Virus record (IMG/VR): IMGVR_UViG_3300033064_006579
Coordinates: 1-64,000 of that record
Source of the DNA: a virus
Length of the DNA: 64,000 bases
Reading direction: 5' to 3' (one strand)
Shown here: positions 1 to 64,000 of the stretch, in pieces
Layout: each line of letters begins with the position of its first letter
Position numbering within the stretch: the stretch's first letter is position 1
Notes under the pieces: generated by a model
The model's input: the letters and a program-made list of their open reading frames with translations, nothing else
Databases searched by the model: none
Told to the model about the DNA's origin: nothing
Program-made: the position numbers and the translations under genes

Positions 1-18858: not shown

Positions 18859-19607
18859 TATTCAATCCTCAATATCTGTTTTAATGGTTCAATCTGGAAG
18901 TCGTAACAATGAAGGCCCATAGAAGTGAAACACAGCGGACCCGCTTCGACTCCATCCAGTTGCTCAGCTACGTACTCGTTCAGCAAAGTGAAGCCACCCA
19001 TGTTCTCGGGCCAGCCGCTATAAAGATCCCATGAACGAAAGATCACTCCGACAATCAATTTGCCACCCTTAATCTTGAAATCAATCCCGCGAAGGCAAGG
19101 ACTCGTGAGCCTTTCAGATTCGTTTCTGTATGGCTTATCATAAGCAAAATTGCTATGCAAATTGCCAATATTAATAAAACAATGATTATTCCCATAACCT
19201 TTCTCTTTAAAATGACGAATCACCCATTCAAGTTGGCTCTCGCGGAAAGGGGCGTTACTATCCACAATCTTGGCGTGGATATTCAAAAGTGGCAAGTTAA
19301 TCCAGCTCGAATAACGGTAATGCTCGTGGTCCTCCAGATTGTAATCCATCAGATAATTTGCAAAATACTTTTCGATATCTCCGTCAGTTGTTGGCACCGG
19401 GATTCCCTCTGGCATAATAGGAGCAAGGGGTCTTTCATGAGGATAGCGAGCCATGCCTGATACAAAATCAAATTCCAATCGAGTCTGACCAGCATATGAG
19501 CCAGTATCGATCTTATATTTCCGTCCAATGTGCCAAACTTGGTAGAGCAATTGAAACCAAGTGTCCATCAATGTCGTGCCGTCGATATGAGCCGCTTTGA
19601 TTCCCAT
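18858..19607 (-). CDS. Thymidylate synthase family protein
   Basis: SPCL (catalytic Cys), FRSWD, ENMGG and LHCY. Start at MGIKA after GGAGG. Confidence 0.8.
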   Translation of the reverse strand: MGIKAAHIDGTTLMDTWFQLLYQVWHIGRKYKIDTGSYAGQTRLEFDFVSGMARYPHERPLAPIMPEGIPVPTTDGDIEKYFANYLMDYNLEDHEHYRYSSWINLPLLNIHAKIVDSNAPFRESQLEWVIRHFKEKGYGNNHCFINIGNLHSNFAYDKPYRNESERLTSPCLRGIDFKIKGGKLIVGVIFRSWDLYSGWPENMGGFTLLNEYVAEQLDGVEAGPLCFTSMGLHCYDFQIEPLKQILRIE

Positions 19608-19626
19608 TATTCCTCCACCCCTGAAA

Positions 19627-19893
19627 TCACTTGCCTTCATACAAAAACTCTTCTTCTGCAAGAGTTTTGCTCCTACTTCTGTCAAAATCACTTTTGAAAT
19701 TATCCAGGCAGAATTTGTCAATAGCGTCGATTGCTTCCTGCGCACATGTTTTGCAGATATAAAATGTGCCTTTATACGCCTCGCCAACCTCTTCTAAGCA
19801 AGCGAGTACTGTCTGCTTCCTATTACAAAATGCACACATCGCCATCACGTTAAATTCCTCGCCAACTCTTTCTGCCGACTTAATCGCTTTCAT
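19627..19893 (-). CDS. Small zinc-finger protein
   Basis: CAFC...CKTC. Confidence 0.55.
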   Translation of the reverse strand: MKAIKSAERVGEEFNVMAMCAFCNRKQTVLACLEEVGEAYKGTFYICKTCAQEAIDAIDKFCLDNFKSDFDRSRSKTLAEEEFLYEGK

Positions 19894-19908
19894 ATTATCC
19901 TCCTCTCA

Positions 19909-20238
19909 TTATTCGTGATGCCACCAAATTCTAATCTTCGTAGTGATATGCCATATAATGCCCGCAACCAATACGATCCCACCGACGGCGTAGCTATTTG
20001 TGCTATACAACACCCCATTCTTAAATGCGAACGCGGCGGCGACAAACCAAAACAAGGCAACGAGAAAGATAGTCGCCGAAATTGCCAATTGAATTTTCAG
20101 TCTCTTGCTGGTTAGTTGGATTGTAGCAAGCGGCGTATTAATACCCTGTGAGGTGAGCGCTGGAGCCCCACAGTAAGGGCACGAAGCCGCTAATGATGAG
20201 ATTTGATTATTACATTCGGAACAATTAATAAGTGCCAT
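19909..20238 (-). CDS. Zinc-ribbon membrane protein
   Basis: MALINCSEC...CPYCG plus two hydrophobic helices. Confidence 0.7.
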   Translation of the reverse strand: MALINCSECNNQISSLAASCPYCGAPALTSQGINTPLATIQLTSKRLKIQLAISATIFLVALFWFVAAAFAFKNGVLYSTNSYAVGGIVLVAGIIWHITTKIRIWWHHE

Positions 20239-20497
20239 TATTTATCCTCCTTTTTTCCTCCCTTAATTGACGAATATATGGCATAGCATCAACAGCATGC
20301 ACATTACCATTCTCATCTCTTTCTGTAAAAAATGCACACTGAGGAATGTCGATCATACCCTCAACATTGATTATTCTATTCCCCGCCCTTACAATTACAA
20401 AAGATGTAAATTGGGGAATATCAATAACATTGATTATTCTAACCCTCTTCTTTGCGAGATAATAATCTGCAATACGAGTCGCTTTATTATTTTTCAT
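20225..20497 (-). CDS. Hypothetical protein
   Basis: In operon. Internal RIIN..IDIPQ duplication. Confidence 0.45.
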   Translation of the reverse strand: MKNNKATRIADYYLAKKRVRIINVIDIPQFTSFVIVRAGNRIINVEGMIDIPQCAFFTERDENGNVHAVDAMPYIRQLREEKRRINNGTY

Positions 20498-20511
20498 TGT
20501 CTGTTCCTTCT

Positions 20512-20556
20512 TTAAAACTGATTCTGACCGCTCTAATCGCCACGTGAGTAGGTTTT
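20512..20556 (+). repeat. Dispersed 45-bp intergenic repeat, copy 2
   Basis: TTAAAACTGATTCTGACCGCTCTAATCGCCACGTGAGTAGGTTTT. Confidence 0.8.
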
Positions 20557-20579
20557 AATCTCATATCAATAGAAATGTG

Positions 20580-23500
20580 TTAAAGTAAAATTTCGTTTAT
20601 CCCTCCAAGTGATTTGATAGTCTCGAAAAAATTCTTTATGCCTGCTTCAAATAATTCCTCGTTTGCCTTGCGGTTATGGAGAACCGCTGCCGGATGGACG
20701 CACCAACAAATCCATGCCTTCGCTTTCTCGTTCCATTCAGTCATACCGTTCTTTTTAGTGATACCGCCGTCAGCCCCAGTCCACGCCTTGATATTCGTAT
20801 TGCCGAAGGCGAGGATCAACCGACAATCTATCTCCTCAAGTTCCTCGACGAGCCATGGCAGGCAAGCGTCAATATGCTCTTTCTTCGGCGTCTTCGTAAT
20901 GCTCGGCCAGCATTTCACAATATTTGAAACATGAAATTTCAACCTATTCAATCCGTACATCGTGATCTCAGGCCATAGAATATCATTACCGGCAGCGCCG
21001 CAGAATCCCTCCCTATTCTTATCTTCTTCTCTGCCCGGTCCCTCACCGATTATCGCTATATTCCATAGCCCCTTGGACGGCATCACTGGCGTCGAGCATT
21101 CTTCTCTAAGCCCGCACCTTTCGCACTCGAGGAGTTCTCGATTTGAAAACCTGACTCTCCTAAATATCTCTGGCACGATAATCTTTCCGACTTTGACATC
21201 CTCGACATCTCTCGACCTAATACGTTCTCCAATAACTTTATCGAGGTTGGGGTAAGCCAGAGAAGAGTCTTGATGTATAGGGAAACTAAAATACTCCTGG
21301 GCGTTAGGACGAGCAATTCCTTCATCAATCCCATCGAAAGCTCCTATATCCTCGAGCATCTGCTCGAATTTGTTTTTTTTACCAATTGGTGGAGATCCAT
21401 CCTTTTCTTTCAGCCGGAAAAAACCCTTGTTTTTTCCAACTTTGAGTTTTTCAAAAGAGGCGGCTTTAGAGGCAGTCTTTTCGCCAACCCCTTTAATTTC
21501 AATGAAAGGCACATATAGCTTGTCATCCTTAGCAACCCATTTAAACGCGTCGGAAATGCCACATTTGGGCACAACAATCGACAGACCTAAACGACAAGAC
21601 TCCTTTATTAATTCTTCCTTTTTCCCTTCTGAACCGTAGGAAAGATTGGCACAAATAAATTGGGTAGGATAATAGACTTTTAACCACATACACCAAAAAC
21701 CGATCATTGAGTATGTAAAAGAATGGCTGCGATTAAATCCGTAGCCGCCAAACTCCTCGATTTCTTTCCAAATCACCTCTGCCTTTTTACTCGATATGCC
21801 GTTTGCTTTGTTGCACCCACTAATAAAGCTATCTTTAAACTTCACAAGTTCTTTTTTACCTCTGCTTTTTCCAATGACTTTTCTAACCTTATCGGACTCG
21901 GCCCATGTGAAACCAGCAAGATCCCTAACTAATTGCATAACCTGCTCTTGATAAACAAGAATACCATAGGTCGAGCCGGCTATATTTTCAACTTTAGGGT
22001 GAGACGACTTCCATTTTTTGCCGTTTTTCCTTTCGACATATTTACCCACCATGCCGCTTCTCAATGGCCCGGGACGATAGAGAGCGTTGATGGCAACAAG
22101 ATCTTCGAAATTACTTACCTTCATTTTTTTACAGAGATTAGTAATACCATGAGAATTGAATTGGAAACAACCAACGGTCTCGCCATCGGCAAACTCTCTA
22201 AAAACCTTCTCATCATCAATCGGAATATCTTCGAATACAATATCTATGTCACGACTCTTTTTAATTAGCTTTTTTGCTTCGTTAAGAATTGACAAGGCAC
22301 TAAGGCCAAGAACATCGAGCTTCAAAAGTCCGACGTGCTCGGCGTTGTCGAAATCCCAATTGATTACAACCTGGTCGCTTCTGCTCATTAAATTACATCT
22401 CTTGCCAAGCCTCAAATCTTCGGCAGATATCACGACCCCAGCAGCATGACGGCCATAACCCCTTACTTGACCCTCTAAAGCAATAGCATATTTAACAACA
22501 TCCGGATATTTTCTTTTGAACCTTTCGCCTTCTTTTGTGTCTTCAACAGCCTTTTTAATCCAGTCATGACTTTTTGCTTTTGTCGACGGCTCGTCGATCG
22601 CCTTGGCAAACTCATCTACGTCTTTATAAGGTACATCAAAAACCCTTGCAACGTCGCGGATAGCCATACGGGCCTTCATCCTGAGAAAAGTCGAAATCCC
22701 AGCAACACTATTTCTACCATATAAGTCTTCGAGATGGGAGAGAACAAGATGGCGTTTCGCATCTTCGAAATCGATGTCGATGTCTGGATAATCTATTCGA
22801 TCTTCAGAAATAAATCTTGAAAAAAGCAAGCTATGCTTGACAGGATCAACCGAAGTGATTCTAAGAAGATAAGAGATCAACGATCCGCTCACAGACCCTC
22901 TGCCCGGCCCAATCATGATATCATGTTCCCCGCACCAATTAACGAGTTCCCAGACTATGAGAAAGTATCGAGAAAATTTCTTGGTCTTTATAAGCTCAAA
23001 CTCCTCGTGCAGCCTATCCTCATAGATCTCCAACGGTTCGAGTTTGTTTCTTTTTCCATCACAACAAAGATCCCAAAGCACCAAATCCTCGTCGAGATGC
23101 GATTCAATATTGGGAGGCATTGGCAAGAAAATATCTTGTTTTTCAACCCTGAAATCACAGCACTTCTCGGCGATTTCAATAGTATTCGCCATGGCTTCTT
23201 CTATATCTTCGTCTCTAAGAACACCCTGCTCTCTAAAAGATTTGACCATCTCATCAGCAGATTTAAGATAGAGCTCGTCAAAATCGCCAAATGTCCAACG
23301 ATCTTTATCTGCCCATTTCTTTTTTCTTTGGACAGCAAGAAGAACTTCCTGAAGGATATTGTCTCTTGGGTTTACATAATGGCAATCATTTGTGGCAACA
23401 AGGGAAACTGGAGGGTCAAAATGATCACTAAAATCAAGAACAATATTTGTCGTTTCGATCTGGATCTTCGGGCTATGGGGCATGACTTCGACATAAATTT

Positions 23501-23966
23501 CTGAGGTGAGAGCAACTGCATCAAAAAAATCTGCGCCTCGTTCGTGATGTAAAAAAGTATCTAAACAGCCAGTAAGAACTATCAAGCCATCGAGATGTTG
23601 TAAAAGCCTATTGTAATCGATTCTTGGTTTACGATAGAAGCCTTCAAGGTTGGCATAGGTTAAAAGTTGAAGAAGGTTTTCCCAACCCGCTTTGTTCTTG
23701 ACTAACAAGACAATGTGACGACGTTTTTCATCTTTATTCTTTACCTTGGCGTCTGGGACAATATAACACTCGCAGCCAGTGATTGGCTTGACACCTTGTC
23801 TGTCGCATTCCTTCTGCCACTCGATAATGCCGTCGACATTGCCATGATTCGTGAGCCCTATATATTTTTGCCCCAACTCTTTGGCTCGTTTAATATAACT
23901 TTCTGCTGTCCCGACGCCGTCGAGCTGAGAGTACTCATTGTGAATGTGTAAGTGACAGAAATTCAT
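20580..23966 (-). CDS. dnaE: DNA polymerase III alpha (DnaE) with C-terminal family-4-like uracil-DNA glycosylase domain
   Basis: PHP HLHIHNEYSQLDG, GRGS, PDIDIDF, HAAG, KLDVLGL and YGFNRSH. Then CERC.L, IIGEGPG, NIVKCWP and HPAA. Confidence 0.92.
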   Translation of the reverse strand: MNFCHLHIHNEYSQLDGVGTAESYIKRAKELGQKYIGLTNHGNVDGIIEWQKECDRQGVKPITGCECYIVPDAKVKNKDEKRRHIVLLVKNKAGWENLLQLLTYANLEGFYRKPRIDYNRLLQHLDGLIVLTGCLDTFLHHERGADFFDAVALTSEIYVEVMPHSPKIQIETTNIVLDFSDHFDPPVSLVATNDCHYVNPRDNILQEVLLAVQRKKKWADKDRWTFGDFDELYLKSADEMVKSFREQGVLRDEDIEEAMANTIEIAEKCCDFRVEKQDIFLPMPPNIESHLDEDLVLWDLCCDGKRNKLEPLEIYEDRLHEEFELIKTKKFSRYFLIVWELVNWCGEHDIMIGPGRGSVSGSLISYLLRITSVDPVKHSLLFSRFISEDRIDYPDIDIDFEDAKRHLVLSHLEDLYGRNSVAGISTFLRMKARMAIRDVARVFDVPYKDVDEFAKAIDEPSTKAKSHDWIKKAVEDTKEGERFKRKYPDVVKYAIALEGQVRGYGRHAAGVVISAEDLRLGKRCNLMSRSDQVVINWDFDNAEHVGLLKLDVLGLSALSILNEAKKLIKKSRDIDIVFEDIPIDDEKVFREFADGETVGCFQFNSHGITNLCKKMKVSNFEDLVAINALYRPGPLRSGMVGKYVERKNGKKWKSSHPKVENIAGSTYGILVYQEQVMQLVRDLAGFTWAESDKVRKVIGKSRGKKELVKFKDSFISGCNKANGISSKKAEVIWKEIEEFGGYGFNRSHSFTYSMIGFWCMWLKVYYPTQFICANLSYGSEGKKEELIKESCRLGLSIVVPKCGISDAFKWVAKDDKLYVPFIEIKGVGEKTASKAASFEKLKVGKNKGFFRLKEKDGSPPIGKKNKFEQMLEDIGAFDGIDEGIARPNAQEYFSFPIHQDSSLAYPNLDKVIGERIRSRDVEDVKVGKIIVPEIFRRVRFSNRELLECERCGLREECSTPVMPSKGLWNIAIIGEGPGREEDKNREGFCGAAGNDILWPEITMYGLNRLKFHVSNIVKCWPSITKTPKKEHIDACLPWLVEELEEIDCRLILAFGNTNIKAWTGADGGITKKNGMTEWNEKAKAWICWCVHPAAVLHNRKANEELFEAGIKNFFETIKSLGGINEILL

Positions 23967-25003
23967 TATAAACACACCAGATATTTAAATTTACCACTGA
24001 TAAACAAACCTTTTCTATCGCCATATTTCATTGTTCTTACATCGCAATTTTCCAATAGGCTCTTTAAGAACAGTGGCGAGATACTAAACTCTATAGGCTC
24101 GCTCGTAAACTTCACACTGGACTCGACCGTTATCTCGCCAACATCTTTCTTTTTGCTACTGACAACTAATTTATCAGTGGCAATTTTAAAAAGAACCATA
24201 TCGTCAGACACAACGGCAGAATCGTCTAAAACCACAGAAGCCAAGCCAATCGTTTCCAATAAATCTCCTGGAAGCCTTAGATTAACACCTTTGAAGTCAA
24301 ACAAGTCTAAATAGCTGGGAAATTCATCGATTTCTACCCTGGAGCAAAAATGAACGTCTTTGTTTTCTCCTCTAAACAACACCCATTCAGAACTTAAATA
24401 AAACTCGTCTACATCAAACTTAGCCAGCTCTTCGGCGCAATTAGCTCTGATCAAAAAATCGCATCCAATATCCTCGGGTAGACTATAAATACCAATCCTC
24501 GAATCGTCGGAGGCGATGACGTGCTGTCCCGAAACGCAAATGTAGTTCAAAACACTCCTCACATCGCGAGAGACAGAGAAAGAACACAAACCCAACGCCT
24601 CTAAAAATTCAGAAGGTAGTGGCCGCCAGTCTAAATCTTCATCTAAGACAAACTTCAAATTTTCTTTAAAAACTTTGCCGACTCCTCCATATTCATCTAA
24701 AGATAACGAAACAAATTTCCCCTTGATCTTACCGCATTTAGCGACTAAATTCTTATCTTCCAAAGTTAATTCAATTTCCTTGTCGCCGACACGGGATACA
24801 AAATTATAGAATTCCTTAGAGGAGACAGAGCAAGAGAAATCCGTCTCGAGTTTATGCCAAACACAAATTCGATCGTTATAAGTTAAAATCATGTCACCAG
24901 TGAAAACGAAATGGGTAGCTTGTTGAATAATATCTTTTTGAGCCAACCCTGGTCTCACTTTAATCAATATTTTAGCCAAATCTTTTCCGTTAATCTTGGT
25001 CAT
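23966..25003 (-). CDS. DNA polymerase sliding clamp (beta-like)
   Basis: About 345 aa with IASDDSR and EFP.Y patterns. Coupled to dnaE. Confidence 0.7.
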   Translation of the reverse strand: MTKINGKDLAKILIKVRPGLAQKDIIQQATHFVFTGDMILTYNDRICVWHKLETDFSCSVSSKEFYNFVSRVGDKEIELTLEDKNLVAKCGKIKGKFVSLSLDEYGGVGKVFKENLKFVLDEDLDWRPLPSEFLEALGLCSFSVSRDVRSVLNYICVSGQHVIASDDSRIGIYSLPEDIGCDFLIRANCAEELAKFDVDEFYLSSEWVLFRGENKDVHFCSRVEIDEFPSYLDLFDFKGVNLRLPGDLLETIGLASVVLDDSAVVSDDMVLFKIATDKLVVSSKKKDVGEITVESSVKFTSEPIEFSISPLFLKSLLENCDVRTMKYGDRKGLFISGKFKYLVCL

Positions 25004-25169
25004 TATCAACCTCCTCTGCAACTTCCATTATGTTATGACAAGCTTTGAGATAATAAAAAGACAATAGACGGCAATAATGATTGGAATTTTCAAGGGCAAA
25101 ATCACACATCTTTCTCTCCTTGTCTTTGCTGGCCATCAAAGGAAAATTTCCTGCAAAATAAATATGCAT
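24990..25169 (-). CDS. MxIYFAG microprotein (DpdA N-terminal-like module) 5
   Basis: MHIYFAG...RLLSFYY. TAATG overlap with the DpdA-like stop. Confidence 0.65.
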   Translation of the reverse strand: MHIYFAGNFPLMASKDKERKMCDFALENSNHYCRLLSFYYLKACHNIMEVAEEVDNDQD

Positions 25170-26167
25170 TATCCCCTCCCAAATCGTTTCTTTTTCAATT
25201 GAAAAGGCCAGGGCCACTCGGGAGATTCCTGCTCGAACCTTATAAAATAGAGGAAATTCATTTCATCCCTCAAGGGATAGTCGTTAATGACACCCCATTC
25301 TATAACCCTCTCTATTTCATAATCATGCAATTTCAATTGATCGTCGTTTAACCACTTCTCGTTCTTGCTCTTATCCAGCTCATAACCTTCGTAGACCTCA
25401 ATGAATTCAGATACTCCTATCTTTCGATCTTCCTCATCGAGGTACTTCAAAATCTGCTTTCTCTCCATATCCGAAAAAGAATTATAATGCTTTCCATCTT
25501 GTTTTTGACAGGGCTGGCGGGTAGAGAAGGCCACTCTCAAGGGGTCCTCTTCATAATAACACCACTGCCCGTTCCTAAACCTCGGAACCAAAACAATTCC
25601 AAATCTTCCATAGAGAACCCACGAAGTCGAATCCACCGAATACCAAGGATACCTTCTCATTAAATCAGTCGAGGTAACAGCAAAGCCGTGAACTTTGACT
25701 TTTGGCATGCCATCTTTATCGACCAAATGATTGAACCAAATGTTATCTAACATTGGCACAACCACCGGCACGGGATTAGGGACAATACCGCCAAGGGCGA
25801 TATACTTGTGCCCTTTATCCAAATACATTTTTAGCCATTTAGTATCGCTACCCAAATGAAAAACAGGGATAGGTTTCAACCCTTCTTTTTCCAAATACTG
25901 CTGATTTTCCCAAGTCTTCTCTGGGTTATTAATTACGTCAAAATTGGCGTAGACTTCAAATCGCTTCTCTTCTCTCTTTAGAAAGTCAACATATTTTTCT
26001 AAATACTTTCGATAGTCAGCCGACTCTAAAAAACTATAATCGTCATGCCTCCTATCGCCCATATGAGCACCAGTATGAACCCCTTTAGTCTTATCGGCCC
26101 TCATATACTGATTGTACAATGAGGGCGCACCGCAGTCCAAAAACATCTTTAAAGCTTTCTTAGCCAT
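25169..26167 (-). CDS. dpdA: DpdA-like DNA 7-deazaguanine transglycosylase (TGT fold)
   Basis: Motifs FLDCGA, FDVI, PIPVFH, YIALGG, KVHGFA and SVDSTSW. Clustered with folE/queD/queE. Confidence 0.75.
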   Translation of the reverse strand: MAKKALKMFLDCGAPSLYNQYMRADKTKGVHTGAHMGDRRHDDYSFLESADYRKYLEKYVDFLKREEKRFEVYANFDVINNPEKTWENQQYLEKEGLKPIPVFHLGSDTKWLKMYLDKGHKYIALGGIVPNPVPVVVPMLDNIWFNHLVDKDGMPKVKVHGFAVTSTDLMRRYPWYSVDSTSWVLYGRFGIVLVPRFRNGQWCYYEEDPLRVAFSTRQPCQKQDGKHYNSFSDMERKQILKYLDEEDRKIGVSEFIEVYEGYELDKSKNEKWLNDDQLKLHDYEIERVIEWGVINDYPLRDEMNFLYFIRFEQESPEWPWPFQLKKKRFGRG

Positions 26168-27209
26168 TTGCTCTCCTCATGATATTAATCATTTTTGGAA
26201 TTGCTGCTTCTCCCTTTTCGATCAAAACCCTCCTATTGTTTATTAATGAGTGCCTGTAATAGGCAGGACCTTCGATATACAAAGATATCCTTCTCACTAA
26301 ATCCTCAATATCGCTGAATACAAAGCGAACGTCATAAAGCTCTGGATAACTCAAGCGATTGGGGACAAAGGGAAGACAGCCTGAGAATGCCGCCTCTTGC
26401 ATCGCGATACCCCAAGTCTCTTGCATAGCAAAAGATACGGCTATCTTGGCTTTCTGTAAGGATCTGTAGTAATAGATCTTCTTCTCACTCTCTGTAAGAA
26501 GACCACTTTGTTTATTCCAGTCGTCCATTGTTCTGATAAAGCGCCAATCGTTAAAAAGACCCGTCTCTTTGAGTTTCTCTTCGAGGGTTGCGAAATCCTC
26601 TGGCACTTTTTCCGGATCCAGCCTGTGAGGAAAAACGACGACGTCCTCTTTTTCATCCCAATCAGTCCCGTATTTCCAATAAATAGGAAAGCCGGTGACG
26701 TGAATCTTTTTAAAATCCACATCGCGAGAGTTTGATAACATTTGCTTATGGAACGAAGTAGCAACAAAAATACCGTCGATAAATTTAAACCACCCGTTTT
26801 CTATATCCTCCGCCCATCGCCCCATGCCCCTTTGAGCAAGAAAATCATAAGGGTCATAGGTACCGGCATGAAGGCAGCCGAATATTTTAAACTCTAACCC
26901 CAAGCCATCTCTAATATAGGCCAACATCTCAATACCAGGAAACCAGAGATCGTGAAAAAAGAAAACATCGCCATCTCTGACACCACCACTATATATCATC
27001 TCGACTATTCTCTGAAGCTGAGTAGCTTTAAAATAATTGGTGCCACAAACATCGAGAAAACTCCCCTCCTCAATTTTACTGGTTAATTGCCGGCCATGAA
27101 TTGTGAGAGCGTCGACATCGAGGCGATTGAATTCTATTGGGAACCATTCATTCCATTGAGATGAATACCGTTCTTCGATATTTTCGATTGGTATGTTAAA
27201 TATTCTCAT
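26160..27209 (-). CDS. GT-B glycosyltransferase
   Basis: VVFPHRLDPEK, QETWGIAMQEA (EX7E) and PNRLSYPEL. Start at MRIFNIPIE. Confidence 0.8.
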   Translation of the reverse strand: MRIFNIPIENIEERYSSQWNEWFPIEFNRLDVDALTIHGRQLTSKIEEGSFLDVCGTNYFKATQLQRIVEMIYSGGVRDGDVFFFHDLWFPGIEMLAYIRDGLGLEFKIFGCLHAGTYDPYDFLAQRGMGRWAEDIENGWFKFIDGIFVATSFHKQMLSNSRDVDFKKIHVTGFPIYWKYGTDWDEKEDVVVFPHRLDPEKVPEDFATLEEKLKETGLFNDWRFIRTMDDWNKQSGLLTESEKKIYYYRSLQKAKIAVSFAMQETWGIAMQEAAFSGCLPFVPNRLSYPELYDVRFVFSDIEDLVRRISLYIEGPAYYRHSLINNRRVLIEKGEAAIPKMINIMRRANG

Positions 27210-27387
27210 CTTTCCCCTGCTCGTCAACCATTTCGACCCAATCGGCATAGTTCTTCTTTGCACTGAAAGCGTAGGCTTCTTTCTCACCAGAGAGAGCAAA
27301 GAAAGAAAATAGACGATTGGCTTGAAACTTCCTTAGAACCGCCTCTCTTTTCTTTCCCATACCTATACCGGCAAAGTAGATTATCAC
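27196..27387 (-). CDS. MxIYFAG microprotein 4
   Basis: MIIYFAG...RLFSFF. Confidence 0.6.
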   Translation of the reverse strand: MIIYFAGIGMGKKREAVLRKFQANRLFSFFALSGEKEAYAFSAKKNYADWVEMVDEQGKDENI

Positions 27388-27566
27388 TCTTCTTCTACTT
27401 CTTTCTTCCAGAATTCATAATGAGCCTTACAATTGGCCACACCGGTTTCTATCTGTCCCCACGACATCTTCACTTTACACTCTTCTTGAGAACCAGCCCA
27501 TATCGCTTCAGAAATATATCTACCCTTTCCAATACTTTCCCCAGAATCGCCAAAATAAATCTTCAT
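27384..27566 (-). CDS. MxIYF microprotein 3 (divergent)
   Basis: MKIYFGDSG. Coupled on both sides. Confidence 0.5.
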   Translation of the reverse strand: MKIYFGDSGESIGKGRYISEAIWAGSQEECKVKMSWGQIETGVANCKAHYEFWKKEVEEE

Positions 27567-28861
27567 ATTACCTCCAACCTCGCACAGATTGCAAGATACA
27601 TCGCTGCTTGCGCCAGAGTTATGCCATACTGGCTACGAATAGACTTTAATATATCAAATACTTTACCGTCGCCAAATTGAATTGAGTCGGGAAGATTATA
27701 AAGATCGAACCACTTGTAATCTTCTTCAACAACTTCCCTCTTCTTCTCCACTACATCCTCTATAAACGAGTGAGGGAGAAAACTGGGAATAAGCCTAATT
27801 GGCCTATCGGAGACGAATATGCCTTCGCTCCCAAGTTCATCAAAACCCTTCGTACCATGATAAGGCTGGAAAAATTGCCCTAACCCACCGCGGGTAGAAT
27901 TAGTGGCTATCCTACCATACAACGTGCCAATGTCGTGCCCATTCTTATCCAAGAACCTACCAGTCTCGTTTAACGTAGATATTGTTTCTCCGGGAAAAAA
28001 TGTCAGCGTGAGCCAAAATATATCCGCACCACTTATTTCATCAGCCAAAGCCTCACATTGAGAGAAAGATGGCTTACCCATTTCCTTAGTCAAGAAAGGA
28101 TCTGCAGTCTCCATACCAACCTCAATCAACTTCGCCCCAGAATCAATGAGTGCAGTATTTCCAAAAGTCTTAATAAACCTTCTCACACTATCTACGCTCC
28201 CAAGCGCGATAAATTTCATATTTTTAGAAGAGGCGTGTTCTAATATCCTGCCCGCCCGGTCGGTATCGTAAAAAAAATCCTCATCTGTAAAATGAATATT
28301 TTTGACGCCGAGAGATTGGCAAGCATTAAGAACTTCTTTGACTTTTTCAACAGGGGTGGAAAGCCTCTGGTGACCGCAGTTCACAGAGGAAGGGCAGAAC
28401 GAACACTTCCTCGGACACCCATAAGAAGTAAATAAAGGGTAGACTTGCCCAGAATACTTCTTAAGATGCATATCGCAATCGCTCAATAATATATATTTGA
28501 AATGCGAATAATGTGCCGGATACGCTTCGATACCTCTCAAAACAAGATAATCAGTCACTCGATAAACAGGGAGTTTATAATACTCGACTAAAGGGTAGAA
28601 ACCAAAAAAACCCCTTTTACCCTTGAGAAATTGATTCAGAATAAAGCAGATATCTAATTGAGGATAGGACCAAAGAGCCACTAAATAATGATTGGCTTTG
28701 GGAAGGGAGTCTAATTCTGCTGCTGTAAAGTTTTCAACAATGCCTACATCAACTCCGTCGCTCTTCAACGCAGAGTAAAGAATATAGGGAAGGTAACAAA
28801 AACTACCTCGATTAAATTCAGTCGAGGCGGGGTCTATAATTAAAACATCATAGTCGATCAT
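27563..28861 (-). CDS. Radical SAM protein (B12-binding-class-like architecture)
   Basis: TSYGCPRKCSFC, FTDEDF, VGMETAD and FPGET, with an N-terminal Rossmannoid region. Confidence 0.8.
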   Translation of the reverse strand: MIDYDVLIIDPASTEFNRGSFCYLPYILYSALKSDGVDVGIVENFTAAELDSLPKANHYLVALWSYPQLDICFILNQFLKGKRGFFGFYPLVEYYKLPVYRVTDYLVLRGIEAYPAHYSHFKYILLSDCDMHLKKYSGQVYPLFTSYGCPRKCSFCPSSVNCGHQRLSTPVEKVKEVLNACQSLGVKNIHFTDEDFFYDTDRAGRILEHASSKNMKFIALGSVDSVRRFIKTFGNTALIDSGAKLIEVGMETADPFLTKEMGKPSFSQCEALADEISGADIFWLTLTFFPGETISTLNETGRFLDKNGHDIGTLYGRIATNSTRGGLGQFFQPYHGTKGFDELGSEGIFVSDRPIRLIPSFLPHSFIEDVVEKKREVVEEDYKWFDLYNLPDSIQFGDGKVFDILKSIRSQYGITLAQAAMYLAICARLEVI

Positions 28862-29207
28862 AAAACACCTCTACACCATTCTCGTCGTCCTCGAACACAG
28901 AGACGTAATTAGCCGCGAATATTGAGGCGAACTCGTCAGCAATCGTCTCACACGACTTAGAACCTATATCTTTTCCCTCCCAGCGATCCTGAATATAAGA
29001 ATGAATCTCGTTTTTCATCCTTATAAACTCGATATCTCTATCCGTATGGGTAACAGGGAATTTAAGTGTGAGGTGGAAGATGTGCCTATGAGGATGTTGC
29101 AGAAAAAGAACCTCTTCAAAAGGGCAGGCGGGCCAGCAATGAACGGCTGAAAATTGAGTTTTTACAACTACATTTCTCGTTACCATCACGGCTTCTACCT
29201 TCCCCAT
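28848..29207 (-). CDS. QueD-paralog T-fold protein (DpdL-like, putative CDG decarboxylase)
   Basis: HCWP, LQHPHRHIF (LxxxHRHxF), DRDIEF, SCE and VSVFEDDENG. Confidence 0.65.
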   Translation of the reverse strand: MGKVEAVMVTRNVVVKTQFSAVHCWPACPFEEVLFLQHPHRHIFHLTLKFPVTHTDRDIEFIRMKNEIHSYIQDRWEGKDIGSKSCETIADEFASIFAANYVSVFEDDENGVEVFYDRL

Positions 29208-29791
29208 TAGTGCTCTTTATCAAAGAGGGATATTTTGATCAAATCGTAACCCTTTTGTTCTAAAAATTTATCTGTGGCGAAGACGCCTTGGACAGAGGAG
29301 GTGGTCATACCTCCGCCACCGTACTGCTTCACCCCGCGACATCTCATACAAGAATGGATACCCCTCATCACGACCATTGTGCCGCTTGGACGAACGTTAT
29401 TTTGAAGCGCCTCGGCGACCTCACAACATAAAGACTCTTGAAGTTGAGGGCGACTGGCGAAATGGTTAATGAGGCGCGCGCATTTGGAGGCCCCTAACAA
29501 TTCAGCCTTTGGTATATAAAGGACCCAAGCATGCCCTGTGAACGGCAGGAAATGATGCGCACAAGTGGAAATAAAATATACCCTATCCAACATGATAATC
29601 TGACTATAATTCCGATTATTAGGTGAAAGCTTATAATCATCAAACTCGCTGTCTATACAAGAGAAGAACTCTTGGCAGAACATTCGAGCCACCCTGTTGG
29701 GGGTATCTTTAAGGTTGGGATCAGACAAGTCCAACCCCAACCCTTCTTCCATCAACTTTCTAAAATGAGATTCGACCACCTTTGGGTTCAT
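29207..29791 (-). CDS. folE: GTP cyclohydrolase I
   Basis: Motifs DTPNRVARM, STCAHHFLPF, GASK..R, RPQLQE and HSCMRCRG. Confidence 0.92.
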   Translation of the reverse strand: MNPKVVESHFRKLMEEGLGLDLSDPNLKDTPNRVARMFCQEFFSCIDSEFDDYKLSPNNRNYSQIIMLDRVYFISTCAHHFLPFTGHAWVLYIPKAELLGASKCARLINHFASRPQLQESLCCEVAEALQNNVRPSGTMVVMRGIHSCMRCRGVKQYGGGGMTTSSVQGVFATDKFLEQKGYDLIKISLFDKEH

Positions 29792-29793
29792 GA

Positions 29794-30306
29794 TTAACCC
29801 GCGGCAGCAATACTTTTGTAAGTTTTAACGCGCTTCTTCGCAAAGTCTGCATTGGTATTACCCTTCTCTGCATACCTTGCGATAAAAACCGCCTCAATCT
29901 CCTCATCGGTTTTCTTTTCTTTGAGCAGCGACTTCATCAAATCGATATTGCTCAACTTCTTCCCTTCCGCTTCCTCCCTGGCCTCTCCATCGGCCTCTGC
30001 TTCTCCAGCAGGGTCGCCTTCAGTCAAATCCATTTTGGAGTCTTCGATGACATCAACATAAGAATTATAGAGCTTGACGACATCTGGAGGGATGAGCTTC
30101 TCTTGCTCTGTTCCCTCATCGACGGACTCGAAGCTGACTATAAAGCCCTTTACAATCGCCTCTTTTTTCTTCGCAACGAAAGCGATTTTATCGTCACCAA
30201 GGGCGCCGCAGTCATTCAAGCCCTTACACGCCGCCTTCAACGCCACAAAATCAAAACCCTCTACCTTCACCACTTTTTCAATCTGTGTTTCTGTCAACTT
30301 TGCCAT
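29794..30306 (-). CDS. Hypothetical charged protein
   Basis: Lies downstream of the promoter motif, with a GGAG RBS. Confidence 0.6.
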   Translation of the reverse strand: MAKLTETQIEKVVKVEGFDFVALKAACKGLNDCGALGDDKIAFVAKKKEAIVKGFIVSFESVDEGTEQEKLIPPDVVKLYNSYVDVIEDSKMDLTEGDPAGEAEADGEAREEAEGKKLSNIDLMKSLLKEKKTDEEIEAVFIARYAEKGNTNADFAKKRVKTYKSIAAAG

Positions 30307-30361
30307 TTCTACTCTCCTTTTCAATAATTTTTAGTTTCATTTTCATTTTCACTTTACCTAC

Positions 30362-30395
30362 ATTATAATGAATATCTACTGAGCCCTGAAAAAAT
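30362..30395 (-). promoter_or_regulatory. Putative phage promoter
   Basis: + strand ATTATAAT-N8-ACTGAG-N5-AAAAAAT. Confidence 0.6.
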
Positions 30396-30417
30396 AGATT
30401 TCCCCTCCTTTCGTTTT

Positions 30418-31071
30418 TTATTTTTCATCGCTCTCGCCGCAATCGGGCCATATAATCTTATGTATCTGTAAATTCAAGATAACATCAGAAAGACCAGCGA
30501 CTTGAATCCATTTAACCAGCGAGCTCGGATCTAAATCACAGGGTGAATAAACAAATTGAGCAAGACATCCCTTACTCTCGAATTCGAGCTTTTTCCTATT
30601 TGCCTCTCGAAAATCTTCAGCAGTCTGTATCACAAATTTAACAAAATCATTTCTCCTCAAAGCACAGAACACGGTGTCAACCATAAAATGTTGACAACCC
30701 GAACTCGGCAATTTATAATCAACCACCCAACTACCAACGCCAAACCCTATCGGATGATAGGAGCCATTTGTTTCGATCGACACCTTATAATCCAATCGAT
30801 AAAGCCTACGAGTCAATTCAAAAACAGCGTCAGTCTGAGCAAGTGGTTCACCCCCAGTAATAGTCAATTTATCAGAAGGATATTTTCGAACTTCTCGAAT
30901 AACATCCTCTGCCGACATCTCGTTACCAGCAGTGAAAGACCGAGCATAAGGAGTATCACAATAGGTACACTCCAAATTACAACCGGCGAACCTAATAAAA
31001 GTAGCTATCCTTCCTTGATGATATGCATTTGCTTCTCCATCGATACTCGAAAATATGCTATAAATCCTCAT
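30418..31071 (-). CDS. queE: 7-carboxy-7-deazaguanine synthase
   Basis: Motifs IFSSIDGE, FIRFAGCNLECTYCDT, TGGEP, IETNG and QIHK. Confidence 0.93.
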   Translation of the reverse strand: MRIYSIFSSIDGEANAYHQGRIATFIRFAGCNLECTYCDTPYARSFTAGNEMSAEDVIREVRKYPSDKLTITGGEPLAQTDAVFELTRRLYRLDYKVSIETNGSYHPIGFGVGSWVVDYKLPSSGCQHFMVDTVFCALRRNDFVKFVIQTAEDFREANRKKLEFESKGCLAQFVYSPCDLDPSSLVKWIQVAGLSDVILNLQIHKIIWPDCGESDEK

Positions 31072-31252
31072 CTTGCTCCTCCCCTTCTTCGGCCAATTGA
31101 TTATAAAGGTTATATATCCATCTCTGATCGCGATTCTTCCCAGTCATATAATAAAAAGAAATCAACCTACCGCTGGTGCGCTTAGCCACAAACCTCTCGA
31201 CCCCTTTAAGCCTCGCCCCGCCACCAAGATTACCGGCAAAGTAAATCCTCAT
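31058..31252 (-). CDS. MxIYFAG microprotein 2
   Basis: MRIYFAG...RLISFYY. Confidence 0.65.
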   Translation of the reverse strand: MRIYFAGNLGGGARLKGVERFVAKRTSGRLISFYYMTGKNRDQRWIYNLYNQLAEEGEEQDEDL

Positions 31253-31415
31253 CACTTTTCCTTTCGGCCTCTTCGGCCACACCGAGTAAGATCTTCATAT
31301 GGTTTTGGTAATAGAACGATAACAACCTATGAGTTAAACCAATCTCAAATAAACTCTCTTCATTCTCCTTCAATGTTCTTCTTCCTCCAGGGATACCTGC
31401 AAAATATATTTTCAT
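31230..31415 (-). CDS. MxIYFAG microprotein 1
   Basis: MKIYFAG...RLLSFYY. TAATG overlap with the queD stop. Confidence 0.65.
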   Translation of the reverse strand: MKIYFAGIPGGRRTLKENEESLFEIGLTHRLLSFYYQNHMKILLGVAEEAERKSDEDLLCR

Positions 31416-31789
31416 TATTCCCTCCACTCTGCGTATGAGTCGTCGCTTTCCCAAAGCCGTACTCGAATAACTTTCCTGCGATCATCATCCAGATACTTCT
31501 GAAGAACCGCGGCAAACTTAACAACAAGAATTTCTGCCGTAGGATTAAAAGTAAGTTGATTCAAATGTGTATGATCAATGCCTTCAAGCAATTTATCAGT
31601 AACAATTTTTTTCAACTCTCCGAAATCCATAATCATCCCATTGTCGGGGCGATCAAAATCGCTGACTACTTCACCAGCTACTTCAACTTCTAATTTGTAA
31701 TTATGGCCATGAAGATTCTTACACTTTCCTTTATGGCAGGGAAGAATATGAGAACCACAAAAACTAAATATCTTCGTTATCGATACCAT
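31415..31789 (-). CDS. queD: 6-carboxytetrahydropterin synthase
   Basis: Motifs H.L, CKNLHGHNY, MDFGELK, DHTHLN, PTAE and VRLWES. Confidence 0.93.
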   Translation of the reverse strand: MVSITKIFSFCGSHILPCHKGKCKNLHGHNYKLEVEVAGEVVSDFDRPDNGMIMDFGELKKIVTDKLLEGIDHTHLNQLTFNPTAEILVVKFAAVLQKYLDDDRRKVIRVRLWESDDSYAEWRE

Positions 31790-33307
31790 TTAATCTCTCC
31801 TCTCAAACTCGGCGTCGAGCAGCGGCTTACCCACGCCAAGTTGTTGAAGCACAACGACCTTGGCTAATTCGTTGAACTCCTCATCTCTGGCCGCACAAAC
31901 TCCAATCCTCATCACCCCAGCCAATTTCTCCTCTCTCGTTTGATTCAAAGTGTACATCAAATCAACATGAGCAGGGTTGCGATAATTTTCGCTCGAATCT
32001 GCTGCGCCGACATTTGCCCTATCCCACGATTTCCGAGCAGCTTGAGTAGCAGTAACAACCACAGCCTTCCTCTCTGAAGCTAATCGAGCATGATGCATCC
32101 AAAGTTCGTCAACAGCGTGCCTAAACTCGCCCGAAGGTCTTTGCATGATATCTGCATAATCGGTGATTATCATGTCAGGCGTGAAGCCTTCAGTGTATTG
32201 CAACACATCTAAATCACTTTCAACTTCATTCATTCCCGCAGAGAACCTCGGATAGGCCTTGAGGCGAAGACGATCGCCGTACATTTTAACAAAGCTCTCC
32301 GTTTTCTTTCGAACGACCCCCAAACCCATCGTGGGCCTTTCCACCTGCTCAAACCATGTCTCTTGAATATACTCGCCAGGGCCGTCGTGATCTCGACAAT
32401 AAGTGCAGATTTTATAACTCTTAGGAGTATCTTTAAAATGGACGGGTTTATCGTCACCACCCCGAAGCGCGATTTTACATGTTCTTTCTGCCAGATCGCA
32501 CTCATCTACTTGGTTTAAGAGACAATCAAACCTTGGGTATATAACTTGCGGCTGCCTCTTAGAAAAGGCGATAATGTTTTGATAAAATCGCCTTTTCATC
32601 CTATCCTCATCAATTTCAAAAGAGAAAAACACCACATTTCTCTTTTGCATCGCGACAAGAATGGCTAAATCCATCATCCACCAAGTCTTCCCCTTCTTTA
32701 TTGGGCCTAAAACAGCCACAAAATAATTCCTCAATAAAGGGCCGCTTAGTTGCCCGAGCGGCCCTGGATATTGAAAGACAATATCGTCCCTCATATCCAT
32801 TGCTTTATTAATCTCACTGGGAGTAAAGGGGTTGACCCATTTAGAAGTGGTCGCAGCAATTTTCTTATAGTTAGCAACAAGTGCATTGGCGTCACTATGT
32901 CTGTCCTGATCCAACATCTCTTCAACACCTTTGGCAAGGAACCTAAGATTACACTCTTCAATATACTTAATGCTTTCGCTAATTAAATACTGTTCGTTGA
33001 TACCATTTGTAGCTTCGTATTGATCTGAAATTTGGGCAAGAAGTTTCTCAATCAACTCTTTGTCGCCACTTTTTAGTTCACCCTTATTTTTATCAAAAAT
33101 GTTTTGTATATGTGCCCTCGGCGCCTCCTTGTAAACAGAATAGTAATCTCTAATCCACCTCAAAATAACTCGAACATAATCTATATCGATGGCAGAAATA
33201 TTTACCCTACTTATCACCTCCCTACAGACGACGTTAGAAATTATCGACCCTATCAATAAACTCCTCTCTACACCACTACTAATCCGCCTCCTCTTAAACT
33301 CAACCAT
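31790..33307 (-). CDS. DnaB-like replicative helicase with Cys-rich insertion
   Basis: Motifs GPIKKGKT, FSFE, DYAD and TATQ. The insertion carries C..C..C..CTYC. Confidence 0.8.
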   Translation of the reverse strand: MVEFKRRRISSGVERSLLIGSIISNVVCREVISRVNISAIDIDYVRVILRWIRDYYSVYKEAPRAHIQNIFDKNKGELKSGDKELIEKLLAQISDQYEATNGINEQYLISESIKYIEECNLRFLAKGVEEMLDQDRHSDANALVANYKKIAATTSKWVNPFTPSEINKAMDMRDDIVFQYPGPLGQLSGPLLRNYFVAVLGPIKKGKTWWMMDLAILVAMQKRNVVFFSFEIDEDRMKRRFYQNIIAFSKRQPQVIYPRFDCLLNQVDECDLAERTCKIALRGGDDKPVHFKDTPKSYKICTYCRDHDGPGEYIQETWFEQVERPTMGLGVVRKKTESFVKMYGDRLRLKAYPRFSAGMNEVESDLDVLQYTEGFTPDMIITDYADIMQRPSGEFRHAVDELWMHHARLASERKAVVVTATQAARKSWDRANVGAADSSENYRNPAHVDLMYTLNQTREEKLAGVMRIGVCAARDEEFNELAKVVVLQQLGVGKPLLDAEFERRD

Positions 33308-33318
33308 TCAATCCTCCT

Positions 33319-34539
33319 CTACACAACAAGCGCTTGATCTTTGAGATACGATGGTAGGGTTTGGCTATACATAATATCTGAACAAAGCCAACCCGGAGTC
33401 ACTTTTTGAAAATTCCCGTTCACTTGAACCTCGATGGCAGAAAAAACATAATCGACCAATCTTGTAGGTATCTTAAAATCAACACTTCTTATTTGGAGTT
33501 TCTTTTTGTTGATTTCAAAGAAGTCAATCATTTCAATAGACGCCTTCCTAAAACAATTCTCTTCGTAGATTGAAAAGCTACCTTTCGACTTAATACCTCC
33601 AAAGACTCTTCTTACATATTCACTTTTAAACTTATCTGTGATTTTTGGATAGTCATCTTCGAGTAACCCAAGTTTCGATGAAAACTTTGATAAAAAATCC
33701 TTTCCTGGCAAACATTCACTAAACCAACAATTGATTTCAATAGCAACCGAATATTGCCGTATCATTTTTTTTGTATATACTGAAAACCCCTCTAAAAATT
33801 CATACAACGAAACAACATATCCTGGAGATTTTATCACGTTCTCAAACTCTGGGATTTTCAATGTATTATAGTAGTTCTCTATCGACTGGGCTATTTTGGC
33901 TTCAGAAGTTCTTTTTAACTTCTTTTTCAGAGCCTTTAAAGAATTAATACCAATTCTTGATGTTTCTTTATGTACAGTCAGTGGTTTGCCAAAACCATTC
34001 CATAATAAAAACAATCGATATTCTGCACGACTCTCTTTTCTTCTTTTAATTTTGACATGACGTTGAGGCTTTGCCTCATTCTTATTCCTTTTAGGAATAA
34101 TTGTTACATTATTTTCTTCTAATATAGTATTATGTTTAAAGTCAACCTTAGGCCTGTCTAAAGGCGTACCAGGATCCAGGCCTAAGGTTGACTTTAACCC
34201 TGAGATTTCTTGATCTAATTCAATGAGTTTATCTTCGGTACTTTTTCTATGAATTTTTTTGTAATCTGTGACTTTTAAAATTCTTTTTCTACCATCAAAA
34301 AGGACTTGTTTTATAAAATTATTTTTTTTGAGTTTGCTTATTCCAACGCTAATCGTCTGAACCGTCGACTGCATATAGATTGATAAAAAAGTATTTGATG
34401 CGAAGCACCCGTTAGGTCCATCTAACATCTCTATTAAAGCGAATAACTTTTTATCTGCATCTGTTAATTCTTTATGAAAAAGGACTTCGGCTGGTAGAAC
34501 CAAGTATTTAAGCCACAACTTATTTTTCTCATCTTCCAT
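33319..34539 (-). CDS. Replication initiator-like protein (N-terminal winged HTH)
   Basis: LPAEVLFHKELTDADK...CFASNTFLS...ISKL. Lies between primase and helicase and contains a perfect internal inverted repeat. Confidence 0.7.
   Translation of the reverse strand: MEDEKNKLWLKYLVLPAEVLFHKELTDADKKLFALIEMLDGPNGCFASNTFLSIYMQSTVQTISVGISKLKKNNFIKQVLFDGRKRILKVTDYKKIHRKSTEDKLIELDQEISGLKSTLGLDPGTPLDRPKVDFKHNTILEENNVTIIPKRNKNEAKPQRHVKIKRRKESRAEYRLFLLWNGFGKPLTVHKETSRIGINSLKALKKKLKRTSEAKIAQSIENYYNTLKIPEFENVIKSPGYVVSLYEFLEGFSVYTKKMIRQYSVAIEINCWFSECLPGKDFLSKFSSKLGLLEDDYPKITDKFKSEYVRRVFGGIKSKGSFSIYEENCFRKASIEMIDFFEINKKKLQIRSVDFKIPTRLVDYVFSAIEVQVNGNFQKVTPGWLCSDIMYSQTLPSYLKDQALVV
34136..34197. repeat. Perfect 21-bp inverted repeat, candidate replication origin
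   Basis: TTAAAGTCAACCTTAGGCCTG-N20-CAGGCCTAAGGTTGACTTTAA. Confidence 0.75.
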
Positions 34540-35461
34540 CTAAGCCAATCTCCTTCCGAAGATACATCGCCTCGCTCTCTAAGAGGTCTGCAGGATCGCT
34601 ATCGCCACTCAACTCGATCACTTCTACATGCTTAATCTCATTATATAGCGTGAGTTTTTTAGCTAATTGGTGAGCAGATTCAATCGCTCTTGGCTCTGGG
34701 TCATACATAATGAAATAATTTTTAACCCCCTTTTTTAAAAGCTCTAACACTTGGGGCGACGTATAGTTGATGCCAAAAGTAGATACCACTCCACTTCCCA
34801 TTCGCCATACATCAAGAGGGCCTTCGACAATTAAAACTGTATCTCTTTTAATAGAGTCTATGTTGTAAAGTAGGTTTCGATCGAAACCTGGTCGATTTTT
34901 ATAAGATGCGTCGACTTTTCCACTTACGTCTCGAGATGTGAAATCGACAATGATGCCAGATTTAAAGACAGGAATAATAATTCTAAACCTCCACTTGCCA
35001 AGATTAGCACAAGCTTTGATAGAATATTCCTTTATAATGGCATCGGGATGGAAGTTTCTCTGCTCTAAAAAGGAGTAATGAAGCGGAGGGAGTAGATCTA
35101 AGGCTTCGGGAGGTAAAGAAAATGGCGAATCTTCTGCCGAAACGCCAGAAGAATAAGCCTCTCGCCCTCCTCTTATACCTAATATAAGGAATTGAGACAT
35201 CACCGCCTCTGCTGCCGAGTACGAGCATTTTTCTAATCTTGAAATAAGCTTTGCCGACCCTCCTTTTTCTCGACAGATCCAACATTTAAAAACCTTACTC
35301 TCAAGATGAATACCGCAATGGTTATTACCTGAGTAATCGTGGTCGCCGCAGAATGGGCAGGTTATGCCAATCCACCCCCTACTAAGGTTCCTGCCGCCAG
35401 TCCAATACTGAATATTGCGGCTCTCGAAATATGAGATTATGTCGAAGTCTCTGCTGTCCAT
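34529..35461 (-). CDS. DNA primase (Zn-binding + TOPRIM)
   Basis: Motifs CPFC...CWIC, RIIIP, IVEGPLD, YD and DPAD. Confidence 0.9.
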   Translation of the reverse strand: MDSRDFDIISYFESRNIQYWTGGRNLSRGWIGITCPFCGDHDYSGNNHCGIHLESKVFKCWICREKGGSAKLISRLEKCSYSAAEAVMSQFLILGIRGGREAYSSGVSAEDSPFSLPPEALDLLPPLHYSFLEQRNFHPDAIIKEYSIKACANLGKWRFRIIIPVFKSGIIVDFTSRDVSGKVDASYKNRPGFDRNLLYNIDSIKRDTVLIVEGPLDVWRMGSGVVSTFGINYTSPQVLELLKKGVKNYFIMYDPEPRAIESAHQLAKKLTLYNEIKHVEVIELSGDSDPADLLESEAMYLRKEIGLDGR

Positions 35462-35494
35462 AATTTAGGGTACTGGCGGGGAGGGATTTGAACC
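35462..35494 (-). repeat. Degenerate duplicate of the tRNA-like 3' end at 35845-35877
   Basis: AATTTAGGGTACTGGCGGGGAGGGATTTGAACC versus AATTTAGGATGCTGGCGGGGCAGGATTTGAACC. Confidence 0.65.
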
Positions 35495-35506
35495 CGCCCC
35501 TCAATA

Positions 35507-35827
35507 TTAGCGCCAAACCCCCGGCATGGGTAGGGCATGAGGCCAGTCGTCACGCAGATCGGTTGGCCCTTCATTTGGTCCATCGTCAGACAAATCAACG
35601 CTAGGAGGTTCTTTGCCTCGTTGATAGTCAGTTCCCCACCATATATCTCCAGTGAGTTTTTGATTGACGCATTTAATACACTCCCAAAGACTGTTTTTCG
35701 ATGCTCTAAAATAATAGGCAAAGTTGCTACCTGAAGTTACCTCTGGACCAGGATATTTAATTGCACCTAATTTTTCTCGCACCTTTTCAAGCTCATCTAA
35801 AAGATGTTTTATGTCAGCTTCTTCCAT
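35507..35827 (-). CDS. Hypothetical protein between the duplicated tRNA-like ends
   Basis: AGGAGG RBS and ATG start. Confidence 0.5.
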   Translation of the reverse strand: MEEADIKHLLDELEKVREKLGAIKYPGPEVTSGSNFAYYFRASKNSLWECIKCVNQKLTGDIWWGTDYQRGKEPPSVDLSDDGPNEGPTDLRDDWPHALPMPGVWR

Positions 35828-35852
35828 ATTTATCGCCTCCTTTCAATTTAGG

Positions 35853-36082
35853 ATGCTGGCGGGGCAGGATTTGAACCTGCACGGGCTACAATACCATCCC
35901 ATCTTGGCAGCCCGGTTGTTCCCCTCACGCCCTTCTTTGGAAACACCCGAACCTGTGAGGGGCCTGCGTCTACGCGATTGGCAAGCCTAATGAAGACGGT
36001 TCATGAGCGCCGTCTTCCCACCTCTGAGCTACACCCACGTCTTGCCAATCCCCTACTTCAATGTTCCGCCACCCGCCAGCAT
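35853..36082 (-). ncRNA. Expanded tRNA-like RNA (~230 nt)
   Basis: Acceptor TGGCGGG/CCCGCCA, D-stem TG-GCGG-AA...GTAG-ACGC and T-arm GCAGG-TTCAAAT-CCTGC. D-loop, anticodon arm and variable arm are all enlarged. Confidence 0.7.
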
Positions 36083-36084
36083 AA

Positions 36085-36300
36085 TCACTTATTTTTTTCT
36101 AAAATTGCTTTCTCGTGAATATAAGTGTATCTCATCTCAAGCCTCGTCATGCGACTTTCCATTGAGATTACTTCTTCTTTAAGATATTTAATTTCATTAG
36201 AGTTTATTTGTGTTAATAAAAAACCTAAAAAGAGACTAAGTGCAAGAAAGATAATTAGTATGCCCAGAATAAGAGTATCAAATGATTTTTTCATAGCCAC
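36085..36300 (-). CDS. Small membrane-anchored protein
   Basis: One N-terminal hydrophobic helix plus a coiled coil. Confidence 0.55.
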   Translation of the reverse strand: MAMKKSFDTLILGILIIFLALSLFLGFLLTQINSNEIKYLKEEVISMESRMTRLEMRYTYIHEKAILEKNK

Positions 36301-37634
36301 TCCTCGTCAAAATAGAGGCAAAGTCTGTGCCCAAAATGAGAAATTAAATAATAATGGCTCGGATTAAAATAATCTCTTATCGTAACATAAGATTTATCAT
36401 CGGTCGACCTCAACCCCCTGCCTATTGCCTGCAAAGTCATTACCTCACTCTTACCACCGCAGGCGTTTATGACTGTATCAAGGGATGGGATGTTTAGGGC
36501 TTTCCGAAAAACCGCAGTGGCGACGACGCATTTGATACTCTTATCTTCCATGGCGTCTTTGATCTCCATACGAATATCAGCGCCGGTACTTCCTTGCACA
36601 AAAACAAAATCAATATTATAAATACTCTTTGCCATCTCAACTATGTTCTCGCCATGCGCAATCTCTAATACGAGAATTAAAACGGTCTTTCCTCGATCGA
36701 TGTCTACAATAGCGTCAGTAATTACCTTCCTGTTCAGCGCTTTGTTCTCGACCACGCCCGTTTTGTAGACATCTCTATACGTCCTGAGCTTCTTTACGTC
36801 GTGATTCGTCGGGAGTTTAGAGATAATAATCTCCGGCTTCGAAAGCACTCCGTCCTCGACACCCTCTTGGATAGTGTATTCTTCGAGGACGGGGCCAAGA
36901 AGCCCCTCAAGAATTATCCTGTCTTTCTCCGAGTTTGGGAGGGTGGCTGTGAAGCCAAGCCTCATTGGCGCCATGCAATTCGTTAGAACCCTAGCGTACA
37001 TCCCATTGAGGGACGACATCCCCTCGTGGCACTCGTCAATAAGGATAATGTCGAACTCGTCGATGTAGGAATCGGGTTTTTTTCGATAGAATTTCTGGAT
37101 AGTGGTAGAATGGATTTTTTTAGGAAGATCTGCTCTGTGAGCTTTAACTTCTTTTGAGAATTGCGATATAGGCACATGAGTATTGCTTAGGAAAAGAACT
37201 CGCGCCGATGGGTAGCACGATAAAACACCAAGCATCTGAATTGTCTTGCCACTCGCCGTTGCAGACTTGATAACCCCACGTTGATAATTAATGGCAGCAC
37301 CTATCAAATCCCACTGGAAAGCCCACTTGCCCTCTTTGAGGTTTTTACCACTCAGATGCGGTTCTCTTTCTGGGGATAAATGATCTGCGTAGGTCTCGTC
37401 TACAGAATGAGAGATATTCTGGCGATCACAATATTCCCTTACTCTGTTGATGAATCCTGTTAAGAAAATCCCACCCTTTCCGATAAGGGATTTTTTATAT
37501 TCCTTACGGATCTTCCGGTACTGGGATTGACGGTAAAAATAGTCTGAATAGGAGAGGCATGGTTTAAGAAGCTCTCTGCCCTTCAGGATCTTAGAATGAA
37601 CTGGATCTAATATTTCAATTTCTACATCAGTCAT
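36291..37634 (-). CDS. SF2 helicase (UvsW-like)
   Basis: Motifs SATASGKT, DECH, TAT and QAIGRGLR. Confidence 0.88.
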   Translation of the reverse strand: MTDVEIEILDPVHSKILKGRELLKPCLSYSDYFYRQSQYRKIRKEYKKSLIGKGGIFLTGFINRVREYCDRQNISHSVDETYADHLSPEREPHLSGKNLKEGKWAFQWDLIGAAINYQRGVIKSATASGKTIQMLGVLSCYPSARVLFLSNTHVPISQFSKEVKAHRADLPKKIHSTTIQKFYRKKPDSYIDEFDIILIDECHEGMSSLNGMYARVLTNCMAPMRLGFTATLPNSEKDRIILEGLLGPVLEEYTIQEGVEDGVLSKPEIIISKLPTNHDVKKLRTYRDVYKTGVVENKALNRKVITDAIVDIDRGKTVLILVLEIAHGENIVEMAKSIYNIDFVFVQGSTGADIRMEIKDAMEDKSIKCVVATAVFRKALNIPSLDTVINACGGKSEVMTLQAIGRGLRSTDDKSYVTIRDYFNPSHYYLISHFGHRLCLYFDEEWL

Positions 37635-37840
37635 AATAAACACTATAAGTAAGCATTTTAAGGGGAGGACGTTATCACTCTCTTTAAAATGCAATCGATC
37701 TGTAGCCGATTATTCATCTTCCGATTATGTAGTATAATTGGCTTACGTGGACCACCCCACGTGCCAGGCCAAAGAAACAAATCCACTACTGACTTGCTCC
37801 TCCAAAAAACAATCACCTCCTTTCTAAGTGAATTAAAGAA

Positions 37841-38085
37841 AACCGGGAGGCCAGATTCGCAGGATCTAATCTAATGCGCTTACTGGCTTGCTTTTCCAAA
37901 GTCTAATCCGGATTAAACTTCGGTGTGTGACAACGGTTAAAGCCGAAACCGCCCGGATATGTAGACATTCATATCCGACTCAGCGATCAATGGCATTGTA
38001 TCTATTTCTTTCCAAATATGTATGGCGCCTTAGTTGACAAGAAAAGAAATAGAGAAGGTTACACACCACCTACAAGCTCCCGGTT
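37841..38085 (-). ncRNA. Putative structured ncRNA with tRNA-like acceptor/T-stem junction
   Basis: The ends pair (AACCGGGAG/CTCCCGGTT) next to a GCCAG/CTGGC stem. Several internal helices. Confidence 0.45.
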
Positions 38086-38284
38086 AAATGTTTAAATTAA
38101 AAACGTGCCCGCTCCGCTCAAGGCCCCTAAGACCGGCGGAATGGGTCTCGCCAAACCGGATGTAATTTTTGGCGTCGACACAACGGGCACGCAGCGACAA
38201 AAGGAGATAAATATGAAGTGGGTGGTGGAGGAGGAAAAAGGATTAAAATTCGAGGCAAAACCTCCTCCACCACCCGACATTTAT

Positions 38285-38318
38285 ATTATAATGGAGGTTT
38301 ACTGAATTTCAAAAAAAT
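38285..38318 (-). promoter_or_regulatory. Putative phage promoter
   Basis: + strand ATTATAAT-N8-ACTGAA-N4-AAAAAAAT. Confidence 0.6.
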
Positions 38319-38932
38319 CATTGTCCTCCAAATGCGCATCTCAGCTCCTTGACTGCACTACTTATTTCTGCCCAAGGCCATTTCCACGTCAACCTTATGG
38401 CTGCAACAATCGAGCAAACTGAAATCTCACCATGCTCGCCGCTGGCCTCATCTGGTGAGCGAAGGACAAAATAAACTATTGCTCTCGCCTCGGAAGAAAG
38501 ACTCTCTATTTTCTCCCATAACTCTAATCGTTTTTGTTCCAAAGTAAGAGATCGATCTAAATCTTGGATCGAGTCCAAATAGCCTATTGGATAGTTAATC
38601 GCATCTGCCAAACCTTCGCATGCTTTAGCAGAGGGCTCTATACTCGGAACAAAATAACTTTTAGGAGGCTTTCTTCTTCCACGCACCCTAAGATTTCGAG
38701 GACACCACTGCGGAATAAACGGAAAACTTTCGATTCTTTCCGCTCCAAGTCCTTTGGCAAAAAGCGAAGGGTTTTTACAAAAGGCTCCATCACCCTCGAT
38801 TACACACCCTTTCTCTTCATGAAGACAGAACCCTTCGGAATCTGGACAACATAGGCAAGTATTAGCCTCCACTTTTAATCTTCCATCGTCCCACCCCGCC
38901 CGCCGCCTCCTAAACTCGATTTTTACCTTCAT
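38318..38932 (-). CDS. Hypothetical protein, Cys-rich N-terminus and sigma-region-4-like C-terminus
   Basis: LSSEARAIV...W..I..AVKELR. Weak resemblance only. Confidence 0.4.
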   Translation of the reverse strand: MKVKIEFRRRRAGWDDGRLKVEANTCLCCPDSEGFCLHEEKGCVIEGDGAFCKNPSLFAKGLGAERIESFPFIPQWCPRNLRVRGRRKPPKSYFVPSIEPSAKACEGLADAINYPIGYLDSIQDLDRSLTLEQKRLELWEKIESLSSEARAIVYFVLRSPDEASGEHGEISVCSIVAAIRLTWKWPWAEISSAVKELRCAFGGQ

Positions 38933-39138
38933 CTCCTCCTCTTTTTTATCTTCACTTCTTCGCCGCAGGCTTCGTTCTTAGGATCGAAATCGAATTGGCC
39001 ATCCCAAGAAATCTTTGGAATTTTGTTTGCAATGAGGATTTGACAACATTTGGAACAACAAATAATATCTATTTTCCCATCCTTCTTGCTATCTAAAGTA
39101 GATAGCTCGACACCTTTGCAACAAACACAATAGGCCAT
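38929..39138 (-). CDS. Small zinc-finger protein
   Basis: CVCC...CSKC. GGAGG RBS. Confidence 0.55.
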   Translation of the reverse strand: MAYCVCCKGVELSTLDSKKDGKIDIICCSKCCQILIANKIPKISWDGQFDFDPKNEACGEEVKIKKRRR

Positions 39139-39309
39139 TTTTACCTCCTTATTTATCTAAATAGTCTTCCCAAAGCTCTGCCAGTCGCCCTTCCAACAAG
39201 ACGCCTGGCAATTCTCTTGCCCACCCGACCCTTACTAACAGCGTTGACATCGCCAAGGAGTCGGGCAATGAAATACAAAATTGATCTGATCATTTTTTAT
39301 TCTCCTCCC

Positions 39310-39678
39310 TCAAAATCCGTAATCTTTCAACTCCCCTCGCTTGCGCATCTTGGAGACTTGCCGAGGCGTGACAACACGATTAAATTTACTATTCAACTCC
39401 TCGGCGATCTCGGCGTTCGTTTTGTGAGAATGTTTACCGAAATTTTCCTTTTTACTTTGCTTCATATTGGCCTCTTTTATCTTCATCATTTTGCACGGCT
39501 TGTAGGAACACTCTTTACAAGGATCGCAACGAGTCGCAACGAAAAGACCTTGAAAGGCCATAAAGCCAGAATCCAATTGATTCGACTTCGCAAAAGACTC
39601 TGCAAGCTCGCATCCTGAGTCCCATCGAACCATAGCCATAAACCTCAGAAAATCATTAGTATTCTTTATTTCGTTCAT
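39310..39678 (-). CDS. Putative HTH DNA-binding protein
   Basis: Cys cluster, then TNAEIAEELN...TPRQVSKMR. Confidence 0.5.
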   Translation of the reverse strand: MNEIKNTNDFLRFMAMVRWDSGCELAESFAKSNQLDSGFMAFQGLFVATRCDPCKECSYKPCKMMKIKEANMKQSKKENFGKHSHKTNAEIAEELNSKFNRVVTPRQVSKMRKRGELKDYGF

Positions 39679-39910
39679 AATACATTTCCTCCTTTTTTGA
39701 TGTTTGATTTAACCTCTCAAATCAAAGGGTAACCGAAGTCGCCCTTATCTTTCAAAAATTAAATCATTTCTTTTTAAATTTGGACTTGCTCCCGCCAACC
39801 CACCGCTCTTCACAATGGCGCCTACTGATTTCAGCCCTGGCGAGAGCAAGATTTTTACATCATCTTCTATGACTATTCAGAGTCAGCCTCCGGTTCGGAA
39901 TAAAAACGAT

Positions 39911-40363
39911 CTAAGAATACCAGTGCAAATACCCAAACATGACTTTTACAGAATATTTCTTTGCAAAATAGTCAATAACACCTTTATAAACCTCTTCAAA
40001 TTTTTTCATTGAAAATTCTACCATTTCTTTAGTTATTTCTACCATAGGCAACCTCTCGTCGATGAAGGTGTCACTATCACCCACCAAATTTCCAATGGCA
40101 TAAATAATCGGCGAACCATGATCTGCCATTTGATCCATCCCTTCCCGCAAAAAATCCTCAAACTCATCTGGAAGGATGTTGAAGAGAGATTCTGTATATT
40201 CTTCAAACTCATTGCTTTGCTGTAAAACAGCTCCACAACTGTTGCAAAATTCTCCTAACTTTCTCCCGTGTTCTGGACAAAATAGGTCTTGGCTTCGCAC
40301 TTTCTTTCGGCCAACATCTATTGCCAAAAATGCTCCAATATAAATATTATGATCGACTCCCAT
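39911..40363 (-). CDS. Hypothetical zinc-ribbon protein
   Basis: CPEH...CNSCG. GGAGG RBS. Confidence 0.55.
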   Translation of the reverse strand: MGVDHNIYIGAFLAIDVGRKKVRSQDLFCPEHGRKLGEFCNSCGAVLQQSNEFEEYTESLFNILPDEFEDFLREGMDQMADHGSPIIYAIGNLVGDSDTFIDERLPMVEITKEMVEFSMKKFEEVYKGVIDYFAKKYSVKVMFGYLHWYS

Positions 40364-40474
40364 TTTCTACCTCCTTTGTAATAAGGTGGCGGGCTGGATT
40401 TCACCATGTCGGCCGCAGTCTCTTATTTTTTGCGACAACAGCAAATAGGACCACCCTAATGGTTTAATTTTCTA

Positions 40475-43234
40475 TCAATTAACTGCCATCAACTCAGCGG
40501 CATCTTTTGCCAGTCTCTTCGCCAGTGTCGGCTGGAAGAGAGTTAATAGTTTCTTCCTGTTACCCTTATCGGCAACGTCGGAAAGGGATTTGACACCCTT
40601 GTCCCAAAGCTTTCTCGCCTTAACGGCGCCGACGCCCTTGAGTCTTACAAGCCCAGCCATCTCGGCAGGAATGCCGTAAGTTACTCTTGCCGGCAAAACC
40701 GACCAGAGAGCGTCTTGATTCCACTTGGCATACATCCCATCGATCAAAGATATCGCCTGAACTACCCTGGCAATGTCGAAGATGACACCACGCTTCATCG
40801 CCCCGAGCATCCCTTTAGTCTCTTCTCCAACGAGACAAGAATAAACGGCAAAGGCAGAGACAATAGCATCACTTGCCATTACCCCTCTGTTCTTCAGTTG
40901 CCATCTCATGTCGTCGGTTTCGAACTGAAGATCCTTCGGGACGTATCCCATGTTGTTACTCGGGATATCTCCCAGCGCCCAAGCCAAGGTGATGTCGTCA
41001 AAAGCAACTTGTTTATCTATGAGGTTATCGGTATACATATTAATCGCTTGGGCTGGCTTCTCAGCCGGCCAAATCTTACTGAAGTTCTTATACCACGCAT
41101 AAACGTCATAAGGCGAAAAATACATCCAAGCACAAACCTTGCCTAATCCAGTTACGAACGGTTTGTCGCCGCTCAATCCAATCATCTCCATTCTGAGAAG
41201 ATCGTCAAGAAGCCCCTCGGCATCTGAGGTCGCCAGCGGCATTTGATCTTGCCGATAGGACAGCGATCTTTGATACCACTTCATCAAGCTGCTGACCGAA
41301 GTGATTTCGTTGATCGCTATCTCGGCAATCACATGAAACGCTAAGGTGTGATGGTTGTTAAGGACTGAAGTGACCGGCCGTGGGTTTTTGAAGGTCTCTA
41401 TCCACTGGTTGGTAGTCATTTCCGGGATGATGAGGTAAACGTGGCCCTCGTCATCTATTCCATATCTGCCAGCCCTTCCGGACATCTGAATAATGTCCAG
41501 CTCATCAACTTCGTTAAGGCCGCGATGGACCCCAACGATAATCACGTTTCTCGCCGGGAGATTACGTCCCCAGGCCAACGTCGACGTACTTACCATAACC
41601 CTAATACCATTATCGCGATCAGCAAACTTTCCTTCAACCTCGAGTCGCTCAGAGAGGTTCAAATCGGCATTGTGAAAGACGGCATCCTTCTGGCCGATCT
41701 GATGGAGGCGTTTCACAATGTCTCTGCCAGTACCCTTATCGTGACAGAATATAAGAAATTTTTCATCTGGCTTGCTCATGGCAATATCAACCGCCGTCGA
41801 ACGTTTTTGTTCCTGACTCGCCCAGTAATCTTCCCACCCACGCTGATTGCGAACAATTGGATACTCATGATAATGCATCTGGAGCGTAACCGGTCTCCAG
41901 AGGTTGTAAATCACATTGGTCTTTTTACTATTAAGATCGCTCAGCCACTCGCCAAGCTCGCCAACATTCGGCATTGTAGCGCTCAGGAAAAGGATGCGTG
42001 CATCGCTGTTAATTTTTGTAAACCGCATGATCCCCGATTCCACCGCATGCCCTCTGCTGGTGGTCAAAATATGACTTTCATCAACGATCACTAACCCAAC
42101 CCTTTTGAGCCAATAATTTTTCTCACTGTGCATCTTCCTCGTCCTGGAATCTGCCATCTCGCTCGTCATGACGATAATCCTGCTTCGATCCAACTTCTCC
42201 TTCATTTCCTTAGACAGGCTGTAATCACCAGTCATAATGACGATCTCTTCGTTGGGAAAACGTTTCTGCCAATCATCATATTTCTCTTGAGTCAATGCTT
42301 TGAGAGGAGAAAGGTAGATCACAATTCTATCCTCTTTATAAAGCGTATGATCCATCAAAAGTTCAGCCGCAATAGTTTTGCCAGCGCTCGTTTGAGCGCC
42401 GATAACCAAGTTGGCGTCCTCTTCGTGATAGGCAAAGGTTTCTGATTGAATGGGATTGAAGAAATTAAAGGGATATTCGAACGGCCCGTAGCCCTTGGTG
42501 GCAACCAGTCCGTCAACGGATCGGGCCTCTTCGACTCTCGATACTCCAAGTTCCGTGCGCCGCTCCAACAGCACTTCATCTGTCGCGTCAACTTTCGGTT
42601 CCTCCTCACCCGTCCCATCTCCCTCTTCCACTCTTGACTCAATTTGTTTGTCGTCATTGTCGCTACCTCCCTCTAAGAATTTTTCTTTGAAGGAAGGATC
42701 TTTTTCGAGCACCTTACCTTCAAAAGTAAGTTTACCCTTCGGATTTGTTTCGCCGATTACATATTGCAATTGTTTTTCAGAAAGCGAACCGCGCTCGATC
42801 AACTGTTCGTAAAGGCTTTGAGCGAAGCCCATCCAAGAGACCGCGTCGTGATCGAGGACGCCCTTGACATATTCCATGTCGGTTACTTGCTGAAGTGTCG
42901 CCCTATCCAAAAACTCGGCGACCCTTGATTTGATTCGATTCTCAATGCTTGTCTTCTTCTCGACCCTGAGGATCTTCTTGCCCTTGCCGATGAACTTGCT
43001 ATTTTTTGTATCCCAAAAGACGACGCGGATAGCGTCATCACCCTTACCACGAGTCTCGCCAGTCCTGACGTCAACCGTACTGTAAATTCGTACGGAGATA
43101 ACTGGGTTTTCGGTGGGAATCTCGTAGACGATCTCCTTAATATTTTTCATGTTAGGGTCTTCTACGATCGCCCAATCCTCCGGCAAGATCGCCTCGAACT
43201 GATCCTTCGTCAGCGTAACGAAATTACTTGCCAT
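40475..43234 (-). CDS. Ski2/Hel308-like SF2 helicase with N-terminal extension and C-terminal HhH
   Basis: Motifs QTSAGKT, PLKAL, DESH, LSATMPN, HNADL, TSTLAWGRNLPA, QMSGRAGR and LKGVG. Confidence 0.88.
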   Translation of the reverse strand: MASNFVTLTKDQFEAILPEDWAIVEDPNMKNIKEIVYEIPTENPVISVRIYSTVDVRTGETRGKGDDAIRVVFWDTKNSKFIGKGKKILRVEKKTSIENRIKSRVAEFLDRATLQQVTDMEYVKGVLDHDAVSWMGFAQSLYEQLIERGSLSEKQLQYVIGETNPKGKLTFEGKVLEKDPSFKEKFLEGGSDNDDKQIESRVEEGDGTGEEEPKVDATDEVLLERRTELGVSRVEEARSVDGLVATKGYGPFEYPFNFFNPIQSETFAYHEEDANLVIGAQTSAGKTIAAELLMDHTLYKEDRIVIYLSPLKALTQEKYDDWQKRFPNEEIVIMTGDYSLSKEMKEKLDRSRIIVMTSEMADSRTRKMHSEKNYWLKRVGLVIVDESHILTTSRGHAVESGIMRFTKINSDARILFLSATMPNVGELGEWLSDLNSKKTNVIYNLWRPVTLQMHYHEYPIVRNQRGWEDYWASQEQKRSTAVDIAMSKPDEKFLIFCHDKGTGRDIVKRLHQIGQKDAVFHNADLNLSERLEVEGKFADRDNGIRVMVSTSTLAWGRNLPARNVIIVGVHRGLNEVDELDIIQMSGRAGRYGIDDEGHVYLIIPEMTTNQWIETFKNPRPVTSVLNNHHTLAFHVIAEIAINEITSVSSLMKWYQRSLSYRQDQMPLATSDAEGLLDDLLRMEMIGLSGDKPFVTGLGKVCAWMYFSPYDVYAWYKNFSKIWPAEKPAQAINMYTDNLIDKQVAFDDITLAWALGDIPSNNMGYVPKDLQFETDDMRWQLKNRGVMASDAIVSAFAVYSCLVGEETKGMLGAMKRGVIFDIARVVQAISLIDGMYAKWNQDALWSVLPARVTYGIPAEMAGLVRLKGVGAVKARKLWDKGVKSLSDVADKGNRKKLLTLFQPTLAKRLAKDAAELMAVN

Positions 43235-43312
43235 AATTTTACCTCCTTTTTGATGACTGCATTCTAACTTATCTACCCAACCCTCGAACGAGTCAAGGGC
43301 GGGGCCACAAGG

Positions 43313-43669
43313 TTAGCCGTCCGCACAGAGACGACACATGCCCATCGTTAAAAAGTCGATGATTGTGTCCACCATACAGCCACATCTGTCACAATGTCCG
43401 ATTGTGGAGCGCAACGCGGCCCCGCAATCCTGACAGAAATCGCCGGGTTCTCTCGTCGAGAACCCCACGCATCTTTTACAGTATCCTCGTTCGGAGTTTA
43501 TAGCCTCTGCCCCGCCCTCATGGCAGGAATCGCAGACACCATCGGTCAACCAATCTGCGGGGACGGGCCTCCCGCAGGCATCACACGGGACGGCTTGAGC
43601 CTGGCCCGCTCGTTTAGCGCGGAACTTTTCTTGCTCGCGCTCGATAACCTTTCGATCTTGATCTTTCAT
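43313..43669 (-). CDS. Multi-CxxC zinc-finger protein
   Basis: Six CxxC pairs. Confidence 0.6.
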   Translation of the reverse strand: MKDQDRKVIEREQEKFRAKRAGQAQAVPCDACGRPVPADWLTDGVCDSCHEGGAEAINSERGYCKRCVGFSTREPGDFCQDCGAALRSTIGHCDRCGCMVDTIIDFLTMGMCRLCADG

Positions 43670-43752
43670 CTCTATCCCTCCTCTAATTTGATTAACTCAT
43701 TCTAACAATCATCCCTGCCCAGGCATAAAGCAAAGCGTGGGCAGAGTGAAAA

Positions 43753-44487
43753 TTAGACATCGTCATCGGCGTCGGTCTTAATTCTCCAGTTGTTGTCCAG
43801 GCAGGAGACGACGCCCTTTGCAGATTCAAGAGCTCTAAAGCTCTCGACGAAGGAATCAATGGCTTGAAGCACTTGTCTTTCAACTGTGTCTAAACGTTTC
43901 ATACCAAATAGCTCTTCATAATCTACCCAGTCCCAAGAGTTGGTCATGTTAGCAACTGCATCTCTGATTTGACTTATCCGAACCAACCTGTCGGTGAACG
44001 AGTGAAACGACTGAATCATAAAACGATAAATTGCATTGGTGGTCCCATCAGCCCACTCGGGGACTTCTTGCCAGCGCTTGTCGTGTCGCTTCTTCTCGCT
44101 GGCAGAAACCTTCTCTGTCGCCAAGCAATACCACCTTTTCTTATTGGGGTCGTGTTTGACTTTCATGAAAAAGGCTACTGTGGTAGTGGAAATACCACGG
44201 GGCCATTCTTTTTCGACAATGGGGATGTCTTCCGGATGCTCGACTAAATGATACGCCAAACTCCCCCAATAATCTCTAAGTCCCTCTTTGCCGACAAGGT
44301 AATCGGGCGAATGTTGAGTCGAGCCGTCGCCATAAGTGTCATACTGATAACAGTGCTGTCCGAGATATTGAGCAGGATTGCCATAAAAACCAGTGTGGTT
44401 AGAAAGGTCAGCGCGATCAAACGAATAGCCGATCTTGTCGCCATTCTCCCTACTCTTAAACGTAAACCTCGATCTTAGTTCTGTCAT
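43753..44487 (-). CDS. Hypothetical early protein
   Basis: Conserved GAGGTAAAAATCATG leader. Confidence 0.6.
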   Translation of the reverse strand: MTELRSRFTFKSRENGDKIGYSFDRADLSNHTGFYGNPAQYLGQHCYQYDTYGDGSTQHSPDYLVGKEGLRDYWGSLAYHLVEHPEDIPIVEKEWPRGISTTTVAFFMKVKHDPNKKRWYCLATEKVSASEKKRHDKRWQEVPEWADGTTNAIYRFMIQSFHSFTDRLVRISQIRDAVANMTNSWDWVDYEELFGMKRLDTVERQVLQAIDSFVESFRALESAKGVVSCLDNNWRIKTDADDDV

Positions 44488-44514
44488 GATTTTTACCTCT
44501 CTTTATTTGTTTGC

Positions 44515-44721
44515 TTATTCAACGCCAAGCTTCTCGGCAATTTCCCTGCATTCCCAGCAAGCCTCGGCCCACAAATTATTTTCCTGGCCTTCTTTATTCA
44601 TTTTAATTTGATGAGCTCTTGTTTCACGAAATGCTGCCATACCACCTATGCCCATTTCCGTCAGGTGTCTCTGCTGTGTTTTGTTCAAAACTCTTCTTGC
44701 TAATTTGGTTCTGATTGCCAT
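44515..44721 (-). CDS. Small hypothetical early protein
   Basis: GGAGGTAAAA leader. Confidence 0.55.
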   Translation of the reverse strand: MAIRTKLARRVLNKTQQRHLTEMGIGGMAAFRETRAHQIKMNKEGQENNLWAEACWECREIAEKLGVE

Positions 44722-44833
44722 AATCTTTTACCTCCCTTTATTTTATTTGTTTTTGCCAGCGCTTCCATTATTGCCCCTCACTCTATACAAAAAGTGAGGG
44801 GCAATCCCAAGAGCACCCGCCATTATTTTATTT

Positions 44834-45010
44834 TTATTTTTCTTTTTCTTTTTCGTTTATCGATCCATAATTTTTCTCCTTTCGAAAAATGTGCTTCTCA
44901 AGAGCATTTCGAATCTCTCCCGAGAAGCTCCGGTTATTGGCAAGTGCATCCGCTTTGAGCTGCTTAATTAGATTAACTGGCAGCGTTACGGATACGTTTT
45001 TACGCACCAT
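44834..45010 (-). CDS. Arc/ribbon-helix-helix DNA-binding protein (58 aa, not in ORF track)
   Basis: Manual translation gives MVRKNVSVTLPVNLIKQLKADALANNRSFSGEIRNALE. TAATG-coupled to the upstream gene. Confidence 0.7.
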   Translation of the reverse strand: MVRKNVSVTLPVNLIKQLKADALANNRSFSGEIRNALEKHIFRKEKNYGSINEKEKEK

Positions 45011-45366
45011 TATTTATCCCCTCCTTTCTCTATCAAATCTGTTTGCGAGATGTGGAATACAGTGGTCGTTTTAGGTCGACGACCAGTCTTTGTTTCTTTC
45101 TCCCCGGTCTCGGTGTTCTCGACTTCTTTCTTTATTGACGTGGATATCGATATCCACGTCAATATCTTCACCCCGTGCTCGCCCTTACGAACCTGCCTTC
45201 CCAATGCTCTCCAGGCGTTATACGTGAAGACATTGACTCTCGGTTCGATATCATCCTCGGCAATTCCTTTCTCGGCAAACCCGTTGAAAATTGCCGGGTA
45301 ATTAACCATCGATTCGTGGCCGGTCGCATTAGCGAGTGCCTCTTTTTCGATCTCTTGTTTCGTCAT
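45010..45366 (-). CDS. ArdC N-terminal-like ssDNA-binding (anti-restriction-associated) domain protein
   Basis: FTYNAWRALGRQVRKGEHG...VFHISQT. Confidence 0.8.
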   Translation of the reverse strand: MTKQEIEKEALANATGHESMVNYPAIFNGFAEKGIAEDDIEPRVNVFTYNAWRALGRQVRKGEHGVKILTWISISTSIKKEVENTETGEKETKTGRRPKTTTVFHISQTDLIEKGGDK

Positions 45367-45425
45367 GATTTTACCTCCAATTAAAAAATTTATATCAATC
45401 TGCTATTAACAAAAAACCTCTTCTT

Positions 45426-45608
45426 TTAATCCTTCCAGTATTTTCGCCTCCTTATTTTTGTTTTCTCGCCGAAGATCTTCTCGGCATGAGCCCTCGCAAA
45501 CTCGCAGACGAGATCATCTCTTTTGTAATCAATTCTTACCTTCTCAATCGATCCGAGCTTGACTACTTTGTCTCTGATAAAGGATTTTTGACTTGGTTTA
45601 AGTGCCAT
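45426..45608 (-). CDS. Small hypothetical protein
   Basis: GGAGGGAG RBS. Confidence 0.5.
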   Translation of the reverse strand: MALKPSQKSFIRDKVVKLGSIEKVRIDYKRDDLVCEFARAHAEKIFGEKTKIRRRKYWKD

Positions 45609-45646
45609 TTCTCCCTCCTCTATATAATATTGATTACTTTTAAAAT

Positions 45647-45691
45647 AAAACCTCGTCAGCTGGCGATTAGAGCAGTCAGAATCGGTTTTAA
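45647..45691 (-). repeat. Dispersed 45-bp intergenic repeat, copy 3
   Basis: Reverse complement TTAAAACCGATTCTGACTGCTCTAATCGCCAGCTGACGAGGTTTT. Confidence 0.75.
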
Positions 45692-45912
45692 AGATAATCC
45701 CTGGAGTCCATCTTGGTCATTTGGTTCTCGACATTCTGAATCAAGAAAACCATTGATCCATAGGCTATAATCTCAGCCGTGGCGAAGAACTCTGATTCTG
45801 TAAACGGAGTCAGAACTAGATATTTGTCTGTCTCGTTTACGAAAAAAATCATCCCGGTTGGAATAGCCAACATCTCGACCAGTGCGTCTTTACAACCATC
45901 GAAATTTGTCAT
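45688..45912 (-). CDS. Small hypothetical early protein
   Basis: Leader nearly identical to that of 46957..47211. Confidence 0.55.
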   Translation of the reverse strand: MTNFDGCKDALVEMLAIPTGMIFFVNETDKYLVLTPFTESEFFATAEIIAYGSMVFLIQNVENQMTKMDSRDYL

Positions 45913-46019
45913 GATTTTTACCTCCCTTTTTTAGTTTTTACTTCAAGCTCCAAGTAGGGCCACGAACCAGTGGGGTAGCTCATGACCGAACTAAAAATCT
46001 GAAGTGAAAAGGTTGACAA

Positions 46020-46865
46020 TTAACTGACAAGATCAACAAGTGCTTTCGCTGATGCGACATCGAATTTCTTGTTGATGCCCGTCGTTTGGAATTCCTCGCA
46101 ACTATAAGTAGTAAACCAAACATTGCCCGCCATAAACTTTATCGAAGAGCCTTCAGAATAGCTATTTCGACCAGTTTTGTACACAACTGTTTCCAGGTTC
46201 GTAGCTTTGGGAAAAGTTGCTTTGATCTTGTCGGCGAGGCTGGCCTTCGCATCCACCTTCGCTTTACGGCGGCTTCTATTGTCCTGAATCATCTTCAGAA
46301 GTTCGTTGCACTTCTTGTGGAGGTGAACAGCAACGTTCTTGGCGCCGAAATCCCTCTGGAGTCTATCGGCATTGACTTCAAAATCAGGAGTATAAATACG
46401 AAGAGCATATTTACTTGCTCGATAGCTCTTTGTGTAAAAAGATTCCCTACTAATTTTGGCATAATCATCGCCATCAACCCTTTTGATAAAAGAATTGTCT
46501 TGTCCCCAATCGCCAAACTCAGAGAACAAAGTGTAAATTTCTTTCCCGGCTTCCGTATTCAAGGCACCGACCAGTCCTTGCCATTTAATTTCCGTGATAA
46601 TCTGCGCCTGTTTCCTTACTGCCTCGAGTTTTTCTTCTTTAAGGCATCTGGCACAAATTTTCCTGTCGTCAATTTCTTCACTAATTTGCTTGTGACAGGA
46701 TTCGCATTCGATAACCGCCATTACCCTGTTGAACTCGGATGCGTAAATCTTACCTTGATCCACGTCTTCCATCGTTTGCAACAAGTTCTTGATTGCCTCT
46801 GTTGATCCAGCCTTTTCAGCCTCTTCCTTTACCATTTTGATAAAAACTAATTCTTTTTCAGCCAT
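46020..46865 (-). CDS. Hypothetical early protein with zinc finger
   Basis: CESC...CARC. GGAGG RBS before MAEKE. Confidence 0.6.
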   Translation of the reverse strand: MAEKELVFIKMVKEEAEKAGSTEAIKNLLQTMEDVDQGKIYASEFNRVMAVIECESCHKQISEEIDDRKICARCLKEEKLEAVRKQAQIITEIKWQGLVGALNTEAGKEIYTLFSEFGDWGQDNSFIKRVDGDDYAKISRESFYTKSYRASKYALRIYTPDFEVNADRLQRDFGAKNVAVHLHKKCNELLKMIQDNRSRRKAKVDAKASLADKIKATFPKATNLETVVYKTGRNSYSEGSSIKFMAGNVWFTTYSCEEFQTTGINKKFDVASAKALVDLVS

Positions 46866-46889
46866 TATTTTTACCTCCAATTTTATTTA

Positions 46890-46952
46890 GCCTGTCTCAT
46901 CAGACAGGGTAGGCTATATCCCTATGACCCGCCGGAGCGGGTTTCGACAAAC
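46890..46952 (-). ncRNA. Type II hammerhead ribozyme
   Basis: Minus strand reads GTTTGTC GAAA CCCGC tccg GCGGG TC ATAGGG atatagccta CCCTGT CTGATGA GACAGGC. The full core is present and all three stems pair. Confidence 0.9.
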
Positions 46953-46956
46953 ATTG

Positions 46957-47211
46957 TTAAAAATCGTGCGCCAGCCTTCTTGGCTCAATCCAGCCCTCCC
47001 GAGTTCTCTCGACTTCTCCATAACCAGAGAACACTTCCAGATCGCTCCCCGAAATCTTTTCGTAAACAGCTACTGTCACTCTCTCGCCAGGTTCCAGATA
47101 TTTTGCCACTGCTCGGTAGGATCGAAAATCCCGACTTTCGATCCTTTTAATATCAATAACTCGGGTTGTTGACATAACAACGATCCTAATCCTTTTTGCC
47201 AATCTTGTCAT
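46957..47211 (-). CDS. Small hypothetical early protein
   Basis: Conserved leader/RBS. Confidence 0.55.
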   Translation of the reverse strand: MTRLAKRIRIVVMSTTRVIDIKRIESRDFRSYRAVAKYLEPGERVTVAVYEKISGSDLEVFSGYGEVERTREGWIEPRRLAHDF

Positions 47212-47219
47212 GATTCTTA

Positions 47220-48200
47220 CCTCCCTTTTTTAGTTTTTACTTTGATTTTGCACTCCCGGCTGATCACTCTCAAACTCGGCTCACGAAATTGAGTATGACA
47301 ATAATCAGCTTTGCAGAACAAAATCTACAATCTCCTATCATCGGCATCTCTGGTTTGCGGGGACAGGTTCGCGTGGAGTAGGGTAAGAAACTATATTTTA
47401 TGTCTTAATTTCCCGTCGGCTTGCATGAGAAAATCGCTCATCGCCGGAAGCTACTATATATAGTTTCGGGTGAATCACAGAATTCGCTTTGATACTGTCG
47501 ACTTTCTTGCCCGTCAAACTCCGGCATTTAAAATAACCGGCATTTGCCATAAAGAGTTGATTTTTAACTTAAAAACCTAAAATTGCTATTCACATCCCCT
47601 GGAATAGTCAGGTTCGGTTCTTTCACACCGAAAAATCACTGTAAGTCATTGTTTATACTTTTGTTTTCCCTATTTCTGAGAGGGAGGAGCTTAATCTGCC
47701 CCTACAGGTCTGAACCGCCCGCCTGCACGTGGGTGGGTTTCTACTTGATATTCCGGCTTCCCAGACCGGTCGCCCCAGCTGTGCTTATTATGGTGGGGTC
47801 GTTTGAGCTTTGCCTTTAGCTCTCTTTACTCTGGTTCCGGGGGCCGGTAGTATCCTTTCGGCAGAGTTTTTATTTTTTTGGAGGGGTTTAAGCTCTTTGG
47901 CCGCCCCCTCTCTGATCCTCTCTTTTCTCACCCCCCCTCCCTTATTAACTATTAAATTTTAATCCTATTTTAATGGTTTTTAATAGGAAGTAAAGCCCGA
48001 TATAGAGTGATTAAACCCGATGAGAGGCGATTACGGGAAAATCGAATACCCATAAATTCTTTATTTTTTGACTTAAGTTATTGATTATACTAAAGAAATG
48101 AGAAATAGGGAGGAAATTCCAAAAACTTTTTTCGTAGATATACTAAAAAATTTAAAGAAATGCTTTCGTTTCCAATAAAACAAGGATTTTTCTTAATTTT
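47220..48200. other. ~1-kb non-coding control region between the late/lysis and early modules
   Basis: No credible ORF. Contains hairpins and AT tracts. Confidence 0.5.
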
Positions 48201-48202
48201 TT

Positions 48203-48706
48203 TTATATCACCCCACGAGATTTCAGTATTTTTTCGACAGACGCCCCTGTCACGTAGGCCAGAGGTATCGCAACTATCAACACGACGAGAATTGTCACGA
48301 GCCACATCCCCTGAATTCCGAGTTTATTGTCAATGAGTGCCTTTATAACATCATCTGTCAAAACAATGCCTACAATCCTTTTTGTCTGCCACGCCGCGAA
48401 TCCTACAATCACCCAACGAATGGAGGCGCGACCAAGAAGAATAACTCTGCCAACAAGAAAATCCTTCAGGGCCTCAGCCGATCCGAACATTTTGATTTGA
48501 TAATCTCGCTGCGCCTGCGACTCTCGAAATATTAATTCCAGCTCAGCAAGCTCCCCGGACTGATCAAGTTGTTTGACAGCGAATTTCATCTGCTCAATAA
48601 ATTGTGCCTTGGTGAATTCCAGCGTCTCTTTCTCGCTCTTATCCATCCAAAATTTATCGGCAATTTTTGTTCCTGCTTTTATAACAGCATCTATAATGGG
48701 TATCAT
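48203..48706 (-). CDS. Holin-like membrane protein (3TM-holin-like)
   Basis: Amphipathic N-terminus IADKF..DKSEK, RASIRW and C-terminal TM ending in SVEK. Confidence 0.55.
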   Translation of the reverse strand: MIPIIDAVIKAGTKIADKFWMDKSEKETLEFTKAQFIEQMKFAVKQLDQSGELAELELIFRESQAQRDYQIKMFGSAEALKDFLVGRVILLGRASIRWVIVGFAAWQTKRIVGIVLTDDVIKALIDNKLGIQGMWLVTILVVLIVAIPLAYVTGASVEKILKSRGVI

Positions 48707-48894
48707 TTTTGCACCCTCCTCTTCGATCGGCAATTAATGATCCGTAAAACGATAGGCCAAAGTACCCGCTCGTAAAGAACGCCTACTCTCCTGGCGATTT
48801 GACGGCTTAAACCACAGTCTACGAGCCTGCAATAGACGTGTAATGGATTGAGTCGATGAGCAATATATCCTTTTATGTCCCGCCATAGCTCCAT
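48703..48894 (-). CDS. Small hypothetical protein
   Basis: HRLNPLHVYCRL. Packed between its neighbours. Confidence 0.45.
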   Translation of the reverse strand: MELWRDIKGYIAHRLNPLHVYCRLVDCGLSRQIARRVGVLYERVLWPIVLRIINCRSKRRVQK

Positions 48895-49469
48895 TTTTTA
48901 GTCAGATTAAATCCAGCGATTGGCTCGTTTTTATCCAAACACTTTGACGCCTTGAGCATGGCAGATGTGATACTTCCATTATCCAAAACATAGAAATCCC
49001 TGTCTTTGAGGTTGATATACAGACAGGCAAAGGCGTGGCCACTGACGATTACAATCCCGATATGATCGTTAGAAATCCCTTCTTTTCTCAGAAGCGCGTA
49101 TTTCAAAATTGCCTGCCCCTCACAATCTGCCCTCCCTCGATCAAGGGTTTCCCTTGAGGTTTCCCAGTAATCCCTTTCACCCCAGCCGATAATGTCGGGC
49201 TCGTATCTTATCTCAAGATTCACGTGGCGATTAATCCTGCGAGCGATTTCTATCATTTTGTTTTTCGATATCTTTTTTACCGAATAGATATTTGTCGAAG
49301 TTTTACCCTTCTCTCTTTTAATCCAGTCATCGATCTTGGCATGGTAATCACCGGCATAAGTGTTTGAAAAACGCCTTGGATTAATCTCGACCTTCTTCCT
49401 GAAAAGGGCGAAAATTGTGTCTTTAATTTCTTTGAGTATGAGGATTAAATATTTCATCTTTTCGCTCAT
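48873..49469 (-). CDS. Transglutaminase-like cysteine protease (BTLCP/LapG-like)
   Basis: Y.PD...WG..DYW, ADCEGQAILKY, GHA and VLDN give a Cys-His-Asp triad. Confidence 0.82.
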   Translation of the reverse strand: MSEKMKYLILILKEIKDTIFALFRKKVEINPRRFSNTYAGDYHAKIDDWIKREKGKTSTNIYSVKKISKNKMIEIARRINRHVNLEIRYEPDIIGWGERDYWETSRETLDRGRADCEGQAILKYALLRKEGISNDHIGIVIVSGHAFACLYINLKDRDFYVLDNGSITSAMLKASKCLDKNEPIAGFNLTKKWSYGGT

Positions 49470-50350
49470 TAATTATTATTATCAATCAAACAGGTGCTAT
49501 CCCAAATCGACCAGTAAATATCGGCCTTCATCTCTCTATTATTATTCGTGGCATCTCGATAGATCTCTGGCGCCGCGTCGCTAAGGGTTAGTGTAAGTGC
49601 CGCTGCATGAGAAAGTCTTTTGTTTGCAGGAAAATCAGACCATTTAGTGGGCTGTCCACCGGCACCAGACCCGGTGTTCCCTTCAATGAATCCGGCTCTT
49701 GTTACACCGTCGGCAGCGCTCGACCACATCGCGATATACAAAATAGTATTCGTAGCGGGAATATCAGTAGTCCATGTACTAATAGATGTTGTTCCAGCCA
49801 TAGCCTCAAGATTCGCAGCAACAGCTGTTCTTCTTCTCATTATATCAGACCCGGCCCACTGGATGAGGGCTTCGTAATCCTCCGTTGGGTTCCAGTTTTC
49901 AACTTTGAAAATAATTGTCCAGGTCGATAAGCCGGAAAGCAAATCCCTAAAACCTGTAGTCGTGGTGAAATAATAAGTGTTGCCATCCAAAGATCTTGGT
50001 ATCCCCGCTGGCATGTTACCCACCTCAGTCCACGTTAGGTTAGGTGCGACAACAGTACCAGTCGCAGAATAGCCAATATCGTCGTCTCCTATATTTACTG
50101 CATCATGAAAAATACAAAAGTCTACTTCTGTGAGGCTCTCTTGACTATCCTGATTCCAATCTGCATAAAGGATTCCTCCTTCGACATCTCTACTCAATCT
50201 ATCGCCAGGCATGAGCCTTGTGCCAAAACCCCGGACAGGATCTTTCGTAACTTCCCAAATGTTGCTACGATTACCAAGCTCGATGCATTCCTTATTCGAC
50301 GGCTTAATAATTCCAGCCCGTCTTGTCAGGGTCGAAGTCATCCTTCCCAT
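49469..50350 (-). CDS. Virion/tail-associated beta-sandwich protein
   Basis: Thr/Gly-rich with a LamG-like pattern. Position next to the tail genes. Confidence 0.4.
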   Translation of the reverse strand: MGRMTSTLTRRAGIIKPSNKECIELGNRSNIWEVTKDPVRGFGTRLMPGDRLSRDVEGGILYADWNQDSQESLTEVDFCIFHDAVNIGDDDIGYSATGTVVAPNLTWTEVGNMPAGIPRSLDGNTYYFTTTTGFRDLLSGLSTWTIIFKVENWNPTEDYEALIQWAGSDIMRRRTAVAANLEAMAGTTSISTWTTDIPATNTILYIAMWSSAADGVTRAGFIEGNTGSGAGGQPTKWSDFPANKRLSHAAALTLTLSDAAPEIYRDATNNNREMKADIYWSIWDSTCLIDNNN

Positions 50351-50351
50351 T

Positions 50352-50750
50352 TTATCGCTCCTCGCCACCCATAACCATATAACCAATTGTGGTACCGCCG
50401 CCAGCGACATCCCCGCTATTCAAATGCCATATCTGAATGCTGTCGTTTTGATCGCCGAAAATAATTCCCGGCACCCCGCAGTCGATTATAAAGGTTTCGT
50501 TAGTAACCAAACTTTTCGTAAAAAATTGATTTGTAACACACGGTTTCCCAAGAGCGGTCGCGCTATCCGGCACGGCAAATAACTTGACAGATGTCTCGGA
50601 GTAATCGAGGCAACCGTCGTAGGGCACGTGAAGCCAAATTTGCCTAACAAAACTGGTGACTCCAGATCCATTCTGAAAAATCGCGATCGTTGTCCCTGCC
50701 GTAGTAACCCCTGACATCTCAGCCAGAATTTTATGATCGTATGCAGCCAT
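50352..50750 (-). CDS. Small virion-associated protein
   Basis: Beta-rich, in the tail-fibre region. Confidence 0.45.
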   Translation of the reverse strand: MAAYDHKILAEMSGVTTAGTTIAIFQNGSGVTSFVRQIWLHVPYDGCLDYSETSVKLFAVPDSATALGKPCVTNQFFTKSLVTNETFIIDCGVPGIIFGDQNDSIQIWHLNSGDVAGGGTTIGYMVMGGEER

Positions 50751-50762
50751 TTCTATTTCCTC

Positions 50763-51512
50763 CTATGCTAATCCGTATTTTTTGTGATCTGACAAAGTGT
50801 CCGCAGGTGACAGGACCTTTTGAACTGTCACCCCACCCGAACCATCAGCAACCAAGGCCATGCTCGTCCCAGCATAATCTCTCGATGTCGCCGAGTTCGA
50901 GAAAATCCCACGAGTCCACGGTATATTTCTGTGAAAGTTTTCTATGCTCTGACCAAACTCTGGCGTCGTCATACTCACGTCGATAACGGCGTCCTTGACG
51001 TTGATGGTTGTCGTGGTTGCTGCGTATGTGACCGCCGTGACGTACGAATATTGCGGGGCATTAGCCACTCCATTGAATTTTATGGCCCTTCCGACTGTGT
51101 AGACGGCTCGGACGTCACCACCCTCCTTCCATTGCGTCGTGGAGTGGTAATCCCACGGAGTCGTCCCCGACGTCCACCAAGCACCGGCTGGCGACGTTCC
51201 CGACAGGGTGCCGTCCTCGTTTATCGAAACATCAAGTCTGGCATCAAGAGATGAATGCGATCCGCGAGCATTGGAAACCTCTGTCTCAATTGGTGTATTC
51301 GCATATGTCCACTGCCATGTAGAGCCAGAGTAAACCCTCAAGATTTGATCTGTGCTTTGAAACCATGGTCTACCTGTCTCTGGAGAACCCGGTTCAGAGG
51401 CCCCAACAAATAAGGTGGCACAAGCGTCTATGTGATTCCTGATTATTGCATAGAGCTCGCCAAAAGTCGTAGTGCCCGTCGCCGGATTTGTATTCGTATA
51501 AGTCTGTCCCAT
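50763..51512 (-). CDS. Tail fibre/receptor-binding-related protein
   Basis: GRPWF...LRVYSGSTW and EVSNARG..SSLDARL motifs seen in tail fibres. Confidence 0.55.
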   Translation of the reverse strand: MGQTYTNTNPATGTTTFGELYAIIRNHIDACATLFVGASEPGSPETGRPWFQSTDQILRVYSGSTWQWTYANTPIETEVSNARGSHSSLDARLDVSINEDGTLSGTSPAGAWWTSGTTPWDYHSTTQWKEGGDVRAVYTVGRAIKFNGVANAPQYSYVTAVTYAATTTTINVKDAVIDVSMTTPEFGQSIENFHRNIPWTRGIFSNSATSRDYAGTSMALVADGSGGVTVQKVLSPADTLSDHKKYGLA

Positions 51513-51776
51513 TTATATCCCTCCACATCTAACTATATTTGTCAGGAATTTTTTTACAGCAATTCCTATTCTATTGATTACCCATGGCTTCATTATTTCA
51601 ACGTGATAATTAGTGAGTTTATTTTCAATTCTATTGATTACCCATAGCTTCATTATTTCAGCGTGATAATTAGTGAGTTTATTTTCAATCCTATTATCAA
51701 CCCAATCCTTGATTTGTTGTCTCGTCGCCTGGTCCTGACTATGAATCATTCGACTTGTTGCAGATTGAGAAACCAC
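51513..51776 (-). CDS. Small protein with 20-aa tandem repeat
   Basis: WVxNRIENKLTNYHxEIMK repeated. Confidence 0.45.
   Translation of the reverse strand: MVSQSATSRMIHSQDQATRQQIKDWVDNRIENKLTNYHAEIMKLWVINRIENKLTNYHVEIMKPWVINRIGIAVKKFLTNIVRCGGI
51568..51696. repeat. 60-bp tandem repeat (2 copies + partial)
   Basis: The copies at 51568 and 51628 differ at 2 positions. Confidence 0.85.
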
Positions 51777-51777
51777 C

Positions 51778-54700
51778 TTAATACCCCTTGATAAATAAAT
51801 CTATCTGTCCACTTTGTTTTGCACCAGCGTCATCGTAAAGCGTGATATAAAAATCTGTTAGGGTCTTATTTTTAATCATGACGTAATACGGATCTGATAC
51901 GACCGATGGAGAGACCAAGTAATTGACAAGAAAATTTAAGCTAAAATCAGTTGATAAATCAAAAGTCGATCCCGATGCCCCGACAAGCTGGCTGTTAAAG
52001 GTATAATTTGTTTCAGGCACATCAATCCATGTATAAATGCTTGTAAATGCGAGAGCAGTAAAATTACTGTCCAGATTAAACCTATCCTTACGTTGAAAAT
52101 ATCTAAACGACGCCTGCACAGGAGAGGCTTGATATGTCGTCCAGCTCAGGGCTGTCAATGGGGATGAGCCTGAAACTCTATAAAAAGTTTGGTGTGACGA
52201 TTCGTCTGTAATTTCCGTATCCGTATCCGCTGGATAGGTCTGATCCGTCCTGCTCGGATAGGTTCGATCTGTGAACCGTAGGATTTCACTCTCATAATCT
52301 TTGAATAATCTCAAGGTGCCGGTTATCGATTTCGTCAAGTCTCTTGTCGGCGAAATATAATATCCCTCCGTTTTAGTCGTTCCAGTATATTCGGTTAACG
52401 ACGTGCCTGAATCGACCCACTTAGAAACGCCACTCCCGACATCGAGAAGGGTATGAGGAACATGGAGGCCGGGGGTGTTTCCAGAGTGAACCCAAACAAG
52501 ATTGTTTGTGACATTAGACGCCGAAAGGTCACCAGTGACAGAGGAGGCGACTCCGTTTACAAAATCATCGAGTTCTTCTTTCTCGTAGACTATATTTATG
52601 ATGTCCGCTATGCCAGAAACCACCACTGTTATCGTAGACCCGGTAGATGATTTATTGCCAGAGTTATCTATCGCCTTAATATGCCATTTGAATGTTCCAT
52701 CATAAGTGAGTTTGTGAGTATATGTGTTTGCAGAAACCTCCTTTACGATCACGACTCCACTCATCCACGTCGGCCCCTCTCTGATTTCATATCCTCGCCT
52801 GTCGACGTCGGCAACATGATCCCACCTCATAATCAAACTCATGCCATCTTGAACACCAATAAAACCAGTGACATTCGCTGGAGGAGCGTACTTCCATAGA
52901 ATCGTAATCACACTTTTTATTACATTATTCGAATCGGGAGAATGTCCCCTATCTGCAAGGATATCGCTACCGCAAATCGCAATCTGATATGCATGTTGAT
53001 ATTGCCATGCATGAGTCGATATATATCCCAAATTTTTAGTCGCGCCGAGAAATTCCCAGACAGAGTCTGTCACAGAGGAATCTTTACGATATATATCCCA
53101 CTTTGCAAGCTTGCGCTCATCATAGACTACGTAATCCCAAGTCATGTGAACCTCGGAACTATAAACTCCGGCGACTTCCGACTTCAAAACTTCATTAATG
53201 TGAACATTAGTAGCGATTGGAATTGCTTGAAGAGCACTTGAATTCCAAGTTGTCGGAAGCGATTCCGTATAAAGACTCGCGTTATACTCAACGGCACTTA
53301 TAGTCCTTTTCAGGTCCTGAGAGCGAGAGATTCCAATTACCTTAAACAACTTAAATTCAGAATTCTGAACGCCGAATGTAAATAAATCGTTCTCGGCCGG
53401 ATTAGATGTCCAATTCGAACTAACCGTCAGTTTATTAGTTGTCGCGCTCGAAGTGGTGACGGTCCTATTTTCAACAGTGTCGTCGGCATGACGAATATAA
53501 ACAATATAAGTAGACGAGCCATCCAGCGTAAGTTGCTGATCGATTGTCACTGTATTATTAGTTGAGTCTAAAACTCTGCCACCATATCCCCACTGCGGCA
53601 AATCATGTTGGACCCGAATCACATCTCCTAATTGACAGGCGATCGCGTCAACGTCGACACCAAACTCAATGGAACGAACTAAATATTTGTTTAGGTTTAG
53701 CCTATAAACCGCCTCTCTGTAGGCCTGTTGGTATGACGTGCACCCGTATAAAACTAACGATGCCTTTTTCTCAACGCCACCCTCTACCCAATCGTTGCCG
53801 TAAACTTGTATAATCTCTCGTTGGAAATCTCTCGCTTTATCGAAATAAGTTACCTCAAAGATATTCGCTCGGTCTTCGAGCGCGAGAAAAGTCTCTTTGA
53901 ACGAATCCCGAACAATGTTCGAAACATTGAACATCTGGACAGGATCGCCACTTTTATCTACGACACAAGAAAATTTAGTCCCCCTCATTATTACAATGCC
54001 ACGTCCGACTTGAGCAACATGTACCAAAGCATCCCACATACTCATTTGCGAATCAAATACTATGTTGATGATCGCCCTCGGCACCCCATTAATTTTTACA
54101 TTGCACCAATCTGCCCATTCTGAAAAGGCAGTATAATCCATCCTCGCCGGAGCAACACCGTCATAACCTTTGACTTGAAGATTATATACGCTACCATCAT
54201 AACTAATATCGAGAGTATAATATGGGCGAACAAGCATGTCATAGCAAGCCCACGCCGGATTATCTGCTGGTTTTGGCTCCCAAACTCCGGTTGTTGGGTT
54301 GTAAATAGGCACAATGTTTCTAATCACTTCGCAGGTTACGTTCGGAACCGCTCCCGCCAGTTGGTTGGTTGCAAGAGCGCGAACACCAAGGAGGGCAGTA
54401 TATGGATATGCAAAATCATCGGGGATTATCTGCGCGATCCCACCAAGATACAACGTGTTTTCATATCGCCCACCAGTCCCGGCAACGGCAAGTTTTTTAA
54501 GCCTTACTTCATATGATCCGGCAGAAAGATCTCTCACATCGAAGCTACGCCTCAAAGGGCCTCTTCGAGCACCGATGATATTAATAGCTCCAAGAGCGCC
54601 ACCCGTATTGACAGTTCTTGTAATGCTCGAAAACCATTCCTCGACGTCGGCAAGAAAGGCGCCAGAATCCATCTTGTTTCTAACCTCTACAACCTGCCTA

Positions 54701-56043
54701 TTGAGACCAGTGATTTCAACCCACACACCCATTGTATCGTAAGTTCCGAAATCTTGCCAACCACCCGACTGGTCGGGGTAACCACTTCCGACTCTATATT
54801 GAATCGTTGCCGTAAGCGCGGGGTTCCAGACTGGTTCCAGATCGACTTGCATATACGGGGTGCGGATTGGGAAAGACCACCATCCCGGCTTTATCTTTGG
54901 GCAACTCGGGCAATTTGGCAATCCATATTGAGAAGCATATTGAAATTTAACCGATTGACATTGACTCGTAAATTTAAAGCCCTGCGCGGTATAGACAAAA
55001 TCAGAATAGGTTTCCTTTCCACCCTCACCGGCAACTATCGAAGTCCAAGCTGCATCGCCCACCATACGGTATTCAATTGACATCTCGATATTGGTACTAT
55101 CTAACCCACCCTGCCCGTTAACATAATATAGGCCGTTGGGGCAAACTATATCGATTCTCAGCCCCTCTGTGGCGTCGCCCTCGACAGTCGCGGTGACATA
55201 TGCATCGGTCGTGATTTCTCTCGAATACGACTTGTAATTATAAGTGTCGCCAAAATATTCAACCGGCTCTTGATTCCTAACCCCTAATTTAATCCTCTGC
55301 CAAACATTATCAAAATTTTCGATTGCCTCGTCGTTAATTTTAATATTTGCTACGCCTTGAATACAACCATCGTGCAATGCGAGTAAAACGTTATAATATT
55401 GATCGTCGCCAACGGTATCGATATAACGATTTATAATGGTTCCGCCGACTCTGCGGGTTCCATAGATTCTCGGCAAAGGGTGACCTTGGGTAGTCATATT
55501 TCTCATGTCGCCCCACCCATAAGTATCAGTTTGCGCTTCCATTGATCCGGCACCAATCCCGGATGCTCCTCCAATACCGGGCAACGCCGGATATGAAGGT
55601 GGCGCATTAGGAAACAGAGCGTTAATTGCAAACGAGCCCATCATTCCAATCGCCATTATCGCAACTGCACCCCAACCTGCTCCGAGAGCGGCTGGTGCCG
55701 TTAGGTATGGAGCGACAACCATGAGGACAACCATGAGGACAACCATCGCGATCGTCCTACCCCAGTTCTTATCCCCCTCCCCCTCTCCTCCGCCTCCTCT
55801 TGGCACTGGTACGACGACTATATGATCATTAATATTCGGACAAACCGCGATTAGTTCAGAATCATCAAGCACTCTTCCGTTGATGCTGTATTTTACATCG
55901 ACATCTCTCATAGAAACGATATTTTTATCAGCGACATACTCGGAAATCGGCTTGGCGACCTCGTGCTCAAGCCAATAATCGGTCCTCTTCGAGATATCGA
56001 ACATACTGCTTACGACAGTTAATTTTACTTTGTTATACGACAT
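51778..56043 (-). CDS. Tail tip/host-specificity protein (lambda gpJ-like, with gpI-like N-terminus)
   Basis: Motifs PLPRIYG.RRVGG, YPYTALLG, DNPAW and GDVIRVQH, with FN3 repeats. Confidence 0.88.
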   Translation of the reverse strand: MSYNKVKLTVVSSMFDISKRTDYWLEHEVAKPISEYVADKNIVSMRDVDVKYSINGRVLDDSELIAVCPNINDHIVVVPVPRGGGGEGEGDKNWGRTIAMVVLMVVLMVVAPYLTAPAALGAGWGAVAIMAIGMMGSFAINALFPNAPPSYPALPGIGGASGIGAGSMEAQTDTYGWGDMRNMTTQGHPLPRIYGTRRVGGTIINRYIDTVGDDQYYNVLLALHDGCIQGVANIKINDEAIENFDNVWQRIKLGVRNQEPVEYFGDTYNYKSYSREITTDAYVTATVEGDATEGLRIDIVCPNGLYYVNGQGGLDSTNIEMSIEYRMVGDAAWTSIVAGEGGKETYSDFVYTAQGFKFTSQCQSVKFQYASQYGLPNCPSCPKIKPGWWSFPIRTPYMQVDLEPVWNPALTATIQYRVGSGYPDQSGGWQDFGTYDTMGVWVEITGLNRQVVEVRNKMDSGAFLADVEEWFSSITRTVNTGGALGAINIIGARRGPLRRSFDVRDLSAGSYEVRLKKLAVAGTGGRYENTLYLGGIAQIIPDDFAYPYTALLGVRALATNQLAGAVPNVTCEVIRNIVPIYNPTTGVWEPKPADNPAWACYDMLVRPYYTLDISYDGSVYNLQVKGYDGVAPARMDYTAFSEWADWCNVKINGVPRAIINIVFDSQMSMWDALVHVAQVGRGIVIMRGTKFSCVVDKSGDPVQMFNVSNIVRDSFKETFLALEDRANIFEVTYFDKARDFQREIIQVYGNDWVEGGVEKKASLVLYGCTSYQQAYREAVYRLNLNKYLVRSIEFGVDVDAIACQLGDVIRVQHDLPQWGYGGRVLDSTNNTVTIDQQLTLDGSSTYIVYIRHADDTVENRTVTTSSATTNKLTVSSNWTSNPAENDLFTFGVQNSEFKLFKVIGISRSQDLKRTISAVEYNASLYTESLPTTWNSSALQAIPIATNVHINEVLKSEVAGVYSSEVHMTWDYVVYDERKLAKWDIYRKDSSVTDSVWEFLGATKNLGYISTHAWQYQHAYQIAICGSDILADRGHSPDSNNVIKSVITILWKYAPPANVTGFIGVQDGMSLIMRWDHVADVDRRGYEIREGPTWMSGVVIVKEVSANTYTHKLTYDGTFKWHIKAIDNSGNKSSTGSTITVVVSGIADIINIVYEKEELDDFVNGVASSVTGDLSASNVTNNLVWVHSGNTPGLHVPHTLLDVGSGVSKWVDSGTSLTEYTGTTKTEGYYISPTRDLTKSITGTLRLFKDYESEILRFTDRTYPSRTDQTYPADTDTEITDESSHQTFYRVSGSSPLTALSWTTYQASPVQASFRYFQRKDRFNLDSNFTALAFTSIYTWIDVPETNYTFNSQLVGASGSTFDLSTDFSLNFLVNYLVSPSVVSDPYYVMIKNKTLTDFYITLYDDAGAKQSGQIDLFIKGY

Positions 56044-56431
56044 ATCTATAGTAACCGTGAATCTTTCTTTTCCAATACGGATGATCGAACTTCTCAATTA
56101 TCGACATAGTTTTTTCCATAGTGTGAATAAAGGTTTTTTCATCTATGCAAACCCCAAAATGATGATCGAAGCCTGGGTTTATTCTTAAAACAACTAGGCA
56201 GCCCTTCTCTGGCCCGCCGAGCTTGACCCATTTTCCGCTATCTCTTTCCTCTTTGAATTTAGATGAAATAACCTTCTTACAAAAAGCCCCTATATCAAAA
56301 TCAGGCATTTTCACGTCACTAAGGATTTCGGATGCACATATCACCAAGCCCCAACAGTCAAGGCCGGTCTTAGGGTTGCGGCCACTATCGACAAATGGGA
56401 TGCCAATCAAATCGAAAATATTACTACTCAT
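56033..56431 (-). CDS. NlpC/P60 tail assembly protein (gpK-like)
   Basis: GIPF...GLDCWGL, HFGV and FIH. Confidence 0.85.
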   Translation of the reverse strand: MSSNIFDLIGIPFVDSGRNPKTGLDCWGLVICASEILSDVKMPDFDIGAFCKKVISSKFKEERDSGKWVKLGGPEKGCLVVLRINPGFDHHFGVCIDEKTFIHTMEKTMSIIEKFDHPYWKRKIHGYYRYVV

Positions 56432-57084
56432 TATTTTAATCCCTTTAGATATACTCCGCCCTCTGGAATGCCAGGGAAGGCTCCGAAATATCTTATATTC
56501 CCATATTTTCTACAATCATCTATCGTTTTGGAACAAACTGTTCCGGGCGTCGAGCCAGAGTAACCACATTTATTCCCGCGGAAACTCCATCGACAAAAAT
56601 TCTTGATATATCGATTTGGAGGATGCATAACTGACGATTGGTTTCTCGCAGACAACCCAAAAGTCGCCCACTGCGTATCGGCGTAGGATGTAGTGCAAAT
56701 AAACGACTCTTCGATCTCCGCCGAAGTTAGACCAAGGTGATCGCTATGAACGACATATAGAGTGACTTCAGAACCAACACCACCTTTTGCTCCATCCATC
56801 TCCATGTAGGCCTGCATTGTTCGATTGGCATTGCCTATCCTAATATTGGCGACGGTCTGTTCGCCCATCCCCTCCTCTTTGGTATCGTCAATATCGAAGG
56901 GGAAAGCGTGCCAGGTATAGGTAGTGCCGCTTGTGGGCCAAACGATGCTCTCGGTGTTTCGACAAAATCGCAGAGTCGTGCTGTTAGGATCCGGGAAAAT
57001 TACTTTTGCCAGTAATAGCCACGCTCCGCTGGCCTGTAATTTGTTTTTTTCTAGAATCGCCGCACTACTTAAACTAAGAGCCAC
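56431..57084 (-). CDS. Minor tail protein L-like
   Basis: CRWSFRGNKCGY...CSKTIDDC...FGAFPG. Confidence 0.85.
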   Translation of the reverse strand: MALSLSSAAILEKNKLQASGAWLLLAKVIFPDPNSTTLRFCRNTESIVWPTSGTTYTWHAFPFDIDDTKEEGMGEQTVANIRIGNANRTMQAYMEMDGAKGGVGSEVTLYVVHSDHLGLTSAEIEESFICTTSYADTQWATFGLSARNQSSVMHPPNRYIKNFCRWSFRGNKCGYSGSTPGTVCSKTIDDCRKYGNIRYFGAFPGIPEGGVYLKGLK

Positions 57085-57087
57085 GCA

Positions 57088-57453
57088 TTATACCTCTCTT
57101 AAATCAATAGATCCGCTAAAGTAATTTTGATTGTAATTCGTAAAACTTATTGAATCGCTTAAAAATCTGACCTCATATGTCGAGCCACTCGTCGGTTCTG
57201 AAAAATTAAAACTTGAAGATCCACCAGTCACGCCACTTTCAAAAAAAGTCTGTAATGACACGTAGGAATTCTTTGACATATCTCTCCACGACAATGTAAA
57301 TTCTTTTCTTGCTCTTGTGAATTTGCCCCTTGTCTGTACGTAACCAGACTCGAACAGCGTTCTAATCGCAGGCATGTGAGTTGTGATTTTGATTGAATCG
57401 TATGCCCTTGAGATTCCGGTCGTACCTGATGGAAAATCTATTGCGCTCGTCAC
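57088..57453 (-). CDS. Distal tail protein (gpM-like)
   Basis: FESGYVQTR...FTLSW...F.F.EP...VRF. Follows the tape measure gene. Confidence 0.7.
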   Translation of the reverse strand: MTSAIDFPSGTTGISRAYDSIKITTHMPAIRTLFESGYVQTRGKFTRARKEFTLSWRDMSKNSYVSLQTFFESGVTGGSSSFNFSEPTSGSTYEVRFLSDSISFTNYNQNYFSGSIDLREV

Positions 57454-57454
57454 C

Positions 57455-59713
57455 TTATGCGCTCCTTATAGCTTGTCGAAAACCTTGACTCTGCTGAAGA
57501 TTAGTTAAAACCATCTCCATCACCCATTTTTTCCCGTCGAATTTTGCTTCCCCTCTCTGCTCGGCTTTAACATCCTGGCCCTGATTGACGATATTAATTT
57601 GTATATTCGGCCCTCCACCTTTCGGCGTCACTGTTTCTCCACGCTGTAGGATCGCTGGGAATTCATCGGGCTGCAATCCTTCGTGAAGGCGAGAAGCATT
57701 GTCAAAGAGAGATGTTGGCACCATTCTCGTTGGCATCAAAGTCTGCCCGACAACACCGCCTCTGTGCCCAACAGACGCTGGACTGTAATAATCAGGCATA
57801 TCCATAGCGGCATAAGATCCGGGAGCACCCATACCGTAGGGGCTCCACCAATCACTGACTGCCGTCATGGCAGCCTTCACACCAGCCGACAACACTTTTG
57901 ATAGCCTCTCGTAAACAACGATCCTCATTATCTCGCTAATGATACTTGAAGCCATCGCTCTGAAAGCTTCTTTGAAAGACCTTGTCCCCTCTATCCAACC
58001 CCTCGTCGCATCAACAAAACTATTCGCGATATTGTCAGAAAACGCCTTCCATTTCCTCTGCTCTTCCTTCCTCATGTCATCCCAAGCCTTGGCGTAACGC
58101 TTCGCCGCCTTTTCCGCTGCCTCAGCCCCCAGATCGCCTTGCATCTTATCAGTATCACGAGTGAACTTCTTAGGTTCTTTCTTACTAATGTAAAACGGAC
58201 TATAAATATCGGTCGTCTCATAAGCCGATTGCAATACCTCTGCTTCCTTTTTAAACTTGCTGAAACTTTCCCGCGCACTATCGATTGCCTTCGCAAATTT
58301 TGCTGGTTGATCGTAAAGAGCAATGGCACTTTTTTCAAGTTCGTCCATCAATTCTGTTGTTTCTCTAATTGTCTTTTTATACCCTTCGAGTCGAACAATA
58401 GCGGCTTTATACGTATCACTGCCTGGCAAGCCATATCTACCTTCCGCCAACCCTTTTTGGATCGTAGACTCAAATGACATCGCAAGTTCCTGTCTCGTTT
58501 GAGCAAGTCCTCTTTGAATAACCTTCCAACCCGCCCACGCCCGCGTAATCTGCTTGTGCAACCACAAAAAAGCATTTGCTACCGATTCGACAGTAGATAG
58601 AAAGGCGTCCTCAATCACCTTAGCATTATCGACCAAAAATTCTGTGATATGGTCGACAACCTCGCCGATCGTGTTAAAGGCCGCGATGCCAGCGGATTCA
58701 AACGTCTTGAAAAATTTAAGGAACATGGCCTCGATCTTCGACAGCATTGTCTTCCAAGCGCCCCAGAAGGACTCTCTAATCGCCTCTGCGAGAGACTTTG
58801 CTCTCCCCTCTGCTGCGTACATCACATTGATAAACTCAATGACTTCCTCTGATGTCATACTAAAAATCGCAGCCAATTGCCCAGCTCTCGCCCCCAAAAT
58901 TTTAGCTGCATCTTGAGCAGACATTTTCGCGTCAACCATGTCAAGGATGACATCTGTAAAATTCCTCAACGAGCCATCTGTTTTCTTTATTATAATACCG
59001 TAATCCTCAAGGGCTTCGGCTGCTTTTTTCGATGGATTAAGCATCTTCATCATTGCCTGTCTAAGCGTCGTCCCAGCAAGTGATGCCTTAATACCTCTGT
59101 TGGCAAGAAGACCAACGATGCCAGCAACCTGCTCGATATCCATTCCAAACTGCGTCGCCATGGTGCCACCATAAATAAATGCCTGCGACGCCTCCTCGAT
59201 ATTAGTGTTCGCCCTCGATTGAACCTGCGCGAGAACGTCCGAAACCCTTGAAAGTTCACTGACTTCCATGCCGAATTGGAGGAGGATATTAGTAGCGATG
59301 TCAGCCGCCCTACCAAGGTCGAGCATCCCAGCCGTAGCAAGGTCTAACATCTGTGGAAGAGCTTCGATTGTCTGCCCAGCATCAAGGCCCGCCATACCTA
59401 AGAATCTCAACCCCTCTGCGGCCTGACGAGCGGTGAACTCAGTAGTCCTGCCCATCTCCTCGGCAATGGCGGTCATCTGCTCAAATTCTTTTTCGGTGGC
59501 CTGAGTAATCTCCCGCACAAATCGCATCTCTTTATCAAACTTGGCACCGATTACGGCCGCGGTCAGTACGACCCCTGCGAAGGAGGCACCGATAATCATG
59601 GCGTGTCGCTTCACAGACTGAGCGAACTTGCCAACGCTTCTCTGAGCGCCCGCGAGTGCGGTGGTTAGCCCTACTATATTCCCGCCTACCCTAACCCTGA
59701 GATCTTCTTGCAC
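57455..59713 (-). CDS. Tail tape measure protein (TP901-like core)
   Basis: TTEFTARQAAEG, LDLATAG and GIKASLAGT, with C-terminal HRGG...AILQRGE. Confidence 0.92.
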   Translation of the reverse strand: MQEDLRVRVGGNIVGLTTALAGAQRSVGKFAQSVKRHAMIIGASFAGVVLTAAVIGAKFDKEMRFVREITQATEKEFEQMTAIAEEMGRTTEFTARQAAEGLRFLGMAGLDAGQTIEALPQMLDLATAGMLDLGRAADIATNILLQFGMEVSELSRVSDVLAQVQSRANTNIEEASQAFIYGGTMATQFGMDIEQVAGIVGLLANRGIKASLAGTTLRQAMMKMLNPSKKAAEALEDYGIIIKKTDGSLRNFTDVILDMVDAKMSAQDAAKILGARAGQLAAIFSMTSEEVIEFINVMYAAEGRAKSLAEAIRESFWGAWKTMLSKIEAMFLKFFKTFESAGIAAFNTIGEVVDHITEFLVDNAKVIEDAFLSTVESVANAFLWLHKQITRAWAGWKVIQRGLAQTRQELAMSFESTIQKGLAEGRYGLPGSDTYKAAIVRLEGYKKTIRETTELMDELEKSAIALYDQPAKFAKAIDSARESFSKFKKEAEVLQSAYETTDIYSPFYISKKEPKKFTRDTDKMQGDLGAEAAEKAAKRYAKAWDDMRKEEQRKWKAFSDNIANSFVDATRGWIEGTRSFKEAFRAMASSIISEIMRIVVYERLSKVLSAGVKAAMTAVSDWWSPYGMGAPGSYAAMDMPDYYSPASVGHRGGVVGQTLMPTRMVPTSLFDNASRLHEGLQPDEFPAILQRGETVTPKGGGPNIQINIVNQGQDVKAEQRGEAKFDGKKWVMEMVLTNLQQSQGFRQAIRSA

Positions 59714-59745
59714 GCCTATTTACTCCCTTTCTATATCTGAGATCC

Positions 59746-59960
59746 TCATTCGTTTCGTGGCAACTCCATTTCCTCGCGTTCCCTCTTTATCTTCAAACTC
59801 TTGACATATGCAAATAATTGTAATTTTTTTCTTTCTGTCTTCGGCAATCTTAAAAACTCCTGGTGAGAACATCCTAAGAACTCAGTGCAAACCGACATCT
59901 CTGCATACAATTTGGTGGTGGAGTCGAGATCGTTCTCCCCCATCAAATCGGCAAAAAATC
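59746..59960 (-). CDS. Tail assembly chaperone GT extension (-1 frameshift product)
   Basis: Slippery T TTT TTG near 59952-59958 joins the G frame to the -1 frame FFADLMGEN. Confidence 0.7.
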
Positions 59961-60479
59961 GTCCTCCTCCGCCTCCTTCCACCTGGTGAGCATCCCAATG
60001 TCCCTCACGATTTGAGTAAATTGCTCGCCGCTCAATCCGATGCTCTGGAGAATCTCAACCCTCTTGTCATCATTCTCGACGAGATTGCCGCTCTTGTCTT
60101 TTAAGGACACGTTGATTCCGCGAAGGACAATCTTGATACCGATATCCGATTCATATTTAACTCGCTCTTTCAGATACACTTCATCGGCATAGTCCAAAAG
60201 GAACACCCATTGTTTTTTTCTGATACCCATATCCCTCGCAATCTGCTTGTCGTCGGGATTAGCGGGATCGATAAGACACTTCCTCGTCGGTGGCGTAGGA
60301 GCATTTTTTTGCAACTGATCCATCAACTCAGAAATACCGCTCGACCTGATGGGAATCCTAACGGGTTTCTCGATTCCGCCCTTCGTCACCTTCACGACAG
60401 AGTAGCCATCGCTCTGAAAGATCTGCTGCCCCTCCACGATCTCGTCGAGAAGTTCGGCCCCTTCAATATTATTGCTCAT
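59943..60479 (-). CDS. Tail assembly chaperone G
   Basis: Lies between the tail tube genes and the tape measure gene. Ends in a slippery site. Confidence 0.72.
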   Translation of the reverse strand: MSNNIEGAELLDEIVEGQQIFQSDGYSVVKVTKGGIEKPVRIPIRSSGISELMDQLQKNAPTPPTRKCLIDPANPDDKQIARDMGIRKKQWVFLLDYADEVYLKERVKYESDIGIKIVLRGINVSLKDKSGNLVENDDKRVEILQSIGLSGEQFTQIVRDIGMLTRWKEAEEDDFLPI

Positions 60480-60500
60480 TACACGCTCTCCTCTCCTATA

Positions 60501-61094
60501 CTAATTTTGAACGGTTGTTCCACTGGTCATCGAAGTGATTCTTGTCACGTCGCCATATACAAGGCCGGCGGCATTAATTGTAACTTCGTCCTCTCCTTCG
60601 TTTACTACCAACTGATCACCAGGGAAGAAAACTTCTCTCCAGCGAAAGCCTATATCAGTACCAGTACCATCCCAAAGCACCTCGACATCCCATGCTTGTT
60701 TAGTCACATCGCTAAACAATGGCGTAGACACCCCGTCGATCATACTCTCACCCTTAGAGCTATACAAGCGGTGCCCATTAATAGTAACCGGCGACGTCCC
60801 GCTCAACATCCTCACGAGATATTGAGTGCTGGTATCATCGATGAGCTTGAAGGTGAACGATAATGGTAATGGCACTAATTTCTCCTCGTCCATCCCTTGT
60901 CGGTACTCCGCATTGCCATCATACACGCCCCTATCCATTACGAGCGTTTCGGAAGGTCTTGCCCTCGAAATTGGAGCGTTGAAGCCAGCGTTGACAAAGA
61001 GTGCTTGTATGTAGAATGGACCGGTAGCTGGATACGGAGCGGCCGATACTCCACTAAATAGACGCAATTCTCCATCTCTATGTTGCAGGATCAT
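60501..61094 (-). CDS. Major tail (tube) protein, paralog 2
   Basis: Gene position. Highly similar to 61123..61710. Confidence 0.65.
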   Translation of the reverse strand: MILQHRDGELRLFSGVSAAPYPATGPFYIQALFVNAGFNAPISRARPSETLVMDRGVYDGNAEYRQGMDEEKLVPLPLSFTFKLIDDTSTQYLVRMLSGTSPVTINGHRLYSSKGESMIDGVSTPLFSDVTKQAWDVEVLWDGTGTDIGFRWREVFFPGDQLVVNEGEDEVTINAAGLVYGDVTRITSMTSGTTVQN

Positions 61095-61122
61095 GATTTT
61101 TATTCCTCCTTTCCATCAAATT

Positions 61123-61710
61123 TTAACATTGAACGGTTGTTCCACTGGTCATCGAAATGATTCTTGTCACATCACCATAGACCAAACCACTGGCGGTGAT
61201 GGTAACCTCGTCCTCCCCCTCGTTTACAATTAATTGATCGCCGGGGAAGAAGACTTCTCTCCAGCGGAAGCCCAAGCTTACACCGCCTTCCCAAATCGCT
61301 TCGACATCCCACGCCATCTTCGAAGTGTCGCTGAATAATGGTGTAGACACCCCGTCGATCATGCTCTCGCCTTTCACGCTTCTTAGAACATGACTATTAA
61401 CCGTCAACGGCGATGTCCCACTCAACATCCTTACAAGGTATTGAGTAGTTGTATCGTCAATCAGTTTAAAGGTGAACGATAACGGCAAGGGGGCGAGTTT
61501 CTCTTCATCCATCCCCTGACGATACTCTGCGTCGACCGTATAATTACCCCTATCCATTACGAGTTCTTCCGACGGCCTTGTTCGAGCAATTGGAGCACTG
61601 AACCCTGCGTTTACGAAAAGCACCTCCACATAAAAGGGAAATGTTGCCTTTGCAGCAGTGGTCTGTCCGCTGAGTAGCCTCATCTCTCCGTCCCGGTGTT
61701 GTAGAATCAT
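61123..61710 (-). CDS. Major tail (tube) protein, paralog 1
   Basis: Downstream of the tail terminator. Highly similar to 60501..61094. Confidence 0.65.
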   Translation of the reverse strand: MILQHRDGEMRLLSGQTTAAKATFPFYVEVLFVNAGFSAPIARTRPSEELVMDRGNYTVDAEYRQGMDEEKLAPLPLSFTFKLIDDTTTQYLVRMLSGTSPLTVNSHVLRSVKGESMIDGVSTPLFSDTSKMAWDVEAIWEGGVSLGFRWREVFFPGDQLIVNEGEDEVTITASGLVYGDVTRIISMTSGTTVQC

Positions 61711-61713
61711 AAC

Positions 61714-61878
61714 TTACCCCTCCTCCCTTCTGCTAACTACCTCAGCGATATCTTTTTCCTCCACCTCTTCGATTGTGATATCACCATTAGCGATTTCTTT
61801 TGCAAGGTCTTTGCTTCTACGACTCGAAAGACCTTTACCCATAAGGATTTCTTTAATCTTTCCCTCGTCAATTTTCAT
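61714..61878 (-). CDS. Small hypothetical protein (54 aa, not in ORF track)
   Basis: MKIDEGKIKEILMGKG... with GGAGG RBS. Fills the gap between genes. Confidence 0.5.
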   Translation of the reverse strand: MKIDEGKIKEILMGKGLSSRRSKDLAKEIANGDITIEEVEEKDIAEVVSRREEG

Positions 61879-61890
61879 TTTGTTTCCTCC

Positions 61891-62370
61891 CTACGTCCAT
61901 TTTTGTATCCACTCGATCCCAACAGTGTAATTGTACTGGCGAAAATCATCATTTGGAATTGGCGAATCTGTTATGATTTCCTTCACCGTTAATTCTTGTA
62001 AAACATTGGTAAAATCCTCGCTCGCAAAATCGTAAAAATCTATCTGTGATCCGAGTTCGAAGTAACCCGCTACGATGTCTCGGATTTGGTAGTGTCTATT
62101 CGATTTCGTCGTGCTCTCCGGCTTTACAAATACGTTGAAATTCACTATCGGTTGTGCGATCTTTTTTCTCGTACTACTGCTCCTGTGAAGATCCTCCCAA
62201 TTACCCGTCCCGATGATCCTCACCTGAACCCACTCGTTGTAATCCGCCTCTTCGAAAGGCACCCCTTCGTAATCAATAGCCAACTGTTCCGTGACGACGA
62301 GATTCGCATTGACGTAATTCTCGAGCGACGCCTTGAAATTCTGGTACTTTCCCTCGGCAGATAAAGCCAC
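61891..62370 (-). CDS. Tail terminator/completion protein
   Basis: Synteny, size and alpha/beta pattern. Confidence 0.55.
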   Translation of the reverse strand: MALSAEGKYQNFKASLENYVNANLVVTEQLAIDYEGVPFEEADYNEWVQVRIIGTGNWEDLHRSSSTRKKIAQPIVNFNVFVKPESTTKSNRHYQIRDIVAGYFELGSQIDFYDFASEDFTNVLQELTVKEIITDSPIPNDDFRQYNYTVGIEWIQKWT

Positions 62371-62380
62371 CTATATCCCC

Positions 62381-62425
62381 CTAAAACTAATTCTCGCCGC
62401 TCTAATCGCCACGACAGTAGGTTTT
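62381..62425 (+). repeat. Dispersed 45-bp intergenic repeat, copy 4
   Basis: CTAAAACTAATTCTCGCCGCTCTAATCGCCACGACAGTAGGTTTT. Confidence 0.8.
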
Positions 62426-62456
62426 CTTTCTAAAGCAATAGTAATATATAGGGTCA

Positions 62457-62960
62457 TTAAAATCTCATTGCTCCCGCGCCTGGCGTAAGATAGAATTTCT
62501 TCCATTCGTCTCTGTATTTCTCAGCCATGTCCTGCGGTAATTTCTTTTTCCCAATCTCTCTCATGGATACGCGCACCATCCCGTACGCCGCTTGTTTGGA
62601 AAATCCGTATTCGAGAAAGACGATATAAGAAACCCCATTGATTATCTCGATATATTTGTTCATGTGCATCGGTCCGGTGTGATCGGTAAGCCTACCCTCG
62701 CTTCTACCCTGCGAAACCTTATCCGTCCTCTCCGTACTGGGGTGCCTCATAGCGACCGCACGGCCATCTCCGAGTTTATCCATTGCGACAAACCAACCAG
62801 CCCTCGCCCTGCCAAGATCTACAGGCATCTTCTTTATGATTCGAGCCACCAGATCGAAGGCGAATTTCTTCAAAACCAAATCCGTAGCGATGGATGAACC
62901 TTTCATAAAATGTCTAATGTGTTTATTAAAATTCTTAGTCTCGACGGTCATCTCGAACAT
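62457..62960 (-). CDS. HK97 gp10-like neck/tail component
   Basis: PVDLGRARAGW and YIVFLEYGFSKQA..GMVR. Confidence 0.82.
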   Translation of the reverse strand: MFEMTVETKNFNKHIRHFMKGSSIATDLVLKKFAFDLVARIIKKMPVDLGRARAGWFVAMDKLGDGRAVAMRHPSTERTDKVSQGRSEGRLTDHTGPMHMNKYIEIINGVSYIVFLEYGFSKQAAYGMVRVSMREIGKKKLPQDMAEKYRDEWKKFYLTPGAGAMRF

Positions 62961-62961
62961 C

Positions 62962-63345
62962 TCAAGCCGCCTCCCCGAAAATAACATACGCAATTCCGAG
63001 CGGGTCCGACTTAATAGCCTTCAAATTATAGGTGTTACCGCTCTCAACGATGAGGTCGGAGGTCGTCAGTGTATTGCTTACAGAGCTCTGCATAAAAACA
63101 AACTTCGCGTCCCCCAATTCGATCCCCTTTTGAATCTCATTCTGCGTCACCACTCCTTTGATTGCCGATACGCCGGACCAGTCAGTGTAAACATCTGAAA
63201 AAACCTGTTTGTCAATGTCGTAGTTGATCGTACTCCCACTCGTGTACTGACGGTATTTCAATATCGTATTGATACTCGTATCGATGACGACATTATTCAC
63301 GTCTGCTTTTATTTGAGCCAAATCCGCTGTCGATAGCAATGGCAA
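62962..63345 (-). CDS. Head-closure/stopper protein
   Basis: Synteny. GDAKF...SDLI...Y pattern. Confidence 0.55.
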   Translation of the reverse strand: MPLLSTADLAQIKADVNNVVIDTSINTILKYRQYTSGSTINYDIDKQVFSDVYTDWSGVSAIKGVVTQNEIQKGIELGDAKFVFMQSSVSNTLTTSDLIVESGNTYNLKAIKSDPLGIAYVIFGEAA

Positions 63346-63346
63346 C

Positions 63347-63682
63347 TTAGATTACCGCCTTGTCGACTATGATCGAGATGTCCTTGCTCTTGTCGATGTT
63401 GCTCGTCGACCACTGGATCTTCAGTTCTCCAATGTGGCTCCCAGCCGCTTGAGTCGTTTGAGAGGCTGCGAGGGCGAGCGTAACGATGCCGTATGCCTCA
63501 CTGGTCCGTGAAAAATTCGTATCGCTCGCCATTATGACGCTGTAAACCGTCGTCGCGTGTGACGCCTTGACCTTGAATGTCAGTGTCGAGCCAGCGAGGT
63601 TTGCCGCCGATGTCCCACTCGAATCAGTCACGGTGAACGTAATCGCCTTCGCCTCTCCCTGCTTCCACCTTAGATCCGCCAT
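63347..63682 (-). CDS. Virion Ig-like/BppU-N-like protein
   Basis: KQGE...FTVTD...NLAG...GIVTLAL..SQT...ELKI. Confidence 0.55.
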   Translation of the reverse strand: MADLRWKQGEAKAITFTVTDSSGTSAANLAGSTLTFKVKASHATTVYSVIMASDTNFSRTSEAYGIVTLALAASQTTQAAGSHIGELKIQWSTSNIDKSKDISIIVDKAVI

Positions 63683-63683
63683 C

Positions 63684-63890
63684 TTATGATACCCCTACTT
63701 TAAAATCATTTATTTCCAGCCAAATTTTAGTTTTCTGATCGTGTACCCCTACTTTAAAAGAAGGGTTCAAAGAAAGCGCGAGCGACATTTCCCGTCGTAT
63801 AATTTCAATAACGCCTACATGAGAAAATTCCGGATCTGCGCCAAGAGGGATTGAATTCCGTGGATAATCTCCATATATTATCTTTCCCAT
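63684..63890 (-). CDS. Small hypothetical protein
   Basis: Packed in the structural operon. Confidence 0.45.
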   Translation of the reverse strand: MGKIIYGDYPRNSIPLGADPEFSHVGVIEIIRREMSLALSLNPSFKVGVHDQKTKIWLEINDFKVGVS

Positions 63891-64000
63891 TATGCTCCGT
63901 CTAAGACAACTGCAGATCTGTTTCCGCTCGAATCAACCGTTTTTACGATTCTATCCTTTGAATCTGCATTATCTCTGAAAGCGATTGTTGTTGTTCCTCC

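Follow-up and report, generated by a model that had tools for sequence, protein, structure and literature searches.

A DpdA core gene without its first two barrel strands, and a family of mini-genes that may complete it, in a phage 7-deazaguanine cluster

DpdA swaps guanine for a 7-deazaguanine in DNA, and its gene is regarded as the hallmark of this modification. The stretch of DNA analyzed here (the window, 64,000 nucleotides) is part of a complete phage genome of 112,458 bp and carries a DpdA core linked to FolE, QueD, and QueE in a single minus-strand cluster, which is also kept in relatives (loci L009–L019 and L031). Mini-genes, termed modules in the following, are scattered among the cluster genes between positions 26160 and 31789 of the minus strand. 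The features of the locus are:

31415–31789, minus strand: QueD
31230–31415, minus strand: module 1 of subtype B, with a G-I/V-PGG loop, 61 aa, flanked by QueD and module 2; family HMM E 1.8e-19
31058–31252, minus strand: module 2 (GNLGGG loop), 64 aa, overlapping module 1 and QueE; family HMM E 1.7e-16
30418–31071, minus strand: QueE
29794–30324, minus strand: protein of no assigned function
29207–29791, minus strand: FolE
28848–29207, minus strand: DpdL-like protein, LxxxHRHxF signature read in the sequence
27563–28861, minus strand: radical SAM protein
27384–27566, minus strand: 60-aa ORF, doubtful family member, MKIYF start only
27196–27387, minus strand: module 4 (GIGMGKKRE loop, RLFSFF), 63 aa, GTG start, between the 27566 ORF and the glycosyltransferase; family HMM E 7e-14
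26160–27209, minus strand: GT-B-like glycosyltransferase
25169–26167, minus strand: DpdA catalytic core, 332 aa, starting at β3 (FLDCGA); PHROG 887, E 2e-41
24990–25169, minus strand: module 5, subtype A (GNFPxM loop), 59 aa, TAATG-coupled to the core; family HMM E 7e-26

The LxxxHRHxF motif is the DpdL signature given in PMC10516641. An earlier note on this DNA had described five small ORFs that are translationally coupled through the deazaguanine cluster. Both observations are correct: minus-strand ORFs of 61, 64, 60, 63, and 59 aa begin at 31415, 31252, 27566, 27387, and 25169, and gene overlaps occur at each of them. The stop codon of QueD and the start of module 1 share the sequence TAATG, as do the DpdA stop and the start at 25169. 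Module 2 overlaps module 1, its start lying 23 nt within the latter; the radical SAM gene and the 27566 ORF are joined by ATGA, and the stop of this ORF and the GTG start at 27387 by GTGA. An overlap of 14 nt also links module 2 to QueE, module 4 to the glycosyltransferase gene, and module 5 to the clamp gene that follows it.

The elements M-x-IYFAG and RL(L/I/F)SF(Y/F) are common to four of the ORFs, and a family HMM searched against the whole 112,458-bp genome retrieves exactly those four. The assumption of five paralogues was accordingly reduced to four. The ORF at 27384–27566, which shares only MKIYF, was rejected: it aligns with the family profile over its first 10 residues only (hhalign probability 36%), is missed by the family HMM at E ≤ 1, yielded no homologues, and contains no hidden module in its other reading frames. 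The mini-proteins match no Pfam or PHROG family. The four modules contain neither homopolymers of six or more bases nor dinucleotide repeats of more than four units. Among relatives, L008 alone showed a frameshift associated with (GA)n. The nearest relatives of module 1 are found in other genomes (P0009, L004) rather than among its paralogues, and those of modules 2 and 4 also reside in other genomes.

The DpdA gene, of which the complete genome holds a single copy, encodes a protein reading MAKKALKM-FLDCGA at its N-terminus. As had been pointed out, the start thus lies only 8 residues ahead of the β3 catalytic motif, so that β1 and β2 of the TIM barrel are missing from the ORF. In agreement, its first residue aligns at approximately residue 62 of the phage 9g enzyme in tblastn comparisons with the DpdAs of phages 9g and Vid5. 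A tblastn comparison of the ORF with 183 phage records gave a best E of 5e-36, and the ORF has 672 homologues at E ≤ 1e-10. Such short starts are common, 87 of the 120 closest homologues beginning no more than 20 residues ahead of LDSGA, a count in which some "core-only" database proteins may stem from start-codon choice or contig ends. The catalytic residues are retained. D11, D77, H160-G161, and D179 are invariant, D11 and D179 (in the 74-sequence alignment A3) being the catalytic aspartates at the ends of β3 (LDSGA) and β8 (SVDS), and FLDsGA falls on the catalytic MGDCGAF of bacterial DpdA (PDB 7UI4) in a weak HMM alignment. The ORF shows no structural zinc site of the CXCX2CX22H type described for bacterial DpdA (PMC10164549), and the conserved columns of A3 hold no invariant or near-invariant cysteine.

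The segment missing from the core is the one to which the modules are related. The earlier note had pointed to a MKIY(L/F)AG...L.S(F/Y).Y start ahead of LDSGA in many phage TGT-like proteins; among the 120 closest homologues, about 30 indeed carry an N-terminal extension of 50–87 aa bearing both module motifs (e.g., P0081, a fused subtype A). When the mini-proteins were aligned to full-length DpdA as the note had proposed, the module profile matched these N-fused DpdAs over columns 1–40 (hhalign 96%, E 4e-9), establishing homology of the family to the N-terminal 40–60 residues of related full-length DpdAs; compared with 9g DpdA alone, the profile stayed below significance. Searching 1.84 billion representatives with the profile gave 395 matches at E ≤ 1e-3, mostly proteins of 50–80 aa. 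At least nine of them are DpdA cores with a C-terminal subtype-A module, that is, in the order of core and module 5 in the window, and P0199, P0283, and P0286 carry two or three modules in tandem ahead of the core. Modules thus occur in N-fused, C-fused (circularly permuted), tandem, and separate forms, and the core tree requires at least 7–9 well-supported changes of architecture. In relatives, subtype A either immediately follows the core or forms a fusion with its C- or N-terminus, and module 5 is probably the cognate β1-α1-β2-α2 subunit of the core. As judged from these sequences, the suggestion that the first barrel strands are supplied in trans is supported insofar as a DpdA without β1 and β2 is accompanied by modules homologous to exactly that segment.

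Of the pairings for which folding with the core had been suggested, that with module 5 was modeled. The module is placed between β8 and β3 of the core and closes the barrel in the model, with ipSAE values of 0.87, 0.89, and 0.89 compared to 0.07 for the best control; such values speak for fold compatibility rather than for binding in the cell, since the halves of split genes resemble solved single-chain structures and tend to pass. Among solved complexes, 58 of 80 attained the ipSAE mark, as did 2 of 110 mismatched pairs. Contacts agree to at least 90% between runs, and the pLDDT of the partner is at least 87. In the predicted pairing, module residues 2–4 (β1) lie against core residues 176–179 (YSVDS, β8) and module residues 32–38 (β2) against core residues 7–10 (β3), and the invariant module residues A6, G7, R30, L31, S33, and F34 all fall within the modeled interface. 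The core ORF of the window does not supply a complete (β/α)8 barrel in one chain: in the models, six strands (β3 to β8) and an Ins8-like subdomain come from the core and two strands from the module. P0156, a natural permutant, was predicted by AF2 (pLDDT 85, pTM 0.85) as six core strands followed by a confident C-terminal β-α-β-α unit; it is this homologue, not the window protein, whose model gave 7UI4 (DpdA) as the best Foldseek match, followed by TGTs (E ~7e-4, probability 1.00), the QTRT structures 6H42 and 7NQ4 among them. The N-module of the N-fused homologue P0081 was modeled by AF2 at low confidence.

Together, these data are consistent with a split DpdA barrel in which module 5 is the cognate subunit and the three other modules are alternative closing subunits that generate several enzyme forms, a reading that we consider on balance probable. 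The 332-aa product would provide β3 to β8, both catalytic aspartates, and a large Ins8-like insertion, leaving the barrel open; a mini-protein of about 60 aa (β1, loop, α1, β2, α2) would slot between β8 and β3 and close it. Module 5 would be made in step with the core through the TAATG overlap. Modules 1, 2, and 4 keep the core-contacting strands (IYFAG, RLxSFY) and differ in two parts at or close to the catalytic side that faces the DNA, the β1-α1 loop and α2; they might likewise close the barrel and so yield several enzyme forms from one core. From its sequence, core plus module is predicted to perform the guanine to 7-deazaguanine exchange in phage DNA, as DpdA does. That the paralogues confer different specificities is plausible because the type-defining loop lies on the catalytic face; in its favor, the subtypes recur from genome to genome and differ chiefly in this β1-α1 loop. 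In TGT enzymes, base specificity is set mainly by core elements, and an exchange of modules is therefore likelier to alter the DNA context or the protein partner than the base; enzyme forms differing in this manner could achieve a broader 7-deazaguanine substitution of the phage DNA.

Several known systems resemble this arrangement in part. Phage DpdA1, the Queuovirinae-type DNA 7-deazaguanine transglycosylase (Enterobacteria phage 9g, Pantoea phage Vid5, CAjan, iggy), is about 33–35% identical over the catalytic core, is likewise accompanied by FolE, QueD, and QueE beside clamp and polymerase genes, and shows positional likeness at its N-terminus (IYMAA ... ILESWHY, about 15 residues, IFLDSGA). 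However, DpdA1 carries all eight strands on a single polypeptide, whereas the first quarter is a separate gene in four versions in the window; a search for module genes in the loci of 9g and Vid5 found none. Eukaryotic TGT (QTRT1/QTRT2) also needs a second, homologous polypeptide, but both subunits are full barrels, with neither strand complementation nor alternative partners. Engineered half barrels (HisF-N/HisF-C) join non-covalently to rebuild the (β/α)8 fold. Unlike the 6+2 split considered here, which is natural and comes with naturally occurring circular permutants and with several alternative quarters, they are cut 4+4 and represent either laboratory constructs or inferred ancestors. 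The archaeal split TGT is cut between the catalytic domain and the C-terminal RNA-binding domains, not inside the barrel, and has one partner rather than a family of candidate alternatives. This archaeosine tRNA-guanine transglycosylase, present in Nanoarchaeota and other archaea, belongs to the TGT superfamily like the window's enzyme and is encoded by two genes (PMC3655853). Bacterial DpdA of the Dpd system (Salmonella Montevideo, 7UI4) shares the TIM-barrel transglycosylase fold with the catalytic Asp in β3 and carries insertions after β1 and β2 on its DNA-binding/active-site face, the former helping to build the DNA-binding surface and the latter flanking the active site (PMC10164549). It differs in being a much longer, monomeric single chain with a Zn site (CXCX2CX22H) and 94 residues before the catalytic Asp, and its Ins1 measures 21 residues compared to about 8 for the type-defining loop of the modules. 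Type I restriction-modification systems with alternative HsdS subunits offer a functional analogy only: one catalytic machine is combined with exchangeable small paralogues, but HsdS is unrelated in fold and chemistry, is a separate DNA-binding protein rather than a piece of the catalytic fold, and switches specificity demonstrably, while such switching is inferred for the modules.

The distribution of the modules bears on the competing explanations. At least one module was found in 68 of 85 related IMG/VR loci, and two or more in 30 of them; in 35 a module starts no more than 250 nt downstream of the core; no module was detected in the distant core-only loci L047, L062, L074, L076, L079, and L086. 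It is very unlikely that the DpdA ORF encodes a complete enzyme that works by itself, or is a dead remnant, with an incidental likeness to the modules, since the six-strand core has open edges in models, its catalytic residues are invariant, and dozens of phages share the layout of a core-only gene next to a module. The extra modules might instead be duplication debris or short coupling ORFs that relay ribosomes to QueE, the glycosyltransferase, and the clamp without a protein function of their own, and the 14-nt overlaps, together with the degenerate appearance of the 27566 ORF, would fit such an origin. The next genes also open alike (MRIY, MRIF, MTKI), suggesting insertion by microhomology together with translational coupling. 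We nevertheless regard this explanation as improbable: the four ORFs are intact and free of slippery tracts, each is closer to modules of other genomes than to its paralogues, and subtype signatures persist even where the DpdA cores of the phages compared share only about 40% identity. Across multi-module loci, 81 of 85 modules have their nearest relative in another genome, indicating that the subtypes are old and retained.

Many relatives (including L017, L030, L032, L037, and L053) encode a complete N-fused DpdA and in addition one to three stand-alone modules, which argues that extra modules serve more than barrel completion. In these phages a trans module would have to displace the cis one, a situation as compatible with a regulatory or core-independent role as with swapping. 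Accordingly, subtype A might be the only working module, the others being microProtein-type regulators that block the barrel or compete for it and thereby hold DpdA inactive or time its activity. Modules outnumber cores in nearly all genomes, also where DpdA is complete; subtype A alone is C-fused to the core and directly downstream of it in the window's clade; and β2 of module 4 is less canonical (RLFSFFAL). On the other hand, AG and SF(Y) on the catalytic face are the same in every subtype, and non-A types (G-V-PGGG, GTTVS, GTPGT) form N-terminal fusions of many apparently functional DpdAs and hence represent competent barrel pieces, which renders pure regulation unlikely. A role independent of the core, in which extra modules bind another replication or modification protein or self-assemble as (β-α)2 quarter-barrels, seems less likely still. 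It would explain why extra modules persist alongside complete DpdAs and why those of relatives often follow the clamp gene or lie between QueD and QueE instead of adjoining dpdA. The complete genome, however, encodes no second open-barrel protein, the conserved module residues are those touching the core in the model, and modules were found in the sampled data only on dpdA-carrying phage contigs, with none in 185,579 prokaryote genomes searched.

A literature search found no paper describing a DpdA core with several separate quarter-barrel genes. If the split-barrel reading holds, the DpdA gene is incomplete in a large clade of uncultivated phages, and its essential partner, an ORF of about 60 aa, is rarely called or named by annotation pipelines. 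Heterologous tests of such phage DpdAs would then fail unless a module is co-expressed. The attempted reconstitution of some DpdL-linked DpdAs in E. coli yielded no product (PMC10516641), which is only a pointer since those DpdAs belong to other subfamilies. The natural 6+2 split, with N-fused, C-fused, tandem, and free forms in one family, offers a study system for TIM-barrel modularity. More tentatively, the locus may encode a plug-in enzyme with interchangeable quarter-barrels, each subtype loop re-targeting the core to another DNA context or partner; this we regard as possible but doubtful. Should the modules set target preference, they would provide a compact route to re-programming a DNA base-exchange enzyme, and in the phage a small set of genes would permit broad or near-complete 7-deazaguanine substitution and thus escape from many restriction systems.

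The 7-deazaguanine cluster lies in a virus record that is complete at 112,458 bp, with direct terminal repeats, and whose first 64 kb constitute the window. All genes of the cluster region are located on the minus strand, where their 5′-to-3′ order is as follows.

31790-33307, minus strand: helicase
31415-31789, minus strand: QueD
31230-31415, minus strand: module 1
31058-31252, minus strand: module 2
30418-31071, minus strand: QueE
29794-30324, minus strand: 176-aa acidic protein, no assigned function
29207-29791, minus strand: FolE
28848-29207, minus strand: QueD-like (DpdL-like) protein, 119 aa
27563-28861, minus strand: radical SAM protein
27384-27566, minus strand: 60-aa ORF 27566
27196-27387, minus strand: module 4
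26160-27209, minus strand: GT-B-like glycosyltransferase
25169-26167, minus strand: DpdA-like gene (the core)
24990-25169, minus strand: module 5
directly after module 5, minus strand: sliding clamp
20580-23975, minus strand, after the clamp: PolIII-alpha-like polymerase

The five small ORFs, mini-proteins of about 60 aa, are joined closely to their neighbours by TAATG, ATGA, and GTGA overlaps and by three 14-nt overlaps, which bears out the translational coupling through the deazaguanine cluster that an earlier note had described. Shine-Dalgarno-like purine runs precede most of them, and when the cluster was scanned for promoters and terminators, neither enrichment nor a usable signal emerged. 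The overlap of three modules with the next gene is exactly 14 nt long (31058-31071, 27196-27209, and 24990-25003). The genes that follow begin with module-like codons (MRIY in QueE, MRIF in the glycosyltransferase, MTKI in the clamp), and the acidic module tails (DEDL, DENI, and DQD) are the start DNA of the neighbour in another frame. Judged by their sequence, these overlaps look as if cassettes had been inserted at ATGARRATnTA through microhomology.

The 119-aa QueD-like protein (28848-29207) carries, as LQHPHRHIF, the LxxxHRHxF signature of DpdL, a proposed CDG decarboxylase (PMC10516641). No QueC was seen in the cluster, which is thus QueC-less and DpdL-bearing, with dispersed modules; the cluster of Chryseobacterium phage MA9V-3, a DpdL-carrying isolate, is organised differently. 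The trio of DpdL, radical SAM protein, and glycosyltransferase is kept in at least nine related contigs, which suggests a 7-deazaguanine base with further modification. Several related clusters also encode the acidic 176-aa protein (29794-30324), likewise placed between QueE and FolE. In the window polymerase (20580-23975, minus strand), the PolIII-alpha-like protein appears to end in a segment resembling family 4 uracil-DNA glycosylases (GEGPG...); in a related locus (L003:10164-12821), a PolA-like protein appears to carry such a segment N-terminally.

The DpdA ORF starts with MAKKALKM followed by FLDCGA, just as had been noted earlier, and in tblastn comparisons with deposited phages it is aligned from its first residue. 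The match begins 61 codons inside the annotated dpdA of phage 9g and 52 codons inside that of Pantoea phage Vid5. The additional N-terminus of these single-chain proteins consists of IYMAA, about 25 residues, ILESWHY, about 15 residues, and IFLDSGA, which is the layout of a module plus the window core. The window ORF thus lacks β1 and β2, because in the crystal structure of a bacterial DpdA the catalytic Asp95 resides in β3, after β1, Ins1, β2, and Ins2 (PMC10164549). A phmmer search of the PDB with the core yielded no match, and the core profile matched the bacterial DpdA structure 7UI4 weakly (E 0.064).

Four of the five small ORFs share one motif set in the alignment: invariant M, I, Y, and F, then AG, and later RL-x-SF. 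A search of the whole genome with the family profile retrieved exactly these four modules (E 7e-26 to 7e-14). The proposal of five paralogues therefore holds for four ORFs and fails for ORF 27566, which has only the first five residues in common with them and matches the module profile in hhalign with 36% probability over 10 columns. It is treated here as a doubtful or degenerate module copy. A frameshifted module is ruled out, as no frame gives a module-like reading, and homologues of this ORF beyond its own cluster were not found. In most relatives, the radical SAM gene adjoins the glycosyltransferase gene; here the pair formed by ORF 27566 and module 4 is inserted between them. Pfam and PHROGs searches with the five mini-proteins returned nothing meaningful, a tblastn search of 50,697 deposited phage genomes with a consensus-like module of subtype A (the subtype of module 5, defined by a GNFPxM loop after β1) found no genuine match, and no module relatives were detected among 185,579 prokaryote genomes. 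So far, the family is known only from metagenomic phage contigs.

The relationship of the modules to the segment missing from the core is documented by natural fusions. Among the 120 best core homologues, 87 begin at most 20 residues from LDSGA, and about 30 possess an extension of 50-87 residues bearing the module motifs; in the database protein P0081, for example, a subtype-A module (GNFPQLK ... RLNSFYY) is fused ahead of the core. That the modules align to full-length DpdAs is confirmed by hhalign, in which the module profile matches the extreme N-terminus of the N-fused DpdA alignment (96% probability, E 4e-9); the profile gave no significant match to the 9g DpdA alone. When 1.84 billion cluster representatives were searched with the module profile, 395 matches at E≤1e-3 were obtained, mostly of 50-80 residues. 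At least nine of these are DpdA cores that start at LDSGA and carry a subtype-A module at the C-terminal end; these circular permutants, which arose in nature, repeat the window's order of core followed by module 5. Three other matches, the long sequences P0174, P0257, and P0277, were dropped as members, since what they translate is repetitive DNA in which a CDLLSFYYLCRTGNN unit recurs; gene calling has probably picked up repeat arrays here, with no relation to DpdA. In P0199, P0283, and P0286, two or three tandem modules precede the core; these three proteins and L034:8948-10135 are single ORFs in which each in-frame module has its own Met before one DpdA core. Conceivably, such chains are initiated at different sites or fold in alternative ways.

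Structural models agree with this arrangement. When the window core, with an alignment of 74 rows, and module 5, with one of 24 rows, were submitted to complex prediction, the resulting models paired the two and closed the barrel, as the earlier note had anticipated, with ipSAE values of 0.87, 0.89, and 0.89 as against 0.07 for the best control. Of 80 solved complexes, 58 attained this mark, as did 2 of 110 mismatched pairs; the values apply to module 5 alone, and split-gene halves tend to pass by likeness to solved single-chain relatives. At least 90% of the contacts were common to the runs, and the partner pLDDT was at least 87. The lowest-error contacts join module residues 2-4 to core residues 176-179 (YSVDS, the strand of the second catalytic Asp) and module residues 32-38 to core residues 7-10 (the FLD strand), a predicted pattern corresponding to β8-β1-β2-β3, as expected when a barrel is closed. 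For P0156, a natural permutant, the AF2 model (pLDDT 85, pTM 0.85) comprises six core strands and a confident C-terminal strand-loop-helix-strand-helix unit, and its best PDB match is the DpdA 7UI4, followed by bacterial and human TGTs. Its subtype signature, GNFPQM, forms the loop directly after β1, a position that in TIM barrels belongs to the catalytic face. In the AF2 model of P0081, the N-module has a pLDDT of 35-50 and is therefore uninformative.

Across 85 distinct IMG/VR loci that surround homologous cores, the HMM detected at least one module in 68, at least two in 30, and at least three in 14. In 35 of the 85 loci, the start of a module is at most 250 nt beyond the core, and in 16 a module lies within the core ORF. 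Divergent or fused modules occur among the 17 seemingly empty loci (L031, L034, L038, L045, L059, L078, L083, L084, and L088), and a few distant loci showed no module. Recurrent subtypes, as distinguished by the post-β1 loop, include GNFPxM, G-V/I-PGG, ATWL, ASTAPGNE, GGxxVMNVKGRE, and GTPGTxERE. In multi-module loci, the nearest relative of 81 of 85 modules lies in another genome, and this also holds for all four modules of the window; the paralogues must accordingly be lineages of long standing that have been kept, rather than recent debris. Over well-supported branches of the core tree, the architecture (free, N-fused, or C-fused) changes at least 7-9 times. The closest relatives of the window (L009-L019 and L031) have the whole helicase-to-polymerase cluster in common with it and contain one to three modules each, of which a subtype-A-like one invariably follows the core or is fused to it. 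No other member of this clade has as many modules as the window, where they are dispersed among biosynthesis genes and not arrayed. In a further relative (L008:2492-4282), dpdA is preceded by one module and followed by a tandem of four; another N-module there is contiguous with the core but out of frame by one, beside a (GA)n tract in its KERE-coding stretch. This shift may represent a switch, a pseudogene, or an error of sequencing. The modules of the present genome contain no slippery tracts, and on/off switching is therefore not indicated here.

It is thus very probable that this DpdA is split, with module 5 as the cognate partner. A programmed frameshift was considered as well, since a −1 slip at TAATG would give a permutant-like fusion of core and module 5; it is without support and unneeded. 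Of the earlier proposal of a swappable split enzyme, the split is supported, whereas swappable specificity is unproven. Modules 1, 2, and 4 may act as alternative barrel-closing subunits with a changed outcome: they keep all core-contacting residues of the model as well as the catalytic-face AG and SF(Y), and their subtypes are used as N-termini by many complete DpdAs. It also favours this reading that differences among the modules concentrate in the post-β1 loop and α2, since the matching insertions of bacterial DpdA help to form the surface that binds DNA and lie beside the active site (PMC10164549). The reading is opposed, or at least complicated, by the many phages with a complete DpdA that also keep one to three free modules, where a module in trans must displace the one in cis or act elsewhere. 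If the holo-forms differ in specificity, the difference more probably lies in DNA context or in a partner protein than in the base, because base selection in TGT enzymes depends on core loops.

DpdA, a member of the TGT superfamily, is a known enzyme family. A split form of archaeosine TGT is reportedly divided at a domain boundary and has a single partner. In the DpdA literature searched, and in the main phage papers and the structural paper, no account of a split DpdA or of such mini-proteins was found. Phage 7-deazaguanine clusters (PMC6884629, PMC10516641) and a split archaeosine TGT in archaea (PMC3655853) are known. The earlier observation is confirmed, and its interest is clear, as it bears on both phage DNA modification and the evolution of the TIM barrel.

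Follow-up and report, generated by a model that had tools for sequence, protein, structure and literature searches.

In the window analysed here, a 64,000-nt stretch of phage DNA (positions 1 to 64,000 of the IMG/VR record IMGVR_UViG_3300033064_006579), the minus strand encodes an SF2 DNA helicase, a predicted 223-nt RNA (hereafter the window RNA), a 106-aa orphan protein (ORF106) and a DnaG-type primase, in that order (Table 1). ORF106 had no Pfam or PHROG match and no relative in viral contigs or Atlas. It lies between two copies of a 36-nt segment that comprises a T arm, a 3′ acceptor strand and 11 nt of trailer. The full RNA contains one copy; the other, an orphan that the earlier, sequence-only reading of this DNA did not mention, has one compensatory and one disruptive change in its T stem and stands immediately ahead of the primase start, where no Shine-Dalgarno site is found. 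Abutting the orphan copy is a 24-nt stretch that exactly repeats part of the interior of a distant gene, and an initiator gene adjoins the helicase/window RNA/primase region. The primase is identical to P0001 and also occurs on other contigs. Its nearest relatives (39% identity; L003 and L004) have no RNA at the equivalent place: an ARAGORN “tRNA-Leu” in L004 was rejected as it sits inside the helicase ORF, as was a single T-loop motif in the L003 record, which sits inside a promoter. No convincing promoter or terminator was found flanking the window RNA, which suggests that it is co-transcribed with the replication operon. A search of the phage for a CCA-adding enzyme and of the complete genome for a tyrosine integrase found neither.

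Table 1. Coordinates of the predicted RNA, its structural elements and its neighbours (positions in the window).
Feature	Position	Strand	Description	Basis
tRNA-equivalent body, U1 to discriminator G73	35856..36078	-	223 nt	Full-length match to model R1; MFE fold
Body plus 4-bp leader-trailer pairing	35853..36082	-	Acceptor stem becomes 11 bp (36072-36082 with 35853-35863)	Perfect 11-nt inverted repeat
Acceptor stem, 5′ strand	36072..36078	-	Pairs with 35857-35863; U1:A72, G2:C71, G3:C70	
D arm	35966..36069	-	3-bp stem GCG/CGC (36067-36069 with 35966-35968), class II leucine type, interrupted D loop inside	
D-loop insert	35974..36058	-	85 nt	MFE fold
Closing helix of D-loop insert	36041..36050	-	Pairs with 35976-35985; 10 bp, perfect	MFE fold
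8-bp hairpin of D-loop insert	35992..36017	-	Perfect helix, 10-nt loop	MFE fold
Arm at anticodon position	35921..35962	-	Perfect 8-bp helix closing 26 nt	MFE fold
Extended variable arm	35882..35914	-	33-nt hairpin of 8+4 bp, then U48	MFE fold
T arm GCAGG-UUCAAAU-CCUGC	35864..35880	-	5 bp, 7-nt loop	Rfam tRNA local match 35864-35881, 14.4 bits
SF2 DNA helicase (phrog_16)	36291..37694	-	Upstream of the window RNA	Profile match
ORF106	35507..35827	-	106 aa, orphan; strong Shine-Dalgarno site; between the two 36-nt copies	
Orphan copy of T arm, 3′ acceptor strand and 11 nt of trailer	35462..35497	-		86% identical
DnaG-type primase	34529..35461	-	Downstream; begins directly after the orphan copy	Profile match

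The unconstrained MFE fold of the window RNA yields every helix listed in Table 1 at -98.7 kcal/mol, compared with -83.1 +/- 4.5 kcal/mol for shuffled sequences (z -3.46; 0 of 200 shuffles equally stable), and imposing the tRNA helices as a constraint gives a fold identical to the free one. Folded singly, the three inserts have z values of -3.1 (D-loop insert), -2.5 and -2.2; their helices come from a single-sequence fold and have no covariation of their own, as no close homologue was found. The perfect helices of the intact RNA measure 11, 10, 8, 8, 8 and 5 bp. Much of this architecture had been described from the letters by the sequence-only reading: the class-II-type D stem, the T arm (the one part of the RNA that the Rfam tRNA model aligns), the long variable arm and the D-loop insert of some 85 nt with two helices all reappear in the fold. 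All 7 acceptor pairs form, and the extension to 11 bp is borne out as a perfect inverted repeat, but its outer 4 bp are leader-trailer pairing that is not conserved, the corresponding extension in relatives being mostly 0-2 bp. In the D-loop insert, which separates G18 from G19 and carries a small hairpin in addition to its two perfect helices, the CUCAUGA heptamer is indeed present, but makes up only part of a 10-nt loop. Likewise, the 8-bp helix at the anticodon position does close 26 nt, but these do not form the loop that had been proposed; they fold as a bulged hairpin capped by UGUU.

Tools for known RNA classes gave little on the window RNA. With the Rfam tRNA model RF00005 (gathering threshold 29 bits), there was no match at threshold and only the local T-arm match below it. 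ARAGORN with default settings called no tRNA or tmRNA, and at lowered thresholds returned only a forced “Ala, 130-nt intron” solution. A 5-bp stem/7-nt loop anticodon hairpin (Y-U-NNN-R-N) occurs nowhere in the RNA. The earlier statement that hallmarks of tmRNA and group I introns are missing agrees with ARAGORN -m and with the Rfam search, in which no tmRNA, group I intron or ribozyme was detected; the checks with Rfam and ARAGORN that the sequence-only reading had proposed thus matched no known family. tmRNA (SsrA) joins a tRNA-like acceptor/T-arm domain to a sizeable structured insert that lies between D region and T arm, and its synthetase ignores the anticodon. Unlike tmRNA, the window RNA has an intact D stem, and its pair 3:70 is G:C, not the G3:U70 of alanine identity. 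YrlA and other bacterial and phage Y RNAs resemble it as non-decoding tRNA mimics, some of them phage-encoded, that mimic the T arm and D arm. However, YrlA reportedly ends in a long Ro-binding stem and holds its tRNA-like module internally, whereas the ends of the window RNA form an acceptor stem. There was no match to the YrlA model RF02553 in the window, even at E values up to 10 around the locus, and this assignment was rejected.

The scaffold itself is of the leucine type. In addition to the acceptor stem, the 3-bp D stem and the T arm, the window RNA keeps the core nucleotides U8, A14 and A15-U48. Like bacterial class II tRNA-Leu, it has U8 and G9, a GCG/CGC D stem with G13-A22, A14, the A15-U48 Levitt pair, UAGA-CGC as one side of the D arm, a long variable arm and the T loop UUCAAAU. 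In contrast to bacterial tRNA-Leu, it is 223 nt long, has no anticodon stem-loop, places 85 nt between G18 and G19, and has G instead of A73 as discriminator and U:A as pair 1:72. Its CAGG/CCUG T stem occurs in 2 of 37 canonical tRNA-Leu genes from bacterial genome loci and 0 of 6 from viral loci. A covariance model (R1) built from five other phage RNAs, with the window RNA excluded, aligns with it from U1 to G73 (model positions 1-169) at 38.4 bits (E 2.4e-10), the sole significant match in the complete 112-kb genome, and pairs off GGCGGAA and UAGACGC as the two sides of the D arm. Canonical tRNA-Leu genes score equally high with R1 (37-43 bits) while other RNAs with a D-loop insert reach 48-64, so the score demonstrates a leucine-type scaffold and not family membership as such.

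Evidence on relatives came from a gapped pattern taken from the window RNA (D arm, 160-190 nt, T arm) and scanned over IMG/VR. The pattern found 54 loci, compared with 0 for its reverse, and in 34 of the 55 pattern matches in these loci 6-7 of the 7 acceptor pairs form at precisely the right offsets, against a chance expectation of about 0.7. Retained from these were 27 further unique RNAs, which together with the window RNA make an alignment of 28 with 24 different acceptor stems. Covariation among homologues, which the sequence-only reading had named as a check, is abundant in these stems: pairing holds in 194 of 196 acceptor cells, and each position shows 2-7 types of pair. The members have a common D arm (U8-G9 and GCG-GAA on the 5′ side, UAGA-CGC on the 3′ side), both sides of which are present in the window RNA; AGACGC occurs in 20 of 24 lineages, although the second search pattern did not demand it. 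The family T arm, U48 followed by GCAGG-UUCRAAU-CCUGY, is also fitted by the window RNA, from which the pattern originated. Other features vary. A73 is found in 16 of the 28 aligned RNAs and not in the remaining 12, three encode a CCA end, several lineages lack G18G19, and the discriminator G73 of the window RNA is unique in the alignment. The aligned RNAs contain no plausible anticodon hairpin; the 5-bp/7-nt scan gave one chance hairpin each in L210 and L216.

Within this set, the closing helix of the D-loop insert, UUGGCAAG/CUUGCCA, is common to the window RNA and about eight other lineages (L182, L219/L225, L222, L226, L227, L228 and L229, with a variant in L043), and a 10-nt motif occurs in the inserts of both the window RNA and L226. 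The junctions differ: the relatives keep UUGG 3′ of the helix, whereas in the window RNA this UUGG is lost and G18 and G19 lie apart, making its D loop the more disrupted. The remaining inserted sequence, here called cargo, could not be aligned between the window RNA and its relatives, and no conserved motif was found in the cargo of the family. Members lie on the same strand as the flanking ORFs, 4-100 nt away. Of the 36 neighbours tested, 27 serve in replication, recombination or nucleotide metabolism (a raw, uncontrolled count), in line with the helicase and primase that flank the window RNA; no protein neighbour is conserved across lineages, and one member (L041) lies inside a tRNA cluster. 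The window RNA belongs, as a divergent member, to the D-loop-insert subgroup of a large phage RNA family rather than being the one-off for which the sequence-only reading took it. That reading's proposal of a tRNA-scaffold noncoding RNA stands: tRNA tools, deletion scans and covarying homologues all point to a non-decoding scaffold, for which the anticodon-nuclease decoy, processing signal and aptamer carrier that it put forward are candidate functions. Taken together, the window RNA is very probably a real, tRNA-Leu-derived, non-decoding member of this family.

A DNA similarity search against cultured phages returned no homologue for the window RNA, for the 6-kb region around it or for three family members. 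The exact 3′-end pattern of the window RNA had no homologue in viral contigs, and in metagenome contigs it was found only in ordinary tRNA-Asn/Gln genes and orphan tRNA 3′ fragments. A pattern scan of genome contigs gave, among the matches listed, mostly tandem tRNA-Leu pairs, with L053 and L106 as relevant loci. The family is absent from Rfam 15, and no description of it was found in the searchable literature. A catalogue of candidate RNAs from IMG/VR concerns other RNAs (PMC10690425). A 2026 preprint on tRNA mimics also deals with RNAs outside the leucine-tRNA-scaffold family.

Some cultured phages do encode comparable RNAs. Phage T5 RNA1 (rna1, T5s03; NC_005859 30501-30644) is annotated as a “tRNA-like stable RNA with unknown functions”. 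Its predicted fold has the same plan: an acceptor stem, a 3-bp D stem enclosing a GAAUUGGUAGA loop of the leucine type, a 58-nt rod without an anticodon at the position of the anticodon arm, a hairpin as variable arm and a T arm. With R1 it reaches 35.1 bits (E 7e-9), compared with 38.4 for the window RNA, and like the latter is absent from Rfam. However, T5 RNA1 is 144 nt long with an uninterrupted D loop, lies in a tRNA cluster and not in a replication operon, and has different stems (D stem CCG/CGG and T stem GAAGG/CCUUC, versus GCG/CGC and GCAGG/CCUGC). Its stability is stated in the annotation of the record, whereas the window RNA is known from its sequence. In T4, species 1 RNA (rnaC) and species 2 RNA (rnaD) are small stable phage RNAs whose function is unexplained. 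The rnaC RNA is tRNA-derived and non-decoding, with an acceptor-like stem, a T arm and two long hairpins; it differs from the window RNA in having no leucine-type D arm, 20 bits with R1, a length of 139 nt and a position in a tRNA cluster. A similar principle may be recognised in the engineered “tRNA scaffold” of Ponchon and Dardel, a laboratory construct in which cargo is said to replace the anticodon arm while the tRNA body secures processing and stability in bacteria.

Several other explanations of the locus were weighed. A decoding leucine or other tRNA from which several introns (archaeal bulge-helix-bulge or self-splicing) are excised would account for the observation that removal of positions 25-109 (85 nt) restores a canonical leucine-type D loop, and ARAGORN does accept many variants once three deletions are allowed. 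However, the deletion scans converge on no unique product: with two deletions 420 of 134,640 variants were called, 0 of them using the 8-bp helix, and with three there were 17,799 calls spread over dozens of anticodons. Judged by eye, the loop region runs as a 3x4 internal loop, a 3-bp helix and a 3-nt bulge, which is not bulge-helix-bulge geometry; the inserts are shorter than group I introns require, and both the replication genes (DnaB, DnaG) and the Shine-Dalgarno sites have a bacterial character. Intron-interrupted decoding is consequently very improbable, and the conclusion of the sequence-only reading that the RNA cannot decode holds, its homologues likewise being devoid of an anticodon hairpin. 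A different possibility is that the RNA is charged without decoding, its conserved elbow, D arm and acceptor being read by LeuRS while the cargo merely blocks decoding; the charged RNA or occupied synthetase would then serve as an amino-acid donor, a synthetase sponge or a tmRNA-like device. tmRNA likewise carries its cargo between the D region and the T arm. In E. coli, LeuRS depends on A73, A15-U48 and G18G19/A20a and can do without the anticodon and the variable arm, and tRNA-Leu truncated of both arms is still charged (PMC9976931). These required elements are the parts that the family conserves; A73 is present in over half of the alignment, and three members encode a CCA end. The other members have no A73, and the window RNA itself carries G73, which in E. 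coli tRNA-Ser is an antideterminant for LeuRS (PMC9976931), although G73 together with a long variable arm could suit SerRS instead. With G18G19 missing in several lineages and split by the insert here, and with neither G3:U70 nor a tmRNA call, an aminoacylatable mimic appears unlikely.

The operon context also permits a purely cis-acting role, in which the element would recruit RNase P/Z to part the helicase and primase messages, or would block exonucleases, and the excised RNA would have no function. Same-strand placement, tight spacing and the lack of a promoter or terminator of its own, in the window and in most relatives, agree with this, as does the position of the orphan copy before a primase start with no Shine-Dalgarno site. 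However, an ordinary tRNA or hairpin would suffice for such a role, and left unexplained are 130-170 nt of structured, lineage-specific cargo, the conservation of the D arm/T arm elbow over 24 lineages and members in tRNA clusters such as L041; we regard this explanation as unlikely. The same duplicate, flanking ORF106 with the 24-nt repeat beside it, could also mark a family member in decay or the scar of a recombination event: a scaffold that once worked, was damaged by insertions and duplications in a rearranging intergenic region and has passed out of selection. The disrupted D loop, the atypical discriminator and an R1 score well under the 48-64 bits of other D-insert members are in keeping with decay. 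Against it, all helices of the intact copy are perfect while the orphan has a broken T-stem pair, a contrast expected if only the full copy were under selection; the fold is the MFE fold (z -3.5), and a 257-nt gap has been retained in a tightly packed genome. Decay as the explanation is accordingly improbable, though the signs of recent rearrangement at the locus make partial decay possible. Function as DNA, whether as a replication origin, a single-strand initiation site or an attachment site copying the 3′ end of a host tRNA, would fit the location between helicase and primase genes and beside an initiator gene, and bacterial tRNA-Asn/Gln genes and metagenome orphan tRNA 3′ fragments carry a T arm and 3′ acceptor strand identical to those of the window RNA. 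However, no tyrosine integrase was found in the complete genome; the tRNA tertiary nucleotides are conserved and the G:U pairs in the family's acceptor and T stems are strand-specific, both of which indicate folding of a sense-strand RNA; and the non-tRNA trailer is also common to both copies, so that the duplication arose within the phage. A function as DNA is very improbable.

With moderate confidence, the locus is best explained as encoding a non-decoding RNA, some 223 nt long, that descends from a leucine tRNA of class II and may act as a scaffold with cargo. The window RNA retains the “top half” and elbow of the tRNA (acceptor stem, D stem/core and T arm) and carries three folded additions: the 85-nt three-way domain in the D loop, the rod replacing the anticodon arm and the lengthened variable arm. 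It may be transcribed with the replication operon and excised by host enzymes that recognise the top half, through RNase P at the 5′ end, 3′ trimming and CCA addition; the same top half would confer a long life, as for the stable RNAs of T5 and T4, and the inserted domains would be the working parts, binding or titrating a host or phage factor. This mechanism has a reasonable chance of being correct, somewhat short of even. More tentatively, and on the whole doubtfully, the family may represent a widespread natural phage “tRNA-scaffold” platform, in which the top half of leucine tRNA, nearly identical letter for letter in widely differing phages, is a processing and stability handle for hypervariable effector modules. 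If so, the top half could perhaps also be a handle for LeuRS or another reader of the elbow, and the modules, which in the window RNA would occupy three different loops of the scaffold, might be swapped between lineages in an arms race with the host, e.g., as decoys against defences that target tRNA or sense RNA. After decades without an explanation, T5 RNA1 would in that case be the earliest known member.

Non-decoding look-alikes of tRNA entered phage biology with the stable RNAs of T4 and T5 and have lacked a functional explanation ever since. The window locus opens the study of a family comprising dozens of lineages in uncultured phages, with a near-invariant elbow and D arm, covarying acceptor stems, variable cargo and a setting in replication and recombination operons, which is missing from Rfam and has been overlooked by standard tRNA finders. 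The family may be viewed as a natural counterpart to the engineered tRNA scaffold used for RNA expression in bacteria, and it makes an old question approachable: what reads the elbow, whether these RNAs are cut out and charged, and what their cargo binds.

The minus-strand RNA at 35853-36082 has a tRNA-equivalent body of 223 nt (36078-35856, U1 to G73), and all the elements that the sequence-only reading had listed for it as a giant tRNA-like RNA are present on that strand. Its unconstrained minimum-free-energy fold consists of exactly those helices (-98.7 kcal/mol, versus -83.1 +/- 4.5 for shuffles; z -3.46) and was unchanged when the acceptor, D and T helices were forced. The 11 pairs claimed for the acceptor do form, but the outer four are a leader-trailer pairing rather than part of the acceptor. 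ARAGORN called neither a tRNA nor a tmRNA in the RNA, and Rfam 15 gave no match at gathering thresholds; at relaxed thresholds the T arm alone matches (14.4 bits).

Judged by its sequence, the D arm is of bacterial class II tRNA-Leu type, since its 5′ side reads U8, G9, a GCG stem and GAA, its 3′ side UAGA, CGC and A26, and A15 stands opposite U48. Deletion of positions 25-109 (36058-35974) fuses AUUG with GUAGA and regains the canonical leucine D loop; G18 and G19 therefore flank the 85-nt domain. The acceptor end does not resemble that of a leucine tRNA (U1:A72, G2:C71, G3:C70, discriminator G73, CCA not encoded), and bacterial tRNA-Asn and tRNA-Gln genes carry an identical T arm and 3′ strand. 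The same D-loop insertion site is used in a Lewinellaceae MAG (L053, JARQTN010000055.1, about 780-1000), where an intact tRNA-Leu(CAA) is immediately preceded by a truncated 5′ tRNA-Leu(CAA) copy in which ~85 nt separate G18 from G19.

The RNA had been said to be unable to decode, and indeed no 5-bp/7-nt anticodon hairpin occurs anywhere in it. Could it be a decoding tRNA that carries introns? With two computational deletions, 420 of 134,640 variants were called tRNA, none using the 8-bp helix; with three, ARAGORN accepted 17,799 variants, their anticodons being dozens of different ones. The trimmed top half is a good tRNA, yet no unique spliced product is encoded. This explanation was rejected on the deletion scans and on a loop geometry that, by eye, is not bulge-helix-bulge; Rfam intron and ribozyme families gave no match to the RNA. 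Two adjoining tRNA-like genes on another contig (L011, JAESGO010000010.1, around 11100-11400), with anticodon-region inserts of ~50-60 nt and no default ARAGORN call, may be intron-bearing tRNAs; one shares its acceptor stem with the RNA under study and has a tRNA-Gln-type D arm.

The RNA, whose stable fold derives from tRNA-Leu and lacks an anticodon, belongs to a covarying family. Neither similarity searches nor the closest relatives of the primase yielded a relative, and the family was found by gapped patterns derived from the scaffold. The pattern GGCGGAA, 160-190 nt and T arm retrieved 54 IMG/VR loci, and its reverse none; 34 of the 55 matches in these loci had 6 or 7 of 7 acceptor positions complementary at exact tRNA offsets, against ~0.7 by chance. 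Removal of one tandem-tRNA artefact left 27 unique RNAs, aligned with the window's own as 28. These have 24 different acceptor stems, with 194 of 196 acceptor cells paired; each position shows between two and seven types of pair, some of them G:U on the sense strand. None has a plausible anticodon hairpin; a strict 5-bp/7-nt scan found one hairpin each in two members (L210 and L216), which we take as chance. The pattern did not demand AGACGC, which 20 of 24 lineages have, and the CAGG/CCUG T stem occurs in 2 of 37 canonical tRNA-Leu genes from bacterial genome loci and 0 of 6 from viral loci. The cargo, the variable sequence inserted in the scaffold, spans 160-188 nt from D loop to T arm in the aligned RNAs, is usually A-rich and has no common motif other than D-arm sequence. 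Rfam holds no family for these relatives. Because the scans were exact-pattern and seeded with this sequence, the family's borders and size are lower bounds, and its size range of 201-229 nt is fixed by the search window.

Another pattern, D arm halves plus T loop, gave 27 loci, including a modular family with one common acceptor stem, D-loop inserts of 0, 32 or ~75 nt, and differing cargo. Its members (L022, L032, L038, L040, L041, L046 with two copies, and L047, on IMG/VR contigs as long as 261 kb) have the acceptor stem AGUCAGG, identical D and T arms and unrelated cargo of 122-214 nt, and the long D insert holds a T-arm-like hairpin of its own. Among other relatives, the L206 and L208 RNAs have the acceptor and cargo-helix base in common and completely different distal cargo, and those of L177 and L196 have common cargo and acceptor stems that differ, each with complementary strands; these sequence pairs suggest modular exchange or fast divergence.

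A third pattern retrieved a subgroup in which, as in the window RNA, the D-loop insert is closed by a UUGGCAAG/CUUGCCA helix (L182, L219/L225, L222, L226, L227, L228 and L229, with L043 carrying a variant helix, and two truncated copies). Closest to the window RNA are L226, whose insert starts with an identical 10-nt motif, L222, identical to it in T arm, discriminator (G73) and trailer, and L227/L228, whose acceptors are one base off its 8-nt CUGGCGGG. The window RNA is a diverged form of this subgroup, because it has lost the UUGG of the UUGG-UAGA kept intact 3′ of the closing helix in its relatives, and has a D-loop-like stretch 5′ of that helix. A covariance model (R1) built on five subgroup members, the window RNA left out, matched 36078-35856 over its full length as its sole significant match in the genome (38.4 bits, E 2.4e-10); as a model score, with canonical tRNA-Leu at 37-43 bits, other D-insert members at 48-64, T5 RNA1 at 35 and T4 rnaC at 20, this shows scaffold type, not family membership.

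A literature search found no paper describing this RNA family. The stable phage RNA T5 RNA1, annotated in its own record as "tRNA-like stable RNA with unknown functions," resembles the window RNA in its 3-bp D stem, leucine-type loop, variable hairpin and T arm, has a 58-nt rod at the anticodon position and, like the family, is absent from Rfam; T4 rnaC is a looser analogue. Charging by, or binding to, a synthetase is a serious rival explanation of the family RNAs, because their conserved parts coincide with those read by E. coli LeuRS, which needs neither anticodon nor variable arm (PMC9976931). Counting against it, 12 of the 28 aligned RNAs have a discriminator other than A, and the window RNA has both G73 and a split G18/G19 pair.

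The source record is complete (112,458 bp, direct terminal repeats), the window being its first 64 kb, and its one ordinary tRNA is Gly-UCC. Minus-strand genes surrounding the RNA form a replication module (see table), and the flanks of the RNA-bearing gap hold no convincing promoter or terminator.

Features around the tRNA-like RNA
Feature	Position	Strand	Remarks
SF2 helicase	36291-37694	minus	phrog_16
71-aa ORF		minus	between SF2 helicase and RNA-bearing gap
Gap with RNA		minus	257 nt, between 71-aa ORF and ORF106
36-nt direct repeat	35845-35880 and 35462-35497	minus	copies bracket ORF106
ORF106	35507-35827	minus	orphan ORF, 106 aa
DnaG-type primase	34529-35461	minus	
Replication initiator, DnaB-like helicase, then QueD/QueE-type genes		minus	after primase in module order

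The direct repeat pairs the 36-nt end of the RNA gene, made up of T arm, 3′ acceptor strand and 11-nt trailer, with an orphan copy at 86% identity. The two copies differ on both sides of one T-stem pair (A:U to G:C), and a second T-stem pair is broken in the orphan copy. A 24-nt stretch adjoining the orphan copy (35499-35522) recurs exactly at genome 89263-89286 (genome-internal E 3e-7); it supplies the final codons and stop of ORF106, and at 89.3 kb lies inside an unrelated ORF in a different reading frame. Together they look like a recent recombination junction; no integrase was found in the phage genome. The intact copy may itself be drifting, although all its helices are perfect. The primase start codon directly follows the orphan copy, without a Shine-Dalgarno site. 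Outside the window, a 92-nt minus-strand hairpin element (genome 90132-90223) is closed by a 14-bp stem and contains a T-arm-like hairpin (5-bp stem, UUCAAUU loop). It belongs to a series of hairpins between genes at 89.8-91.1 kb, and after every one of them come CTAACCATT and the next gene's ribosome-binding site; a similar CCTAAATT lies 3′ of the RNA under study.

In nearly every lineage, family RNAs have neighbours on the same strand 4-100 nt away, and these neighbourhoods match the helicase-RNA-primase setting of the window RNA. Replication, recombination or nucleotide-metabolism proteins make up 27 of the 36 neighbours tested (clamp loader, SSB, UvsX, Sak4, RecT, exonucleases, phrog_16 helicase, DnaD-like loader, primosomal protein, thymidylate synthase and ParB-methylase among them), an apparent association that may simply reflect these phages' usual tRNA-gene location; some members sit within tRNA clusters. 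A RlaP-family "RNA repair pathway" nucleotidyltransferase (PF10127, E 4e-15; L193 11675-12712, minus) is encoded ~1 kb upstream of one family RNA on the same strand. For the window RNA, we propose that it would be co-transcribed with the replication operon, that its tRNA top half would serve for excision and stabilisation, by analogy with the T5 and T4 stable RNAs, and that it would act through its inserted domains.
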